Shown in pieces: positions 1-64,000 of a DNA stretch of 64,000 nt. The stretch spans positions 384,001 through 448,000 of the forward strand of contig CAWJKZ010000024.1 of assembly GCA_963843575.1 (NCBI GenBank). The letters are read 5' to 3'. Within the stretch, counting starts at the first letter, position 1. Each line of letters begins with the position of its first letter. The DNA comes from an uncultured Acidobacteriota bacterium (lineage in GTDB: Bacteria; Acidobacteriota; UBA6911). Position numbers and translations under genes: made by a program. The notes under the pieces are model-generated. The model ran no database searches and was not told the origin of the DNA. It was given only the letters and a program-made list of their open reading frames with translations.

Positions 1-572
1 GCTCGTGCGCGAAACGCCCGTCGGCCGCAAGGTCGATATCGTGGTCAGCCGCGACGGCAAGAAGGTCACCCTGACCCCGACCGTCGGCAGACGCGAGGGG
101 GCGGACAACGTCACTCGGCGCTTCGAGGTCGTGCCGCGCGGCGAGTTCCCCGACCGCGAGCAGCCCGAAAGCCGCGGGTTCATGTTCCGGATGCCCGAAA
201 TGGACGAGTTCCCCTTCGGCTGGCAGGGGCGTGGCGCCGTTCCCCCGGGACGGCCCCGGCTGGGCGTATCCATGCAGCCTCTCACCGATCAGATGGCGGC
301 TTTCCTCGGCGTACCCGGAAAAGAAGGGGCGATGATCATCGATGTCACCGAGGGTTCCCCCGCCGCGGGCAGACTCAAGGCCGGCGATGTCATCGTGAAG
401 GCCGACGGGCGAAAACGTAGGCTCGCCCGACGACTTGAGCCGGATGGTACGGGCCAAGAAGGGCGGTGCCGCCCTCGACCTCCGCGTGATCAGGGACAAA
501 AAGGAAATCAGCATCCAGATCCAGTTGCCCGCCGACGACTCCAAGCCCAAAACCAATTCCTACCGGCTCTGA
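1..572 (+). CDS. PDZ-domain protein (HtrA/DegQ-like C-terminal part), 5'-partial, apparent frameshift near 415
   Basis: RPRLGVSMQPLT...GAMIIDVTEGSPAAGRLKAGDVIVKADG is a PDZ motif; a second frame continues VIRDKKEISIQIQLP...YRL* ending at 572. Confidence 0.75.
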
Positions 573-655
573 GACCTTTTACCCTGGGAGCCTTCAGGGT
601 GCAGCCGACCCGGCGCACCTCGAAGGCTCCGACCGCCGACCCTCCTCTTTTTCTC

Positions 656-704
656 TTGATATTCACCTTTTCATCACCTATGATCTTCAGGTGTAGAAAA
701 GGTG
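656..704 (+). promoter_or_regulatory. sigma70 promoter of lexA overlapped by candidate LexA operators
   Basis: TTGATA(656-661)-N17-TATGAT(679-684); CACCT at 664 and 675, AGGTG at 689 and 700. Confidence 0.7.
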
Positions 705-711
705 AATCCAG

Positions 712-1317
712 ATGAAACTGACAAAGCGCCAGAAAGAAATCCTCGATTTCATCACCGATTTCATCGAACGGGAAGGCTACTCGCCGAGCATGGAGGAGAT
801 CGCGGCCCACTTCCATTTCGCGTCCCTGAACGCGGTCTTCAAGCACCTGCAGGCGCTCGAGTCCCGCGGCCACCTCAGGCGGGACCCGAACCGGGCGCGC
901 GCCATCGAGGTCTCTCACGGAGCCTCGGCAGGAGCCCGCACCGTCCCGATGTTCGGCTACATCGCAGCCGGCCGCCCGATCGAAGCCGTGGAAACCCCCG
1001 AGACTGTCTCGATCCCGGAGGATTTCCTGCCGCGGCGCGCATCCTGCTACGTGGTGCGCGTCCAGGGCGAGTCGATGATCGAAGACCACATCCAGGATGG
1101 GGATTACGTGGTGGTCGAATCCCGGGCGGAGGCCAACGACGGCGAGATGGTCGTCGCACTCGTCGACGGGGAGAGCGTCACGCTCAAACGGCTATATCGC
1201 GAGAACGGAAACATAAGGCTGCAGCCTTCAAACACGGCCGTGGCGCCGATCGTCCTGGAAGCTGCGCGCGTCAAGGTGCAGGGCGTCGTGGTAGGGGTTA
1301 TGAGGAAGTACCATTGA
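712..1317 (+). CDS. lexA: LexA SOS repressor
   Basis: N-terminal LTKRQKEILDFI...GYSPSMEEIA wHTH, AAG cleavage site, GESM catalytic Ser, TLKR catalytic Lys. Confidence 0.97.
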   Translation: MKLTKRQKEILDFITDFIEREGYSPSMEEIAAHFHFASLNAVFKHLQALESRGHLRRDPNRARAIEVSHGASAGARTVPMFGYIAAGRPIEAVETPETVSIPEDFLPRRASCYVVRVQGESMIEDHIQDGDYVVVESRAEANDGEMVVALVDGESVTLKRLYRENGNIRLQPSNTAVAPIVLEAARVKVQGVVVGVMRKYH

Positions 1318-1334
1318 GACCTGGAGGAAAGCAT

Positions 1335-1526
1335 ATGGTCACCAGCCAGATCTACAGGGTCACGATTCGCGGACGCAAACTCGAAAGCAGGAATCTGCGG
1401 GATCTGCTGGCCCGGGCGGTTTCCGAGAAGCGAAGCATCGACCGGAGACTCCGGATCTGCCCGGGCGCCGGGCGGTCTGGTCTCATGACGGGTTCGGCCC
1501 TCTCGGGGACGGCGATGGCGGGCTGA
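1335..1526 (+). CDS. Small basic hypothetical protein (63 aa) in the lexA operon
   Basis: GGAGG RBS before ATG 1335; MVTSQIYRVTIRGRKLESRNLRDLLARAV...; fills the gap between lexA and the ATPase. Confidence 0.65.
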   Translation: MVTSQIYRVTIRGRKLESRNLRDLLARAVSEKRSIDRRLRICPGAGRSGLMTGSALSGTAMAG

Positions 1527-1539
1527 GCGGAAGGCGCGT

Positions 1540-2295
1540 ATGAACCTCGACCTTAAATCGACATGGCGCCCGGCCCCCCCGGTTCCCGCGCGCATCGACT
1601 GCGGCACATGCCACGGTACGGGCTGGCAACTGCTCCCCGGGCCGGGCGCCGGCTTCGCCCGCCGCTGTCCCTGCCGCGCCCAGTTCAACACGGATCGTCT
1701 GGAAGCGCAGGTCGGTATCCCGCCGCGTTACGCGCATTGCACCCTCGCGAACTTCGAGCCCCGGAATTTCTCGCAGGTGCGCGCCCTGGCCGAGGCGCGC
1801 CGGTTCGCCGAGCGTCACCCGGCCGTCGAGCGGGGCTTGTTCTTCGTCGGCAGCCCCGGGATAGGGAAGACACACCTGGCCGTGGGCATTGTCACCGAAC
1901 TGCTTCAGCGCTTTCAGGACGACATCCTGTTTGTGGATTTCCCCGCCCTGGTGGCTCCTCTTACGGGCCGGGCTGCCAGGTTCGATTGGGCGAGGCTGCG
2001 CCGCGTTTCGCTCCTGCTGCTGGACAACTTCGGCGTGGCCGCACCCGGTGACGACGGCCTCGCGATCACCGAAGAACTAATGCGGGGGCGGAGCGAATCA
2101 AAAAAGACCACCGTGTATACGGGCGAGCGGTTGCGTGCGCGGGAGCTATTCGGGGGCGCAGCCGGCCCCGGCCTTTCCCGCACCCACAATTACCTGCTTT
2201 CGCTGCCACGCCCACTGATCGTGCGATTTCTTTCCGAAACAAGAGTCCTGTCCATGGTGGGGGAAGATTACAGGAGTCAAATCGCACTCCTCTGA
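1540..2295 (+). CDS. DnaC/IstB-like AAA+ ATPase with N-terminal Zn-binding motif
   Basis: CGTCHGTG...RCPC, GIPPRYAHCTLANF, Walker A GSPGIGKTHLA, Walker B LLLLDNFG, C-terminal GEDYR. Confidence 0.85.
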   Translation: MNLDLKSTWRPAPPVPARIDCGTCHGTGWQLLPGPGAGFARRCPCRAQFNTDRLEAQVGIPPRYAHCTLANFEPRNFSQVRALAEARRFAERHPAVERGLFFVGSPGIGKTHLAVGIVTELLQRFQDDILFVDFPALVAPLTGRAARFDWARLRRVSLLLLDNFGVAAPGDDGLAITEELMRGRSESKKTTVYTGERLRARELFGGAAGPGLSRTHNYLLSLPRPLIVRFLSETRVLSMVGEDYRSQIALL

Positions 2296-2513
2296 GTCGA
2301 CTGTGGAGGTCGTGACCAGACTCTGCCGGGTCGAAGGCACCCGAAGTGGGTTGCACACGGTTTAAGCAAACAGCTTTCAAGTTATTTGTCTGCTTAATTT
2401 ACCCCTGTCGAAAACCCCGATTTTAGTCGTTTTTCCACACCCTTTGTGAATATCTCGCAAAACCTGAATTCCGTGAACGGGGTGGCGTTTGCCTGCGACA
2501 GGTCGCGTCGGCG

Positions 2514-2542
2514 TTGAAACGCCCGGGCGGGGTGGTTATAAT
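2514..2542 (+). promoter_or_regulatory. sigma70 promoter upstream of the DUF47 gene
   Basis: TTGAAA-N17-TATAAT. Confidence 0.65.
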
Positions 2543-2604
2543 CCCGCCGCCTTTACGTAGTCGTGAAGGCGAAGACTCGATGCGCGCGCTGCCCGGAGGA
2601 CGAT

Positions 2605-3226
2605 ATGGCAAAGTTGTTTCGCCAAAGATGAAAAATTCTTCAAGATCTTTGCCCAGATGACGTTTCATATACTCGAGGCGGCCGAGATCCTCGGCACCAT
2701 GCTGGCCGACCCGAAGGGCGACATACAGAGCGCCGCGGTCAAAATCAAGGACCTGGAACACAAGGGGGACGAACTGACCCACAAGGTGATCGAGGAGCTG
2801 AACAAGACGTTCATTACCCCGATCGACCGCGAGGATATCCACGATCTGAGTAAGGCGCTGGACGACGTGCTCGACCTCATCGATACGACGGCGGGGCGCA
2901 TCGTGTTGTTCCAGATCCGGGAACCGATTCGGGAGCTTGGCCGAGATGGCGGCGGTGCTGCTGAGCCAGGTGCGGGAGATCTGCGCCGCGGTGACCAAGC
3001 TGCAGGACAACGACCATGTCGTCGAGCGCTGCATCGAAATTAACAGGCTCGAAAACGACGCGGACCGACTGTTTCCAGTCCGCGATCGGTCACCTGTTCC
3101 AGGACGTCAAGGATCCCGATCGATGTGATCAAGCGCAAGGAGATCATCGAGACGCTCGAGACCGCCACCGACAAGGCCGAAGACGTCGCCAACGTGCTGG
3201 AGACGATCATGGTGAAGAACGCCTGA
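2605..3226 (+). CDS. DUF47 phosphate transport regulator (PhoU-like), split by several frameshifts
   Basis: IKDLEHKGDELTHKVIEELNKTFITPIDREDIHDL, INRLENDAD and LETATDKAEDVANVLETIMVKNA* lie in different frames; GGAGG RBS before ATG 2605. Confidence 0.85.
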
Positions 3227-3316
3227 CTTCGGCTTCGGGCTTCCGCTTTAGGGCTTTTAAAAAACTCACCTCCTCGAAGGCTCGAAGGCCTCTGAGAATC
3301 TCGAAGGCTTCCGCCT

Positions 3317-4318
3317 TCACGAAGAGCGCCTGACCTCGGCTCGCGCCTTGGCTTCCGGCTTCAGGCTCCCGGCTTCCGCTTCGACAAGGTCCTCCGCGAT
3401 CCCGGCGAGGACGTCCCCGTTTTCGACCTCGTCGCGCCACAGCTGCGGCACCGCCTCGAGTCCCGCGAGCGCCCCCACGAAGCTGCCGGCCAGCGCCGCG
3501 ATGGAGTCGGCCGCGTCGCCCGCGTTCACCGCAGCCAGCACCGCGGGGGAGTACTGCCTGGGATGTTTGAGGAAGCAGTACACTGCGGCGGGGATAGCCT
3601 CGAGGGCGTCGTTGCTGGTGCCGATTTCGAACAACCCTTCTTCCACCGGGAGGTGCACGATCTGGGTGATCCAGCGGAGCATGGCGGCCATGTCCTGGTC
3701 GATGCTGGCGATGCGGTCCGCGGTCTCGAGCACCTGGTCTCCGGGAGAGCACCGCTGGGTCGATTGCACCAGCCTCGCCACCAGGTAGGCGACGGCGACC
3801 GAGGCGGCGCGGGCCCTCGGTTCTGTGTGGGTGATGGCGCACTCGTCGAGCGCCGCACGGACGAGGCTGTCGGGCTGGCGCAGGAAGAACAAGCCGATCG
3901 GGGCCATGCGCACGGCGGCCCCGGACCCGCTGCTGAACACGCCGCTCTTGGTCCAGGCGCGCCCGGCGGCGAGGTGCTTGCACGCACGCACGTTCGCGTG
4001 CGTCGGGGTCCGGTGCGGGATCGTGTTGGCGTACCAGGCCAGGAGTGCGTCTGCCTGCCGGGCCGCGTCCATCTTCCCGCACTCGATGAGGCACTCGGCG
4101 GTGGCGAGCATCATCTGGGTGTCGTCCGTGTACGATCCCGCGTTCAGGAAATCGCTGGCGTGGCCCGGGTGGGCCTTGACAAACCCGGATATCGGCTTGT
4201 CGTAGTAGCGGCGTATCTGATCGCGCGTCAGGAACTGGGCCGGCATCCCGAGCGCGTCGCCCACGGCGAAGCCGAGCAGCGTCCCGGCAAAACGGCCGAC
4301 GAGTTCCGTGGAATCCAT
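3317..4318 (-). CDS. ADP-ribosylglycohydrolase (DraG/ARH family)
   Basis: GFAVGDALGMP, YTDDTQM, THTEP and GDAADSIAALAGS motifs; likely start MDSTELV. Confidence 0.92.
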   Translation of the reverse strand: MDSTELVGRFAGTLLGFAVGDALGMPAQFLTRDQIRRYYDKPISGFVKAHPGHASDFLNAGSYTDDTQMMLATAECLIECGKMDAARQADALLAWYANTIPHRTPTHANVRACKHLAAGRAWTKSGVFSSGSGAAVRMAPIGLFFLRQPDSLVRAALDECAITHTEPRARAASVAVAYLVARLVQSTQRCSPGDQVLETADRIASIDQDMAAMLRWITQIVHLPVEEGLFEIGTSNDALEAIPAAVYCFLKHPRQYSPAVLAAVNAGDAADSIAALAGSFVGALAGLEAVPQLWRDEVENGDVLAGIAEDLVEAEAGSLKPEAKARAEVRRSS

Positions 4319-4341
4319 ATCCGCCTCCGTCTCGCGCGCAG

Positions 4342-5157
4342 CTAGGACAACCGGCGGGCGTAGTAGCTGAGCGGCGTCGTCGAACGGGTGGAGACGTTGA
4401 CGCGCCACACATACTGCGCGGGCGCGCCGGTCCCCTCGTCGATGATGTTGAAGGTCACCAGGTATTCGTCCGTTCCCTCGGGTTGTGCACTCCATTCTTT
4501 GCTGTTGGGCGTGGTGACGAGCCGGGCCAGTGCGGGATTCTTCTCGATCACGATCTCCCGGGCCAGTTCGCGGCGAGCGATTTCGATGTCGGACAACTTC
4601 GGCGGGGCCGGTTCCACTGCCGCCGTTTCGGGGACGGGCTTGGAGGCTGCGGCGGCCGGTGCTTTGGCCCGGGCAGGCCTCTCCGCCGTGTCGCGCGTCA
4701 GGACGGGTTTGCGCGCCCCTTCCACCTCACCCTTCGATCTCTCCGCCGCGGGGCGCGGGGCCCTCTCCCCCGTAGCGGCGGGGCCTGGAGCGGGCGCGGC
4801 CTGGGGCGGGGAGGCGGGTGCCGGATGAGCCGAGGGCTGGGCCGTCTGCGGCGCGACGGCCGGCGGAGGTGCGGGTTGGGTGTCGAGCATTCCAGGCGGC
4901 GGCGCCTCTTTCACCACGGAGGGCGGCGTATTGGCTGCGACGACGGCGTCCTTCGGGCGTTTGAACCCTCCGAACATCTGGATGGCCAGCAGCGCCAGCG
5001 CGGCCAGCGCGAGCGTGACGTAAAAAACCTTCTTCATGGAAAGCGAATCCGATGTGGGCAACTCGTCCGACTCGGCGCGCTCGCGATACAGTTCCGAAGC
5101 CTGCTGCTTCAGATCGTCGACCATTGTGTCAAGCACCTCGCGACGGAAGTATAACAC
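4342..5157 (-). CDS. Hypothetical membrane-anchored Pro/Ala-rich protein
   Basis: One TM segment (VFYVTLALAALALLAIQMF), low-complexity linker, small C-terminal domain; start uncertain. Confidence 0.65.
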   Translation of the reverse strand: MLYFRREVLDTMVDDLKQQASELYRERAESDELPTSDSLSMKKVFYVTLALAALALLAIQMFGGFKRPKDAVVAANTPPSVVKEAPPPGMLDTQPAPPPAVAPQTAQPSAHPAPASPPQAAPAPGPAATGERAPRPAAERSKGEVEGARKPVLTRDTAERPARAKAPAAAASKPVPETAAVEPAPPKLSDIEIARRELAREIVIEKNPALARLVTTPNSKEWSAQPEGTDEYLVTFNIIDEGTGAPAQYVWRVNVSTRSTTPLSYYARRLS

Positions 5158-5273
5158 GCGCCCGAGCGACGGCGCCTGCGGGAGTGCCGCCCGGAGGGGC
5201 GCGACAGATTCGAACGCGCGGCGAGCTCTTTCGGGCCGGTATTTCCTGCGGCGTGGGAGTCCGTGGAAGCGGT

Positions 5274-6524
5274 CTACAACGGGTTCAGCGCTTCGCCGCG
5301 CACGAGGTCCTTGAAAACTTCGCGCTTGCGGATCACCTTCATCCGTTTGCCGCGGACCATCACCTCCGGGGCGCGGGGGCGCGAGTTGTAGTTCGAGGAG
5401 AGGACGAAACCATACGCCCCGGCACTCATGACGGCGAGCAGGTCCCTGGGCCTGACGACGGGCATGTCGCGGTCACGGGCGAGGAAGTCGCCCGACTCGC
5501 AGATGGGACCCACGACGTCGGCGCTGCAGCGGCCGCGGCCGCGCAGGGTTTCCGGCTGGATGGCGTGGTAGGAGCCGTAGAGGCTGGGCCGCATGAGGTC
5601 GTTCATGCCGGCGTCGACGATGACAAACGTCTTGCCGCCGTTCTTCTTGGTCAGCAGCACCTTCGTCACCAGGATTCCGGCGTTGCCGACGAGGACGCGG
5701 CCGGGCTCGAGCAGGACCGTGCATCCCATGTCCCGGACCAGGTCGAGCACCGCCTTCCCGTAGTCGTCGGGGTGCGGCGGGACCTCGTCGTTGTAGGTGA
5801 TGCCGAGTCCGCCGCCCAGATCCAGGTAGTCGATCTGCAGGCCGCCGTCGCGCAGCGCCGTGACCACATCCTTGAGCCGGCTCAGCGCTTCGACAAACGG
5901 CTCGACCCGCGTGATCTGCGAGCCGATGTGGAATCCAATCCCCGTGATCTTCAGGTGAGGCGAGCGGCTCGCCTTCCGGTACAGCTCGGGAGCCGCCTCG
6001 ATGGCCACGCCGAACTTGTGCTCGCGCAGGCCCGTGGCGATGTAGGGGTGCGTCTTCGGGTCCACGTTCGGGTTGACCCGCAGCGCGATGCGCGCGGGCT
6101 TGCCGGCGACCGCCGCGCGCGCGTCGATGATGTCCAACTCGGCCGGCGATTCGACGTTGAACTGAAGGATGCCGGTGTTGAGCGCGAGGTCGATCTCGTC
6201 TTCCGTCTTGCCGACGCCCGAAAAGACGATCTTTTCGGGATCCGCCCCCGCCCGCAAGGCCCGCATGAGTTCGCCGCCCGATACGATGTCGAATCCGGCG
6301 CCCAGCCTGCGGAACAGGCTCAGAATGGCAAGGTTCGAATTGGCCTTGACGGCGTAGCAGGTCAGGTGGGGCAGCAGCCCGAACGCAAGGTCGAACGTCT
6401 TGAAATGGCGCTCGAGGGTCGACTGGCTGTACAGGTAAAAGGGGGTTCCGACCTTCTTGGCGATGTCGGCGACCGGAACATCCTCGCAGTAGAGCTTGTT
6501 TTTGTTGTACCAGAAGTGGTGCAC
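5274..6524 (-). CDS. lysA: Diaminopimelate decarboxylase
   Basis: YAVKANSN PLP-Lys motif, HIGSQ, LEPGR, GPICESGD, NYNSRPR. Confidence 0.97.
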   Translation of the reverse strand: MHHFWYNKNKLYCEDVPVADIAKKVGTPFYLYSQSTLERHFKTFDLAFGLLPHLTCYAVKANSNLAILSLFRRLGAGFDIVSGGELMRALRAGADPEKIVFSGVGKTEDEIDLALNTGILQFNVESPAELDIIDARAAVAGKPARIALRVNPNVDPKTHPYIATGLREHKFGVAIEAAPELYRKASRSPHLKITGIGFHIGSQITRVEPFVEALSRLKDVVTALRDGGLQIDYLDLGGGLGITYNDEVPPHPDDYGKAVLDLVRDMGCTVLLEPGRVLVGNAGILVTKVLLTKKNGGKTFVIVDAGMNDLMRPSLYGSYHAIQPETLRGRGRCSADVVGPICESGDFLARDRDMPVVRPRDLLAVMSAGAYGFVLSSNYNSRPRAPEVMVRGKRMKVIRKREVFKDLVRGEALNPL

Positions 6525-6634
6525 CCGGCGACCTCAGAGAGTTTGGATTTTAGGTTTCATGGGCCGGGCGGGTCAATCAATAAAACTTCGGGGGCCTTCT
6601 GCGGCCACCACTCGTGTTGCGGCGGAGACGACCG

Positions 6635-7813
6635 CTATGCCCCGAAGACGATTCTTCCTGCGACCATCGTCTTGACGACCCGCAGCTGCGCGTCGAGAAA
6701 CACGAGGTCGGCGTCGGCACCCGGCGCCAGGATGCCGCGGATCTCCCCCATTCCCATGGCGCGCGCCGGGACGGCGCTGGCCGCGGCGACGGCCCCGTCC
6801 TCGGGCACCCCCATCCATCCCGCCAGGTTGCGCACCGCGCGGTCCAGGGTCAGGGTGCTGCCGGCGAGCGCCCCCTCCTCGTCGCGGCACACGCCGTTCT
6901 CCACCCGGATGCGCTTGTCGCCGAGGGGGTACAGCCCGTCGGGCATCCCCAGGGCGCTCAGGCCGTCGGTGACGAGCAGCGTGCGCTCGAGCCCCTTGAG
7001 CCGGACGACCAGTTGGACCGCCGTCGGGTGCACGTGCACCCCGTCGGCGATCACCTCGGCATAGACCCTGTCGTCGGACAGGATCGCCCCCAGCAGTCCG
7101 GGTTCGCGGTGGTGCAGCGGCCGCATGGCGTTGAAGGTGTGGGTTGCCAGTGAAGCGCCCGCAGCGATGGCGGCGCGGGCCTGCTCCTCGGTGGCATCCG
7201 AGTGTCCGATGGACACGCGGATCCCCAGGGCCACAGCCTGGCGCGTCAGCTCCAGCCCCGGGTCCATTTCCGGCGCAACCGTGATCCTGCGCACGCAGCC
7301 GCCCGAGACCTCGACGAAGCGGTGCAGGGAAGTCGCGTCGGCTTGCCGCAGGTAGGCGGGGTTGTGGGTCCCGCGCCTCAGCGGATTGAGGTACGGCCCC
7401 TCCATGTGGACGCCGATCGGCCGGGCACCTTCGGCGACCAGCGCGTGGTGCGCGGCATAGCCGCGCAGCGCGGTTTCCGTGTCGCCGTCCGGGGCGCTCA
7501 GGGTCGTGGCCAGAAACGAGGTCGTGCCATACCTTGCCAGCGTTGCGGCCACCGTCTGCAGTGTCTGGAGGGTGCCGTCCATCAGGTCGCAGCCGCTCGC
7601 GCCGTGCACGTGCAGATCGATGAAACCGGGTGCGACCGTCGCTCCCGGCTCGTGGATTTCGCGGCCGCGCGCAACCCGCGGCACGGCCGCGCCATCCAGG
7701 ACCTCGGCTATCCTGCCCGCGCGGATGCGCAGGAGCGCGTTGGCCCGGCGCTCAAACGGCGTCAGCAGGGTGGAACAACGTACCCAGACGTCCTTGTCAT
7801 TTTGAGCGATCAT
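6635..7813 (-). CDS. nagA: N-acetylglucosamine-6-phosphate deacetylase
   Basis: PGFIDLHVHG, HMEGPY, GHSDA, THTFNAM, IADGVHV, LAGSTL. Confidence 0.95.
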   Translation of the reverse strand: MIAQNDKDVWVRCSTLLTPFERRANALLRIRAGRIAEVLDGAAVPRVARGREIHEPGATVAPGFIDLHVHGASGCDLMDGTLQTLQTVAATLARYGTTSFLATTLSAPDGDTETALRGYAAHHALVAEGARPIGVHMEGPYLNPLRRGTHNPAYLRQADATSLHRFVEVSGGCVRRITVAPEMDPGLELTRQAVALGIRVSIGHSDATEEQARAAIAAGASLATHTFNAMRPLHHREPGLLGAILSDDRVYAEVIADGVHVHPTAVQLVVRLKGLERTLLVTDGLSALGMPDGLYPLGDKRIRVENGVCRDEEGALAGSTLTLDRAVRNLAGWMGVPEDGAVAAASAVPARAMGMGEIRGILAPGADADLVFLDAQLRVVKTMVAGRIVFGA

Positions 7814-9086
7814 CTCTACCCCCGGTTGGCGGTGCCGCGGCCCTGTAGGCGCGGTCGAGCAGTTCGATCGGGTGGGCCGTCTCGACCGGGATCCGCTGGG
7901 CGCGCAGCCCCAGTCCGATCTGGATGAGGCAGCCCGGGTTCCCGCTGACGACGACCTGCGCCCCCGTCCGTTTCACGTGGTCGATCTTGTCTGCCAGGAT
8001 GCGGGCGGCCATTTCAGGGTGTGTGATGTTGTAGATCCCCGCGGAACCGCAGCAACGGTCCGCGTCGCGCAACTCGACGAGCTGCAGCCCGGGGATGCGG
8101 GCCAGCAGCCTCCGGGGGGCGGCCTTGATCCCCTGGGCGTGCAGGAGGTGACACGGGTCGTCGTAGGTGACCTTGAGGGGGAGCCGTCCCATCTCCCCGG
8201 TGACCCCGAGCTCGTCCAGGAACTCCGAGATGTCTTTCACCCTCCGGCTGAACGCGGCGGCGCGGCCGGCATAGCGGGGATCGTCCTTCAGAAGGTGCCC
8301 GTACTCCTTGAGCATCGCGCCGCAGCCGGCGGCGTTGACTACGATGAATTCGGCCCTGTCGCCTTCGAAGGCGTCGATGTTCCTGCGCGCCAGGTCGAGC
8401 GCCCGGCCGACGTCGCCGTCGTGCAGATGCAGCGCGCCGCAGCAGGTCTGCCGCCGCGGGGAGCAGGCCGAAACGTCGTTGCGCTCGAGGACCCTCAGGG
8501 TCGCTTCATGCACCGGCCCGAAGAGTTCCGGCATCATGCACCCCTCGAAAAAGGCGACCCGGCTGCGCCCTTTTGCAGGCGCCGTGGCCGGGAGTGTGGA
8601 GACCGCGGCGGGAGGCACTTCGGGAAGGAGCGCCTCCATGGCTCGAATCCTCCCGGGGAGCAGCTTCAAGACTCCGGAGGCCCGCGCGAGTCTCCGGGCG
8701 CCGCTGCGCTGGTAGAGACGCAGCAGCCGGAACACGGCATGCATCAGCCGGCGGCTGGGGAAGACGGCGTCGAAGACGATCTTCCGCGCCAGCCGGGCCG
8801 GCAGCGACATCCTCGCGTGCTCGCGAATGGCGGCGCGCGCGTCGTTCATCATCAGCGAGAACCGGACCCCCGACGGACAGGCGGACTCGCAGGCGAGGCA
8901 CTCGAGGCACATGTGCATGTGCCGCCCGAATACCGGGCTTTCCGGCGCGACGCGGCCTTCCCCGAGCCCGGTGATGAGGTGGATCCGGCCGCGCGGCGAG
9001 TCGACCTCGCTGCCGAGCTGCAGGTAGGTCGGGCAGACGGCGAGGCAAAGGCCGCAGTGGATGCAGTCGAGATTAGGCTGCGGCAC
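7797..9086 (-). CDS. glcF: Glycolate oxidase Fe-S subunit
   Basis: CIHCGLCLAVCPTY...SPRGRI, CLECLACESACPSGV and two CCG domains; start about 9086-9103. Confidence 0.9.
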   Translation of the reverse strand: MPQPNLDCIHCGLCLAVCPTYLQLGSEVDSPRGRIHLITGLGEGRVAPESPVFGRHMHMCLECLACESACPSGVRFSLMMNDARAAIREHARMSLPARLARKIVFDAVFPSRRLMHAVFRLLRLYQRSGARRLARASGVLKLLPGRIRAMEALLPEVPPAAVSTLPATAPAKGRSRVAFFEGCMMPELFGPVHEATLRVLERNDVSACSPRRQTCCGALHLHDGDVGRALDLARRNIDAFEGDRAEFIVVNAAGCGAMLKEYGHLLKDDPRYAGRAAAFSRRVKDISEFLDELGVTGEMGRLPLKVTYDDPCHLLHAQGIKAAPRRLLARIPGLQLVELRDADRCCGSAGIYNITHPEMAARILADKIDHVKRTGAQVVVSGNPGCLIQIGLGLRAQRIPVETAHPIELLDRAYRAAAPPTGGRDDRSK

Positions 9087-9103
9087 GTTCGCCCGCCGAC
9101 ATC

Positions 9104-10378
9104 TCAGATCCCCCCGACGAAGCGGCCGCGGTTGAGCAGCGCCTGCGGGTCGAATTCCCGCTTGATTCGGCGCATGATCTCCAGCGCCGGCGCGTCGTAG
9201 CCCCACACGTCGAACCCGGCCTTGACCTCCGGCCGGACCGTCTCCACCACCATGTGCCCTCCGCTGCCGGCGCAGCGCCGGCGCAACACGGCCAGCCCGG
9301 CTCTGAGCGCGTCGGAAGCCGGGGCGCCGTCTTCCCAGAGATAGCGGCCATACAGGACGTACGTCCCGGCGTGACAGTACACTTCGAGCCGGGCCCGGAG
9401 GCTGTCGGCCATCTCCTGCATGCGCTGCGCCACGTCGGCCGCAGCACGGTGCACGACCGAGCACTTCACCCGCGCCTCCTGCCCGCCGGCCGGCGCTTCC
9501 CGAGCGCCGGCCGCCCCCTGCCAGAACAGGCGGGACTCCTGCGCACCGAGCTCGAGCAGGACTGCCCTCGAGCCTGCGGCCGCGATCTCGAGGGCACGGC
9601 CGGCCTGCCAGCGCACGGCGGGTGACGTGTCGCCGAGCCGGATCATCAGGACCCACGGCGCGGCCGCCCGGCCGGACGCCGTCCGGCTGAAGGCGGCGCC
9701 GTTCCAGGCTTCCAGGGCCTCAGGCAGCAGATCGGCCCGGAGGAGGGACTGTGCGGTCTCCAGCGCTGCGCCGAACGTGTCGCAGCCCAGGACGACGGTG
9801 GTGGCGTCTTCGGTGAGCGGCATGACCTTCAGGGTCGCCTCGGCGACGATCCCCAGGGTGCCAAGAGCCCCCGTGTACAGCTTGCACATGTCGTAGCCGG
9901 TGACGTTCTTGACGAGTTTGCCGCCGGCCTTGGTCTCCGTGCCGTCCGCGTGCACGACCCTGACGCCGAGCAGGAAGTCGCGCATGGTCCCGTAGCGGAA
10001 CCGGAGGGGGCCGCTGGTGTTGCACGAGACGAGGCCGCCGAGCGTGGCACGCTTCGGGTCCGGCGGGTCGAGCGGGATGAACTGGCCTTGACCGGCCAGC
10101 ACCTCCTGCACCTCTGCCAGGGGGGTGCCGGCCCGCACCGAGACCGTCATGTTGTCCGGTTCGTACTCCGCGATGCCCCGCAGCCCGGAGGTACGAATCG
10201 CCACCGCTCCCCGGGGGGCAAGGTTGCCCAGGTGCAGCTTCGTCCCTCCCCCGACCGGCAGCATGACGGTCCCCGCCGAAAAGGCACGAGCGGCGGCCTC
10301 GCGGAGCTCCGCGGTCGAACCGGGAGCTTCCTCGCATTCCACGGGGATATCGTCGACCAGGAAGGGAGCGTGCGCCAA
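9104..10378 (-). CDS. glcE: Glycolate oxidase FAD-binding subunit
   Basis: GGGTKL, EYEPDNMTVSVRAGT, GGKLVKNVTGYD, KREFDPQALLNRGR. Confidence 0.88.
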   Translation of the reverse strand: MAHAPFLVDDIPVECEEAPGSTAELREAAARAFSAGTVMLPVGGGTKLHLGNLAPRGAVAIRTSGLRGIAEYEPDNMTVSVRAGTPLAEVQEVLAGQGQFIPLDPPDPKRATLGGLVSCNTSGPLRFRYGTMRDFLLGVRVVHADGTETKAGGKLVKNVTGYDMCKLYTGALGTLGIVAEATLKVMPLTEDATTVVLGCDTFGAALETAQSLLRADLLPEALEAWNGAAFSRTASGRAAAPWVLMIRLGDTSPAVRWQAGRALEIAAAGSRAVLLELGAQESRLFWQGAAGAREAPAGGQEARVKCSVVHRAAADVAQRMQEMADSLRARLEVYCHAGTYVLYGRYLWEDGAPASDALRAGLAVLRRRCAGSGGHMVVETVRPEVKAGFDVWGYDAPALEIMRRIKREFDPQALLNRGRFVGGI

Positions 10379-10385
10379 GGGAGCC

Positions 10386-11828
10386 TCACAGGTACCGGCA
10401 ATGCCGGGAGGGGAAGATCTTGCCAGGGTTGCACAGTTCGTCGGGATTGAACACCGCGCGCAGCTTCAGCATGGCTGCGAGATCGGCGTCGGTGAAGACC
10501 ATCCCCATGTACTCGTTCTTTTCGCTGCCGATGCCGTGTTCGCCGCTGAGCGTGCCCCCGGCGTCGACGCACACCTGCAGCATTTCGCGGGCAAGCGCGA
10601 TCACCTTTTCCTCCTCACCGGGTGTCCCGCGGTCGAACAGGAGCACGGGGTGGATGTTGCCGTCGCCCGCGTGGAAGACGCTGGCCAGGCGGATCCCCGC
10701 GCGGTCGGCAATTTCGTAGAGGCGGACCACGACGTCGCTCAGCCGGTTGCGGGGCACGACGACGTCCTGCAGGTACAGGTCGCGGGTGAGCCGTCCCATG
10801 GTGCCGAAGGACTGCTTGCGCCCTTTCCAGATCGCCGCCCGCTCTTCCTCGTCCCGGGCGACGCGGGTCTCCGTGCAGTTGTGGGCGCGGCAGATCGCAA
10901 TGACGCGGTCCGCCTGGCTCTCCAGCGAGGCGGCCAGCCCGTCGAGTTCGACGATGAGCACGGCCTCGGCGTCGGTTGGGAGCCCGGCGCGGTTCACCGA
11001 AGCTTCGACGGCCACGATGGTGCGGTGATCCATCATCTCGAGGGCCGCGGGGATGATGCCGCCGGCGATGATCCCCGAGACTGCGTCGCAGGCGTCTTTC
11101 ATGCTGGCAAAGGCGGCGAGCAGCGTCTTGACCGCCTGCGGGAGCCGGGTCAGCTTCATCCCCGCCAGGGTGGCGATTCCGAACGTCCCCTCCGATCCGA
11201 CGAAGACGCCGACGAGATCGTAGCCCGGACAGTCGGCGGCGAGGCTGCCGAGCGCGCAGGCGTCACCCCAGGGTAGGACCACCTCCAGGCTCACGATGTG
11301 GTTCGTGGTCATGCCGTACTTGAAGCAGTGCGGGCCGCCGGCGTTTTCCGCCAGGTTTCCGCCGAGCGTGCTGACCATCTGGCTCGAGGGGTCGGGCGCG
11401 AAGTAGTAGCCGCGCGCCTCGGTGGCGCGCGACAGCTCGATGTTGACGAGCCCGGGCTCCGCGAGGGCCTGACGGCCGTCGTAGTCGATCTGCCGGATCG
11501 CCTTCATGCGCGACAACTCCAGCACTACACCGCCGAGACGGGCCACGGCGCCCCCGCTCAAACCCGTGCCGGCGCCCCGGGGGACGAACGGGATCCCATG
11601 GCGGACGGCCGTGCGCACCGCGGCGACGACCTGGTCGAGGTCGGCAACCATCAGCACCGCGTCGGGGGTGTGCCGGTGAAAGGCGAACCCGTCGCACTCG
11701 TACGCCATCGTCTGCTCGGGCTCGGCAAGGACGTTTTCCGTCCCCACGATGGCGCGGAATTCGTCGAGGATCTGCGGCGTCAGCGGGGTGAGGCGGCGCG
11801 GCTGCGGCCCTTCGAGGCGCGTGTCCAT
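10386..11828 (-). CDS. glcD: Glycolate oxidase subunit (FAD-linked oxidase)
   Basis: PRGAGTGLSGG, PDPSSQ, NAGGPHCFKYG, HAGDGNIHP, SGEHGIG; a minus-strand TATAAT at 11839-11844 favours the start at 11828. Confidence 0.92.
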   Translation of the reverse strand: MDTRLEGPQPRRLTPLTPQILDEFRAIVGTENVLAEPEQTMAYECDGFAFHRHTPDAVLMVADLDQVVAAVRTAVRHGIPFVPRGAGTGLSGGAVARLGGVVLELSRMKAIRQIDYDGRQALAEPGLVNIELSRATEARGYYFAPDPSSQMVSTLGGNLAENAGGPHCFKYGMTTNHIVSLEVVLPWGDACALGSLAADCPGYDLVGVFVGSEGTFGIATLAGMKLTRLPQAVKTLLAAFASMKDACDAVSGIIAGGIIPAALEMMDHRTIVAVEASVNRAGLPTDAEAVLIVELDGLAASLESQADRVIAICRAHNCTETRVARDEEERAAIWKGRKQSFGTMGRLTRDLYLQDVVVPRNRLSDVVVRLYEIADRAGIRLASVFHAGDGNIHPVLLFDRGTPGEEEKVIALAREMLQVCVDAGGTLSGEHGIGSEKNEYMGMVFTDADLAAMLKLRAVFNPDELCNPGKIFPSRHCRYL

Positions 11829-11972
11829 AAGAGGGCGCATTATAGCGAAATAACGCGCCGGTCACCACCGGCACGGTATTTCGCCCGAGCGGCGGTCTGA
11901 TGTATAATCCGCCGCGAAAAGGTCTCAGTAAGAGCTTGGCCGCAAACTGGTTTTCCCAGGGAAGGGAAGGCA

Positions 11973-12845
11973 ATGATGCCCGTGACGCGCAGGAAGAGAC
12001 GCGACGAGATCAAGGTCGCCATCGCTCCTTTCCGGAGCCTCGCGGACTACAACACCTGTGTGGACATCCAGCGCGAAGTCTGGCGCTTCGAAGACATCGA
12101 CGTCACCCCGGTCTCACTGCTGCTGGCGACGGAACACTGCGGCGGGATCTCGCTGGGCGCCTTCAACAGCCTCGGGGAAATGGTTGGGTTCGTCAGCAGC
12201 ATGCTCGGTTCCGACAACGGACGGCTGCTGCAACACTCGCACATGCTCGCGGTCCGGCTCGCCTACCGCAACTTCGACGTGGGCTACAAGCTGAAGCTGG
12301 CCCAGCGCAAGGAAGCGCTGCGCCGCAAGATCGGCCTGATCACGTGGACCTTCGACCCCATGCAGCCGCTGAATGCCTACTTCAATCTGGGGAAGCTGGG
12401 GGCCTGGGCAAGCGCCTACGAAGAGAACTTCTACGGCGAGTCGACGAGCGCGCTCCACCGCGGGCTGCCGACCGACCGCTTCGTCACCCGGTGGGACTTG
12501 GCGGACCCGGCCGTCGAGAATCGGCTCGAAGCCGGGCCGCCGCACCACGACCTGCGCAAGGAACTGAAAAAATACTCGATCGTCAACCGGCTCGAGGAGG
12601 TCGCCCCCGGGATGACCACGTCCTCGCCCCTGAAGCTGAACTGCACCGATAAGGAGCTCCTCTTCGAGGTGCCGTACAACCTCCCCGACATCAAGAACCG
12701 CAATCTCGGAGTGGCGCTCGAGTGGCAGGGGAAAATGCGCCAGCTGTTCCGCCACTACTTCAAACGGGGCTACGCCGCCACCGATTTCTGGGTTGCCGAG
12801 GAAGAGGGTCATCTCCGCGCCTTCTACCTTCTCGAAAAGCGCTGA
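11973..12845 (+). CDS. GNAT-family acyltransferase (COG3375-like)
   Basis: QREVW, HSHMLAV, KLKLAQR, WTFDPMQPLNAYFNLGKLG, NFYG, LPTDRF; TATAAT at 11903-11908. Confidence 0.85.
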   Translation: MMPVTRRKRRDEIKVAIAPFRSLADYNTCVDIQREVWRFEDIDVTPVSLLLATEHCGGISLGAFNSLGEMVGFVSSMLGSDNGRLLQHSHMLAVRLAYRNFDVGYKLKLAQRKEALRRKIGLITWTFDPMQPLNAYFNLGKLGAWASAYEENFYGESTSALHRGLPTDRFVTRWDLADPAVENRLEAGPPHHDLRKELKKYSIVNRLEEVAPGMTTSSPLKLNCTDKELLFEVPYNLPDIKNRNLGVALEWQGKMRQLFRHYFKRGYAATDFWVAEEEGHLRAFYLLEKR

Positions 12846-12883
12846 AGAACTTCGAGCTTCTTTGAGTCCTTTGAGCCTGCGAG

Positions 12884-14494
12884 GTGACCTTGCAGTTTCC
12901 CGTCAGACTAATACCGCCCTTGCTCTCCATCCTGCTGGCTGCGGCATTCGCGCAGGCCGCGGAGCTGCCGGCCGTGGTCCTGCTCGGCGACTCGGCGCGG
13001 CCCGGCTACGCCGACGCCGTCGCGCGGCTCCTTCAGGGCCGGGCCAGGGTGATCGTACCCGAACCTGGCGACGGCGATGGCTGGGCCTCCGGGAAACCCG
13101 CGCTCATTCACTTCCAGATCGGGCCGCCGGGCTCGATTCCCCTGCCCGAGTACGAGTCGAGGCTGCGACGGAACCTCGCGAGGCTGCGGGGGATCCCGGG
13201 CGCCGCCCTGGTGTGCGCCACCTCGCCCCCGGTCGGTGCCGACTCGGAGGTGCGGCGCTATAACGAGGCTGCAGCGCGCATCATCGTGGACGCCGGCGTG
13301 CCGGTGCACGACCTTTACGCGCTGGCGGAAGCACACGGAGCGGCCCGCGACGAGGCCCTGGGCGAGGCGGTTGCGGACTGCGTCGTCCGCCACCTCACGA
13401 TCGCGTCATATCGCCCGCTGCCGGCCGCGCCGTCCGGGCCGGAAGCTGCGAGCGTCTACAGGGAATCCGAGGTGGGTCGCGACGCCCTCGTGCCGGAGTA
13501 CTACAAGCGCATGGAGTTCGGGGAATTCGCGGTGCCGCAGTCGGCTTCTGCATGGGAGGAGAGGAGGCCGTCGGTCCTCAAATCGGTGCTCGAATCCCTC
13601 GGCGACCTGCCGCCGCGGCCGGCGCCGGTGCGGGCGCGAGTGGTCTCCGTCGAGCTGCGGCGGGATTTCCGCCTGGAAAAGGTGCGGATCGGCAACGGCG
13701 GGGAAGGCGAAATTTCGTCGCTTCTGCTGATCCCGAACAAGCTCGCGGGGCCAGCCCCAGCCGTCCTGTGGCTGCACTCGTCGACCCCGGACCACACCCA
13801 GATCATCATCCCCGGTACCAACGGCGGCGAGGAATCGCTCGGCGAAGCGTTTCTCCGAGCGGGCTACGTGGTTCTCTCCCCCGACGCCTTCTGGCATGGC
13901 GACCGGGTCGGCACCGGGCCGGCGGGGAAGTCCGAGACCGGTAGGGACGAGCAGGAAAGCCTTTTCAAGCTGCACCTCTGGCTGGGCCGCACGCTCTGGG
14001 GCATGTTCGTGCGCGACGATCAGGTGGCGTTGGACTACCTGGTCAGCCGGCCTGAAGTGGACCGGTCGCGCATCGGGACGACGGGCATGAGCATGGGGAG
14101 CACGCGTGCGTGGTGGCTGGCCGCCGTCGACGACCGCATCGCGGCCGCCGTGGGGGTTGCCTGCTTCACCCGGTACCAGAACCTGATCGCCCACGGCCAG
14201 CTGCGGCAGCACGGCGTGTACTACTTCACCGACGGACTGCTGCGTCACTTCGACACGGAAGGGGTCCTGGCCCTCATCGCGCCCCGGCCGTTCCTCGCCT
14301 TGACCGGCGACCTTGACGCGGGTTCTCCCGTCGACGGCATCCGCGTCCTCGAGGATCGGGTTGGGCGCACGTACGGCGCGCTCGGCGCGCGCGAGCGCTT
14401 CCGGAGCGTCGTCTACCCGGAGCTGGGGCATTCCTTCACCCCGGCGATGCGGGCCGAGCTGCTGGCGTGGTTTGACCGCTGGCTGAGGCGATGA
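12884..14494 (+). CDS. Secreted fusion of a degenerate SGNH domain and an alpha/beta hydrolase (dienelactone hydrolase/acetyl esterase-like)
   Basis: Signal peptide, VVLLGDS, nucleophile elbow GMSMGS, LIAPRPFL, GHSF. Confidence 0.8.
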   Translation: MTLQFPVRLIPPLLSILLAAAFAQAAELPAVVLLGDSARPGYADAVARLLQGRARVIVPEPGDGDGWASGKPALIHFQIGPPGSIPLPEYESRLRRNLARLRGIPGAALVCATSPPVGADSEVRRYNEAAARIIVDAGVPVHDLYALAEAHGAARDEALGEAVADCVVRHLTIASYRPLPAAPSGPEAASVYRESEVGRDALVPEYYKRMEFGEFAVPQSASAWEERRPSVLKSVLESLGDLPPRPAPVRARVVSVELRRDFRLEKVRIGNGGEGEISSLLLIPNKLAGPAPAVLWLHSSTPDHTQIIIPGTNGGEESLGEAFLRAGYVVLSPDAFWHGDRVGTGPAGKSETGRDEQESLFKLHLWLGRTLWGMFVRDDQVALDYLVSRPEVDRSRIGTTGMSMGSTRAWWLAAVDDRIAAAVGVACFTRYQNLIAHGQLRQHGVYYFTDGLLRHFDTEGVLALIAPRPFLALTGDLDAGSPVDGIRVLEDRVGRTYGALGARERFRSVVYPELGHSFTPAMRAELLAWFDRWLRR

Positions 14495-14529
14495 TTTTTC
14501 TGGTGGTAGGGAGTTGTGAAGTGAGTTCG

Positions 14530-14772
14530 GGAAAAAGAAATGGTCGCTGTTGATCCCGTTTCCTTGACCCGATGCTTTCGGAATCCTCTCACCCGTTGCC
14601 CGGGTTCGAGTTTGGGTCGGCGGGAGCTACCCTTTGCCGGAGCTTTCTTCCGGCAATCCCGGCCGGCTTCGACGCCTGCCGGTTCCGACCTCCTAGTGCA
14701 ACGAACAAACCTGTTAAGCCCGTCCGTCGCCCTTCAACCGGTGTTCAAGGTCACGCAAATCACAGCGACCAT
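14530..14772 (-). ncRNA. Structured ~235-nt ncRNA, probable 6S RNA
   Basis: 11-bp closing stem (14540-14550 with 14762-14772), CCTTGA/TCAAGG stem, central bubble, upstream promoter, 3' T-rich tail. Confidence 0.6.
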
Positions 14773-14776
14773 GCTC

Positions 14777-14805
14777 ATAATGCCCCTGCGGCGCGAAACC
14801 GTCAA
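14777..14805 (-). promoter_or_regulatory. sigma70 promoter for the ncRNA
   Basis: TTGACG-N17-CATTAT on the minus strand, ending 4 nt before the closing stem. Confidence 0.6.
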
Positions 14806-14826
14806 CAGCATTTCTTTCAGCAAAAG

Positions 14827-14835
14827 TTATCCACA
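14827..14835 (+). promoter_or_regulatory. Consensus DnaA box
   Basis: TTATCCACA in an AT-rich patch just upstream of the ncRNA promoter. Confidence 0.45.
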
Positions 14836-14925
14836 GGATATGTGTGGCTAATATCGAGAGATCGGGACCCGGGCCCCAGCGCCTGAGTTTCCATTCCGGG
14901 AAACTCCAGAATTTCACGTTAATCT

Positions 14926-15042
14926 GGAGTGCGGCGCCTCGGCGCGCTTTGGTGATGGCGCCTCGGCGCCACATCCAGGCAACTCGCTGAGGCATCGGGC
15001 ATTCCGGCCGCAGGAACAGGCGGCGTCGAGCCGCCGCACTCC
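14926..15042. repeat. REP/REPIN-like inverted repeat pair
   Basis: GGAGTGCGGCG (14926-14936) and CGCCGCACTCC (15032-15042), with internal GGCGCCTCGGCGC duplicates. Confidence 0.5.
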
Positions 15043-15179
15043 GCAATCAATCGTCGGACAGCCTCTCCGGCTCGGACCTGCTGGAATTTTCGGGCAAGGT
15101 AAGGGGCTCCATCCAGCCCGATCCGGATGGTGGATTTGCTTGACTTCGCGCAGGGTGGTCTGTAAGCTTTCCCCCGTGT

Positions 15180-15256
<77 letters not shown>

Positions 15257-15337
15257 ACGGATTCATAAAGCACAACGTCATAAAGCTAATATCCACAGGG
15301 GGCTGCGAAGTCCCCTGATTTGTTTTGGGCAGCGTTT

Positions 15338-16246
15338 TCACTGCACCACCGACTCCTTCGGCACCGTTTCTACCACAGATCTACCACAAGTCCCGGCGAA
15401 CACTTTTCCTAGCACTTCCGCCGTATGGTTCATCTGATCGCGATCGACGTGAGTGTAGATGTCTCCCGTCGTCGCGACGTTGGAATGACCGAGTAGGCTC
15501 TGTGCCAGCTTAAGGCTGCCTGTCTCTTTGTGGATGATGCTGCCGGCCAGGTGCCGAAACATATGAGCGCCCGACGCCCGCTTCTGGAATGGCACGCCGG
15601 CCTTTTCCATGGAAGGAGTGATGCCCAGCTTCCTGAACGAATCAGGGTCCATCGGTGTTCCGTCCTCCTGGCAGAAGACGAAATCGTCAGGGCCCGTGAA
15701 TCTTGAGTCAGCCCGATGCTTCAGTAAAAAGTGGGACAGCTCCTCGGGCATTGCGAGATCCCGCCTGCTGGCCTCAGTCTTCAGCTCCCCGACTTGCTTC
15801 TTCCAGACCTTTTCCCGAACGAAGATTCTCTTGCCGAGAAAGTCCCGATGACGCCACCGGAGTCCCCGAAGTTCGCTCAGTCGGACACCTGTCATCGCGA
15901 CCGTGGCGATTGCCGTCTTAAACGGGGGTTCCGCTGCTTCAAGTATGGCTCGACCCTGTTCAGGGCTGATATGAGCTTTCTCCTTCTTGCGAACCTTCGG
16001 GCGATGCACCTTCGCCCTTAAGGGCATTTTGCTCATCAGGTCGTTGTCGACAGCAACTTCCAGCATGAGCTTCAATAGCCCGTAGATGTTCAGGCGGTAG
16101 TGTTCGCTCAGCCCTAGCTTGGTCAACCGGCTCATAAACTCCGAGCTATCGGTCGGCTGGATCTCGTCGAGAACACGGTCCCCCCAATAGGGCAGGATGT
16201 GCTTCTTGAGCATCGCGTTATTCCCGTTGATCGTGGATGGCTGCAT
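15338..16246 (-). CDS. Tyrosine recombinase/integrase, N-terminally truncated
   Basis: Catalytic set TGVRLSEL(R), LKT(K), HMFRH, LLGH, DIY(Y); no N-terminal arm-binding domain. Confidence 0.9.
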   Translation of the reverse strand: MQPSTINGNNAMLKKHILPYWGDRVLDEIQPTDSSEFMSRLTKLGLSEHYRLNIYGLLKLMLEVAVDNDLMSKMPLRAKVHRPKVRKKEKAHISPEQGRAILEAAEPPFKTAIATVAMTGVRLSELRGLRWRHRDFLGKRIFVREKVWKKQVGELKTEASRRDLAMPEELSHFLLKHRADSRFTGPDDFVFCQEDGTPMDPDSFRKLGITPSMEKAGVPFQKRASGAHMFRHLAGSIIHKETGSLKLAQSLLGHSNVATTGDIYTHVDRDQMNHTAEVLGKVFAGTCGRSVVETVPKESVVQ

Positions 16247-16429
16247 CCCTCGGTTCTCAGTGTCCTTGCGGCAAGGGTGCGGGATCTTTAGAAGCGAGCG
16301 CGGGGGAAAGTTTCAGTCGATCAGCTGCAGGCCGCCGTCGCCCTGACTGCAAAGCCATCGCTCCAGGTATTCCTCCACCGCCTGGCGCCCGCCCTGCGCG
16401 ATCACGATGTCGAGCAGTTCCGGAACGTG

Positions 16430-17586
16430 TCAATGATTTTGAGACACCTGAAACTCGAAATTAGTGTCGTTTTTTATCGCTCGAACTGCATCGTTTAACA
16501 GCCCAGCCTCTGAAAATCGTGGACCCCGCATCAACCCTGGTTCTGCAACTCCGACCATCGATCCCATGTTGCCGCTTATGGAAATCTCAATGCCTTCCGG
16601 CTTGTCCTTTGGTTTGTTGATCCAGGCCGCTTCCGGCAATGTCGGTGGCACTCGGCGTTCCACGGACGAAACGTTCCGGATGGGCGTCAAGCGCCGAAGA
16701 AAGAACGATCCGCCGTTGGCTGGTCACCAGCTCGGCTTTGCCATAATGAACCATTTCCGGAGTCAGCAGTCCGATGCCGCTGTGGCGATGTTCGCAGTTG
16801 TACCAGGGGAAAAAATCCTGGCAAAAAGAGCGAGCATCCTGGATGGAGCCAAAGCGGTCGGGAAAACCCGGACGATACTTCAGCGTCTTAAACTGCGATT
16901 CCGAATACGGATTATCATCGGACACATGCGGCCGGCTGTGGCTTTTCGTGATGCCGAGATCCGCCAGCAGCAAAGCCACGGGCTTGGATTTCATCGAAGA
17001 TCCACGGTCGGCATGAATCGTCAGTTGCCCGGGCAGCACGTTCTGCTTCTCGCACGTTTCCGCAATGAGGCGCTTGGCGAGCGCGCTGCTCTCGTGGGGA
17101 GCAATCATCCAGCCGACCACGTACCGGCTGAAGATATCCAGAATCACATACAGGTAAAAGTACGACCACTTCACCGGACCGAGCAGCTTCGTGATGTCCC
17201 ACGACCAGACCTGATTGGGAGCGGTGGCCAGGAGCTCCGGTGCTTTGTAGTGGGGATGCCGAGCCTGATCGCGGCGCTCCCGGACTTCGCCGGCATCCTC
17301 CAAAATGCGATACATGGTGCGAACCGAACAATGGTAGGTTCCCTCATCCAGCAGGGTGGCGTACACCTCGGTCGGCGCTTTATCCACGAAGCGATCCGTG
17401 TGCAGGACGTCCAGGACTTGCCTGCCGTTCGATCGCGCTCAGAGCCCTCGGCGGCGCAGGCGCGAGGTCGGCCTCTCCTCGAGCGCCGGCGCCAAGCCGG
17501 CGATAGTACGTCGGCCTGGCAATGTCCAGCGATCTGCAGGCAGCAACGGTTCCTACTTCCTTCGACAGCTCCTGGCAGGCAATCAT
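16430..17586 (-). CDS. IS3 transposase OrfB (DDE), frameshifted
   Basis: PNQVWSWDITKL, VILDIFSRYVVGW, HADRGS, DNPYSESQFKTLKY, YNCEHRHSGIG. Confidence 0.9.
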
Positions 17587-20139
17587 TCGTCGTCCTCGTT
17601 CTGCTCGATCGGGGGAACCGTCAGACCCAGTAGATCGCAGAGTTTTTTTTGGACATCGATGATGATTTCGGCCTGCCTGAGCCGTTTTTGCAGGCGTTGG
17701 TTTTCCCGCGTCAGACGATGCACTTCACCGGCCAGCGGATTCCGCGGAACCGGCTTCTTGCCGCGCTTACGCGGCTCCAGGCCGGCGATCTCGCCCGTCT
17801 CCCGCTGCTTGCGCCAGGTGGTCAGGTGCGACGAATACAGGCCCTCACGCCGCAAGAGCGCCGGCAATCCCTCCGGACCCACCCTCGTCGGCTTCCTGCA
17901 GAATGCGACGCTTGTATGCTGCGGTGAATTGCCGTCGGACAGCCTTTGAGTCAACTTCGGGATCAGGGGCAGCCGGACCCGGGTCCGCGGGCGCCGCCCC
18001 GAGTATGGTTGCTCCTCCGCTATCGGGTAGGCGCCCGGGTCACGCCGAGCACCTCCCACGGAACCGTACGTGCGCTGTTCGCATACGGCTCTTCGGGATG
18101 GCGGGTTATTACCCCCGTCACCGGCCGGTTCACGACCTCGTGGTTCCCAGCGGCAGCCCAAGCTGCGCCGGGGCGTTGATGGTCGCCCAGATCTACCGGA
18201 ACCGTTCCAGAAGTGATACGAGCCCCCGTTCGGCGAAATACGCGTTGCGGAGTCCCCGATCTACTGCCGGATTGTGGCTCAACGCCCAGATGGACTGACG
18301 CCCCTCATAGATGCGTTGCCACGCCGTTTTCCGTCTAGATTCCAAGCCGAATGAGGCGTCGGGCGATCGTTCGCTTCGTCTTCCAGTGCTTCAGCACGAT
18401 CGCGCGCAAACGTCGCCGAATGTGCGCGTCCGCCTCTGGATACTCGCTCGATCCCCGGCGTGCAGACCCGGAAATGCCCAAGCCATCCTTGCAGGTACGC
18501 GTTGACCTCGGGATGGTCGCTTCAAGCGACTGCCCCCGAGATCGCGGCGTAAGCTCATGGATGCGCTCACGAAGCCGCTTTTCGCTGCGCTCTGACAGCA
18601 GAACCTCGACCAGGCCGCCTTCTACTGGCTGCAGCCGATATCCGAGGAAATGCCGTGTCTCCGGTCGGGCCACTGCGCTCTTGCTCTCATTCACCTTCAG
18701 GCGTAGTCGCCGGTTGATGAACGAGGTCACGCTTGCCATGACCCTTTGCCCCGCACGCTCGCTCCGGACGTAGATGTTGCAATCATCCGCGTACCGGACA
18801 AACCGATGCCCGCGCCGCGCCAGCTCCTCGTCGAGTTCGCTCAGCACGATGTTCGAGAGCAACGGAGAAAGCGGACCACCTTGCGGCACCCCTTCTTCCG
18901 TGCTCACCTTCACGCCGTCCGGCATTACCACTTTGGCCTTGAGCATCCGCCCGATTAGAGCCAGAGAGCCGCTTGTCGTCGAGCCGCTGTGCAAGCCGCC
19001 CCATCAAGCGCTGATGATGAACTCGATCGAAGAATTTCTCCAGATCCAAGTCCACCACCCAGTCGTGTGCCCTTCTCTACGTAGCTCCGTGCCTCCGCAA
19101 TCGCCGTCTGGCAGCTCCGGTTTGGACGAAACCCGTGGCTCGATTCATGGAACGTTGGCTCATACACCGGTTCAAGTACCAGCCGTACCGCCTCCTGTAC
19201 CATTCGATCGACCACGTTCGGAATCCCCAGCCCGCGCTGTCCGCCTCCCGCTTTCGGTATCCACACGCGCCGGATATCTCCGGGACGGTAGCTCCCATCC
19301 AGCAAGGAAGCGCGCAGCTCCGGCAATAGCTCTTGCAGGTGCTCGCGCACTTACTCAATGCTCTGCCGGTCCGGCCCGGGCGCTCCTTGATTCGCCGCCA
19401 CTTTCTCGAACGCCTCTTCGAGACGTTCGACTACCTCTTCCATCCTCGCAGGTCCGACTCTCTTCGGCTTGCTCTTCGTCTTCCGCACCTTCTGCAGTCG
19501 CGATGTGGATCGGTCCCTATCTCGTCTGCCCTCGGCTCCGCGTTGCCGCGGATTTTCGGCGGTCACGAAGTTCAGCGTCTGTTGTCGTTCCTCTTCCTTG
19601 ACCGGGACCGCTTTCCCTCCCCCGGACATACGAGTGTTCCGAGTTTGGCCCCGGTTTCCCGGCGCTTTTGGTACTATGCGGTCCTCTGACTTCTGCTGGG
19701 CCATTGGTTTTCGTCTTTCGTCCTACGACCTACCGCTTTCGCGGAACCCAGCAGATCTCGCTGGGTAATGCCAAGAGATTTTGCAGCCATCTCGTCGCCC
19801 ATACGCACGTGACTCCAACGAATATCGGGATTTTGTCGCTGCGAGCCGACTTACCCACCACGCACGCCTCACGGCGCTTCGCTTTCGCTCGAAACGCTCG
19901 CACACCTACGGCTTCTTCTGGACACCCCCTCGCGGGTCCTCCGGAAACCCTTGTCAGGTGTCCGGTTCGACTTGGTACTCCAAGCCAGTGCTCTTGCCTC
20001 ATCGGTGTCGGATTCCCTTCGTTAGGGCTCCGGGACAGGACTTGCGCCTTGCTGGCGCTCACCTCCGATCTCCTGGCCATGCCAGTCACACCCGTTCCGG
20101 CTCGCTACGCTCGCCTTCACTCCGCTTCGGAGCAACCAT
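17583..20139 (-). CDS. IS3 OrfA split by the intron (exon 1 20139-20092, exon 2 18021-17583)
   Basis: Joined exons read MVAPKRSEGERSEPER|SGGATILGAAPADPGPAAPDPEVDSKAVRRQFTAAYKRRILQEADE in frame; after a frameshift LLRREGLYSSHLTTWR. Confidence 0.85.
18022..20091 (-). mobile_element. Group II intron (IIC-like)
   Basis: 5' GTGTGACTGGCATGG; domain V GAGCCGTATGCGAACAGCGCACGTACGGTTC; domain VI ending CCTACCCGAT; removing it restores the orfA frame. Confidence 0.92.
18131..19704 (-). CDS. ltrA: Group II intron reverse transcriptase/maturase without endonuclease domain, frameshifted in this assembly
   Basis: IPKAGGGQRGLGIPNVVDR, SHGFRP, VDLDLEKFFDRV, GVPQGGPLSPLLSN, RYADD and domain X IRRRLR spread over several frames. 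Confidence 0.9.
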
Positions 20140-20240
20140 ACCCGTCACTCCTTTCATCATTCCTGTCATTACCATCTTGGATTTTCTCCCTGCCCTCTAC
20201 ATTAATTTAACCAGGGGCAGGTGTCTCACCATTATTGGCA

Positions 20241-20960
20241 CAGAGGGGTTCGTTGATACGAAATCCAGGGCCGGAGTTTGCACGCACCATTGTGCGACGC
20301 ATCCAAACTACGACCCCATTCGGAGTTGAGTATGGGCGCTACTCTCGCCGGGGGGGGGTGGTGCGCCTACGGTCGTACCCCACAGCCTTGGCACCACCGT
20401 CAGTGCGGAGGTGCTCGTACTTCCCGGCTCTGTCACGCTCCAAGAGGCGAAGAACATGCTTTGGCGGCGCGAAACCCGGCAGGAGGGCTCTGGTCGAGTA
20501 TACTGGGACAGAGCCGCGGCGAATGCTGTACTGGTGCGGGATGCGAGGGAGTGCGGCGGGATCGAGCACGTCTTGTACACGGACTTCAATTCAGCCGGCA
20601 AGATCGTGACGCCTGATCCGCTGGAGCTTCCCCAAGCGGCAATAGCCAGCGTCTCGAAGGCGGAAACAGGCATGGACGGGATTAGCTACCTGATGGATCT
20701 GATCAGTGTGGGTGTAGATACCCTGCTCAGCCGGCAAGATCGTGACGCCTGATCCGCTGGAGCTTCCCCAAGCGGCAATAGCCAGCGTCTCGAAGGCGGA
20801 AACAGGCATGGACGGGATTAGCTACCTGATGGATCTGATCAGTGTGGGTGTAGATACCCTGCTTATGCCCTCGTATCGTGACGCAAATTCTGCAGCAAAC
20901 TGACACACGCTCCTTGGGCGAGGCTCTCCAAAGGGCAGGGGAACTTGGAGACTCGCGCTC
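20241..20960 (+). pseudogene. 5'-truncated, frameshifted gene, possibly gamma-glutamylcyclotransferase-like
   Basis: Begins at the IS end with GSLIRNPG...VEYGRYS...GGAPTVVP; disrupted by a G run and a tandem duplication. Confidence 0.4.
20591..20862. repeat. Exact 136-bp tandem duplication
   Basis: TCAGCCGGCAAGATCGTGACG...GATACCCTGC at 20591-20726 and 20727-20862. Confidence 0.95.
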
Positions 20961-21031
20961 CTAGGGTTGTGGTGCCAAGGCGGATGCCAGGGGAGATTTG
21001 GCCGAGCAAGTCTGGAACCAAGAAGAAATGT

Positions 21032-21259
21032 TTAGCTGCGTTTCGCTTTACGTTTCGCCGCCCAGATCTTCTTCATCTTGACGCTCTGTGCCTTACGCTG
21101 CGCAGCAGTTCTTTTCCGCCGAGGTTTGCTTCTAGCCTGTGCGACGGCATGGGGAGATGCCGCGGGAGTTTTTCCGCGCAGCTTCGCCATCTCGACATCG
21201 ATCTGGTTTTTTCGGTTCTCAAGTGCCTCAATCGCAAGTTCCAGAATCCGTCTTTCCAT
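21032..21259 (-). CDS. Small basic protein with coiled coil and Lys/Arg tail, putatively DNA-binding
   Basis: MERRILELAIEALENRKNQIDVEMAKLR...RTAAQRKAQSVKMKKIWAAKRK; GAGG RBS. Confidence 0.7.
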   Translation of the reverse strand: MERRILELAIEALENRKNQIDVEMAKLRGKTPAASPHAVAQARSKPRRKRTAAQRKAQSVKMKKIWAAKRKAKRS

Positions 21260-21381
21260 AGCACCTCGCCAAAATTGGAACAGAAGAGTAGGATATTTCA
21301 CAAAGAACGGCAAGCTATTTCTGACGCAATTTACCGTGGCCGTAGCAGATGACAAGAGTGCCATGAAAGGAAAGAGCAAGT

Positions 21382-21966
21382 ATGAGTGCCTTTGAAGGAC
21401 TAAAGCAGAACCATCCATGGTGGATAAAGTTGATCTTCATGACGCTAGTCATTCTGGCTACTCTCGGCGTCCTTGGACTCACAGGGTTCTACCTCTGGTT
21501 TCTCTTCCCGGTGCAGAAGATCCGCGGTCTTACGTATCTGGCAACTCCCCACTTGATCCTCTATTACGCCATCCTTAATCTGCTGGATGTGGCTGGGATC
21601 ATCCTGTTTGCGCAACTGCTCTATTTTCGACGCGTTAATGCCTACAATCCAATCCGCGACGGGATCATCCTGGGACTCTATATGGTCGTTTTGAGCTGGG
21701 GTGTTGACATTTTCGTCTATGTCTTTCTTCGGAACACACTGCCTTCCATTCACGAGTATTTCCTGGGAAAGAATCAGCCCGAGATTGGCATCGCATGGTT
21801 AGTAGGTTTTACCGCTGCTGTCCTGGCTGGCTGGCTGGAAAAGCGAAGACGGACGTTGCCGGCACATCTGTTCCGGCGAAAGGTGCTTCTCTGCTCGAGT
21901 GTCCTGATCGGCGCTGCAGCCGCACTCACCCTGATTGGAATCGCGCTCTTTGATATTCAACCCTGA
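21382..21966 (+). CDS. Hypothetical multi-pass membrane protein
   Basis: About five hydrophobic segments in a 194-aa ORF. Confidence 0.7.
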   Translation: MSAFEGLKQNHPWWIKLIFMTLVILATLGVLGLTGFYLWFLFPVQKIRGLTYLATPHLILYYAILNLLDVAGIILFAQLLYFRRVNAYNPIRDGIILGLYMVVLSWGVDIFVYVFLRNTLPSIHEYFLGKNQPEIGIAWLVGFTAAVLAGWLEKRRRTLPAHLFRRKVLLCSSVLIGAAAALTLIGIALFDIQP

Positions 21967-22632
21967 GACGCTTCCACACAAACAATGGGAACCAAGCAGT
22001 ATTTTGAGTTCAGACAATTCGTCCAGGCGATCGACCTAGATCGGCATCTGGATCGTGACGCCAACTCACCGGAGTGTTACAGCAAACTGTCGCTCTGATC
22101 AGAGTCCTGAACTTAGTCGACAGTACTGGTTGGTTTAATTCACTGACGGTGTCGTTATTGAGAGTGGGCAGCGAAGGTGTTACCTGAGTCGTGTCCAACC
22201 GGTTGGACCCTGCATGGAAGGGCGGCGAACAGCCGCCAGGCTATCACCGAGGAGACAATCGAGCTTGGTTAACCCGATCTCGAGAGCAATGAAGCCGACC
22301 ACCGTCAGGGAGGGTACCAAGCCACCTTCCCATTGTCATGTCCTATGGTCTCGATAACGGCCAGCTATTGTTGACTGGGAGTACTTGTTGCCGCCAGTAA
22401 ATCGTTTGACAATTGCGCCTGAGCAGATCTCTTAAAGATTACGGACTAGCGGATTGGTAGCGATTCGCCGTCGCCTCGCCAGTAGGGTTCCAGGACTTCA
22501 ATAATGGAAACGAATACCAAGGGCGGGTTTGCTGGTGATCGTGCCTTCCGGGGCACTACACGAGCCGGGCGGGGTTACTTTTGGGTAGGCCGGTGGGTCT
22601 CCGAGAGCAACCTGAAAGGCCCAGTGAATAGC

Positions 22633-23803
22633 TTAGACTGATGCCTCTATGGCGGGCATGCTGACCTTACAGATAACCGAGGTGATGTCATCGGACGGAG
22701 GCCCGTCGCCAGTGAAGGCCCGAACCGTCTCGTGGATGCCTCGGACGAGTTCAGCCGCGCTGCTATGCGGATGGCATTTGATGAACTCAAGAGCTTTGCC
22801 CGCGCCAAACTGAGCCTCGGCGTCGTTGGCAGCCTCCGTGACCCCGTCGGTCAACAAAACGAGGGTTTCACCATGATCCAAAGGGATGGCCGGACTGGTG
22901 CAAAACAGACTGCCGGCGAAGAGACCTGACGGGGGTCCCGTGCTTTCCATGACGTGCCTGATCTCTCCAGAAGGGCGCAATATGTAACACGGTATATGCC
23001 CGGCACTGGCGTATTCGACCAAGCGGTTTCGCGGGTCGATGCGGGCCAACAGCAAAGTCACGTACTGTCCGCCGTCGAGGTCGGTGACGAGGGCATTATT
23101 AACGCGGCCGAGGAGAGAACCCATGTTCGACTCCAACGGTGCAAAGGACCGCACATACGCCCGGGTTTCAGCCATTACCAAAGCAGCTCCGAATCCATGG
23201 CCGCTGACATCGCCTATGGCGATACAGAGACACCCGTCCGGCAGCATAATAAAGTCGAAGTAGTCGCCCCCCGTCAGCATTGCAGAGCAAACGATTCCAG
23301 CAATATCAAAACCCGGCAACGATGCCACCGTGGTGTTTAGGCGCTGCTGAACTTCATGGGCGATTTGCAGGTAAAACTCCTCCTCCTGCTGTTTCCTCAG
23401 CTCGGTCACGTCTTTCAGAACGGAGACGAAGTGTGTAATCTCTACCTTTCTCATCTTTCATTGAGCTAATCGTTTGTGCAGACCAGTAGAGCCGGCCGGA
23501 TTTCTTCCGGTTGACGATGATTCCACGGAATGATTTGCCCGCCAGGAGTAGCGCCCAAAGCTCTTTGTAGAACTGCTCGTCGTGTAGCCCGGACTTGAGG
23601 AGACTTGGAGTCCGGCCCAGGACCTCGATTGCGGAATAACCTGTGGTCTCTTCAAAGGCTGGGTTGACATACTCGATGACTCCCTGCCTGTCCGTTATCA
23701 TCACGGTGTCCGCAGTTTGCTCCACAGCCCTGATGAGCCGATCGTAGCTCCGGTGCAGCCGCTGGAGCTGTTCCTGAATGCCGAGGGTTCCCGAGTTACT
23801 CAT
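22633..23803 (-). CDS. PAS domain + PP2C/SpoIIE (RsbU-like) phosphatase, frameshifted near 23450
   Basis: ITDRQGVIEYVNPAFEETTGYS PAS; GGDYFD, IGDVSGHG, LTDGVTEA, DDIT. Confidence 0.88.
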
Positions 23804-23959
23804 AGAGCTTCCCGCTGCCCCGCTGGACGAGTTCGCACGCTTTGTTTTTCACTGTTGCTGAGCTTCCGCAACACACCCTTGCCAAAATAGTCGTGAACGC
23901 ATCGAACCGGGAATTCCATTGTGGGCTCCAGGAAGCTTTCAGTATACACCTGGCTTTCG

Positions 23960-24468
23960 ATGAAAACACCTATTGCAATTTGTTTGGTTGTTTCCCTTCT
24001 GATGCCCTCGGTCGCAGTCGCTGGCATCAGCAGCAAACGAGCGGCCTATCAAGGGGGAACTACCAAGGATCGGGACTTCCCGGGCGCTAAGAAGGCAGTC
24101 GAGGGTTATCTGGACACTAGCGATCCCAACGATCTACGGTTTGAATATTTTCTGGATAAGAGGAACAAGGTTTACTCGATACCATACAAACACTTTATAG
24201 ATATCGAATACGGGCAAAAGGCAGGTCGTCGAGTAGGCGCTTCGATTGCTACCGCTGTTTTACTCACTCCACTCGGTTTATTCATGCTTTTTTCGAAGAA
24301 GCGAAACCCTTCGTCACGATTGGATACTCCGATGATGCTGGGAAAGAAGAAGTCGCAGTCTTCGAACTGGGTAAGGACATTGTCCGAACGACAGTACCGA
24401 TTCTTGAAGCTCGTTCTGGCAAGAAGATCACTTACCAAGATGAGGAAGCCAAGAAGTCTGGGAAGTAG
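23960..24468 (+). CDS. Secreted hypothetical protein, frameshifted near 24310
   Basis: Signal peptide MKTPIAICLVVSLLMPSVAVA; IEYGQKAGRRVG; a second frame continues AVFELGKDIVRTT. Confidence 0.65.
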
Positions 24469-24649
24469 ATCGCGGCCATAGTCAAGCTGTAGCTCTGTTA
24501 CCCAGAGAGTACAGCCCTGGACGGTCGATGAACTTCGAGGCACAGCCTAATTGTATCGGTTGTCAAGCTGTACTGAACTCACAACGCCCAGCGCAGTTTG
24601 CCGCGGCATCGGAATCTTGACATAACATATTTCTTCAAGTGAGAGCATC

Positions 24650-24873
24650 ATGAATAAGCTCGTCGGTTTGTGGCTGTGGGTCTCGGTATGTGGCTTGACT
24701 CCCCTTTTCCTGCAGGTAATCGCGCCTACTCAGGAACTTCTATTTCCCCATTTCCCCACTTTGCAGTCGGCAGCGGTTGGGAGAGTGATTTGACCTTCAT
24801 TGCCCAAGGTGGAGAAACCTCATCAGGTTCGATTGTCTACCGTCAATGGCAGAACTTACAGCGGGACGCTTGA
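24650..24873 (+). pseudogene. Remnant of a secreted protein (FPHFAVGSGWESDLTF domain start)
   Basis: Resembles the domain repeated in the 33914-37687 protein; truncated. Confidence 0.4.
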
Positions 24874-25031
24874 CTCCCGAAGTTGCCGCGTGTTACCCAA
24901 CGAAACTCCACGTCCAGTGAACTCCTGATTCTCCTCGAACGCCGCAACGGGTCATAGAGATTGTCTTCAAAGCCACGCATTTCTCAACACTGGACAGCTA
25001 TCCACTGCCTACAAAGGTGTCTGAAATGCGG

Positions 25032-25463
25032 CTATTTCGTTTGCCTAACACAGTACTCGTCGAACGCCGCGATCAGGGACTGGGCGATTTCGTGGGCTTC
25101 CCGGTTTTCAATCTGGTAGCGCTGGAGCATGAAAACCGCTTGGCCGTCACGGAAGATTGCCACCGACGGCGACGACGGGGGGTACTCTTTCAGGTAGCCG
25201 CGAACGCAGGCTGTGGCTTCAATATCGCCACCGGCAAAGACCGTGGCCACCTTGTCAGGCAGCGCCGAATGTTTTAAGGCCATTGCGATGCCTGGACGCG
25301 CGCGGCCGGCCGCACAGCCGCACATGGAATTAATCACCATCATCACCGTGCCGTTGCCCGGTTTCAAGATCTCATCCACCGCTTCCGGCGTCCGCGTCTC
25401 AAGTACCTCTAACCGGGTCAACTCCTCGCGCATGGGGCCAATAAACTCTTCTGGATATCTCAC
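25032..25463 (-). CDS. BrxA/BrxB bacilliredoxin family (DUF1094)
   Basis: PMREELT, INSMCGCAAGRARP, TVFAG, PPSSPS, RYQIENR. Confidence 0.92.
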   Translation of the reverse strand: MRYPEEFIGPMREELTRLEVLETRTPEAVDEILKPGNGTVMMVINSMCGCAAGRARPGIAMALKHSALPDKVATVFAGGDIEATACVRGYLKEYPPSSPSVAIFRDGQAVFMLQRYQIENREAHEIAQSLIAAFDEYCVRQTK

Positions 25464-25572
25464 AACTTCCTCCTTGCTCGATCTGGGCAGTGCAAAGCAG
25501 GCTTAACCACATGAGTTCGCCCGGCTTAGTTCTCCCATACGTTTCCTCTCTTGTTGTAGTGGATGGGGGTGG

Positions 25573-25833
25573 CTACTTCTTCCAGTAATCGTAATTTATC
25601 TGAATGAACGACTTCCATTTCTCTGGGACTTCACTTTCGGGGAAGATGGCCGTGACCGGGCATGCAGGCTCGCAAGCGCCACAGTCAATGCATTCGTCAG
25701 GGTTGATATAAAGCTGTGTTGCCTCAGCGAACCCCACATCATCCTTCCTGGGATGAATGCAATCCACCGGACAAACATCAACACACGCGGTGTCTTTGAT
25801 GTTGATGCAAGGTTCAGCAATAATGTACGTCAT
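25573..25833 (-). CDS. Dicluster ferredoxin (FdxA type)
   Basis: MTYIIAEPCINIKDTACVDVCPVDCI...ECIDCGACEPACPV. Confidence 0.93.
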   Translation of the reverse strand: MTYIIAEPCINIKDTACVDVCPVDCIHPRKDDVGFAEATQLYINPDECIDCGACEPACPVTAIFPESEVPEKWKSFIQINYDYWKK

Positions 25834-25994
25834 ATCCCCCCACTGGCGGTTCCAAGCGAAGCTCGCGAGCAAGCGCCCCCACGGAGGGAAACTTGCCTTC
25901 TTGCAGCGCAACCCGCGCCGTCGACCTGACCGTGTGCTCAGTCGGCAGATCCATGGCGGTTATTGGCCAGAGTGATGGCATGCATCCCGAGCTT

Positions 25995-26471
25995 CTATAG
26001 CGACCATAACGACGGGACGAGTACTTGCTCCGTGAGAGGTTCGTACGGTTCGGGCGTAGGAAGATCCAGAACCAGCGCGCGCTGGCCTTCGCTTAGACAC
26101 TGCAGGCGGACCTCGCATTTGTCCGTGAAACGGACCGCGTCACGATACGTGTAGGCTGAGTCGCTCAGTTGCACGAATGTGACCTCTTCAACCGGACCGA
26201 CCGCGAGCCAGCGCTGCAGGCGTTCGGGGATGTTCCGCAAGCTGAGCCTTGCGCCCGGCGGGATGCAAACCGCCCGAATCGATTCTGTTTTGGGCCTCAG
26301 CCTGAAAAACGACCAGAGCCCGTTTGACAGCGCTTCAGGCGGAACTGCTCTTCTCTGCAAGTCCGACGGGGAAGCGAAACCGATCGTCCCGGTACGAAAC
26401 CTGTGGGCGACCAATTCCTCTCCCTTGACTGCCAGCCGGTTTGGCATTGACATTAGGGAATAGTCACACAT
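25995..26471 (-). CDS. Conserved-looking hypothetical protein (MCDYSL N-terminus)
   Basis: GGAGG RBS; MCDYSL, AVCIPPGARL, YRDAVRF and LQCLSEGQ motifs. Confidence 0.75.
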   Translation of the reverse strand: MCDYSLMSMPNRLAVKGEELVAHRFRTGTIGFASPSDLQRRAVPPEALSNGLWSFFRLRPKTESIRAVCIPPGARLSLRNIPERLQRWLAVGPVEEVTFVQLSDSAYTYRDAVRFTDKCEVRLQCLSEGQRALVLDLPTPEPYEPLTEQVLVPSLWSL

Positions 26472-26619
26472 CCTTTCTTCCTCCCGTTGAGCCAGGATTT
26501 CCGCTTTGGACCCTGGATCAAACCTTAGCGTAAGCCGAGATTTGATACTTTGTCAATACCGATATTTACTAAATCTACAAGTTGACTATATTCTCAAGAA
26601 TCCGCTAAAATAGCGATTA

Positions 26620-27324
26620 ATGGAAGGGCTGACTGCGACTAAGGTTAACGAACAGTCCACTAGGACCGAAATCCTGCACTTATTGAAGGCGCACGGCCAT
26701 TTGGAAGCAAAGGCGATTGCCCAGTTTTGCGGATTTACTACGATGGCCGTCCGCCGGCACCTTCTGAGACTCTGCGCCGACCGTGTCATTCAAACGAGAA
26801 CCGAGCGCCGTCCCAAGGGCCGCCCAACCACTCTTTATTCGCTCACCGACCTGGGGGATGCTCAGTTCCCGAGAGACTACGCGGCGCTGGCCAAAGAGCT
26901 ACTCTCAAGCTTGGAACTCCTTGACGGCGAGTCCAAAATCGAGGCGGTTTTTCGGAGACGTCGCTCAAACCTGATTGCGCGGTACGGTCATCGCGTACGG
27001 GGAAAGGATCTCGAAAAGCGGGTGCGAGAGATGGCGGCGGTACTGACCGACTGCGGATACATGGCAGAAGTGGAGGTAGCGGGCTCGGGCCGTTTCTTGC
27101 TGATCGAACATAACTGCGCCATTCGCGAGGTCGCGAAAGGCTATCCCGTCGCCTGCCAGGAAGAACTGTGCCTAATCGGCAAACTCTGCGGCAGAAGTGT
27201 CGCGCGCGTCTCTCACGTTCTCGCCGGAGACAGGCACTGCTCCTATTTGGTCGAGGAGGGTGGCGGGTCAAAGAGGCCCGAAGAGAGCCCAGCGCGCAGC
27301 GATACCCCGGATCGCCGCCGATAG
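26620..27324 (+). CDS. SufR-like wHTH transcriptional regulator (COG2345)
   Basis: AVRRHLLRL, GRPTTLYSLT, FPRDY, EHNCAI-x-ACQEEL-x-RHCSY Cys ligands. Confidence 0.88.
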   Translation: MEGLTATKVNEQSTRTEILHLLKAHGHLEAKAIAQFCGFTTMAVRRHLLRLCADRVIQTRTERRPKGRPTTLYSLTDLGDAQFPRDYAALAKELLSSLELLDGESKIEAVFRRRRSNLIARYGHRVRGKDLEKRVREMAAVLTDCGYMAEVEVAGSGRFLLIEHNCAIREVAKGYPVACQEELCLIGKLCGRSVARVSHVLAGDRHCSYLVEEGGGSKRPEESPARSDTPDRRR

Positions 27325-27413
27325 GAATCGCTCGGGTGAAGGCGCGATACACCAACGCCGCGGATTTAGTTCAAGGACCACAACTTCACTAATGTCAACA
27401 GGAAGATAGAGAT

Positions 27414-28343
27414 TTGATTACTCTCGAGATGCTTTCCGACATGTGCTGCCCGGTTTGTCGCAGCGGGGGATTGGAAGCCGATATTGCCAGGCAAGAAAAC
27501 GGCAAAATCATCGAGGGCCAGTTGGTTTGCAGCCTGAAGGGAGAGAGTTACCCGGTTCGTTCCGGGGTGGCTGATTTCATTCCCCGCAGTCTGGTGAGCG
27601 ACGTGCAATGGAAGATGTGGCAGGATCATTTGCTCGGTTTCCAGGAGCGGCGGGACGAGCGCATCAGGGAACCGCGTCGGCAAGTTCATGCCCTCGCAAA
27701 GAAATCCCGCTCAAGAAACGCAAAAAGTAAGTTTGCCGAGTTCGCGGGTATCCGGGAAGGAAAAGTGTTGGACCTGGGATGCGGCCCCGGCAAATTCAGG
27801 TTCAACTTGAATGACAACGTTGAATACTATGGCCTTGATCCCCTGCCGTTGCTGGAGGTGGCGGAGTTTCCGTTCGTCTGTGCTTTGTCAGAGTACATGC
27901 CCTTCAAAAACGACACGTTTTCCCATCTGTTGGTGATTGACGCGATGGACCATTTTAAAGACCTGGAAGCTTCCTTCAAAGAAGCGCTGCGGATTCTCAA
28001 ACCCGTCGGTAAATTCCATCTGATCCAGGTTATCCATGATTTGAAAGGACCGGTATCGGCGGTCAAGGTGTTCACCCACTGGGTGAAGGATTCACTGGAA
28101 GAGCACGCTACCAAGATCAAGAACCCCGACGCTCCCAAACATATGACCGAATTCACCAGCACATCGCTGCGTGAATTCATGAACCGCTATTTCACCATCG
28201 ACGCGGTGCGCATTTACAACGACAAATGGTACAGCCCGACCAAGTTATTCCTGAGCATGTCTCCCCTGCCATCAATGGGCGCGTACGCAAACCGTGGCGA
28301 GGGATCCACCCCGATGCTGAAGGAACGCGGCGTTGTTCGTTGA
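27414..28343 (+). CDS. Trm112-like domain + class I SAM methyltransferase
   Basis: CCPVC...YPVRSGVADF; VLDLGCGPG; LRILKPVG. Confidence 0.85.
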   Translation: MITLEMLSDMCCPVCRSGGLEADIARQENGKIIEGQLVCSLKGESYPVRSGVADFIPRSLVSDVQWKMWQDHLLGFQERRDERIREPRRQVHALAKKSRSRNAKSKFAEFAGIREGKVLDLGCGPGKFRFNLNDNVEYYGLDPLPLLEVAEFPFVCALSEYMPFKNDTFSHLLVIDAMDHFKDLEASFKEALRILKPVGKFHLIQVIHDLKGPVSAVKVFTHWVKDSLEEHATKIKNPDAPKHMTEFTSTSLREFMNRYFTIDAVRIYNDKWYSPTKLFLSMSPLPSMGAYANRGEGSTPMLKERGVVR

Positions 28344-29545
28344 GCAGGCCGATCACCAATCCGGGCAGTTGGACAAAGAAATCATCGAGCGTTCCGAGGA
28401 ACTGAGCCGATTGCTGTCCGGGAAAGCCCCTTTCAGCATGTTTCATCCTTAGCCGGGCGGGGTTGAAGCGCTGTATAAGGCCATTTTTGCCCGGAAGCAT
28501 AGATGTGCACCTATTGAACACTGGCGAGGGGACGCCAGGGATTCAGCAGACAACCACTGGTGGGATTCCCTCCGGCCGGATCGCTGCAATCGACGTCTCC
28601 GACTCTTTCACTCCTGCAAGTCACTGCAACTATGCTGCAACCTTTGCGCTAGCAATGGATTACGATCCTGGTATCCGGCATATCAATATGTCATCTCATC
28701 GGCACCCTTTCATCCACCGTCAGGGAAGTCTCCCTCCGACTGCTGGTCCGCACTGACGGGGTGTAAGTGGGTTACGTTATGGGGCGTCTCGGGGCTCCGG
28801 GTGGGGTTCACGCAGTTCGCTTGCACTCTCTCATAGTGATTCGTATTGCCGATTGCTCGGTGGGGTGGTGACGCCAAAATGGTGCGCTAACAGCCCAGGG
28901 CACCACGGGAAGAGCTCAGATTAGTTGCAGAAATCTCGCAATAGTTCCGACACCGTCAGGAAGTTCCAATCCCTTTTCGCATCGTTGGTTCCTATGACCT
29001 CGATTGCAGATTAATGCTGCCGACTAATAGTATCGTTCGCTATTGTGCCTCGCCAGTTGTGCGCCAGGGCATCAATAACGGTACTGGATACCAATGGATA
29101 GGATTGCTGCTGATTGCGCCTCCTGGGGCTTTACGCGAACCGGACGGGGCTGTTTTGCGATCGGCCACTGGGTGCGTTGCCGGGGCGGTCTGTGCCGACA
29201 TTCGCAGGTTGTGGCGACGTGGCCATCCCGGTGGCCATAAACCAAGTGTGACAAATAACCTGTTTGTCACAGCGCTTTCGCAGAGCGCCGCGCTGGAACT
29301 GCGGGCGAGACTGGATGTGATCGCCCGGATTCGTGTGATCATTTCTCACTGGCGGCGGGTGAAGGGTGCGTTAAGGGACGCATCTGCGCGGCTCTGGAGC
29401 GTAAGTTCCAGTAGCCGCAATGCAGGATGGATTCATCGGACCCGTTCCGACAGCGTCATTCCCTGCGAGGAGGAGAGTCGGAGGATGGGTGTATAATTGC
29501 GGACAACTCAGGGTTAGCTGTCTCACCCAGGATGGAATTGTGGCA

Positions 29546-29782
29546 ATGCCATCCCCGCATGACGTCACTCATCTGCTCCAGGCCTGGTGCGGCGGCGACC
29601 AGGCTGACCTGGATAAGCTCATCCCTCTGGTTTATGACGAAGTGCACAGGCTGGCGCATATCTACACGGTGCGCGAGCGGCCGGGCCACACGCTGCAGAC
29701 CAGTGCCCTGGTCAATGAGGCCTATCTGCGGCCCATCGATGCGTGGTTGCTGCAGGAGTTGAAACGCGGGGCGCGCGGATGA
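29546..29782 (+). pseudogene. TIGR02999-type ECF sigma factor with a large in-frame internal deletion
   Basis: DVTHLLQAW...LIPLVYDE...RERPGHTLQTSALVNEAYLR joined directly to the C-terminal AWLLQEL; stop overlaps the kinase ATG. Confidence 0.85.
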
Positions 29783-32613
29783 GTATCGATCGGTGGCAGC
29801 GGGTCAAGGACATCTACAACTCGGCCCTGGATCTCGAGTCGGGAGGGCGCGAGGCCTACCTGCGAGAGGCCTGCGGGGGAGACCACGCCCTGCGGCAGGA
29901 GGTGGAGGCTCTGCTGGCCAACCTGCCGGAGGCCGAGGGATTCATGAAGGATCCCGCAATGGAGGTGGCGGCCCGAGGCCTGGCCGGGGAACGGACGAGT
30001 GAGCCACAACCGGACTATGCAGGCCGGTCCGTGCGGCAATACCGGATTGTGGAAAAGATCGGCGAAGGCGGGATGGGAGTGGTCTACCTGGCGGAGGATG
30101 GTTCACTCCATCGGAGAGTCGCGCTGAAGTTTCTGCCGCCGGAGATGCAGCAGGACGCGACTGCTCGAAAGCGGTTCCTGCGCGAAGCCCGTTCGGCAGC
30201 CGCTCTGGATCATCCCTACATCTGCCACATCAACGAAGTGGGCGAGGCCGAGGGTGCGGACTTCATCGTCATGGAGTACGTCGAAGGCCAGATGCTGATG
30301 GACAAGCTCCGTCAGGGGCGGTTGCCGCTGAAGCAGGTCCTGCAGATCGCCACAGAGGTTACGGAGGCGCTGGAGGCCGCGCATGGCAAGGGGATCATCC
30401 ATCGGGACCTGAAGCCCGCGAACATCATGCTGACACCGACGGATCACGCGAAGGTGATGGACTTCGGGCTGGCCAAGCAGTTGATTCCGCCTGGAGGAAT
30501 CGAGAGCCAGGAAAAGTCGGGGACGGCGCTGACCCGGAGCGGCATGACGCTGGGGACTTTGGCGTACATGTCGCCGGAGCAGTTGCGCGGGGAGACCGTC
30601 GATGCCCGTTCGGACATTTTCTCGTTTGGCGTGGTGTTGTACGAGATGCTGGCCGGGGTTCATCCCTTCAAGAAACCGACCGGGATGGACACGGCCGGTG
30701 CGATCCTGAAGGATACCCCTCCGCCCCTGGCAGAGAGTTGCCCGGACGTTCCGGTTCTGCTCCAGCACGTCGTGAAGAAGATGCTGGCCAAGGATCCTGA
30801 GGATCGGTATCTATTGATGCACGATGTGAGGACCGACCTGAGAGAGTTGCTCGATGAGTCGAACCGGCCGGTACGGGGGAAGCGCAGAGGGCGGAAACCG
30901 TTGTACTTGATTGCCGCAATCGCGTTGGTGATTGTCGGCGCGGGGATCTGGGCGTTGTTCCAGTTCTCTCCTCGCGGGGCGGCGCTGCCCCCGCCGAGGT
31001 TTGTGCCCATAACAGCGTCCGGTGGCGCAAAAGGTTTTCCGTCACTTTCACCGGATGGAAACTGGATCGCGTTTGCCTGGACGGGTGAAAAGGGAGGTAA
31101 CCAGGACATCTACGTCAAGGAGTTGGAAGGCCCCGGCTTCAATCGGCTGACGACCGACCCGGCAGTTGACAACTTTCCCGCGTGGTCTCCCGATGGCCGC
31201 CAGATCGCTTTCCTGCGACGCTCGGGCGATCGATGGATACTGTACCTCATCAGTATGGTGGGCGGTGGAGAAAGGAAGCTGGCTGAGGTAGGCCTCGGAC
31301 GACCGAGCTGGTCGCCCGATGGGAAGAACATCGCATTTGTGGACCGAAAATCACCGAAAGATCCTTCGAGCATCTGGTTGTTATCGGTGGATACGCTGGC
31401 AACCAGGCAGATGACCACCCCGGAGGTAAGTTACTACGGTGACGATCATCCGGCCTTTTCCCCCAATGGTCGCTACCTTGCGTTCATCAGGCAGATTGAC
31501 GCTTTGACACCCATTCTATATGTCATGCATCTTCCCGGTGGAGAGCCCAAGGTTGTGACGGACCATAACGGCCCCTGGTGGCCATGCTGGACTGCCGATA
31601 GCCGCGAGATTGTCTTCATTACTGACCCTATGACAGGGGAAGCGTCGTTGTGGCGGATCGTCATGGACGGCGGGGAGCCTCTCAGAGTCCCGGCTCGTGG
31701 CGAGCGGGTTCGTCAGCCCACCATCACCGGGAATCGTCTGGCCTACGTAAGCGATACCTCCAACTGGGACATGTGGAGACTGGAATTGACGGGGCAGGAC
31801 GCGATGAAACCGCCATCCAGGCCCCTATTGTCCTGGACATCAGATGAGTCTGATCAGGGTATTTCACCCGACGGAAGCAGGATAGCTTTCGCGTCCGACA
31901 GTTCAGGAAGCATGGAGATCTGGATCTGCAATGCCGACGGCACAAAGCCGATGAAGCTCACCGACATGAAGGCGGGAGACACCGGCAGTCCAGACTGGTC
32001 TCCTGACGGGAAGAATATCGCTTTCGATTCCACCAGATCGGGGAGTAACGACATCTATGTGGTGAGCGCAGAAGGAGGGCCGGTGCGCCGGATCACGCCA
32101 GATCCCACGGAAGATGCGGTCCCACGCTGGTCACGGGATGGTCGTTGGATATATTTCGGCTCGAACAGGGGCGGAAGCTGGCGGATCTGGAAGGTGCCGT
32201 CCGATGGAGGCAACGCGATTCAGATCACCAGGGACGGAGGCCTGGTGGCCCGCGAATCAGCCGACGGGCAGTTTGTGTACTACCGTGGTTATTATGATCT
32301 TCAGAAAAGAGGTATCTGGCGAGTTCCCGTTGCGGGCGGCCCGGAGACGCTTGTACTGGACAGGCAGATTCCTCTCTGGACTTGGCATTTAACGGGCCGG
32401 GGCATCTACTTTATCGATCACAATGCTAAGCCTGTGGCGATCATATGCTTTTACGATTTTGCGACCCAGCGTGTAAGAAATCTGGCTCCCGTCCATAGTG
32501 ATCCGGCCTTTCGGATAGGAGGGGGCTTCAGCGTCTCGCCTGACGATAAGTGGCTTGTCTACGAGGGTGGGATCGTCGCTTCCGATATTAGGATGATCGA
32601 CAACTTCCGCTGA
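29779..32613 (+). CDS. Hanks-type Ser/Thr kinase + TM + PD40/TolB beta-propeller
   Basis: IGEGGMGVVY, VALKFL, HRDLKPAN, DFGLAK, YMSPEQ; many WSPDG repeats. Confidence 0.95.
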   Translation: MSIDRWQRVKDIYNSALDLESGGREAYLREACGGDHALRQEVEALLANLPEAEGFMKDPAMEVAARGLAGERTSEPQPDYAGRSVRQYRIVEKIGEGGMGVVYLAEDGSLHRRVALKFLPPEMQQDATARKRFLREARSAAALDHPYICHINEVGEAEGADFIVMEYVEGQMLMDKLRQGRLPLKQVLQIATEVTEALEAAHGKGIIHRDLKPANIMLTPTDHAKVMDFGLAKQLIPPGGIESQEKSGTALTRSGMTLGTLAYMSPEQLRGETVDARSDIFSFGVVLYEMLAGVHPFKKPTGMDTAGAILKDTPPPLAESCPDVPVLLQHVVKKMLAKDPEDRYLLMHDVRTDLRELLDESNRPVRGKRRGRKPLYLIAAIALVIVGAGIWALFQFSPRGAALPPPRFVPITASGGAKGFPSLSPDGNWIAFAWTGEKGGNQDIYVKELEGPGFNRLTTDPAVDNFPAWSPDGRQIAFLRRSGDRWILYLISMVGGGERKLAEVGLGRPSWSPDGKNIAFVDRKSPKDPSSIWLLSVDTLATRQMTTPEVSYYGDDHPAFSPNGRYLAFIRQIDALTPILYVMHLPGGEPKVVTDHNGPWWPCWTADSREIVFITDPMTGEASLWRIVMDGGEPLRVPARGERVRQPTITGNRLAYVSDTSNWDMWRLELTGQDAMKPPSRPLLSWTSDESDQGISPDGSRIAFASDSSGSMEIWICNADGTKPMKLTDMKAGDTGSPDWSPDGKNIAFDSTRSGSNDIYVVSAEGGPVRRITPDPTEDAVPRWSRDGRWIYFGSNRGGSWRIWKVPSDGGNAIQITRDGGLVARESADGQFVYYRGYYDLQKRGIWRVPVAGGPETLVLDRQIPLWTWHLTGRGIYFIDHNAKPVAIICFYDFATQRVRNLAPVHSDPAFRIGGGFSVSPDDKWLVYEGGIVASDIRMIDNFR

Positions 32614-32919
32614 CCGAATGGGTGGACTCGTCGCGATCCGTCAAACAGCATGCTGCGGAAGGAGGAACCATTGGTCTCTGCGCCCGAGGTTTCCGATCGA
32701 CTCCCCGTCTCAGGTCGAGGAGATAAATGCCCGATCCCGCCGTCTCGTAGGCCTTGGCGTTGAACCCATGATCGGAGGCGGGGTTCCCGGTTCGCGTTGT
32801 GGGCCTCATACTTGGTCTCAATGGCCCGGTGTACCCTGTCCAACCGGTTGGACCCCAGCACTGCGGTTCGTCGGCTGGCGGGAACCTCTGCTAAAATTAC
32901 GCATTGCGATCACTTTTGC

Positions 32920-33260
32920 CAGGCGTCACTCCGATGCGGCTCTGCCGTGCTCCCGCACCATTCGATGACCCCGCATGGATTTTTGTGCTGAAACACGACA
33001 GTCATCGAATTGTTACCGCACTGACAGCAAGCGGGCATGGTCATGTGAATTTCTGGGGGTCACCCGCAACGCCGGACTACGCTTGTGCCTCTTCGGCTCG
33101 CTTTTGTTCTGTGAGCACATCCACTCATCCTGGCTCTAATCTCGTTCATAGTGGCAGGATTGACTGAACGCGACGACTCCGTAGTCCATGACTCTGCAAT
33201 ACTTGTCGGGCCCAGCGGGCAGATTCTAGCCAAGCATCGAAAGATCAATATCCTAAAATG
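32920..33260 (+). pseudogene. Adjacent remnants of an ATP-dependent DNA ligase N-terminus and a carbon-nitrogen hydrolase
   Basis: TPMRLCRAPAPFDDPAWIFVLKHD; AGLTERDDSVVHDSAILVGPSGQILAKHRKIN. Confidence 0.45.
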
Positions 33261-33399
33261 GCCGAAGCCACAGAACTCAGGTAACGTCTATTTACGTTGC
33301 CGGAAGGTAAACAGGCTGAATCGGGGGATCAGCTCCTTGAAGTTGGAGTACCATTCAATGCAAACCAGCCTGGAGCGTCGGTTCAGCGCAGGATTGATG

Positions 33400-33881
33400 T
33401 TGAAAACGGTATGCGGACATTCCTGGAGAACCACGTAAAGCAGTTGGTGTCGGTGGACTTCTTCGTGGTGCCGACCGTGAGTTTGCGAATCCTGTATGTG
33501 TTCCTGGTTCTGGCTCAATGAACGCAGACGCGTTGTGCATTTCAACGTGACCGAGCATCCGACTGCAGAGTGGGCGGCGGCGAAGCTGATGCAGGCATTC
33601 CCTTGGGACACGCCGCCGCGTTACCTGCTTCGGGACCGTGATGGAGTCTATGGTGAGGCCTTCCGGACACTGGCGGCCGACATGGAGATCACAGCAGTGC
33701 TCACAGCTCCACGCTCTCCCTGGCAGAGCCCATATGTCGAAAGGCTGATCGGCTCCATTCGCCGCGAATGCCCGGATCACGTTTTCGTGTTGAATGAGTC
33801 CTCGCTGCGGCGGCAGATCGCCGGCTCTTCGGGCTTCCGCAATGACTCCGTTTGATCCGGATCGAGTTTTCAGTAACGACA
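33400..33881 (+). pseudogene. Integrase-core (rve) transposase remnant with terminal end
   Basis: TFLENH...VDFFVVPT, HFNVTEHPTAEW, YLLRDRD, SPWQSPYVERLIGSIRREC; ends ...TTTTCAGTAACGACA. Confidence 0.8.
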
Positions 33882-33913
33882 GGGCACAGAGCTCGGCTAC
33901 AACGGGCGTCATG

Positions 33914-36900
33914 CTACGGTATCACAGGCAAAGCGGCCATCCCGGCCGGACTCAGCCGCAGTGCCATGGCGCAAATCGGCTGCGAGGCTTCGATTACCAG
34001 GGTCCCCCGGAATTTTGCGAGGTTTACCGGCTTGCCTGCGAACAATTCTGCGGGAAAGCGCGCAATCTGGGCATAGCCCGCGAGGGTTGTTTCAGCCCTG
34101 GCGCCCACAATCGGCAACCCATTGGTGTCGGTCAGGGTCAGGGATATGCTGACGGTGTCTGCGCCCGGGTTGGAAAGCGCGATGCCAGCTTCCAGGTAGG
34201 CGGAACTGTCGATGTCCAGCGGAACCGCCTGACGCGCCGCAGGACGGCTTGCTGCCAGGCCCCCCAGGCCCAGGACCCCGGAAAAAAGGAGTGCGCTTCT
34301 GACCGGGATCTCCGACTTCATTTCGACGGAACCAACCGCCAGTGGACCGAGTCCGTCCGTAGCGAGCCAAAGTGCTGCGCCGGGTGCCAGGTTGAACGGA
34401 TAGTTTCCGTCGGTCCAGATGCCGTTGAACGTCACTCCGAGCGATTGTCCCTGGCTGCCGCGCAACTTCAGGATCCCCGCGCACGGTTGACTGAGGGAAG
34501 GATTCACCAGGATCAGAGTCGAGGCGAGTCCCTCTCCATTTACGAACTGAGAAAAGTAGACGGGTTCGGCGGCAACCTCTTTGGAAATGCGGCGGATCGT
34601 GTGGTTGTCCCTGTCGGCGACGAAAATCGTCCCGGACGGATCAACGGCGAGGCCGGACGGTATCGCAAACCGCGCGGCAGTTCCTGCTCCGTCGGCGTTT
34701 CCCGACAGCGACGTATTTGGCGTCGTGTTGATTTTCGAAGAGCCCGCCAGCGTTGTCACAAATCCGTCCCTGGTCACGTGGCGCACAACCCACCCGTCGG
34801 AAACGTACACGCCGTCGGATGAATCGATCGCGAGTCCCATGGGATAGCCAAACAGCGCGGTTTCCGGCGGCCCATTCATGCCGCCATGAAGGCCCGGAGT
34901 GCCCGCGAGGGTCGTGACGATTCCTTCAGGGGAGATCTTCCGAATTACACAGTTGTTGTAGTCGGCGACCAGCAGGTTGTTCCTGGAATCGAGCGCGATC
35001 CGCTGCTGGCCATCGAAACGGGCGTTCTCGCCGGTGCCGTCGGCATATCCCGGCACCCCGGCGAGCCCCGCGATGGTTGTGACACTGCCGCCGGGCGCGA
35101 TTTTGCGGATCGTGTGGTTGGATGTGTCGCTCACATAGATCGTCCCCGAGGCGTCGATCGCAATCCCTCGAGGATAGTTGAACCGCGCCGCCGCGGCGCT
35201 TCCATCCGCGCTGCCCTGTTCGCCAGCCGAGCCCGCAATCGTGGTAACCGTGCCATTGGCGGCGAGCTTGCGGATGGTATGGTTCCCGTAATCCGCGATG
35301 AATATGTTGCCTGCGCCGTCCGCGCACAGACTTCGGGGAGTGTTGAAACGGGCTGACCCGCCGATGCCATCCTGCGCGCCGCTGCTGCCCGCCAGGCCCG
35401 CGACGGTCGTGACGACACCCAGTGCGCTGATCTTGCGGATCGTGTGACTGGCCGTATCCGCCACGTAAAGGTTTCCGGCTCTATCGGCGGCAATGTCGTT
35501 GGGGGAAGCAAAGCGTGCCTCCCGCAGGGCCCCATCGGCGGAACCGCGGCTGCCGGCCTCCCCCGCATAGGTCGAGACGATCCCGACAGGCGTCGGTTTG
35601 CTGAGGCGATCGACGGGTCCCACCGGAAGCGTCGTGAACTGTCCAGACTCGGCCTGGAGCATGGCCACCCCGTTGAAGGGAAGGGAGGACGTGGCCAGAA
35701 GCGTCCCTCTCGCTTCGGTCAGATCGAAGGCTGGAAACATCTCGTCTGCATACTTCATGAACTGTCCGTGGGGAACGAGCCGCACCGATGTCTGCGCTCC
35801 CGGGACAGGTTCGCCATCCGTTGCGCGCAGTTGCATCGCGACTACGATCTCCTCGGAATTCGGATTGGAAAGTGCGATACCGCCACGAATGCCCGTGGAG
35901 CGGTCGGATGACACCGGAAGGACAAGGCTGGTCGTGGCGAGAGAGGAAGCTGAAAGGCCGGCGATACCACTCGTGCCCGCCAGCACGATTGATGCATCGA
36001 CGGGAGAGTCCGACCCGACCTCGATCGAGCCGGTTATCAGCTCGCCCTGACCGTCCGTGAAATACTGCGCGCTGCCTCCCGGAGGCAGCGCGAAATCGAA
36101 AAGGCCGTCACGGGGCACACCGTTTATGGCCAGGCGCAGCGGAGTGCCGCCTGTGGAGAAGAGGCTGACCGTACCCGACGCCTGCTGCGTGGCGGATGGG
36201 TTCACAAGCACAAGGGTGGACCGGATGCCGGCTCCATTCGCCAGGTGCGCGATAAATCGCGCATTGTTGTTGATCGTAACGGTAAAGCCCGTGTCGTAGG
36301 CCGATTCGACAGCGATGGAGACGCCATTTCCCGGGTCCTGAAAGAGCCTGCCCGGGACGAACATGGGTCCCTCGTCGCCCGTGAATTCGTTCATGTCCGG
36401 GTCCATGACGTGGGCCGGTCTCCATTCCGACCCCAGTCCCCACTGTCCCGAAGCAATACGGTCGGGGTCGACGTCGTAGAGGATCACGGCATCGCCATAT
36501 AGTCCGGTGTCGTAACCGACGCGCTGGCGGGCTTCCGCAGTGTAAAAATGTTCGTGAAGACCTGGCAGCGGGATTTGAGCCATTTTGAAAGCCCGGGTCA
36601 TCGGCAGGGCCAGTCTCTCCAACTGTATGGTCTTTTGCGTACCCGGCAACGCGGTATATTTCTCATCCGGGCGAATCCACCCCAGCAGGTCCTTGTGGTA
36701 GGCATTCGTGTGGATCGCCTGAAGGCCGAACTCTGGATCCGTGACCCTGGAGGCCCAGTGACTCATCACGTCCCAGTAGTTGTCATAGGTGCCGCCGTAA
36801 CCTGCCGACGAATGCGGCAAACCGAACGCGTGGCCAATCTCATGCGCGAACCCGTAGTGGCTGGAGTTGCGTTCATGCCCATAAACACCGTGAAACAGGT

Positions 36901-37687
36901 CGGCGGGATGCCAGGTGGCGCCCCAGGTGCGTTGCACGCCATCCAGGGGCAACCTCACAATCCCGCCGTAAGCGGCGTACTTTGCGCCGAAAAAATCGTT
37001 GAACACCATCGTAATGCCGGCGTAGGCGGGGAAGTAGACATCGCGGTCCGCCACCGCGGTGGCGTCCAGCAGTGTCCGTCCCTGATCCGGCCACACGGAG
37101 TCGCCATACACGTAGTAGGAACGCGGATGAGGCAAAACATACCAGCCCACGACGCGGGGAGCTCCGAGGTTGATAACATCGTATGAGACCTCGCGCCAGT
37201 AGTGATCTATCCCGGGGAACGTGGACGCAAACATCGCCTGGTAGAAACCTGGCGTCCGCGGCTCATCGGACACATCCGGAAATTTGCAGAGAATGATGAG
37301 CCAGGGCTGCGGTCCGGACTTGAGACTGGGCAAGGTGGCGGACTGGCGGACAAGTCCCGCCCGGAAAGGCGGCGAGATGAAACGAACAGAGGTGACTCTG
37401 AGGCCTGCACCGTCGATCCACTCGCCACTCACTTCGGCAAAGCGCGGCGAGAGGTCACCGGCGCTGGGGATCACTCCAGGTACATCGGGGGCGAGCGTGA
37501 GATTTGTAGCGTTCCCGGCTGCATCGATGAGGAAATGCCGGACTCCGGAGCGACCTTCCGGGTCGTCAAAACAGATGGTGTGAAACCATCCGATCAGCAC
37601 AATCCCGTCGTTGGGAGGGTGATGGCCCGGCGGCACAGCGCCTAACACTGCGGACAAGAGAACGAGCAGCGGCAATATCCCCGGCAT
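33914..37687 (-). CDS. Secreted metzincin (M6/M11-like) metalloprotease with NHL repeats and a duplicated beta domain
   Basis: Signal peptide, HEIGHAFGLPH, Met-turn DVMS, about six ARFxxPxGIAxD NHL repeats, two F(IAH/SQF)xNG...LVNPS domains. Confidence 0.88.
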   Translation of the reverse strand: MPGILPLLVLLSAVLGAVPPGHHPPNDGIVLIGWFHTICFDDPEGRSGVRHFLIDAAGNATNLTLAPDVPGVIPSAGDLSPRFAEVSGEWIDGAGLRVTSVRFISPPFRAGLVRQSATLPSLKSGPQPWLIILCKFPDVSDEPRTPGFYQAMFASTFPGIDHYWREVSYDVINLGAPRVVGWYVLPHPRSYYVYGDSVWPDQGRTLLDATAVADRDVYFPAYAGITMVFNDFFGAKYAAYGGIVRLPLDGVQRTWGATWHPADLFHGVYGHERNSSHYGFAHEIGHAFGLPHSSAGYGGTYDNYWDVMSHWASRVTDPEFGLQAIHTNAYHKDLLGWIRPDEKYTALPGTQKTIQLERLALPMTRAFKMAQIPLPGLHEHFYTAEARQRVGYDTGLYGDAVILYDVDPDRIASGQWGLGSEWRPAHVMDPDMNEFTGDEGPMFVPGRLFQDPGNGVSIAVESAYDTGFTVTINNNARFIAHLANGAGIRSTLVLVNPSATQQASGTVSLFSTGGTPLRLAINGVPRDGLFDFALPPGGSAQYFTDGQGELITGSIEVGSDSPVDASIVLAGTSGIAGLSASSLATTSLVLPVSSDRSTGIRGGIALSNPNSEEIVVAMQLRATDGEPVPGAQTSVRLVPHGQFMKYADEMFPAFDLTEARGTLLATSSLPFNGVAMLQAESGQFTTLPVGPVDRLSKPTPVGIVSTYAGEAGSRGSADGALREARFASPNDIAADRAGNLYVADTASHTIRKISALGVVTTVAGLAGSSGAQDGIGGSARFNTPRSLCADGAGNIFIADYGNHTIRKLAANGTVTTIAGSAGEQGSADGSAAAARFNYPRGIAIDASGTIYVSDTSNHTIRKIAPGGSVTTIAGLAGVPGYADGTGENARFDGQQRIALDSRNNLLVADYNNCVIRKISPEGIVTTLAGTPGLHGGMNGPPETALFGYPMGLAIDSSDGVYVSDGWVVRHVTRDGFVTTLAGSSKINTTPNTSLSGNADGAGTAARFAIPSGLAVDPSGTIFVADRDNHTIRRISKEVAAEPVYFSQFVNGEGLASTLILVNPSLSQPCAGILKLRGSQGQSLGVTFNGIWTDGNYPFNLAPGAALWLATDGLGPLAVGSVEMKSEIPVRSALLFSGVLGLGGLAASRPAARQAVPLDIDSSAYLEAGIALSNPGADTVSISLTLTDTNGLPIVGARAETTLAGYAQIARFPAELFAGKPVNLAKFRGTLVIEASQPICAMALRLSPAGMAALPVIP

Positions 37688-38380
37688 GATGCCTCCTGCT
37701 AAGGTCCGACCGAATAAAAACCCATTATCGACCTAAAACGGGTCTCCGGATCAGAATCTTCCTCACGAGAGGAAGGACGAGACTCACCGAGAGCATTTCG
37801 AACATCCCCGACAACAGACAGGAGCGAGTGCATCAATCGATTCTCAGTGTGGCAGACATCTCGACGACGCAATGTTCAGAGCTGATACGCTGCGCTTGTG
37901 CTCCTGGCGACCCAACACCACAGCGGCGCACGGAGTCGGAGAGGATAGACATCTGACGTGGTCTGGAATCGCCAAGAGGCACGTATCCCGAAAGGCAGGG
38001 TAACTGCAAAGGCGGGTGAATCGACCTACGTTATTGACGGCAGGTGCAGCGGGAGTTTTATCAGACATCCATGAACCGATGATGCCTTTGGCTCGGATTA
38101 CCCAATGATCCAGCGAGGCCTCCTCCGCGGAATTCGAGTCGACGAGAACCATCGGGCACCGTGGAAGTGCTGACAGAAGAGCCCAGAGCACGGGCCTTGG
38201 GCTTGTGAATCCAGCACGGAACCGATAGGAACCGGGTAGGCCCAAACCCCGGTTGCAGCAGTCGGGTGATAGTGATACAAAATCCCTGCGGGGCCAGTTC
38301 CCCGGTAGGTCGACCTTCTTCTCGCAAACCATCTGTCTGATCCTGCGGGCGGCCGCATCGTGTGAAGCTGTCGAACAACA

Positions 38381-38902
38381 GTGATCGCATTCGGGATTCT
38401 GATTCTCCTTGAGAGAGGTGCTGCGGACTCGTTCGCGGCGTCGCAGGCGGTGCTCCTGCGCTCTCGAGAGCAGACCCTGCCGGACATCGCAGGCGTTGCT
38501 ACCTTTGCGGGGAAGGTGGGGGCGCAGCTGACGCCAATCCAGCCGGCGAAACGGGTTGTCGTCGCGGTCCTGTCCGAGACCCTCATTGAAGGCGACGCGG
38601 ACAAACTGCGCTCGGCCGTCCAGGCGATCTCCCAGCAGGTTCGATCGACGCACGAATTCTCGATTGCGCTGCTGCGTGCCGATTCCGTCGACATCTCGGG
38701 CCCCCTCAAGAGTCGGGCTCAGATCCAGGCTGCACTCAGGACTGCCGTCCGGCAGGCTGCTCCGGAGTCGGCTGCAGCCGGCCCTCTTTCCGCCTACACG
38801 ATGCTTCTGAGGAACCTCGGGCAGCTGGGAATGGACTGGTCCTCGCTTCTTGTCGTCGGGCGGCTGGCTCCGCCTGATTACCCCCGCGTGGTGTATGCCT
38901 GA
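38381..38902 (+). pseudogene. Hypothetical protein fragment
   Basis: Coding-like 173-aa ORF (RVVVAVLSETL) without a recognisable complete domain. Confidence 0.35.
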
Positions 38903-38996
38903 ACCCTCCGCGGGACAACAACCTGGACCTGATCGCAGGTGCCGGACAGCCACACTGTCAAGGCCGGGGCCCTCTATGGTGAGCGCACATCCCGGC

Positions 38997-40028
38997 CTAC
39001 CGTGACGGTTCGGCTTCCCGGATGAATCGGGTCTGCTCCTCGCGCAGACGAGCCAAATGCCAACGGCCCGGGTGGACGAACACCCGATAGCGCAAGAGAA
39101 GTTGCCGGCCCGCGCCCAGGGTGTAGGGCTCCAGCTGCAGCAGCGAGGCGTTCAGAAACCAGAAGGGCACCGACGGGTCGACGATGCCGTACCAGCGGGT
39201 CGGGGCCCGCGGATTGGGGGGGTGATCGAAAAACGCAACGCCTGCGGTATCGCCGTCTATTTCTCCGCTGAACTCGGCGGCCCAAGCAGCGAACCCGTAT
39301 CTGTTCTTGGCCAGCGCACCGGTATCGCCGGTCGCAGCGATGACCGGGTTGCTCAGTTCCCGCGCCAGGCGGATCGACAAGCCCGCGTAACCGCCCCGTG
39401 CAATCCCGTCCGGAGTCGTGTCCGGGGGCGTTCGGTCCAGTACCACGGCCTCGTTTCCGGCTGTGAAGTCCAGGCGCCAGTCCATGAAGTAGCTGCCGTC
39501 GGGGGCGGGTGATGAGATCCGGATGACCCGTTGCTCGGTGAGGATGTCCTGAACGGCTTTCTGCGGACGGTACTTCAGGTCCAGGGTAACGACGGCGGAG
39601 TAGTCCGGCTGCATATCGACCCTGACATTGGACCACTTCGTGGCCCCGTCCGGGTTCTCTTCCCAGTAATTGACTCCATTCAGGTACTTCCAGCAGAAGA
39701 ACAGGGCGAAGTGGTAGGGGTGGTCTTTCGGGCTCAGCCAGGTCAAGGCTGGCCCGCCGGGCAGGGCCACGGGATGAAAGTAGGCAATCGTTTGGCCGGG
39801 CGCATAGTTGAATTGCCAGATTGTCCTGTCCCCCTTCAGGAGCGCAGCGGTTCCCGCGTCCCGGCGCCAGCTGAAACTCGCCGTGTCCTGCCGCACGGCC
39901 CGGCTGTGCGGGGCGAGCGCCAGGGCCAGTGCCAGAACGACCGCGCCGCGGCGGCACGCACGCGCTCCAGGCGAGGCGAAAGAACTCGCCTCGAGGGCTC
40001 GACGACTCCAAGAATCTCGAAGAGGCAT
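38997..40028 (-). CDS. PmoA-like family periplasmic protein (DUF6807-like)
   Basis: YFHPV, PKDHPYH, NYWEE, GGYAGLSIR, FDHPPNPRAPTRW; typical of sugar loci. Confidence 0.75.
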   Translation of the reverse strand: MPLRDSWSRRALEASSFASPGARACRRGAVVLALALALAPHSRAVRQDTASFSWRRDAGTAALLKGDRTIWQFNYAPGQTIAYFHPVALPGGPALTWLSPKDHPYHFALFFCWKYLNGVNYWEENPDGATKWSNVRVDMQPDYSAVVTLDLKYRPQKAVQDILTEQRVIRISSPAPDGSYFMDWRLDFTAGNEAVVLDRTPPDTTPDGIARGGYAGLSIRLARELSNPVIAATGDTGALAKNRYGFAAWAAEFSGEIDGDTAGVAFFDHPPNPRAPTRWYGIVDPSVPFWFLNASLLQLEPYTLGAGRQLLLRYRVFVHPGRWHLARLREEQTRFIREAEPSR

Positions 40029-40033
40029 ACTCG

Positions 40034-41374
40034 TCAGGTCGTCTTCAGGTAGTCCGTTCCGAAGGGAGCTCGCTGTTCTCTCCGGAGCATCGCGTTTGCC
40101 TGATCGCTGTTCTTGAACTTCTCCTGCTGGGCATCCCACTGAAGCACCCCCGGCACCTTCATGGCGATGTGGCTGATCAGGCAGAGAGTGCAGGCCCTGT
40201 GCCCCATCTCCACAGTGGAGATGGGTTGTTTCCGGCTCCTGATGCAGTCAAGCCAGTTGCCGTGGTGCTCGGTCGTCATATACAGGTGAATCTCGGTCTC
40301 CTTGATCTCCGAGGATAGTATCCGCGGATCGCCGGCATCGAGCTTCGGGGTGCCCGCATGAGTCACAAAAATCCAGCCCGTTTCCCCCTCGTACTTTATG
40401 CCGTACGGGTATCCCGTCCCTGCAAACAAGGTGATGCCGTTGCCGTAGACTGCTTTCAGCATGAAATCGCCATGGACGTTCCATATCCCCGAGCGAGGGA
40501 ACTGTGCAACGGCCTGTATCGAAGACGGTCCGGTGAGCTCGGTGTCCATGCCCCAGGCTGCATAGTCGAAGAAGTGCGATCCCCAGCCCGTGATCATTCC
40601 CGCCCCGAACTGTTCATTCCGCAGCCACCCGGGTCTTGAATAGTCGTTCTGGGGATGCACCCTGAGCTCGTTGTAGAAAACCTGGGGCGTCGATCCCAGC
40701 CAGGTATTGTAGTCCAGGGTTGCGGGAACCGGCTCTTCCCCGACTTCAGGCCCGGGAGGATCGCCCGGCATACCTATCTTGACCGTGTGCAGTTTTCCTA
40801 TCCTCCCGTTCCGCACCAGTTCCGCGGCCTTCCGATATTGCGGATCGGACGAACGGCACTGCGCTCCGACCTGCAGTATTACCCCCTTCCTGTTCACGAC
40901 GTCGCTGAGTAGCCTGCCCTCTCTGATGGTAAGGGTCAGGGGCTTCTGGATATAGATGCCCTTGCCGGCAAGGGCCGCCTCGATGGCCGGCTGCGCATGC
41001 CACTGGTCCGGGGTGCTGATGATGACGGCATCGATCGAGGGATCGCGAAGCATCTCCCGGTAGTCCGAGAACATCCTGACGTCGAGGTAGTGCGTCCTGC
41101 CGGTCTTCTTGTCGTAATAGTCCTCGATCATCCTCTTGCCGTCGGCCATGCGCCTGCGGTCGAGATCGCACACCGCGACCACCCTGGCCGTATCGTATTT
41201 AAGTATCTCCGGCAGGTTGTGGTCACGGGCGATCCGGCCGCAACCGATCTGGCCGATGTTTACCCTGTCGCCGGGAGGAATGATTCCTGTCGCATGAGAA
41301 CGGGCGATGGAAGGTGCGACGAAGGTCCCGGCGGCCCCCGCGATGGTGTTTTTTAAAAAGCGTCGTCTGTTCAT
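40034..41374 (-). CDS. Tat-exported Gfo/Idh/MocA oxidoreductase
   Basis: NRRRFLK, IGCGR, ISTPDQWHA, YIQKPL, TWLGSTP, GWGSH. Confidence 0.92.
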   Translation of the reverse strand: MNRRRFLKNTIAGAAGTFVAPSIARSHATGIIPPGDRVNIGQIGCGRIARDHNLPEILKYDTARVVAVCDLDRRRMADGKRMIEDYYDKKTGRTHYLDVRMFSDYREMLRDPSIDAVIISTPDQWHAQPAIEAALAGKGIYIQKPLTLTIREGRLLSDVVNRKGVILQVGAQCRSSDPQYRKAAELVRNGRIGKLHTVKIGMPGDPPGPEVGEEPVPATLDYNTWLGSTPQVFYNELRVHPQNDYSRPGWLRNEQFGAGMITGWGSHFFDYAAWGMDTELTGPSSIQAVAQFPRSGIWNVHGDFMLKAVYGNGITLFAGTGYPYGIKYEGETGWIFVTHAGTPKLDAGDPRILSSEIKETEIHLYMTTEHHGNWLDCIRSRKQPISTVEMGHRACTLCLISHIAMKVPGVLQWDAQQEKFKNSDQANAMLRREQRAPFGTDYLKTT

Positions 41375-42159
41375 GATCGCTCCACCCGGCTTCTAATTCC
41401 GGGAAGTCTGTGCGCTGCAAACCTGTCGAGAAAGAGAACCGCGTCGTCGTGCATCCTGAGGACCGAGGCAGGACAGGAGGTGCTGATCTCGTGAACCAAC
41501 GCCTTGTACACCGCCTCGGACTTTCGCTCGTCAGGCACCGTGCAACAAAGAAACCTGCAGTCCATGATCGCCGTCACGGTCAGGGTGACGGCGCTTGCGG
41601 GAACGTCGTTAAGCGAAGGGAACCATCCCTCACCGACCTGCTGTTTCCGGCAGGCCTCGTCCAGCTCCACCACTTTCAGGTATTCGGGGTCGTTGAAATC
41701 GGCCACACCGGGATCGTTGAACGCGATATGCCCGTTCTCGCCGATCCCTATGCAGGCAACGTCGACAGGGTCGGCTTTCAGCAGCTTTTCGTACCGTCTC
41801 ATCTCGGAGGCCATGTCGGGTGCGTCCCCCGCAAGATAGTGGATGCTGCGCGGACGGACTCGCTCAGCGATGCGCTCCCGCAGGAACCTCCGGAAACTCG
41901 CCGGGTGACTGTCGTGGATCCCGATGTATTCGTCCAGGTGAAACAGGTTGATCCTCGTCCAGTCGATGTTCAGTCCAAGGAGCGCGTCGTGCAGGGGATA
42001 CTGTGACGCGCCGGTTCCGAGTATCAGGCCGGCACACCCTCGTTGTTCAACAGCCCGCGCGAGCCTGGCGGCTACCGCGACGGCGGCCATCATTCCCATT
42101 TCCGACGCCGTCGGACTGACCTCGACCCTGAGCCTGTCCTTAACAAACTGGAACGTCAT
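41371..42159 (-). CDS. nagB: Glucosamine-6-phosphate deaminase family
   Basis: LGTGASQ, FHLDEYIG, GIGENGHIAFNDP, CPASVLR. Confidence 0.88.
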   Translation of the reverse strand: MTFQFVKDRLRVEVSPTASEMGMMAAVAVAARLARAVEQRGCAGLILGTGASQYPLHDALLGLNIDWTRINLFHLDEYIGIHDSHPASFRRFLRERIAERVRPRSIHYLAGDAPDMASEMRRYEKLLKADPVDVACIGIGENGHIAFNDPGVADFNDPEYLKVVELDEACRKQQVGEGWFPSLNDVPASAVTLTVTAIMDCRFLCCTVPDERKSEAVYKALVHEISTSCPASVLRMHDDAVLFLDRFAAHRLPGIRSRVERS

Positions 42160-42368
42160 GTTCCTGGCTCCCGCAACCGGAACTCGTCAGCCTGCGTCGC
42201 AACTCCGCGACCTCCTCGAAAATCGCCGCAACCTGCGCGTCGGTGACGGCGCTGTCCATGTTGATGCGTGCCACCACCACGGGTGAAGCACGACCTCCAC
42301 CGGAACCGGCTCGCACTCGACAAACGGATTACCGTGACAGCTGTCCATTGAAAGTTCGCGGTCGAAGG

Positions 42369-43805
42369 TCAAACGATGACCCTGGTGTTTCCCCCCCGTT
42401 CGAGGTTGATGTCCATGTTCTGTTTGTTCGTTTTCCACGCCCCGGCCGTGAAATCGGGTATGTCGATGGAGTTCGAGCGGTTCAGGACGGACCACTCGCT
42501 CAGCGGTACGATCGCGCTCCAGGCGGCCGCGTCATAGACATCCTGGTCGAGCGGCAGTCCATTGCGCAGGCAATCAATCAGCCGCCAGTCTTCCAGCAGG
42601 TCGGTGCCGCCGTGACCGGCCTTGGTCTGGAGAGCGAGTTCAGTCATCTGGCGGGTGAGCTTCGGCGTGTATTCATCCGTCAGTGCCTTGAATTCATCAG
42701 GGGGAATCCAGGCGTGATTCCCCACGGAAAGCCTCGGGGGCGGTGGATCGTAGAGCGCGGCCCCTTTGGTGCCATAGATGCCGTGGATGAGGTTGTGCGG
42801 CGACGGTGAAGTGGCATCGTGCTGGAGCATGATGGTGCGCCCCATGTTGGTCCGGATTGTGGTGACGCTCATGTTGCCACGATAAGTCTTTCCGGCAAAC
42901 GGCTTGAAGAACTCATCCGCGGCGGCAAGTTCCAGTGCTTTCGCGTTCATCATGAAGTCGCGGCTCTCGACGGATACCAGGAACTCGAACCTGTCGCCGC
43001 GGTTGATGTTCATCAACTGGCTGACCGGGCCAAGGCCATGGGTGGGGTAGATGTTTCCCCGCCTCGAGGCATATTGCCTGAGCCACCACATGTCCCAATA
43101 CATGTTCCGGGAAAAATTGTTCTCCATCTTGCTGGTGTTGTAGGCGCAGTCACCGTGCACCACCTCTCCGAAAAAACCCTGTCTGGCCATGTTCAGGGTC
43201 ATGATCTGGAAGGGCAGGTAGCAGTCGTTCTCCATCATCATGCAATGCTTCCGGGTCCGTTCGGCGGTTTCCACCAGCGACCAGCACTCGTCGATGGTCC
43301 CGGCGGCCGGCACCTCGGAAGCCACGTGTTTGCCGTGCTCCATCGCGTAGACCGCCATCGCCGCGTGCAGGTACCAGGGAGTGGTTATCATGATCAAGTC
43401 GATGTCGTGGCGCTCACACACCCGCTTCCACTCCTCCGGTCCGCACAGGACGTCCGGGTGGTGAGATGTTCCGCGCAGCCTTTCCTTGGCTGCATGCGCC
43501 TTTTCCGGCCGGATATCGCAGAGAGCCGCGATTTCGACCCCCTCGATCTGGCTCATGATCGCCATGTGGGCCGGACCGCGCTGGCCGAGGCCGATGATCG
43601 CGATACGCACCCTTTCCAGTGGAGGCGCTGCGTAACCGGACATGTTGAAGGGTTGGACGCGGGTCTTCGTCACCTGCCTCCTCACGTCCGCAGGGTCGTC
43701 CCGGCGACCTGCCTGGGGGGCTCTGCCATGCAGCAGGCCGCCGCCGGCGAGACCCAGCCCGGTGAGGCTTGTTGTTTTGATGAAGTTTCGTCGCTTGGTA
43801 TTCAT
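42369..43805 (-). CDS. GH109 alpha-N-acetylgalactosaminidase-like, Tat-exported
   Basis: KRRNFIK, TTPWYLH, ASEVPA, MMMENDCY, GNIYPTHGLGP, GHGG, DVYDAAAWS, IPDFT. Confidence 0.9.
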   Translation of the reverse strand: MNTKRRNFIKTTSLTGLGLAGGGLLHGRAPQAGRRDDPADVRRQVTKTRVQPFNMSGYAAPPLERVRIAIIGLGQRGPAHMAIMSQIEGVEIAALCDIRPEKAHAAKERLRGTSHHPDVLCGPEEWKRVCERHDIDLIMITTPWYLHAAMAVYAMEHGKHVASEVPAAGTIDECWSLVETAERTRKHCMMMENDCYLPFQIMTLNMARQGFFGEVVHGDCAYNTSKMENNFSRNMYWDMWWLRQYASRRGNIYPTHGLGPVSQLMNINRGDRFEFLVSVESRDFMMNAKALELAAADEFFKPFAGKTYRGNMSVTTIRTNMGRTIMLQHDATSPSPHNLIHGIYGTKGAALYDPPPPRLSVGNHAWIPPDEFKALTDEYTPKLTRQMTELALQTKAGHGGTDLLEDWRLIDCLRNGLPLDQDVYDAAAWSAIVPLSEWSVLNRSNSIDIPDFTAGAWKTNKQNMDINLERGGNTRVIV

Positions 43806-43935
43806 ATCCGGCCGGTTTCTGGAGACGAATGGAGTCCCACCCCGCGGGTCGACGGGAGGGCCGCCAGCCGGGTGCTCACCGAATTCGTTGAGCGCTGGCT
43901 GGCGGCCTTCCCGGGTCCGCGGGCAAATTGCCTCC

Positions 43936-46900
43936 CTAGAAGGAGAGCCGGAGGCCGAAGCGGAACTTGCGCTCGTTGCCGTCGAACGCGCTCGTGATGG
44001 CCATGAAGTTGTTGACGTTGGTGATGGCTCCCGTGCTCTGATTCACCGTCATGTTGCTGACGTTGGCTGACGGATTGTTGAAGCGCGGGGTGTTGGTGAA
44101 ATTGAACGATTCCGCCCTGAACTGGAGCATGAAACGCTCCGTGATGCGGAAATCTTTGAACAGGACCAGGTCGGCTCTCTGGAAGCCGGGTCCGCGCAGT
44201 GAGTTGCGGCCCATGCTGCCGAAACGGTAGGTGCCCGCCGGGCGCTGGAAATTCGGGTCGCGGAAAGACTCCACCTTGAAGTACTGAGTGCCCGGGCCGA
44301 CGTCGCCGATCTTGACGATTTCTCCGATCTGGTCGGCGGTCTGGCTGGATCCCGGGGTATTGAGCGAGGCGGACGAGGCGGATACGGTGAAGGGCGTGCC
44401 CGAGTAAGCGGAGTAGATGCCGTTGATGCGCCAGCCACCGAAGACGTGGTTCGCGACGCCCCCGAGAGCAAAGCGTTTGCCGGCACCCCAGGGCATCTCG
44501 TAAACCCAGCTCACGACAAGCATGTGTGGACGGTCGTAGCCGGTTACGGAGCGGTTGCGGTAGAGGGCGTCGGGCATGTTGGTGAGCGGCAGGGCCTGCC
44601 AGCCGTCGTCGTCGGCCAGGCTGATAGCCTTGGACCAGGTGTAGGCGCCCTTTATGAAAAGGCCGTGCGACAGGTTCTTGTTGACCGCGACCTGCATCGA
44701 ATGATAGTTCGCGTTGCCCCAGCCATCCCACATGAGGGCTTCGATGAGGCGCTTCTGGGTGGCTACAAGCGGGCGGGAGGAGTTGCCGCCGCCGATGTAC
44801 GTTGCCGCGTTGATGTCGCGGTCCAGGAACTGGCGCACGGTCTGGTTTCCGACGTAGGCGACCGAAACGAGGAGGTCGGCGGGGAGTTGCCGTTCGATGG
44901 TGAAGTTCCAGCTCTGGATGTAACCTCGCTTGATCATGCCCGGCCACGGGCTGCGCGGGCCCATGTTGACGGTCGGGGGCAAGGTCACGGAGCCGCTGGA
45001 AATGTCAGGGGTGGCGACTTCGGGAATGCCGTTCTGGAGCAAGCCGTAATAGCCGTACGTGGTGGGGGCTACCCAGCTCGAAGCGATGGTGGCAGGATAG
45101 AGTCCGCGCAGCGGGCGGGAGATCACCATGGGATCGTAGGTGATCCCGTAGCCGGTCCGCAGGACGGTCTTGTTACCCAGCCTCCAGGCGACGCCGACGC
45201 GCGGGGCGAAGAGCTTCTTGGAGGTGCTGAGGCCGTTTTCACGCGGGACGCTGCCCACGCCGCCGATGGTGACGATGTTCGTGACGGGATCCCAGCGTTC
45301 GAGGCCGCGGCCGTCGGCGCGGCGTCATCAACGGATAGTATTCGTAGCGCAGGCCGAGGTTCAGCGTGAAATTGCGGCTGATCTGCCACCGGTCGCGGAA
45401 GTAAAGGCCGTTCTGCCATTCACGCGTGGTCATGTCGAAGTACTGCACCGACTTGTCGGCGCTGCCGAGGATCCCGAGCAGGCCGGCCGCGTACGTGTGA
45501 ACGGAGCGGGCGACCTGACCCTCGAAGCACGACAGCGTTGCCGCCGGGATTCAGGCAGCCGCGCGGGTTGGCGACTTCGGGCTGCCAGTGGTTCAGGGCG
45601 TGGTGGACGATGTCGACGCCCCAGCGGAATTCGTGCGCTCCCCGTCAGCTTGGTGAAGTTGGTGGTGAAGGTGTAGCTGCGGTCGGCGTAGAAGTTGGGA
45701 TTGGACGAGGCGGAGTTGCCCCACTGGGTGAAACCGTTGCTGATATAGGGCATGCCGGAGTAGCGGATGTCGTTGGCGAATGTCTTGCCGCCGTTCGTCC
45801 CCGGGATCTTCCAGACCTCCGATCCCCAGTTCTTTCCATAGTCAGGCCCGAGGGCTTCGTTCTTGAAGCGCGTGTGGCCGAAGACGCCGTCCACGAGGAA
45901 GGTGGGCGACTGCGTGAGGTTGAAGCCGAAGGTGGGAATCCTGATCTGTGACGTCGGCCACGCCGTTTTGCCCGAGCGCGGGGCCGACCAGTTCGCCGAG
46001 AGCGCCGGCGCCAAAGACGTTCGCCTCCATGTCAGAGTACTTGCCCCAGACCATCAGCTTGTTCGTGACGTTGTAGTTGACCTTGACGTCGTAGTTGTCG
46101 CGGGTCATCCCCGTGCTCGCCGATGCGGAGTAGTTGTTCGTGAGCCCATAGGAGTCCGCGGCCTTCTGATTCGGCAGGGGACAGAGCTTCTGAATCTCGG
46201 TCCAGATCGGCGAGATGACGCGACGCGGGGATCTTATTCCCTTCAAAGGGGGTGCGGTTGTTGCCTTCGGCGTCGCCGGTCAGCGGATCGTAGATGAGCC
46301 CCAGGCCGGTGTAGGCGGAAAAATCGCCCGCACGTACGTCGGCGGGCGGGACGCTGTAATTGCCGGACTGGCCGGTGCGCAGCCAGTTCCGCTCGAAGCT
46401 GAAAAAGTAAAACAACTTGTTCTTGATGATGGGGCCGCCGATAGTGGCGCCCGGGATGTTGGTGATCGACTTGGGGAGACGGGGCTTCACCACGCTCTGC
46501 TGATAGAAATAAGGCCGGGCATAGAGGTGCTGGTTGTCGTGGTACCAGTAGCCGGAGCCGTGGATGTCGTTGGTGCCGGACTTGGTGGACACGGTGACGG
46601 CGGCGCCGCCCGCCATGCCCTGTTCGGCGTCGAAGGAGGAGGTCGAGATGTTGACGTTGTCGATGGCCTCGACGGGCGGGTTGTAGAGCGTGTGGTGCGG
46701 CAGCCAGATGTAGACGTTGATGGCGCCATCGACCCGGGTGTTGTTGTTGTTGCGGTTGGTGCCGTTGACGTTGGTGGTGAGGGAGCGTTGCGGGGATGCG
46801 CCCATGGAGTTCTGTTCCGCGGCGGGAGTGGCCCCGGGCACGAGATTGATCAGGCTCTGGTAGTTGCGATAGTTGGCCAGCGGGAGTTCGACGACGGCGC

Positions 46901-47339
46901 GGGATGTGAGTTCGGCACGGGTATCGGAACGGTCGGTCTGCAACACGGCGGCCGATCCGGTAACCGTTACCTGCTCGCTGAGCTGACCAACCTCCAGGCG
47001 GAGGTTGACGCGGGTAACGCTGTTGATGGTGACCTCGACACCGGTCCGCGTCAGGGTGCGGAATCCGGGCGCGGTGACGGTGATGGTGTATGTGCCGGCG
47101 GGCATGTTGACCGCCGTGTAACGGCCTTGCGCATCCGCCGTAATCTCACGGGCCGTCCCGGTAGGCACGTGGGTGAGCGAAACGGTGGCGCCGGGAAGAA
47201 CAGCGCCCGAAGGATCCTCGACGTTGCCCACGATCGAGCCGTATAGCACTTGGGCAGATGCGGGCTGGCTGGCGATACACGCCACGAAAAGCAGGGGAAG
47301 AAAGGTTCTGAATGGGCTGATCCATCTTTGCATGACCAT
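43936..47339 (-). CDS. Oar-like TonB-dependent receptor with carboxypeptidase-regulatory N-domain, split by several frameshifts
   Basis: GSIVGNVEDPSGAVLPGATV, ELPLANYRNY, TKSGTN, TLNLGLRYEYY, FAPRVG, C-terminal RFGLRLSF. Confidence 0.9.
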
Positions 47340-47671
47340 CGTTCAAAACCTCCAGCATGGAAAAGAACATTCGGTTGGCTCTTCTGCCGATCAGATTAAA
47401 AAGATCTTACTGCCGTTTCCGTCAGAGGATGTAGCAAAAACAGGTGCCAGGCAACGCGTCGGCCTGGTCCACTGCCAGGCGAAGCCGACGCCTGACCGAT
47501 TTCGGCTACTACGGAGTTGTTAGTTGAAGCATGTCTGCCCCAACATCCCTGTTTCTCTGTGTGGTCGGCCAGAGCAGGGCGGAGACACGGGTTGCCGGAC
47601 GCCTCCTGTCGCCAGGTCGATCCGTGTGGATCCGCGCGAATCGGCGTCCTGAAGAATAGGTTAGCGTATCT

Positions 47672-49885
47672 GTGAACATCAGTGCTAAGTTGCGGGACCG
47701 CCCCTCAGGCGGGTTGACGGGAGAGATGTCGGGAAGTGATCCAGTGACAGGGTTACGGCGTGCCACCGTGGCTGGGGTGTTATCGCTCCTAGCGGTCGGA
47801 CTTTATGCAGTGTCGCTCCTCGCAGCGCAGGATGCGGCCCAGACCCGTCACGCCCACGTGGTGAAGATAACCGACCCCCCGGTTATAGACGGGCTCCTGG
47901 ATGACCCGGTGTGGCAACAAGCGGAAGTGCTGACCGACTTTGTCCAGAGGATTCCATACAGCGACGTGCCGGCCACCGCCGTTACAGAAATCCGCCTCCT
48001 GCGAGACGATCACAACATCTACGCCGCCGCCTACATGAAGCAGGACCCGGCCACCATCACCCACAACAAGCTGCGACACGAAGACAGCCCTTTCCTGGAC
48101 GACACAATCGAGCTGATCTTCGACACGTTTCACGACCACCTCCGGGCATCCGTCTTTCTCACCAATCCCAACGGCGCGAAGCTCGACACCCAGATTGACG
48201 GGTACAAGGGATTCAACGACAACTGGAATGAAGTGTGGGACGTGCGCACGACCATACAGCCCGACGGGTGGTGTGCCGAGTATCGCATCCCCGTCCGCGT
48301 CCTGCGCTTTCAGCCTGGGCGAGACGTTTGGGGACTGCAGGTGCAGAGGCGCATCCAGTACAACCAGGAGAACGATTACTGGGTGGCCGTGCCGAAGCAG
48401 TACGATCACTCCCACCTAGGCTATGCCGGCGACATCTCAGGATTTGCAGATCTGCGCCAGTCGCGGAACCTGCAGGTGATCCCGGCGCTCGTCCCCACGC
48501 GGCTCCAGTCCGCGGACCTGGCCGATCCCAAGTACGATGCGGAGCCCAGCCTCGACGTCAAATATGTCATGGGCTCGAACATGACGCTGGATCTGACCGC
48601 CAACACGGATTTCGCCCAGGTCGAGGCCGACGACACCCAGGTGAATCTGACTCGGTTCAGCCTGTTCTTCCCGGAGAAGCGGGAGTTCTTCCTGGAGTCG
48701 GCCAGCTTGTTCGACTTCGGGGTGGCAAAAGATACGCAGATTTTCTTCAGCCGGCGCATCGGGATCGCCCAGGGTCAGGAAGTGCCCATTTGGGGCGGCG
48801 CGCGCCTCACGGGCAAGATCGACAGGTTCGACGTCGGCCTAATGACGATGGAGACCAAGGATTCGCCGGTGCAGGAGGCCACCAACTACTCGGTGGTGCG
48901 GGTTCGCCGCAACCTGAGAGGCCGCTCCACGCTCGGCGCGATCTTCACGAATGCCACGCGTGCGGGATACGACAATCGCGTCTTCGGATTGGACACGAGC
49001 ATTTACCTGACGGCTAACCTGCGGCTGAAGGGATTCATCGCCGCCGCGGGCGGCTCCAGCATCAGGGGCAATCCCTTGGCACAAAACCTTGCTCTCGAGT
49101 ACCAAACGGATCCCTTGAGCCTGACGTTTGCCGGGAAAACCGTCGATGCGGATTTTGATCCCGGTGTCGGCTATGTCAAACGGGCCGGCATCCGGGATTT
49201 CACCGCTACGGCCCGCCGTCGCTGGCGCCCGAACAGGGAGTGGAGCCGGAACGTGGACTTGACCGGCAGTTTTTCCTATCTGACCGATACCGACAGCCGC
49301 TTGCTGACCCGCCTGGCGTCGCTCCAGGCGAGCAACGTGCTTCCTTCCGGCTCTCATCTGGACTTCACCCTCTCCCGCTCCTTTGAACAGCTCACGCAAG
49401 ACTTCAAGATCATGCCCTCGGTGGTGATTCCCCTGGCGGCGTACGGCTTTCAGACCCAGACGATAAGCTGGCAATCGGCAACCAGCCGGCGTGTGTCCTT
49501 CAAAAGCTCCTTTTCGCGGGGAAGTTTTTACGGGGGAAATCAGAAGGAAGTCATCCTTTCCAACACGATGCATTACTCCCGTCATCTCCGCACCACTGCC
49601 GAATACCAGTACGACCGGGTAAACCTCCCGGGAGGCAACTTCAGCACCACCGTGGCGCGTCTGCGCGTGAACTATGCCTTCAATCCCGAGGTCAGCATCA
49701 ACGGCCTGCTGCAGTGGAACAGCACCACGCAGGAGTTCTCGGCCAACCTCGTCCTGCGTATCTTGTACGCCCGCGATTCCAACATCTACTTCGTCTACAA
49801 CGAGCGCCGGATCGACAACTCCACCGGATGGATGCTTGGCCAGCGTGCCGAGATCTTCAAGATCACCTACAGGCTCTACCTCTGA
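47672..49885 (+). CDS. CBM9-like + DUF5916 outer-membrane protein
   Basis: PPVIDGLLDD, NTDFAQVEAD, NLTRFSLFFPEKREFFLE, FFSRRIG. Confidence 0.88.
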   Translation: MNISAKLRDRPSGGLTGEMSGSDPVTGLRRATVAGVLSLLAVGLYAVSLLAAQDAAQTRHAHVVKITDPPVIDGLLDDPVWQQAEVLTDFVQRIPYSDVPATAVTEIRLLRDDHNIYAAAYMKQDPATITHNKLRHEDSPFLDDTIELIFDTFHDHLRASVFLTNPNGAKLDTQIDGYKGFNDNWNEVWDVRTTIQPDGWCAEYRIPVRVLRFQPGRDVWGLQVQRRIQYNQENDYWVAVPKQYDHSHLGYAGDISGFADLRQSRNLQVIPALVPTRLQSADLADPKYDAEPSLDVKYVMGSNMTLDLTANTDFAQVEADDTQVNLTRFSLFFPEKREFFLESASLFDFGVAKDTQIFFSRRIGIAQGQEVPIWGGARLTGKIDRFDVGLMTMETKDSPVQEATNYSVVRVRRNLRGRSTLGAIFTNATRAGYDNRVFGLDTSIYLTANLRLKGFIAAAGGSSIRGNPLAQNLALEYQTDPLSLTFAGKTVDADFDPGVGYVKRAGIRDFTATARRRWRPNREWSRNVDLTGSFSYLTDTDSRLLTRLASLQASNVLPSGSHLDFTLSRSFEQLTQDFKIMPSVVIPLAAYGFQTQTISWQSATSRRVSFKSSFSRGSFYGGNQKEVILSNTMHYSRHLRTTAEYQYDRVNLPGGNFSTTVARLRVNYAFNPEVSINGLLQWNSTTQEFSANLVLRILYARDSNIYFVYNERRIDNSTGWMLGQRAEIFKITYRLYL

Positions 49886-50051
49886 GGCTACGTTCCGGCA
49901 CTGTGCCGAAGCTACCCCGGAAGTTCTGCCCTTTCCCGGGATCGACTGGCGGGCGGCCGGTGGGGGTTGAGCCCGAAGGATCCGGTGATGCTGACAATCC
50001 GCTGGCCCGGGGACGATTGATGAAACCTGGAAACGGCGGGGATCGTCCAAC

Positions 50052-51626
50052 ATGATGATGATCCTGAGAGCTTTTTGCGCAATCCTGTTGTTAGGTGCGG
50101 CGCCGGCGGAGGAGGCTACCCTGGTCGTCACCGGGGCGCACGTCTGGACGGGCAACCCACGCCAGCCTTGGGCGGAGGCGGTGGCGGCACTCGGGGAACG
50201 GATCCTGGCGGTGGGTTCGGCGCAGGATGTCGGCAAGTTCGTGGCGAACTCGACGCGGGTCGTCGACGGGCATGGCCGCATGCTGGTTCCCGGGTTCATC
50301 GATTCCCACACCCACCTCCTCATGCCTGCGCCCGCTGTCACGCCTATTTCGATCCGTTTCGCCAGGACGAAGGAGAAGTTCACTGAGCGGGTCGGCGCGT
50401 ATGCCGCAAAAGCGCCCAAAGGCGCATGGATCCTGGGCGGGGACTGGGACCATCGGCTGTGGGGAGGGGCCCTGCCTTCGCGGGACTGGATCGACAAGGT
50501 GACGCCCGGGAATCCGGTCTGGCTGTATCACGTGGACCAGGAAATGGCGCTGGCCAATTCCGCCGCCCTGCGTGCCGCGGGCATCACGCGGGACACGAAG
50601 GAAGAGCCGCCCGGGGGGATTGTCAGAGACCCCTCGACGGGCGAGCCCACCGGGATCCTGCGGCTGGGCGCCATGTCGCTGGTCGACGCCGCGGCCGAGG
50701 CGGTCGACCGGGACAACCACGACCGGGTTCTCGACGACTACATGCGCCGGATGGCGGCCGAGGGCACCACCTCGGTGCACAACACGACGGCGTGGAACCA
50801 GCTGCTGGTCTTCCGGCGTGCCCGGGCGAACGGGCGGTTGCGCGCCAGGATTTACGCCGCGCTGGCCCCGATCGGCGCCTGGAGGCGCCTGGTCGAGTAC
50901 ATTTCGATCAACGGCAGCGGCGATTGTTGGCTGCGCTGGAAGGCCGTCAAAGGATATGCGCGGAACTGGCCCGAGCCTTCGCCGGGCGCTCGCCCCGCCC
51001 CTCCGGGGCCAGGAGCGGTGGAGTCCAGCCTTGAGGAATTTGGCTCCTGGGTTGCGTCGGCGTCCGCAGCCGGGCTGCAGGTCCTCGTACACGACGGCGG
51101 CGGGATTCACCAGCTGCTGGGTATTTTCGAACGCGTCAGGCGGGAGCAGAATCTCGTCGACCCCCGCTTCCGCATCGAGCACGTCTTCTTCCTGACCGAC
51201 TCGGACGCCGCCAGGTTCGCGGGCGCCGGCGTCGTCGGGAGCCTGCAACCCGCGCTCGCCTTCGCATTCGACGATCCGCTCGAGTTCCAGCATCACCTGC
51301 CCTATCGCCCGCTGCTCGACGCGGGGGCGAGGATCGCATTCGGCAGCGATCAGGTGATCGGCTCGCCGCTGGCGGGAATCGCTCTCGCGGCAACGCACCC
51401 CGTGTCTCAGGGGAGAAAGATGCAGGTCGAGGAGGCGCTGCGCGCCTATACCTCGGACGCGGCCTATGCCGCCTTCGACGAGGACGAAAAAGGCACCCTG
51501 GAGCCCGGCAAGCTCGCGGACTTTGTCCTGATCGATCGCGACATCACCCGGATTCCACCCCGGGAAATCCGGGAAGCAAAAGTGCAGATGACGGTGGTCG
51601 GGGGGAAGGTCGTCTACGAGCGCTGA
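50052..51626 (+). CDS. Amidohydrolase 3 (YtcJ-like)
   Basis: PGFIDSHTH, ANSAAL, FRIEH, FGSD, GTLEPGKLADFV. Confidence 0.9.
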   Translation: MMMILRAFCAILLLGAAPAEEATLVVTGAHVWTGNPRQPWAEAVAALGERILAVGSAQDVGKFVANSTRVVDGHGRMLVPGFIDSHTHLLMPAPAVTPISIRFARTKEKFTERVGAYAAKAPKGAWILGGDWDHRLWGGALPSRDWIDKVTPGNPVWLYHVDQEMALANSAALRAAGITRDTKEEPPGGIVRDPSTGEPTGILRLGAMSLVDAAAEAVDRDNHDRVLDDYMRRMAAEGTTSVHNTTAWNQLLVFRRARANGRLRARIYAALAPIGAWRRLVEYISINGSGDCWLRWKAVKGYARNWPEPSPGARPAPPGPGAVESSLEEFGSWVASASAAGLQVLVHDGGGIHQLLGIFERVRREQNLVDPRFRIEHVFFLTDSDAARFAGAGVVGSLQPALAFAFDDPLEFQHHLPYRPLLDAGARIAFGSDQVIGSPLAGIALAATHPVSQGRKMQVEEALRAYTSDAAYAAFDEDEKGTLEPGKLADFVLIDRDITRIPPREIREAKVQMTVVGGKVVYER

Positions 51627-51890
51627 AATGGCCCGCGTTGCGCCGGTTCGCACGACGCCCTATTTTCTCCGGAGCACCTCCAAGGCTTGCGCAACCCCGG
51701 GGCCCCTTCCAGCCGCCACATCGTCGTCGGCGAATTCCGGCACGGCGATCTCGGGGGGAATGCCGATGCCATCGAACGTCGTCCCGGACGGAGTTCGAAA
51801 CGCGAGCTGCTGCGTCGTCTCCCGGGGCAAACCCGGAACTGGTCGGTGAGATCCGCGGCAGGGGTAGATCTCATCGGTTCCAGGGTGATT

Positions 51891-53081
51891 CTAAACTCGC
51901 CCGCCGAGAAGGCCCTCGTGCAGAAACACGGGCTTGTAGCCGTGTTCGGTAACCCACCGGATTGCCGCGTCCAGCCTCTGCGCGTGGTCGGGAACGTAGT
52001 TACGGTAGAACGGCCAGAAGTATTGTTCGTGGGTGAACAGGTCCATGATCTCCGCGGTGTCGGGGTTGGCGGCCAGGGGGTCCAGCGTGCCGGCGATACG
52101 GTCGACCGGCACGTTGTTACACACGATGTCGACACGCGAAAAGACAATCCCGCTGTCGAAATCCTTCCAGGCATCGTGCTGGGAGAGATACTCCGAATGC
52201 CGATCGTCCCAGCGGTAGTTGACGTCATACCCGCGATCGGTACGGGAAAAGTAACCGCTCAGCGCCCGCACGCCGCGGGTGAACAGTGGTTTGAGCGCAG
52301 ACTGCCGCGTCATGCCCCAGTGGATTACGGTGGGCGGCGCATAGACCTCCTCGCCGGCAATCCGGAGGATCTCGGCCGCCACGAGGTCCAGGTCGGCGAT
52401 CAGCTTCTCGGGCGGGGCATCCTCATAGGGCCTGTCCGGGTCGTTGGCGTAGGCATGGAAGGCCAGCTTCATCCAATCGGAGTTGTCGCGCCACTCGCCC
52501 TTGTAGCGGTCGGGAAACTGGGGCAGTTTGAAATCGTCCCCGGTCGTGTAGTAGATGTTCACGGAGAACTTCGCCCCGTACTTCCGGTGCAGGTCGCGCA
52601 GGATCTTCAGGTAGAAGCAGTCAAAAAGCGACGCGTAGCCCTTCTGCGCGATGTCGCGCAGAAAGAAACTGTTGTCGTCGATGGAGAAACGATACCGGGG
52701 TTCGCTGTAACGGTCCCAGACCACCCGGACGCTGTCCCTGTGCGGCCCGCCCCCTCCCTCGGCGAGTGCGACCAGTTCGGTCTCCGCCCCCCTCAAAACG
52801 ACGTCCGCACTGAAACGGTCTGCCTCGCGCCGGCACGGCGCACCGTTGACCGTCACCCGATCGCCCTGCGGGGCCGTGCCCGAAACGCGGATGGTCAGGC
52901 CGCCCGTGGCCGGCTTGCCGTGCCTGTGGTTCAGAACCGCGCCGTCGAATGGCTCGGCGATCTTCAGAGGTTGGCTTGTCGGTGCAGCGGACGTGTTCCC
53001 TCGCAGCGCCTGCCAACCGGTTGCGGCGCCGGCCGCGGCCGAGTTCAGGAAGCTGCGCCGGTTCATCCCGAAGCCTGTCAT
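51891..53081 (-). CDS. Tat-exported hypothetical protein with polysaccharide-deacetylase-like motifs
   Basis: NRRSFL; FSIDDN, LAFHA, FTHEQY. Confidence 0.65.
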   Translation of the reverse strand: MTGFGMNRRSFLNSAAAGAATGWQALRGNTSAAPTSQPLKIAEPFDGAVLNHRHGKPATGGLTIRVSGTAPQGDRVTVNGAPCRREADRFSADVVLRGAETELVALAEGGGGPHRDSVRVVWDRYSEPRYRFSIDDNSFFLRDIAQKGYASLFDCFYLKILRDLHRKYGAKFSVNIYYTTGDDFKLPQFPDRYKGEWRDNSDWMKLAFHAYANDPDRPYEDAPPEKLIADLDLVAAEILRIAGEEVYAPPTVIHWGMTRQSALKPLFTRGVRALSGYFSRTDRGYDVNYRWDDRHSEYLSQHDAWKDFDSGIVFSRVDIVCNNVPVDRIAGTLDPLAANPDTAEIMDLFTHEQYFWPFYRNYVPDHAQRLDAAIRWVTEHGYKPVFLHEGLLGGRV

Positions 53082-53120
53082 GGTCTGCTCCTTCGGCTGT
53101 GTGCCGGGATCGTGGGATGC

Positions 53121-54500
53121 TCACTTGAGAAACAGCTCGACGACCGGGATCTCAACTGCGGGTTTCACCACCGGGAGCCTGAGAATCAGGTCGCCGGACG
53201 CCCCCTCTTCCCGGATCCAGGTTGAGTCCTTCCTCGTGCTCATCCTCAGTTCGGAAGCGTCGTGCAGGAGCTGCGCATATTTGACCTTGTCGGCGTACCC
53301 CTCGAGTGCGAGCTGCCCCATGGGCCAGTCGAGCAGGTGGACGTAGAGCCTCCGGGTCCCTGGATTGTAGGTGAGCAGGGAGTTTTCCGGCGCTTTGAAT
53401 CCGTCGGGTGCCTGGGTGCAGCCGTAGATGGAAGGGCTGTTCACCTGCATCCAGCGGCCCATCGCGCGCAACCGGTCCTGTGCCCGGTCGTCGAAGGTGC
53501 CGCGCGCCGTCGGCCCGACGTTGAGCAGCAGGTTGCCCCCCTTGCTCACCGTTTCGATGAGCAGCACCAGCAGCTGCTTCGCGTCCTTCCAGGTGGGCTC
53601 GTCGCGGTAGTAGCCCCAGGAGCCGGAGAACGTCTGGCAGGTCTCCCAGGGGACGCGCACCCCGTTCATGGTCACCCACTGGCGCGGCTTGAACTGCTCG
53701 GGCGTGCGGAAGTCCCAGCCGCCGTCCACGTCCAGCAGGTCGAGGCGGTCGTTGACTATGATGCCGGGCTGCAGCTCCCGCACCATCTTCAGCAGGTTCT
53801 CCGAATCCCAGTCCGCCCTCCCCTTGCCGTTTTTGCCGGCGAAGGAGAAATCCAGCCAGATGATGTCGATCTTGCCGTAATTGGTGAGCAACTCGCGAAC
53901 CTGGTCTTTCAGGTACTGGCGGTAGACCGCCATGTCGCGCCCCTGATTCAGGCTCGCGTACTCCTCGTCGGTTTTTGCGCTCTGAGGGTGATTGCTGTCG
54001 ACGGTGTAGCTGGGGTGATGCCAGTCGAGCAGCGAATAGTAGAATCCGACCCTGAGCCCTTCCTGGCGGAAAGCGTCGACCCAGGGGCGGATCAGGTCGC
54101 GCCGCGCAGGGGTGTTGGTGGCCTTGTAGTCGGTGAATTTGGAATCGAAAAGGCAGAAGCCCTCGTGATGTTTGCTCGTGATCACGGCGTACTTCATGCC
54201 GGCCGCCTTGGCCATCCTGGCCCATTCGTGCGGGTCGTACAGGTCGGGGTTAAAGAGATCGAAGTACTTCTGGTAGTCCTCGTTCGTCATCCGCTCGTAC
54301 TTCTTCACCCACTCGTGGCGCGCCGCCTGCGCATACAGCCCCCAGTGGATGAACATGCCGAAACGCGCCTCGGTCCACCACCGCATGCGCGTTTCCTTTT
54401 GCTGCGCCGTCTCCCTCGGCAGCTGGGCAAGCCCGCTCATCGAGAGCAGAAGCAGGCAGGTTGCGGCCAGCGCGGCTTTCGACAGACCGTGTCTCTTCAT
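53121..54500 (-). CDS. Alpha-L-fucosidase (GH29)
   Basis: ARFGMFIHWGLY, TSKHHEGF, YYSLLDW, IIWLDFS, GGNLLLNVGP. Confidence 0.95.
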   Translation of the reverse strand: MKRHGLSKAALAATCLLLLSMSGLAQLPRETAQQKETRMRWWTEARFGMFIHWGLYAQAARHEWVKKYERMTNEDYQKYFDLFNPDLYDPHEWARMAKAAGMKYAVITSKHHEGFCLFDSKFTDYKATNTPARRDLIRPWVDAFRQEGLRVGFYYSLLDWHHPSYTVDSNHPQSAKTDEEYASLNQGRDMAVYRQYLKDQVRELLTNYGKIDIIWLDFSFAGKNGKGRADWDSENLLKMVRELQPGIIVNDRLDLLDVDGGWDFRTPEQFKPRQWVTMNGVRVPWETCQTFSGSWGYYRDEPTWKDAKQLLVLLIETVSKGGNLLLNVGPTARGTFDDRAQDRLRAMGRWMQVNSPSIYGCTQAPDGFKAPENSLLTYNPGTRRLYVHLLDWPMGQLALEGYADKVKYAQLLHDASELRMSTRKDSTWIREEGASGDLILRLPVVKPAVEIPVVELFLK

Positions 54501-54626
54501 ATATTGTCCTCGCAAGACAATGGCCCCAGGTTGATATTGGATCGATCTCGTTCGCAAGGGCAATCCTAATGCCCGTCGAGCATCTACCGTCAGCTTTTTT
54601 TCGCTGGGTCGGCCGCTGGGTTCCCC

Positions 54627-55805
54627 TCAGGAGGGTTCGGCTCGGTTTGCGGATCCTGCCCGTTTCGTCACCATGAGCAGGTCGAGCGGGTCGGGGAGGC
54701 TGGGAAACAGGGACCGGTACTTCAGCGACACCCTGTTGTATGCGCAGATGAAATCCGGTACCCGGTGCGGGTCCGAGTTTGCCGGGTCGCAGGCAATCGA
54801 TGCGGGGCACACCGAGCAGGCGCGACTGTAGCTGCACTCGGCGCACCTGCCGTAGGAGGAGTACCGCTCCTCGAGGTCACGGAACAAGGCCGTATCTGCT
54901 ATCGTCTTCAGGTAGTCGGAATGACGTTGCCGTAGCCGGGAATCACGAAAATCCCCCAGCTTGAGCGGTGCGAGTGCCTGGTTGAGCAGGTCGGAAGAAA
55001 ATTCCCGGTAGGATTCGGCGAACAGCACGCAACCGTACGCCTGGCCGTCCACGTCGATGACGAGGTTGCTCCCGGCGACAGCGCTGCACGGTTCGCGGGT
55101 CTCCCTGCCCCCGGCGTGCTTGCGGAAAAGTGCGACCGGCACCGTGCCCGTTTCTCGCAGGCAGCGCAGGCTGTCCGCATATACCCCGGCGAACTGGTCG
55201 TCGAGGGCCGCGACATCCCCGACTTTCCACTCGGGCCACGGGCGCATCGCCGGGAACAGGATGAGGTGGCAGACTCCTTTCTCCATGAAGTACCGGACGG
55301 ATTCTGAAAGGTACCGCACCGTGGCGGGGGTCTGGATCGCACTGATGCGCAGTCTCCGGCTGAAGAGATCCGGGGTATTACGCCGCAACCGGTCCAGGAG
55401 AGAGTCCAGCGCATCGAACGACGCCTGTTGCCGGTAATCCTGCGCTGAGGCGACGCCGTCGAAGCTCAGTTGAACCTGGAATCGATGGTCGTCGAGAAAA
55501 CGGGCGATTTCATCGGTGATCAGCAGCCCATTTGTACTGATTTCGTAATCGACCTTCCGGTCTGGGGGCAATCGGGAAGCCGCGTACCCGACTGATTCGA
55601 GGATCGAGTCCCACTGCAGCAGCGGTTCGCCGCCTGTGAAGTGGATCCTGATGTTCTCGGTGCCCCGGGCGATGGCGAAATCCACCGCCGCCCTGAGCGT
55701 GTCCGATGCCGTGTCGATGTGCTTCCGGGCAGTCTGGTAGCAGTACCTGCAGCTCAGGTTGCACTCGGTCGTGAGGATGAGGGTAAAGGAACTGAAACCG
55801 ACCAC
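54627..55805 (-). CDS. Radical SAM protein with SPASM-type auxiliary cluster domain
   Basis: CNLSCRYC, FTGGEPLL, STNG, LSFDG; C...DGQAYGC...CAECSYSRACSVCP...IC. Confidence 0.93.
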   Translation of the reverse strand: MVGFSSFTLILTTECNLSCRYCYQTARKHIDTASDTLRAAVDFAIARGTENIRIHFTGGEPLLQWDSILESVGYAASRLPPDRKVDYEISTNGLLITDEIARFLDDHRFQVQLSFDGVASAQDYRQQASFDALDSLLDRLRRNTPDLFSRRLRISAIQTPATVRYLSESVRYFMEKGVCHLILFPAMRPWPEWKVGDVAALDDQFAGVYADSLRCLRETGTVPVALFRKHAGGRETREPCSAVAGSNLVIDVDGQAYGCVLFAESYREFSSDLLNQALAPLKLGDFRDSRLRQRHSDYLKTIADTALFRDLEERYSSYGRCAECSYSRACSVCPASIACDPANSDPHRVPDFICAYNRVSLKYRSLFPSLPDPLDLLMVTKRAGSANRAEPS

Positions 55806-55818
55806 AACAGCCCTGTAA

Positions 55819-56052
55819 TCAGCGGCAGGGTCCCACAGGTGGAATCCGATTCTTCATCAAGTAAGTTTCCGAAACAAAGCCGATGACCTGCTCGTCCGGC
55901 TGGGTCAGGGTCAGCGAATTCCTGAACTCGCGTATGACGCCGCGGGTGTAGCAGAGCTGGTCGAGGTTCTGATCATAAAGCGCATTTTCTATGTTTTCCA
56001 GCATCTGTCGCAGGTGACCGATTGTAACGTCCTGTCCTTCGGTGACTGACAT
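55819..56052 (-). CDS. 77-aa peptide, candidate radical SAM substrate or partner
   Basis: Strong AAAGGAG RBS; 13-nt gaps to both the upstream kinase and the downstream rSAM gene. Confidence 0.75.
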   Translation of the reverse strand: MSVTEGQDVTIGHLRQMLENIENALYDQNLDQLCYTRGVIREFRNSLTLTQPDEQVIGFVSETYLMKNRIPPVGPCR

Positions 56053-56065
56053 GGTTGTTCTCCTT

Positions 56066-58888
56066 TCAGAACACGCCCTTAGTCGCCTTCAACATCCAAA
56101 TCTGTCCGGCCGTTTCCTCGTTCGAAAACACGAGCCACTTTCCATCCCTGGATAAATCGAATAGCCCGCTGGATTGGGCTCCTCCAAACTCGATCTCCGG
56201 CGCGAACGGGGCCGCAACGCCGGAGGCCGAGACCGTGCGCAAGGTAACTCGTTTCTCGCCCCACGAACCGCTGACCAGGAGATCGCCCGTGAGCGCGTCC
56301 CAGCGGACGAACTTTGCGTTCGCCCCCCGGGTGCACTGTTGGATCGCCCCGCCTCCGTCGGCCGAAACGAGCGCCACGTCGGTGCCGCCGGTGTTCCCGT
56401 CGACGAAAGCGAGCCGCTTGCCGTCCGGTGACCACACCGGGCCATAGGCCATCGCGGATCCGGCCGCGACGCGCTGCCGGGCCCCTAATTGCCCCGGATC
56501 GCCCCTCTCGACGGCTTCTCTGACCCGCACCGTGACTATTTCAGAACCGGTGCCCGTCAGTGACACGAAGGCGAGCATGGAGCCGTCCGGCGACCAGGAG
56601 GGCGTGTGGCTTTGGGGTGGGCAGACCGGCAGCACGCGCCCGCTCGAGGAGGAAACCACCAGGACCTCGCGCTTGTTGCCTGTCAGCCGATAGCAGGCGA
56701 TCCACTGTCCGTCGGGTGACAGTGCCGGGTGTTGCAGGTTTCCCTGCCGCTCCGTGATGGGAGTGGGGTCCCCGTGGGGGATTCCGTCCTTCAGCGGTTC
56801 CGCCCAGAGGTCGCCTTCCGTGCCCGAGAGCTTCGGGGTGAACACAACGGACGAGCCGTCCGCGGCAATCGCGGGGAGCGACAGCGCCCACTGATTGACC
56901 GGCAGTGACGCCATCGCACGCGAGAGCCTGTTGAGGAGCAGGAGTTTCGCCCGGGAGTTGATGGTTGCGTACACGAGCCGCTTGCCATCCTTGGACAGGC
57001 TGGGGTGACGCTCCTCGGGCACGCCGTCGGTGACACGGAAGGGCGCTCCCCCGTTTGCCGCGACGCACCATATCGCACACCTGCCGCCCATCAGGCCGCA
57101 GTAGTAGATCCGTTCCCCGTCCGAGGACCAGGCCGGATCATACTTGTGGGTCCCGTCGCTGGTGATGCGCACCCGTCTGGCGCCGCCGGCCCATTCCGAC
57201 GTCCAGAGGTCCTGGTTTTCCACGTAGCAGACCCTTCGGCCGTCGGGCGACCATGCCGGCCGGCCCGTGTCTGTCATGAGCCCGCTCAGGGCTGTGGCCG
57301 ACGACGGGTTTCCGAGGGGTGCCACCGCGACGCGGTAGCCGTTCGGCAGGATCTGGGTGTAGGCGATGTGCAGATTGTCCGGCGATATGGCCGGCTCGAC
57401 CGCGTCTGATATCAGGAGGGTCGAGCCGCCGCCGAGCAGCCTGATTTTGCGGATCTCCGGCCTCCCCTCGGTCCGGGATGAATAGGCGATATTGGATCCG
57501 TCCGGGAACCAGGCAGGATCCGTGTCCTCCGCAGGACTTTCCGTGATGTTCCGGCGGGTGGTGCCGTCCAAGTCGGTCACGTAGATCTCGGAATTCCCTG
57601 AGGCGTTTGATGAAAACGCGATCCAGTTGCCGTCGGGTGCAATATCCGGCTGGCCTTCGACGGCAGTGCTGGCGGTTACGGGCGCGACTTCAAAACTCGG
57701 GACAGGCGGCACCGTGCGGCGTGACCATTGCCAGAGCACCCCGGCGGTAATCAGCAGGCAGGCGAGGATCGCGACCCCCGCGAATCCGGGCTTGATCAGG
57801 CCGGCAAACGAGAGGCTTTTCCATTTCGGCCCAAGGGCAATGAGGCGTTGCTCGCGTATCTCCTCGAGTTCGACCTTCACGTCCGCCATCGTCTGGAAGC
57901 GGCGCGCCGGATCCTTGCGCAGGCAGCGATCGACCACTCCGCGCAACGGGTCGGGCACGCCCCTCTGGAGCGGAGCCGGCTCCTCCTTGATGATTGCCGC
58001 CAGGGTCGAAATGAAGTGCTCTCCTTTGAACGGGCGCCGGCCGGACAGCATCTCGTAGAGCATCGACCCGAAGCTGAAGATGTCCGACCGGCAGTCGAGC
58101 GGCTGGCCCTGCGCCTGCTCCGGCGACATGTACGCCGCCGTGCCGAATACCTTTCCTTCCAGCGTCGAAGATTCCTCGTGCCCTGTCCTCGCGGTCGCGG
58201 CGGCCCCGGACGGAACCCGCGCGAGGCCGAAGTCGAGCACCTTGACGAAGCCGGCAGCGGTGATCATGACGTTGGAGGGTTTCAAGTCCCGGTGAACGAT
58301 CCCTTTTGCGTGGGCGTGAGTGAGCGCGTCCGCAACCTGGACCGCGTACTTCAGCGCGTCGTCGAGCGGCAGGCCGTTCGGGCCGATCACCCGGTCCAAC
58401 CGCTTTCCGTCGACCCACTCCATCGCGATAAAGTCGAAGTTCTCCGATCTGTCCACGTCGTAAACGGTGAGGATATTGGGGTGGCTGATCTGGGCGAGCG
58501 CGCGCGCTTCCTTCAGGAAACGCCGCCGGCCGTCGTCGCTGCCAAGCGTCCCGGGCGCGAGGATTTTGATCGCAACCTCGCGCTGGAGCTTTTCATCGCG
58601 GGCGCGGTAGACGACACCCATGCCACCCCGTCCCTCCAGGGCCTCGATCATGTACGACGAAAACCTCGACCCTGGCGCAAGACCACCGCGGTGCCCGGCA
58701 GAGCCCGCCGCCCTCTCCGTCGTCCCGGCCATCGCGGAAGCGTCCTGTAAGAGGTGCGATTTGACTTCCCGCCGCAGCTCGGCGTCGCCGGCACAGGCTT
58801 CGTCCACGAAGGCGTCGACCTTGCCGGTAGGGAGGGTGCGTGCTTTGTCGACGATGCCCGAAATCCGGTTGTAGCGTTCAGGGTCCAT
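56066..58888 (-). CDS. Hanks-type Ser/Thr kinase + TM + PD40/TolB beta-propeller
   Basis: GRGGMGVVY, VAIKIL, HRDLKPSN, DFGLAR, YMSPEQ; WSPDG repeats. Confidence 0.95.
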   Translation of the reverse strand: MDPERYNRISGIVDKARTLPTGKVDAFVDEACAGDAELRREVKSHLLQDASAMAGTTERAAGSAGHRGGLAPGSRFSSYMIEALEGRGGMGVVYRARDEKLQREVAIKILAPGTLGSDDGRRRFLKEARALAQISHPNILTVYDVDRSENFDFIAMEWVDGKRLDRVIGPNGLPLDDALKYAVQVADALTHAHAKGIVHRDLKPSNVMITAAGFVKVLDFGLARVPSGAAATARTGHEESSTLEGKVFGTAAYMSPEQAQGQPLDCRSDIFSFGSMLYEMLSGRRPFKGEHFISTLAAIIKEEPAPLQRGVPDPLRGVVDRCLRKDPARRFQTMADVKVELEEIREQRLIALGPKWKSLSFAGLIKPGFAGVAILACLLITAGVLWQWSRRTVPPVPSFEVAPVTASTAVEGQPDIAPDGNWIAFSSNASGNSEIYVTDLDGTTRRNITESPAEDTDPAWFPDGSNIAYSSRTEGRPEIRKIRLLGGGSTLLISDAVEPAISPDNLHIAYTQILPNGYRVAVAPLGNPSSATALSGLMTDTGRPAWSPDGRRVCYVENQDLWTSEWAGGARRVRITSDGTHKYDPAWSSDGERIYYCGLMGGRCAIWCVAANGGAPFRVTDGVPEERHPSLSKDGKRLVYATINSRAKLLLLNRLSRAMASLPVNQWALSLPAIAADGSSVVFTPKLSGTEGDLWAEPLKDGIPHGDPTPITERQGNLQHPALSPDGQWIACYRLTGNKREVLVVSSSSGRVLPVCPPQSHTPSWSPDGSMLAFVSLTGTGSEIVTVRVREAVERGDPGQLGARQRVAAGSAMAYGPVWSPDGKRLAFVDGNTGGTDVALVSADGGGAIQQCTRGANAKFVRWDALTGDLLVSGSWGEKRVTLRTVSASGVAAPFAPEIEFGGAQSSGLFDLSRDGKWLVFSNEETAGQIWMLKATKGVF

Positions 58889-59389
58889 TGGTGGACCCCC
58901 GGTAAGGTGCGACAGTGGGTTTTCAGGGGTCCGCGTTTAAGCCAAGGAGCGACGCGGAATTGCCCTAATATAGCACCAGGACGCGTGCCGGGCTACAACG
59001 AAGTCCACGCAGATCCGTTGGCTGAGCGTGCGGCCGCTTCCCTGCGTGGCCGGCCTCGGGCGCCGTGAAACGGCGCCCCGCACGGTGTCCTCCGCGACCC
59101 TTCGCTTTCCAGGAGCCTCAGAGGTGAGTTCAACCCGGCGGTGATCGGTGTTCACCCGCGTCTGTACCGGTCAATGATGGGAAGAGCAAAAGCAGAACGC
59201 GGATGTCTGCGGATTTGACGGGTTCCCGCGGCCTGTCACCAATGCCTTTGTCTTTCATCCTGAGCCTTCAGCGTCGGTTCGCCCATGGTATGTTCCTTTC
59301 GTGGCCATCCCGTCCAAAATACAGCCTGCGCCGGCCGGCGGCGTGGCCGGGGCCGTGGTATGCTTGCACGCATCACCTTGGGCGCGCGT

Positions 59390-60307
59390 ATGCCGGAATT
59401 GCCCGATATAACCGTCTATATCGAGTCACTGCAGTGCCGGATTGACGGTGATCGCCTGGAAGGATTTCGCCTGTCGAGCCCTTTCCTGGTGCGGACATTC
59501 GATCCCCCGATGGCATCGCTCGTCGGGCGCCGCACGGTAGGGATCCGGAGGATCGGCAAGCGGATCGTTTTCTGCTTCGAAGGCTCCCACTTTGTTGTGC
59601 TTCACCTGATGATCGCCGGCCGGCTCCACTGGAAAAAGTGCGGCGCCCGCCTGCCGGGGAGAGTCGGCCTGTGCGCATTCGACTTTTCCAGGGGCACCCT
59701 GATTCTCACTGAATCCGGCACGAAGAGGAGGGCATCCCTGCATCTCGTCCGAGGGGAATCCGATCTCGAGGCATTCGATCCGGGCGGCCTGGAGGTGCTC
59801 GATTCTGATTTCCTTTCCTTTGAAAAAGTCTTGAAGAGCAGCACGCACACGCTCAAACGCGCCCTGACGGATCCGCACCTGTTCAGCGGGATCGGCAATG
59901 CCTATTCCGATGAGATCCTGCACGCGGCGCGGCTTTCGCCGTTGCGGCTGACCACCCGGTTGTCGCTGGAAGAGGCGCAGCGCCTGCACGCGGCGACGCG
60001 CGAGGTTCTCGTCTCCTGGACCGAACGACTGCGGTCGGAATTGGGCGGGGATTTCCCGGAAAAAGTGACAGCCTTCCGCGAAGGGATGGCAGTGCACGGC
60101 AGGTACCGGCAGCCCTGCATGCTGTGCAACACGAAGATCCAGAGGATCGCCTACGCCGATAACGAAACCGACTACTGCCCCAGTTGTCAGACCGGCGGGA
60201 CGCTCCTGGCAGACCGGGGCATTTCCCGTTTGCTTCGCTCAGACTGGCCCCGCAGCCTCGAGGAGCTGGAAATGCACATGGATCGCCGTAGGGTGAAGGA
60301 GAAGTAA
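59390..60307 (+). CDS. Fpg/Nei-family DNA glycosylase
   Basis: MPELPD N-terminus, HLMIAG, SGIGNAYSDEIL H2TH, CxxC...YCPSCQ Zn finger. Confidence 0.93.
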   Translation: MPELPDITVYIESLQCRIDGDRLEGFRLSSPFLVRTFDPPMASLVGRRTVGIRRIGKRIVFCFEGSHFVVLHLMIAGRLHWKKCGARLPGRVGLCAFDFSRGTLILTESGTKRRASLHLVRGESDLEAFDPGGLEVLDSDFLSFEKVLKSSTHTLKRALTDPHLFSGIGNAYSDEILHAARLSPLRLTTRLSLEEAQRLHAATREVLVSWTERLRSELGGDFPEKVTAFREGMAVHGRYRQPCMLCNTKIQRIAYADNETDYCPSCQTGGTLLADRGISRLLRSDWPRSLEELEMHMDRRRVKEK

Positions 60308-60328
60308 GCGAATTAGGGGAGCCAATGA

Positions 60329-60838
60329 ATGACTGAGCTCAAAACGGTCATGGACCTGTTCAGACACATGGAATGGGCGGATGCCGTCGTCTGGAGTGCC
60401 GCGCTTGCCTCCGGCGATTCCCGGTCCGATGAGAAATTACGGGCGAAGCTTCACCATCTTCATCTCGTGCAGCACGCGTTCCTGCGCGTCTGGCGCAACG
60501 AGCCGCTCGAAACGCCCTTCCCTGAGTTCAAGGATCTGACCTCTTTAGTCCTCTGGGTGCGCCACTACTACGCGGAGTTGTTCCCGTATATCGAGAGCCT
60601 GAGCGTCGAAAGGTTGTCCGCGCCGATGCCGATGCCCTGGGCGGGGCGGGTGGTGAAACGCCTCGGCCGTTCCCCGGGGATCACAACGGTTGGGGAAACC
60701 ATCCTACAGGTGGCCCTCCACAGCCAATATCACCGTGGGCAGGTCAACGCCCAGATCCGCACGATCGGCGCCGAACCTCCGCTGGTGGATTACATCGCCT
60801 GGATATGGTTGGGGCGTCCGGCAGCTTCCTGGCCGTAG
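60329..60838 (+). CDS. DinB family protein
   Basis: HMEWAD, HHLHLVQ, HSQYHRGQ, PPLVDY. Confidence 0.88.
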   Translation: MTELKTVMDLFRHMEWADAVVWSAALASGDSRSDEKLRAKLHHLHLVQHAFLRVWRNEPLETPFPEFKDLTSLVLWVRHYYAELFPYIESLSVERLSAPMPMPWAGRVVKRLGRSPGITTVGETILQVALHSQYHRGQVNAQIRTIGAEPPLVDYIAWIWLGRPAASWP

Positions 60839-60945
60839 GATCGGGCAACAGACTGTCCCGCTCGTGCTATCTGATTGCGCCGGAACCGGCGCCGTCTCGG
60901 GCCGGCGCGACTGCGAGCATGCCGACCCGGAAGCGTCTATCTTAA

Positions 60946-63054
60946 TCAACGGCGAACCCCGGCACGGTTACCGGTCTCGGGGTCGAAGACGGCGTTGCGC
61001 AGGAAATCCTCGCTGGACCACGGGGGGCCGCCACCACCGAGGTACTGCTGGAACCACTCGAGGTGGGCTGTGTAGTAGAGCGCCATTTCGTACCAGTTCG
61101 GCCAGTGGCCGGCGTTGGCATAGATGATCAGTCTAGAGGGGACGTTCATCTTCTGCAGTGCCGTGAAGAACTGGAGCGACTGGGTGTAGGGGATGCGGTA
61201 ATCCCGTTCGCCGGAGATTACGAGGCAGGGGGTCTTGAAGTTCTTGACGTAATTGTCGGGCGACCACTTTTCGTACAGCCCGGAATTCCAGGGCTGGCCT
61301 TTGAGGTCCCACTCGGGGAACCAGAGTTCCTCGGTTGCCCCGAAGAACGCCTTCAAGTTAAACAGGCCCATCATCGAGGCGAGCGCCTTGAAGCGGGTCG
61401 TGTGCCCCTCGAACCAGTTCATCATGTACCCGCCGTAGGACCAGCCCATCGCGCCCATCCTGTCGCGGTCGACATACGGGAGCTTCTCGAGGGCGTCGGT
61501 CACCTTCATCAGGTCCTCGAACACGCGGCCGCCCCAGTCGCCCGAGATCTGCGCGGTGAACTCCTGGCCGTAGCCGGTGGAGCCGTGCGGGTTTGGGAAA
61601 GCGACGACATATCCGGCGCCCGGGTAGATCTGCCAGTCGCCCCGAAAACCGTCCGTCCACTGCATCTGCGGGCCGCCGTGGACATTCAGGATCAGAGGGT
61701 ATTTTCGGCCCGCCTCGAACCCGTGCGGCTTGACGATGAACACCTGGATCCTGGTGCCGCCGGAGCCTTCAACCCACACCGACTCGGCCGGGCGCACGTC
61801 GACCTCGGCCGAGAGGGCGTCGTTAAAGCCGGTCAGGCGCGCCGGCGCCGAGGCTTTTCCTCCGGCCATCTCTGCCATGTAGAGTTCGACGGGCTCACCG
61901 GTGGAATGCCGGACATAGAGGATCCGGTCGATCCCGGCGGGCGCGAATTGGACTATGGTCTTGTCCCGAAGCACCTCCGAGATGCTCCCGGACGAGACGT
62001 CCAGTCGGTTGACCGTGGTCTGGCCCTCAAGCGGGCCGGAGAAGTAGACGCTCTTCGAATCCGCGGCCCACTCAAACTCCTCAACCCAGTTCTGGAAAGA
62101 CCCGGTGACGACGGAGGAAGATCCCTTCGCCACGTCGTAGAGCGCAAGGCGGAAGAGGTCGGACTCGTAGCCGGGGCTTGTCTGCATGCGGTAGGCGATG
62201 TACCTGCCGTCCGGTGAGTACTTCGGGCTTCCGTCGTAGGCCGGGTTCGACGCGGTTATGTTGCGCGGCAGCGCCGTCGGGTTTCCCAGCGGGATGAGCC
62301 AGAGATCGCCGTTCGTCGACGAAGCGGGATTCTTGTCGTGGTTCGAGACGAACACGAGCGTCGAACCGTCCGGAGAGAAGTCGTACTGGAGTGGCCCCCC
62401 AAGCTGGAACGGGGGCGAGTCGAAATCGCCGGGGGTGAGGTCCCGCACCGCGCCCGTGTCGACGTCGGCCACCAGAATGTGGGTGCGGGTGCCGTCCTTC
62501 CATTCAGTCCAGTGTCGGTAAAGCAGGCTGTTCGCCGTGTGCGCCTTGATCGCCCCTTTGTCCCGGCGCTCGGCGATCTTCTTGTTGCAGCCGTCGTCGG
62601 CGCCGCATTCGGGGTAGACGTCCGAAGAGAACACGATCGATTTCCCGTCCGGCGACCAGATCGGTTCGGAAACACCCGTCGAGACGTGGGTGAGCTGCTT
62701 CGCCTCCCCACCGGCGGCGCGGAGCAGGTAGAGATTCGCGTCGCCATCCCGCGCACTGATGAAGGATATCCACCCGCCGTCGGGCGAGTAGAGCGGGGCG
62801 CTTTCGCCTTTGCCATAGGTCAACTGGCGCGTGGTGCGGCTGCCGAGGTCCATGTGCCAGACGTGGCCGGCGCGCCTGGCGCGCCCCAGGTCGGATATCG
62901 TGACCGTAAAAAGCGCCGACCTTGCGTCGGGCGAGACCGCGACTTCCGAGATCCCCTTAACGCGGTAAAGGTCCTCGATCGTGAATGCCCGTTTCTCCGC
63001 ACAGACCGAACTCACCTGCACCAGCACCCAAATCGCCACCAAACACACTCTCAT
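60946..63054 (-). CDS. S9 family peptidase (prolyl oligopeptidase/acylaminoacyl peptidase)
   Basis: Signal peptide, propeller repeats, VHGGP, GWSYGG, ERDYR, AGHW. Confidence 0.93.
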   Translation of the reverse strand: MRVCLVAIWVLVQVSSVCAEKRAFTIEDLYRVKGISEVAVSPDARSALFTVTISDLGRARRAGHVWHMDLGSRTTRQLTYGKGESAPLYSPDGGWISFISARDGDANLYLLRAAGGEAKQLTHVSTGVSEPIWSPDGKSIVFSSDVYPECGADDGCNKKIAERRDKGAIKAHTANSLLYRHWTEWKDGTRTHILVADVDTGAVRDLTPGDFDSPPFQLGGPLQYDFSPDGSTLVFVSNHDKNPASSTNGDLWLIPLGNPTALPRNITASNPAYDGSPKYSPDGRYIAYRMQTSPGYESDLFRLALYDVAKGSSSVVTGSFQNWVEEFEWAADSKSVYFSGPLEGQTTVNRLDVSSGSISEVLRDKTIVQFAPAGIDRILYVRHSTGEPVELYMAEMAGGKASAPARLTGFNDALSAEVDVRPAESVWVEGSGGTRIQVFIVKPHGFEAGRKYPLILNVHGGPQMQWTDGFRGDWQIYPGAGYVVAFPNPHGSTGYGQEFTAQISGDWGGRVFEDLMKVTDALEKLPYVDRDRMGAMGWSYGGYMMNWFEGHTTRFKALASMMGLFNLKAFFGATEELWFPEWDLKGQPWNSGLYEKWSPDNYVKNFKTPCLVISGERDYRIPYTQSLQFFTALQKMNVPSRLIIYANAGHWPNWYEMALYYTAHLEWFQQYLGGGGPPWSSEDFLRNAVFDPETGNRAGVRR

Positions 63055-63298
63055 AACCACCTCGGATGGGGACGGACCAGAGCTACTCTTTTGATTATAT
63101 AGGGTTATGGGATTTCTTTGCCCAAAAAGGGCCGCCATTTGAGATTTTTTGGGCCGTTTTCTTCAAATAAGGTATTTTCATTATTCGGCATCCACCTATT
63201 TGCAGGTAAAGGGGCCGAAAATCGCAAATATGGGGCTCAATTGGAGCAAAATGCGCCGGAAATGCATGATCCCAAATACTTTACTGAGGTCCGTCCCC

Positions 63299-64000
63299 AT
63301 GAGGAAGATGTCGCTCTGTCTAATAGGTGTGCTGACTATAACGCTCGCGGCGGCTCGCACAGAGGAGTGCACGACGGCCGTGATTACCGGGGCGGCAACT
63401 GCCGATGGCCGGCCCATGCTCTGGAAAAACCGCGACACCGATCAACTCTCGAACAAAGTGATCTTGGTGGACGAGAAGCCTTTCAGGTACCTCGCCGTGG
63501 TGAACGCGGAGGACACTTCGGGCCGGATTGCCTGGGGCGGGCTCAACGCGGCTGGCTTCGCCGTCATCAACTCCGTCGCCTATAACCTGCCGCAGAAACC
63601 GGGCGAGGCCGCCGATCTCGAGGGAATCGTCATGGCCGACGCGTTGCGCAGCTGCGCCACCGCGGACGATTTCGAGAATTTCCTAAGAGGCAATCTCGGT
63701 CCGGCTTTCGGTTGTCGCACCAATTTCTGTGTGATCGACGCCCACGGGGGTGCGGCCATTTTCGAAGTCCACAACAGCGGCTACAAACGGCTCGACGCCT
63801 CTCGAGCGTCCGAGGGCTACCTCGTCAACACCAATTTTTCCCGCAGCGGAACGGCGGATCAGGGTGCAGGTTACATTCGTTTCGATCGGGCGAGCGAGTT
63901 GTTCCGTTCGGCTCCCGCCGGCAAACTCACGCCCGAGTTCGTTCTCCAGACAGCGGCGCGCGACCTCGGGCACCCGCTCCTCAATCACCCGCCGCGGGAG
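63299..64000 (+). CDS. Ntn-hydrolase (C45-like peptidase), 3'-partial
   Basis: Signal peptide followed by CTTAVITGAATADGRPMLWKNRD and GGLNAAGFAVIN; missing from the ORF track because it has no stop in the window. Confidence 0.85.
   Translation, partial: MRKMSLCLIGVLTITLAAARTEECTTAVITGAATADGRPMLWKNRDTDQLSNKVILVDEKPFRYLAVVNAEDTSGRIAWGGLNAAGFAVINSVAYNLPQKPGEAADLEGIVMADALRSCATADDFENFLRGNLGPAFGCRTNFCVIDAHGGAAIFEVHNSGYKRLDASRASEGYLVNTNFSRSGTADQGAGYIRFDRASELFRSAPAGKLTPEFVLQTAARDLGHPLLNHPPRE

Follow-up and report, generated by a model that had tools for sequence, protein, structure and literature searches.

The analysed window, a stretch of 64,000 nucleotides from a soil-type bacterium, carries three consecutive minus-strand genes, which the ORF listing gives as a kinase, a 77-aa ORF and a radical SAM (rSAM)/SPASM enzyme; all features given with coordinates below lie on the same strand. 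The Hanks-type Ser/Thr kinase (56066..58888; ORF listing, Pfam and motifs) has 940 aa and an ATG start. The small ORF (55819..56052; ORF listing, codon GC, shuffle test and position) also starts with ATG and encodes a putative substrate peptide or small protein, while the rSAM/SPASM enzyme (54627..55805; Pfam, NCBIfam, alignment and PDB search) has 392 aa, a GTG start and no RRE. Both intergenic spacers measure 13 nt (56053-56065 and 55806-55818). An AAGGAG ribosome-binding site (56060..56065) directly follows the kinase stop codon and ends 7 nt upstream of the peptide ATG. Upstream of the kinase lies a divergent gene for an Fpg glycosylase; no ECF sigma gene occupies this place. The initial annotation had described three co-oriented genes 13 nt apart, a strong ribosome-binding site at the peptide gene, no ECF gene before the kinase and no adjacent sulfatase; the same coordinates, spacers and peptide translation were recovered, and no sulfatase gene is present at 46-64 kb of the window.

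The kinase catalytic domain spans residues 86-333 (57890..58633) and scores 163.2 bits against the Pfam PF00069 cut-off of 31.7. The VAIK Lys, the HRD motif (HRDLKPSN) and DFG are all present, which places the protein among Hanks-type kinases and suggests that it is active. A single predicted membrane-spanning segment (residues ~361-385; 57734..57808; hydropathy window) is followed by a PD40 (TolB-like) propeller region (residues ~404-940; 56069..57679; Pfam PD40 and DPPIV_N), with seven PD40 stretches totalling 179.5 bits and a TolB propeller model at 207.5 bits, under its cut-off. The earlier reading of a membrane Ser/Thr kinase with an extracytoplasmic PD40 propeller agrees with this architecture. 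Over its first ~50 residues, an N-terminal extension, the kinase aligns with the start of the ECF-linked kinase type, as had been noticed, but this extension is not characteristic of the cassette, being found in only 3 of 44 related kinases.

The enzyme belongs to the radical SAM superfamily (PF04055, 51.5 bits against a cut-off of 29.5), while its SPASM score (PF13186) of 16.9 falls short of the 21.5 threshold. A CX3CX2C motif for the radical-SAM [4Fe-4S] cluster (C15, C19 and C22; 55740..55763) is invariant across 23 aligned sequences. So are the seven Cys of the SPASM region (54744..55088), namely C240, C259, C321, C324, C330, C333 and C354, enough for two auxiliary clusters. Their pattern, C240-x13-G-x4-C259, C321-x2-C324-x5-C330-x2-C333 and C354, agrees with the SPASM consensus spacing. 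Because only ~14 residues precede its first cluster Cys, the protein has no RRE; the CxxxCxxC motif, Cys-rich SPASM region and missing N-terminal RRE of the initial annotation are thus all confirmed.

No curated NCBIfam cut-off for a named family is reached by the enzyme, so its chemistry is extrapolated. All of the nearest NCBIfam families consist of maturases that target Cys in peptides or proteins; PapB, CteB and anSME are the closest relatives, the latter two also being the nearest solved structures. The best NCBIfam match is the PapB family (NF047865; residues 4-331), with 119.7 bits against a cut-off of 340. Like the cassette enzyme as modelled here, PapB, which matures PapA to freyrasin, is an rSAM/SPASM protein acting on Cys of a co-encoded peptide. 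PapB is reported to join Cys to Asp or Glu, to be able to work with no leader and to have its RRE in residues 1-86 (PMC12715619), and a second source reports that it can also join Cys to a C-terminal residue (PMC12373016). Many cassette peptides carry Cys-Pro-Pro-Pro-Asp/Glu (that is, Cys-X3-Asp/Glu) or a Cys near the C-terminus. In contrast to PapB as described there, the cassette enzyme lacks the N-terminal RRE, and the window peptide lacks the Cys-X3-Asp/Glu of PapB substrates; an acidic residue after CPPP is frequent, not obligatory, in the family. No kinase is described alongside PapB in the literature consulted.

The best solved-structure match (E = 3.8e-28) is the SCIFF maturase CteB (PDB 5wgg, TIGR03974), an rSAM/SPASM enzyme that forms thioethers and contains two auxiliary clusters. 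CteB has ~92 additional N-terminal residues, and in the PDB search profile positions 4-271 of the enzyme align to CteB residues 93-370. Assignment to the SCIFF maturases themselves was rejected, as the enzyme scores 65.6 bits against a cut-off of 425 and the peptides are unrelated to SCIFF, none of 32 matching any model. QhpD/QhpC and CrpC/CrpA offer a further comparison, as rSAM/SPASM enzymes that install Cys-based thioethers in small proteins, not short peptides; CrpC is reported to form ranthionine links on a protein (PMC13692751). The cassette peptides (43-198 aa, with a predicted folded helix) likewise have the size of small proteins. The QhpD model scores 82.2 bits on the enzyme against a cut-off of 453, and, unlike in the QhpD setting, no amine dehydrogenase genes accompany the cassette.

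Linkage of kinase and enzyme was counted over the 45 family rSAM loci whose upstream DNA exceeds 3300 nt, 42 of which have a same-strand kinase domain no more than 3.5 kb upstream. The exceptions are L054, L050 and L037. An adjacent kinase is present in another layout in the first two, as a Pkinase-nSTAND1-WD40 protein directly upstream (L054) or a divergent kinase-PD40 gene (L050); in L037, two genes on the opposite strand have been inserted after a PD40 gene. Only one of 26 other loci with weaker rSAM matches has such a kinase (L061, a member truncated by its contig end). Among 16 further rSAM loci from an even sampling of the phylum, 13 have a PD40 gene that ends 328-870 nt upstream. The cassette is patchily distributed: sampling of the phylum found it in 15 of 301 genomes, and a search of a genome of the same genus (81% complete) found no copy. 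Its relatives span several phyla, and the same gene order recurs in many uncultured bacteria. No flanking genes are conserved, neighbours varying from locus to locus, and no exporter, protease or ECF sigma factor recurs beside it. The three genes thus form one conserved cassette, in which a kinase, a small Cys-bearing ORF and an RRE-less rSAM enzyme are inherited together and in the same order across several phyla. The initial annotation would have been abandoned had rSAM homologues lacked peptide and kinase neighbours; as the three recur together, its candidate new RiPP or peptide-signalling system stands, although the kinase extension it had highlighted does not belong to the cassette.

Among the partner kinases, the kinase domain is constant and the sensor part variable, with PD40 in most loci and TPR in the distant loci L024 and L025. 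A hydrophobic segment follows the kinase domain in 40 of 44, and in one clade the catalytic-loop Lys is replaced by Asn. The rSAM-linked kinases are not a single clade: 8 changes are required on a quick tree, and no fewer than 4 of these are forced, so the partnership has been gained or lost several times.

The gap between kinase and rSAM genes holds a same-strand ORF in all 53 family loci. A jackhmmer search seeded with one gap ORF recovered 20 of 5092 six-frame ORFs, all 20 of them in that gap, and a profile from 16 gap ORFs found 176 cluster representatives among 1.84 billion proteins. Of the 150 matches listed, 148 are 58-198 aa long, and among the 148 listed matches used for motif counts Cys is present in every peptide, CPP in 100 and CPPP in 89, often repeated. 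The subfamily build is a long amphipathic helix plus Cys-Pro-Pro-Pro units, and the helix (pLDDT ~98), not the core, is best conserved; in some cassette peptides a Cys lies close to the C-terminus. Pro lies within three residues after Cys in 56 cases out of 140; shuffled sequences give 34.0 +/- 4.9, and none of 2000 shuffles reaches 56. Cys-X3-Asp/Glu shows marginal enrichment, occurring in 20 of 60 peptides where shuffling gives 14.2 +/- 3.1, with 98 of 2000 shuffles at least as high. In the alignment we counted 13 rows out of 20 with Thr or Ser at the T position of the initial V-T-[VI]; this Thr is not invariant, which makes it weaker as a universal phospho-site. Peptide subfamilies tend to track kinase clades. 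No match to an NCBIfam or Pfam model was found for 32 peptides. As is generally expected of RiPP precursors and their maturases, a short ORF lies beside the maturase and its position is conserved across relatives.

The window's 77-aa peptide has no detectable sequence relatives. The initial annotation had found it to fit no recognised precursor class, and it indeed matches no NCBIfam model. Against the helix/CPPP family profile (alignments A3 and A4) it gives no significant match (E = 9.7), and in a split-profile test with two halves it ranks 40 and 255 among 5092 ORFs. MAFFT places its V-T-I-x-x-L and Pro/Cys tail in register with that family, an arrangement to which no statistic attaches. 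It has no CPP unit, Cys-Pro-Pro-Pro, Cys-x-Pro or Cys-X3-Asp/Glu. An AF2 single-sequence model (pLDDT 59) predicts helices at residues 11-27, 34-46 and 53-65 and an unstructured tail. Cys occurs at positions 34 and 76, the latter within the C-terminal Pro-rich tail (residues 66-77; 55822..55857), which ends in ...PCR with Cys penultimate. The peptide is therefore placed with the cassette peptides by position and build only: helices, then a Cys-bearing Pro-rich tail. This tail is the proposed modification site, since related peptides have Pro after Cys.

The explanation that best covers these observations, and in which we place slightly more belief than doubt, is a conserved cassette whose rSAM enzyme modifies Cys of the small protein and whose kinase domain is a dedicated partner. 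The enzyme would bind three [4Fe-4S] clusters and act on the small protein as its substrate, at a Cys in a Pro-rich stretch that in the window would be the tail ending ...PCR. By analogy, the product on this Cys is probably a thioether, most likely an intramolecular cross-link of the sacti/ranthipeptide type made by the nearest characterised relatives. The helical body would serve as the recognition part and, because the enzyme lacks an RRE, recognition would be direct or kinase-assisted. As initially proposed, the peptide may be modified and may serve as ligand or phosphorylation substrate of the kinase. Our favoured version, held tentatively and with less than even confidence, is that coupling is cytoplasmic, the kinase domain phosphorylating or binding the small protein or the enzyme. 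The propeller would then read an outside signal and so control whether the cross-linked small protein, in this model the kinase's private downstream effector, is made or active. Cytoplasmic coupling is favoured by the constant kinase domain set against a sensor that appears as PD40, as WD40 behind a STAND NTPase (L054) or as TPR (L024 and L025), by the lack of a recurrent exporter or protease, and by conservation of the helix over the core. Several sequence features weigh against the overall explanation: the orphan window peptide without a CPP unit, an enzyme below every curated family cut-off, the marginal Cys-X3-Asp/Glu signal, the variable V-T-[VI] Thr, the Asn in the catalytic loop of one kinase clade, and the repeated gain or loss of the kinase-rSAM partnership.

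An autoinducer loop, in which unlinked machinery trims and exports the modified peptide and the co-encoded kinase senses it outside the cell through its PD40 propeller, is unlikely, though the strongest of the rivals. Pheromone cassettes likewise combine a peptide, a modifying enzyme and a receptor kinase; Agr and ComQXP hold a fast-evolving peptide, a modifying enzyme and a membrane receptor kinase in one operon. In these systems histidine kinases are paired with response regulators and the chemistry differs, whereas the cassette kinase is Hanks-type and has no linked response regulator or exporter. In 9 of 10 close locus pairs the small ORF evolves faster than the other parts, as in pherotype systems, and its subfamilies tend to follow the kinase clades; however, in four close pairs the sensor remains 73-77% identical while the peptide falls to 44-62%. 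PD40/TolB-type propellers bind peptides, and in most partner kinases a single membrane segment is followed by an extracytoplasmic propeller, but the kinase-STAND-WD40 partner of L054 is probably cytoplasmic and distant relatives have TPR. Neither a recurrent exporter or protease beside the cassette nor, in peptide sequences read by eye, a signal-peptide-like N-terminus was seen. A different chemistry is improbable: the enzyme would be anSME-like, converting Cys of Cys-x-Pro to formylglycine or making another non-thioether change, and would leave the small protein whole. It shares with anSME (PDB 4k36, TIGR03942), which acts on Cys then Pro within a protein substrate, a length of ~390 aa, the N-terminal CX3CX2C, the seven-Cys SPASM region and the lack of an RRE, and aligns over its full length to TIGR03942 (residues 13-339) and to the structure, residue 16 falling on anSME residue 13 in the PDB search. 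The sulfatase motif is Cys-x-Pro-x-Arg, which is echoed by the C.P (Pro at +2) of 114 of 148 peptides among the matches listed; Asp/Glu right after CPPP occurs in only 43 of 109 cases among these matches, so an acidic acceptor is not obligatory. Membership of TIGR03942 was nonetheless rejected, with 67.4 bits against 349.45, below the PapB score, with no sulfatase nearby and with a window peptide devoid of Cys-x-Pro.

It is very improbable that the cassette is a horizontally moving anti-phage or inter-bacterial module and not housekeeping signalling. Its patchy occurrence within the phylum, including the same-genus genome in which none was found, its spread over several phyla, the hypervariable small ORF and the STAND NTPase of one partner kinase would suit such a role. 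PADLOC kinase models match the kinase domain generically, but PADLOC matches extend only to this domain and the rSAM core, leaving the peptide unmatched; the window flanks are ordinary metabolic and repair genes, and no nuclease or other effector is present with the cassette. That the 77-codon ORF is no functional gene, so that only kinase and rSAM matter here, is hardly credible. Its orphan status and a GC3 of 0.66, below the 0.78-0.86 of its neighbours, point that way. Against this stand the AAGGAG at ideal distance from the ATG, the exact 13-nt spacing, the coding-like GC2/GC3 contrast (GC by codon position 0.58/0.34/0.66), the equivalently placed ORF in every related locus and a shuffle test in which a complete ORF of at least 77 codons arose in the 260-nt gap in 141 of 20,000 shuffles.

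No published description of a kinase/peptide/rSAM cassette was found in the literature, so the cassette is probably new, and with it a tie between peptide chemistry and cell signalling. Hanks-like kinase domains do occur in RiPP settings, in class III/IV lanthipeptide synthetases and the TOMM kinase/cyclase fusion. The corresponding models (NF038150, NF038151 and TIGR03903) match the kinase domain only, far under their cut-offs (92.6 against 650; 136.6 against 705.75). Unlike these proteins, the cassette kinase carries no lyase or cyclase domain and is instead a membrane receptor with a propeller.

Three minus-strand genes lie head to tail in the window, with 13 nt in each of the two spacers: a 940-aa Hanks-type kinase gene (56066–58888), a 77-aa small ORF with an ATG start (55819–56052) and a 392-aa radical SAM (rSAM) enzyme gene with a GTG start (54627–55805), as delimited in the ORF listing. 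AAGGAG directly follows the kinase stop codon and ends 7 nt before the small-ORF ATG. Every element of the trio described in the initial annotation (shared orientation, 13-nt spacers, a strong RBS before the peptide) is confirmed. The kinase contains a Pkinase domain at residues 86–333 (Pfam, 163.2 bits) with HRDLKPSN and DFG motifs, a single hydrophobic segment from about residue 361, and seven PD40 repeats that make up its C-terminal half. The small ORF has no Pfam or NCBIfam match. Its GC content by codon position (0.58/0.34/0.66) looks coding-like, and an ORF as long appears in 141 of 20,000 shuffles of the 260-nt gap. Upstream of the kinase are divergent Fpg and DinB genes and, as the same annotation had stated, no ECF sigma gene; an alpha-L-fucosidase and a hypothetical gene follow the enzyme. 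A promoter and terminator scan gave a result no better than shuffles. The sequencing runs listed for the source were three DNA runs, with small shares (0.05–0.09), and no RNA run. An S9 prolyl-oligopeptidase with PD40 repeats (60946–63138, minus strand) is encoded 2 kb upstream on the same strand, beyond the Fpg and DinB genes, and is not kept beside the cassette at any of the other loci that were examined.

The cassette is no rarity: relatives of the enzyme amount to 576 confirmed stretches in a one-genome-per-species collection (79 of these loci were returned) and to 426 in a word-indexed protein search (E ≤ 0.001), and an even sampling of the phylum finds the enzyme in 15 of 301 genomes, or 14 of the 274 of good quality. 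Membership of the family (53 loci) was decided on the enzyme only, with tblastn E ≤ 1e-50 required across 290 residues or more. A same-strand kinase domain is encoded no more than 3.5 kb upstream in 42 of the 45 family loci that have more than 3300 nt of upstream DNA, the end of the propeller typically falling 300–500 nt ahead of the enzyme gene, and a same-strand ORF occupies the gap in every one of the 53. The prospect that rSAM homologues would be found without peptide and kinase neighbours, raised in the initial annotation, did not materialize. The three misses are L054 (32–4456), with a 1474-aa Pkinase-nSTAND1-WD40 protein directly upstream as partner rather than a membrane PD40 kinase; L050, with a divergently oriented kinase-PD40 gene; and L037, in which the order is PD40 gene, two inserted opposite-strand genes, peptide and enzyme. 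Among 26 other loci with a weaker rSAM match, such a kinase is present only in L061, a member cut by the contig end.

A search of genomes returned eight relatives' loci, all eight with an upstream kinase, carrying TPR instead of PD40 in the two most distant. In these two (enzymes 28–31% identical), a related small ORF lies downstream of the enzyme in one and two lie upstream in the other (L024:7950–8189; L025:7791–8488). In the even phylum sample, a PD40 gene ends 328–870 nt upstream in 13 of 16 loci outside the window's genome (1.5 kb available). These samples partly overlap the first collection and their genomes are related, so that the counts are not independent. Record titles most often name Acidobacteriota, and also Eisenbacteria, Krumholzibacteriota, Aminicenantes, Fibrobacteraceae and Gemmatimonadetes. 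Flanking genes vary between loci; in the flanks examined there is no recurring exporter, protease, regulator or ECF sigma. The trio is inherited together while everything around it changes, and the sole constant partner of the enzyme is a Hanks-type kinase. A same-genus genome considered as evidence of cassette insertion or deletion was uninformative, being non-syntenic at about 69% nucleotide identity.

The enzyme matches PF04055 with 51.5 bits, and its CX3CX2C motif begins at residue 15. The three cysteines (C15, C19 and C22) are invariant in an alignment of 23 homologues, as are seven more (C240, C259, C321, C324, C330, C333 and C354), which are laid out as a SPASM domain carrying two auxiliary clusters should be; in Pfam, SPASM scores 16.9, below the threshold of 21.5. 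NCBIfam yields 76 models at E ≤ 0.1 and none at its cut-off, among them PapB family ranthipeptide maturase (119.7 bits, cut-off 340), HxsB (95.5, cut-off 370), QhpD (82.2, cut-off 453), anSME (67.4, cut-off 349.45) and SCIFF maturase (65.6, cut-off 425). The closest solved structures are CteB (5wgg, E = 3.8e-28) and anSME (4k36, E = 3.7e-19). CteB has an RRE, whereas the window enzyme has no counterpart, since positions 4–271 of its profile align with CteB residues 93–370; the anSME alignment begins at the same N-terminal point as the window enzyme. Kinship with these models and structures marks the enzyme as a putative Cys-directed peptide or protein maturase outside any named family. No longer, fused forms were found in a search that constitutes weak evidence, and a metagenome scan with the window enzyme returned only three loci, none of them close.

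In GC-rich DNA an ORF in the gap is expected by chance, and homology, not mere presence, is therefore the real test. A jackhmmer search seeded with the gap ORF of locus L031 retrieved 20 of the 5092 six-frame ORFs taken from the whole set of loci, every one of them located in the gap. Other seeds gave further groups and pairs, while nine, including the window's, stood alone. Run against 1.84 billion cluster representatives, a 16-member profile matched 176 proteins (E ≤ 0.001); 148 of the best 150 are 58–198 aa long, and the family is therefore one of small proteins that stand free. No Pfam or NCBIfam match was found for any of 32 that were tested. AF2 on a 109-sequence alignment predicts one long helix (residues 8–30, pLDDT ~98) and a poorly ordered tail. 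Of these 148 proteins among the best 150 matches, all have Cys, 100 have CPP and 89 have CPPP, counts that are biased upward as the profile itself includes the Cys/CPPP positions. CPPP often comes in two or three copies that follow a short hydrophobic-Arg-hydrophobic stretch, and the residue after it is Glu (26), Asp (17), Leu (15), Pro (12), Arg (9) or Thr (8).

The Cys-Pro association also appears in 60 gap ORFs chosen by position alone. Cys is followed by Pro within three residues in 56 of 140 cases (shuffles 34.0 ± 4.9; reached in 0/2000), and 15 peptides carry CPP (1.2 ± 1.1; 0/2000). Cys-X3-Asp/Glu occurs in 20 peptides (14.2 ± 3.1; reached in 98/2000) and Cys within the last six residues in 12 (8.1 ± 2.5; 198/2000). 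The helix may precede the Cys units, follow them or flank them on both sides. Several loci have two tandem peptide genes; paralogous pairs ahead of one enzyme are found in L039, L043, L049, L053, L089, L025 and the sampled genome G295 (L116/L117), and some single peptides bear two helix units. Among enzyme, kinase domain, sensor and peptide, it is the peptide that shows the lowest conservation in 9 of 10 close locus pairs. With the profile from A3, an alignment of helix/CPPP proteins, such a peptide is found in at least one of the 301 phylum genomes, an undercount because no more than 16 candidates per genome were scored.

The window's own peptide is a sequence orphan, with no match among the 5092 local ORFs (phmmer), 5.8 billion proteins (word-indexed search) or the ESM Atlas; an L031 peptide likewise has no match in the ESM Atlas. 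The match of the window peptide to the helix/CPPP profile has E = 9.7, and when the helix profile is split in two its ranks are 40th and 255th among the 5092, which is suggestive of kinship at best. MAFFT registers its V-T-I-x-x-L start with that of the family and, after a 16-residue insertion, its later Arg/Leu/Pro stretch and its final Pro-rich tail including Cys76. A single-sequence AF2 prediction is weak (pLDDT 59), with three helices and the last 12 residues unstructured. The closest enzyme, from L026, is 50% identical and its locus is sister to the window's in the kinase and enzyme trees (supports 100 and 94); L052, L027, L028 and L055 have the other closest enzymes. The peptides of these five loci, like the window's, lack CPPP, and they differ from one another. 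The window peptide is therefore counted as part of the cassette on the grounds of its position and build rather than its sequence.

The window's genome encodes 32 Hanks kinases, six of them with PD40. In a quick kinase-domain tree, rSAM-linked kinases (n = 44) group together far more strongly than shuffled labels (8 changes against a mean of 24.1; 0/500 shuffles as low), and do not form one clade, at least 4 changes being forced. The enzyme tree agrees partially with the kinase clades (11 changes against a minimum of 4), and terminal pairs agree. The N-terminal ~50 residues of the window kinase are like those of PD40 kinases preceded by an ECF sigma gene, a resemblance already pointed out and now confirmed by comparison. 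This extension occurs in only 3 of 44 related kinases, the window's not counted, and the link was rejected as part of the system. By a strict pattern, catalytic motifs are intact in 35 of 44 kinases. The other nine form one clade paired with helix/CPPP peptides and read HRD-[IVL]-[NTS]-P-x-N, with Asn, Thr or Ser replacing the catalytic-loop Lys; HRD and DFG are kept (kinase genes of L029, L031, L032, L034, L051, L058, L065, L069 and L073). The replacement could reflect an altered substrate or a pseudokinase-like role.

The enzyme would act on a Cys in the Pro-rich part of the small protein. The most likely product is a thioether cross-link, given that every one of its relatives targets Cys in a peptide or protein; the chief alternative chemistry is a formylglycine-type oxidation like that of anSME. 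PapB is reported as an enzyme of this kind able to work without a leader-RRE pair (PMC12715619) and to join Cys to a C-terminal residue (PMC12373016); the latter linkage would suit the ...PCR end of the window peptide. Protein-sized substrates are reported for CrpC (PMC13692751).

A cytoplasmic link between kinase and peptide or enzyme is tentatively favoured, because the kinase domain is constant while the sensor changes (PD40, WD40 behind a STAND NTPase, or TPR), because export or processing genes do not recur, and because the best-conserved part of the peptide, the predicted long helix, looks like a binding surface. An outside loop in which the peptide is a ligand of the kinase is considered less likely. 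At the Thr position of the V-T-[VI] start, no more than 13 of 20 aligned peptides have Thr or Ser, as counted on the printed alignment, which speaks against the peptide as a phospho-substrate. A defence role is possible and poorly supported; a viperin-like role suggested by PADLOC pVip matches was discarded, the matches covering the rSAM core only.

Much of the new peptide chemistry being discovered comes from radical-SAM/SPASM maturases, whose usual partners are RRE domains, proteases and exporters. Neither a link between an rSAM/SPASM enzyme and a Hanks kinase nor these peptides were found in the main texts of the openly accessible full-text literature. The enzyme is below every NCBIfam cut-off and the peptides are free of Pfam or NCBIfam matches. 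The cassette is best seen as a variation on the known rSAM peptide-maturation pair, set apart by an unprecedented fixed kinase partner, a new small-protein family and the lack of an RRE. If the link is functional, it would open to experiment the question of what is sensed or controlled by some of the numerous orphan Ser/Thr kinases in Acidobacteriota, and would define a new small-protein family, a new candidate modification motif and an RRE-less enzyme whose substrate recognition is unlike the textbook model. A bolder and rather doubtful reading is that the cross-linked peptide serves as a private ligand or effector of a eukaryote-like Ser/Thr receptor kinase, with peptide, enzyme and kinase co-diversifying into many specificities. 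Abundant uncultured bacteria of soils and sediments would then possess a signalling device complete in itself, placing peptide-signalling logic on Hanks kinases instead of two-component systems; the RRE-less enzyme would recognize a long helix, and the Cys-Pro-Pro-Pro unit would be a new modification site.

A second, apparently decayed cassette copy lies on another contig of the window's own genome, C22 (locus L009, 43000–53355; mainly 7839–10354). Its enzyme paralogue is 41% identical, and its reading frame, past the last SPASM Cys, no longer follows the pattern of the family and continues up to where the contig ends. Upstream are an ORF with a Cys-x-Pro-Pro-Asp unit and a C-terminal helix, and a 228-aa membrane-plus-PD40 fragment without a kinase domain. 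The full-length kinase immediately upstream is of the ECF-linked type, so the locus was rejected as a second intact kinase-rSAM pair, its cognate kinase gene being reduced to the fragment. At 29420–32613 of the window, an ECF sigma ORF truncated to the first 64 of 185 profile positions precedes a PD40 kinase. The N-terminal ~85 residues of this kinase are nearly identical to those of its C22 counterpart, to which it is sister, on short branches, in the kinase-domain tree; the resemblance suggests that a sigma-kinase pair underwent a recent segmental duplication.
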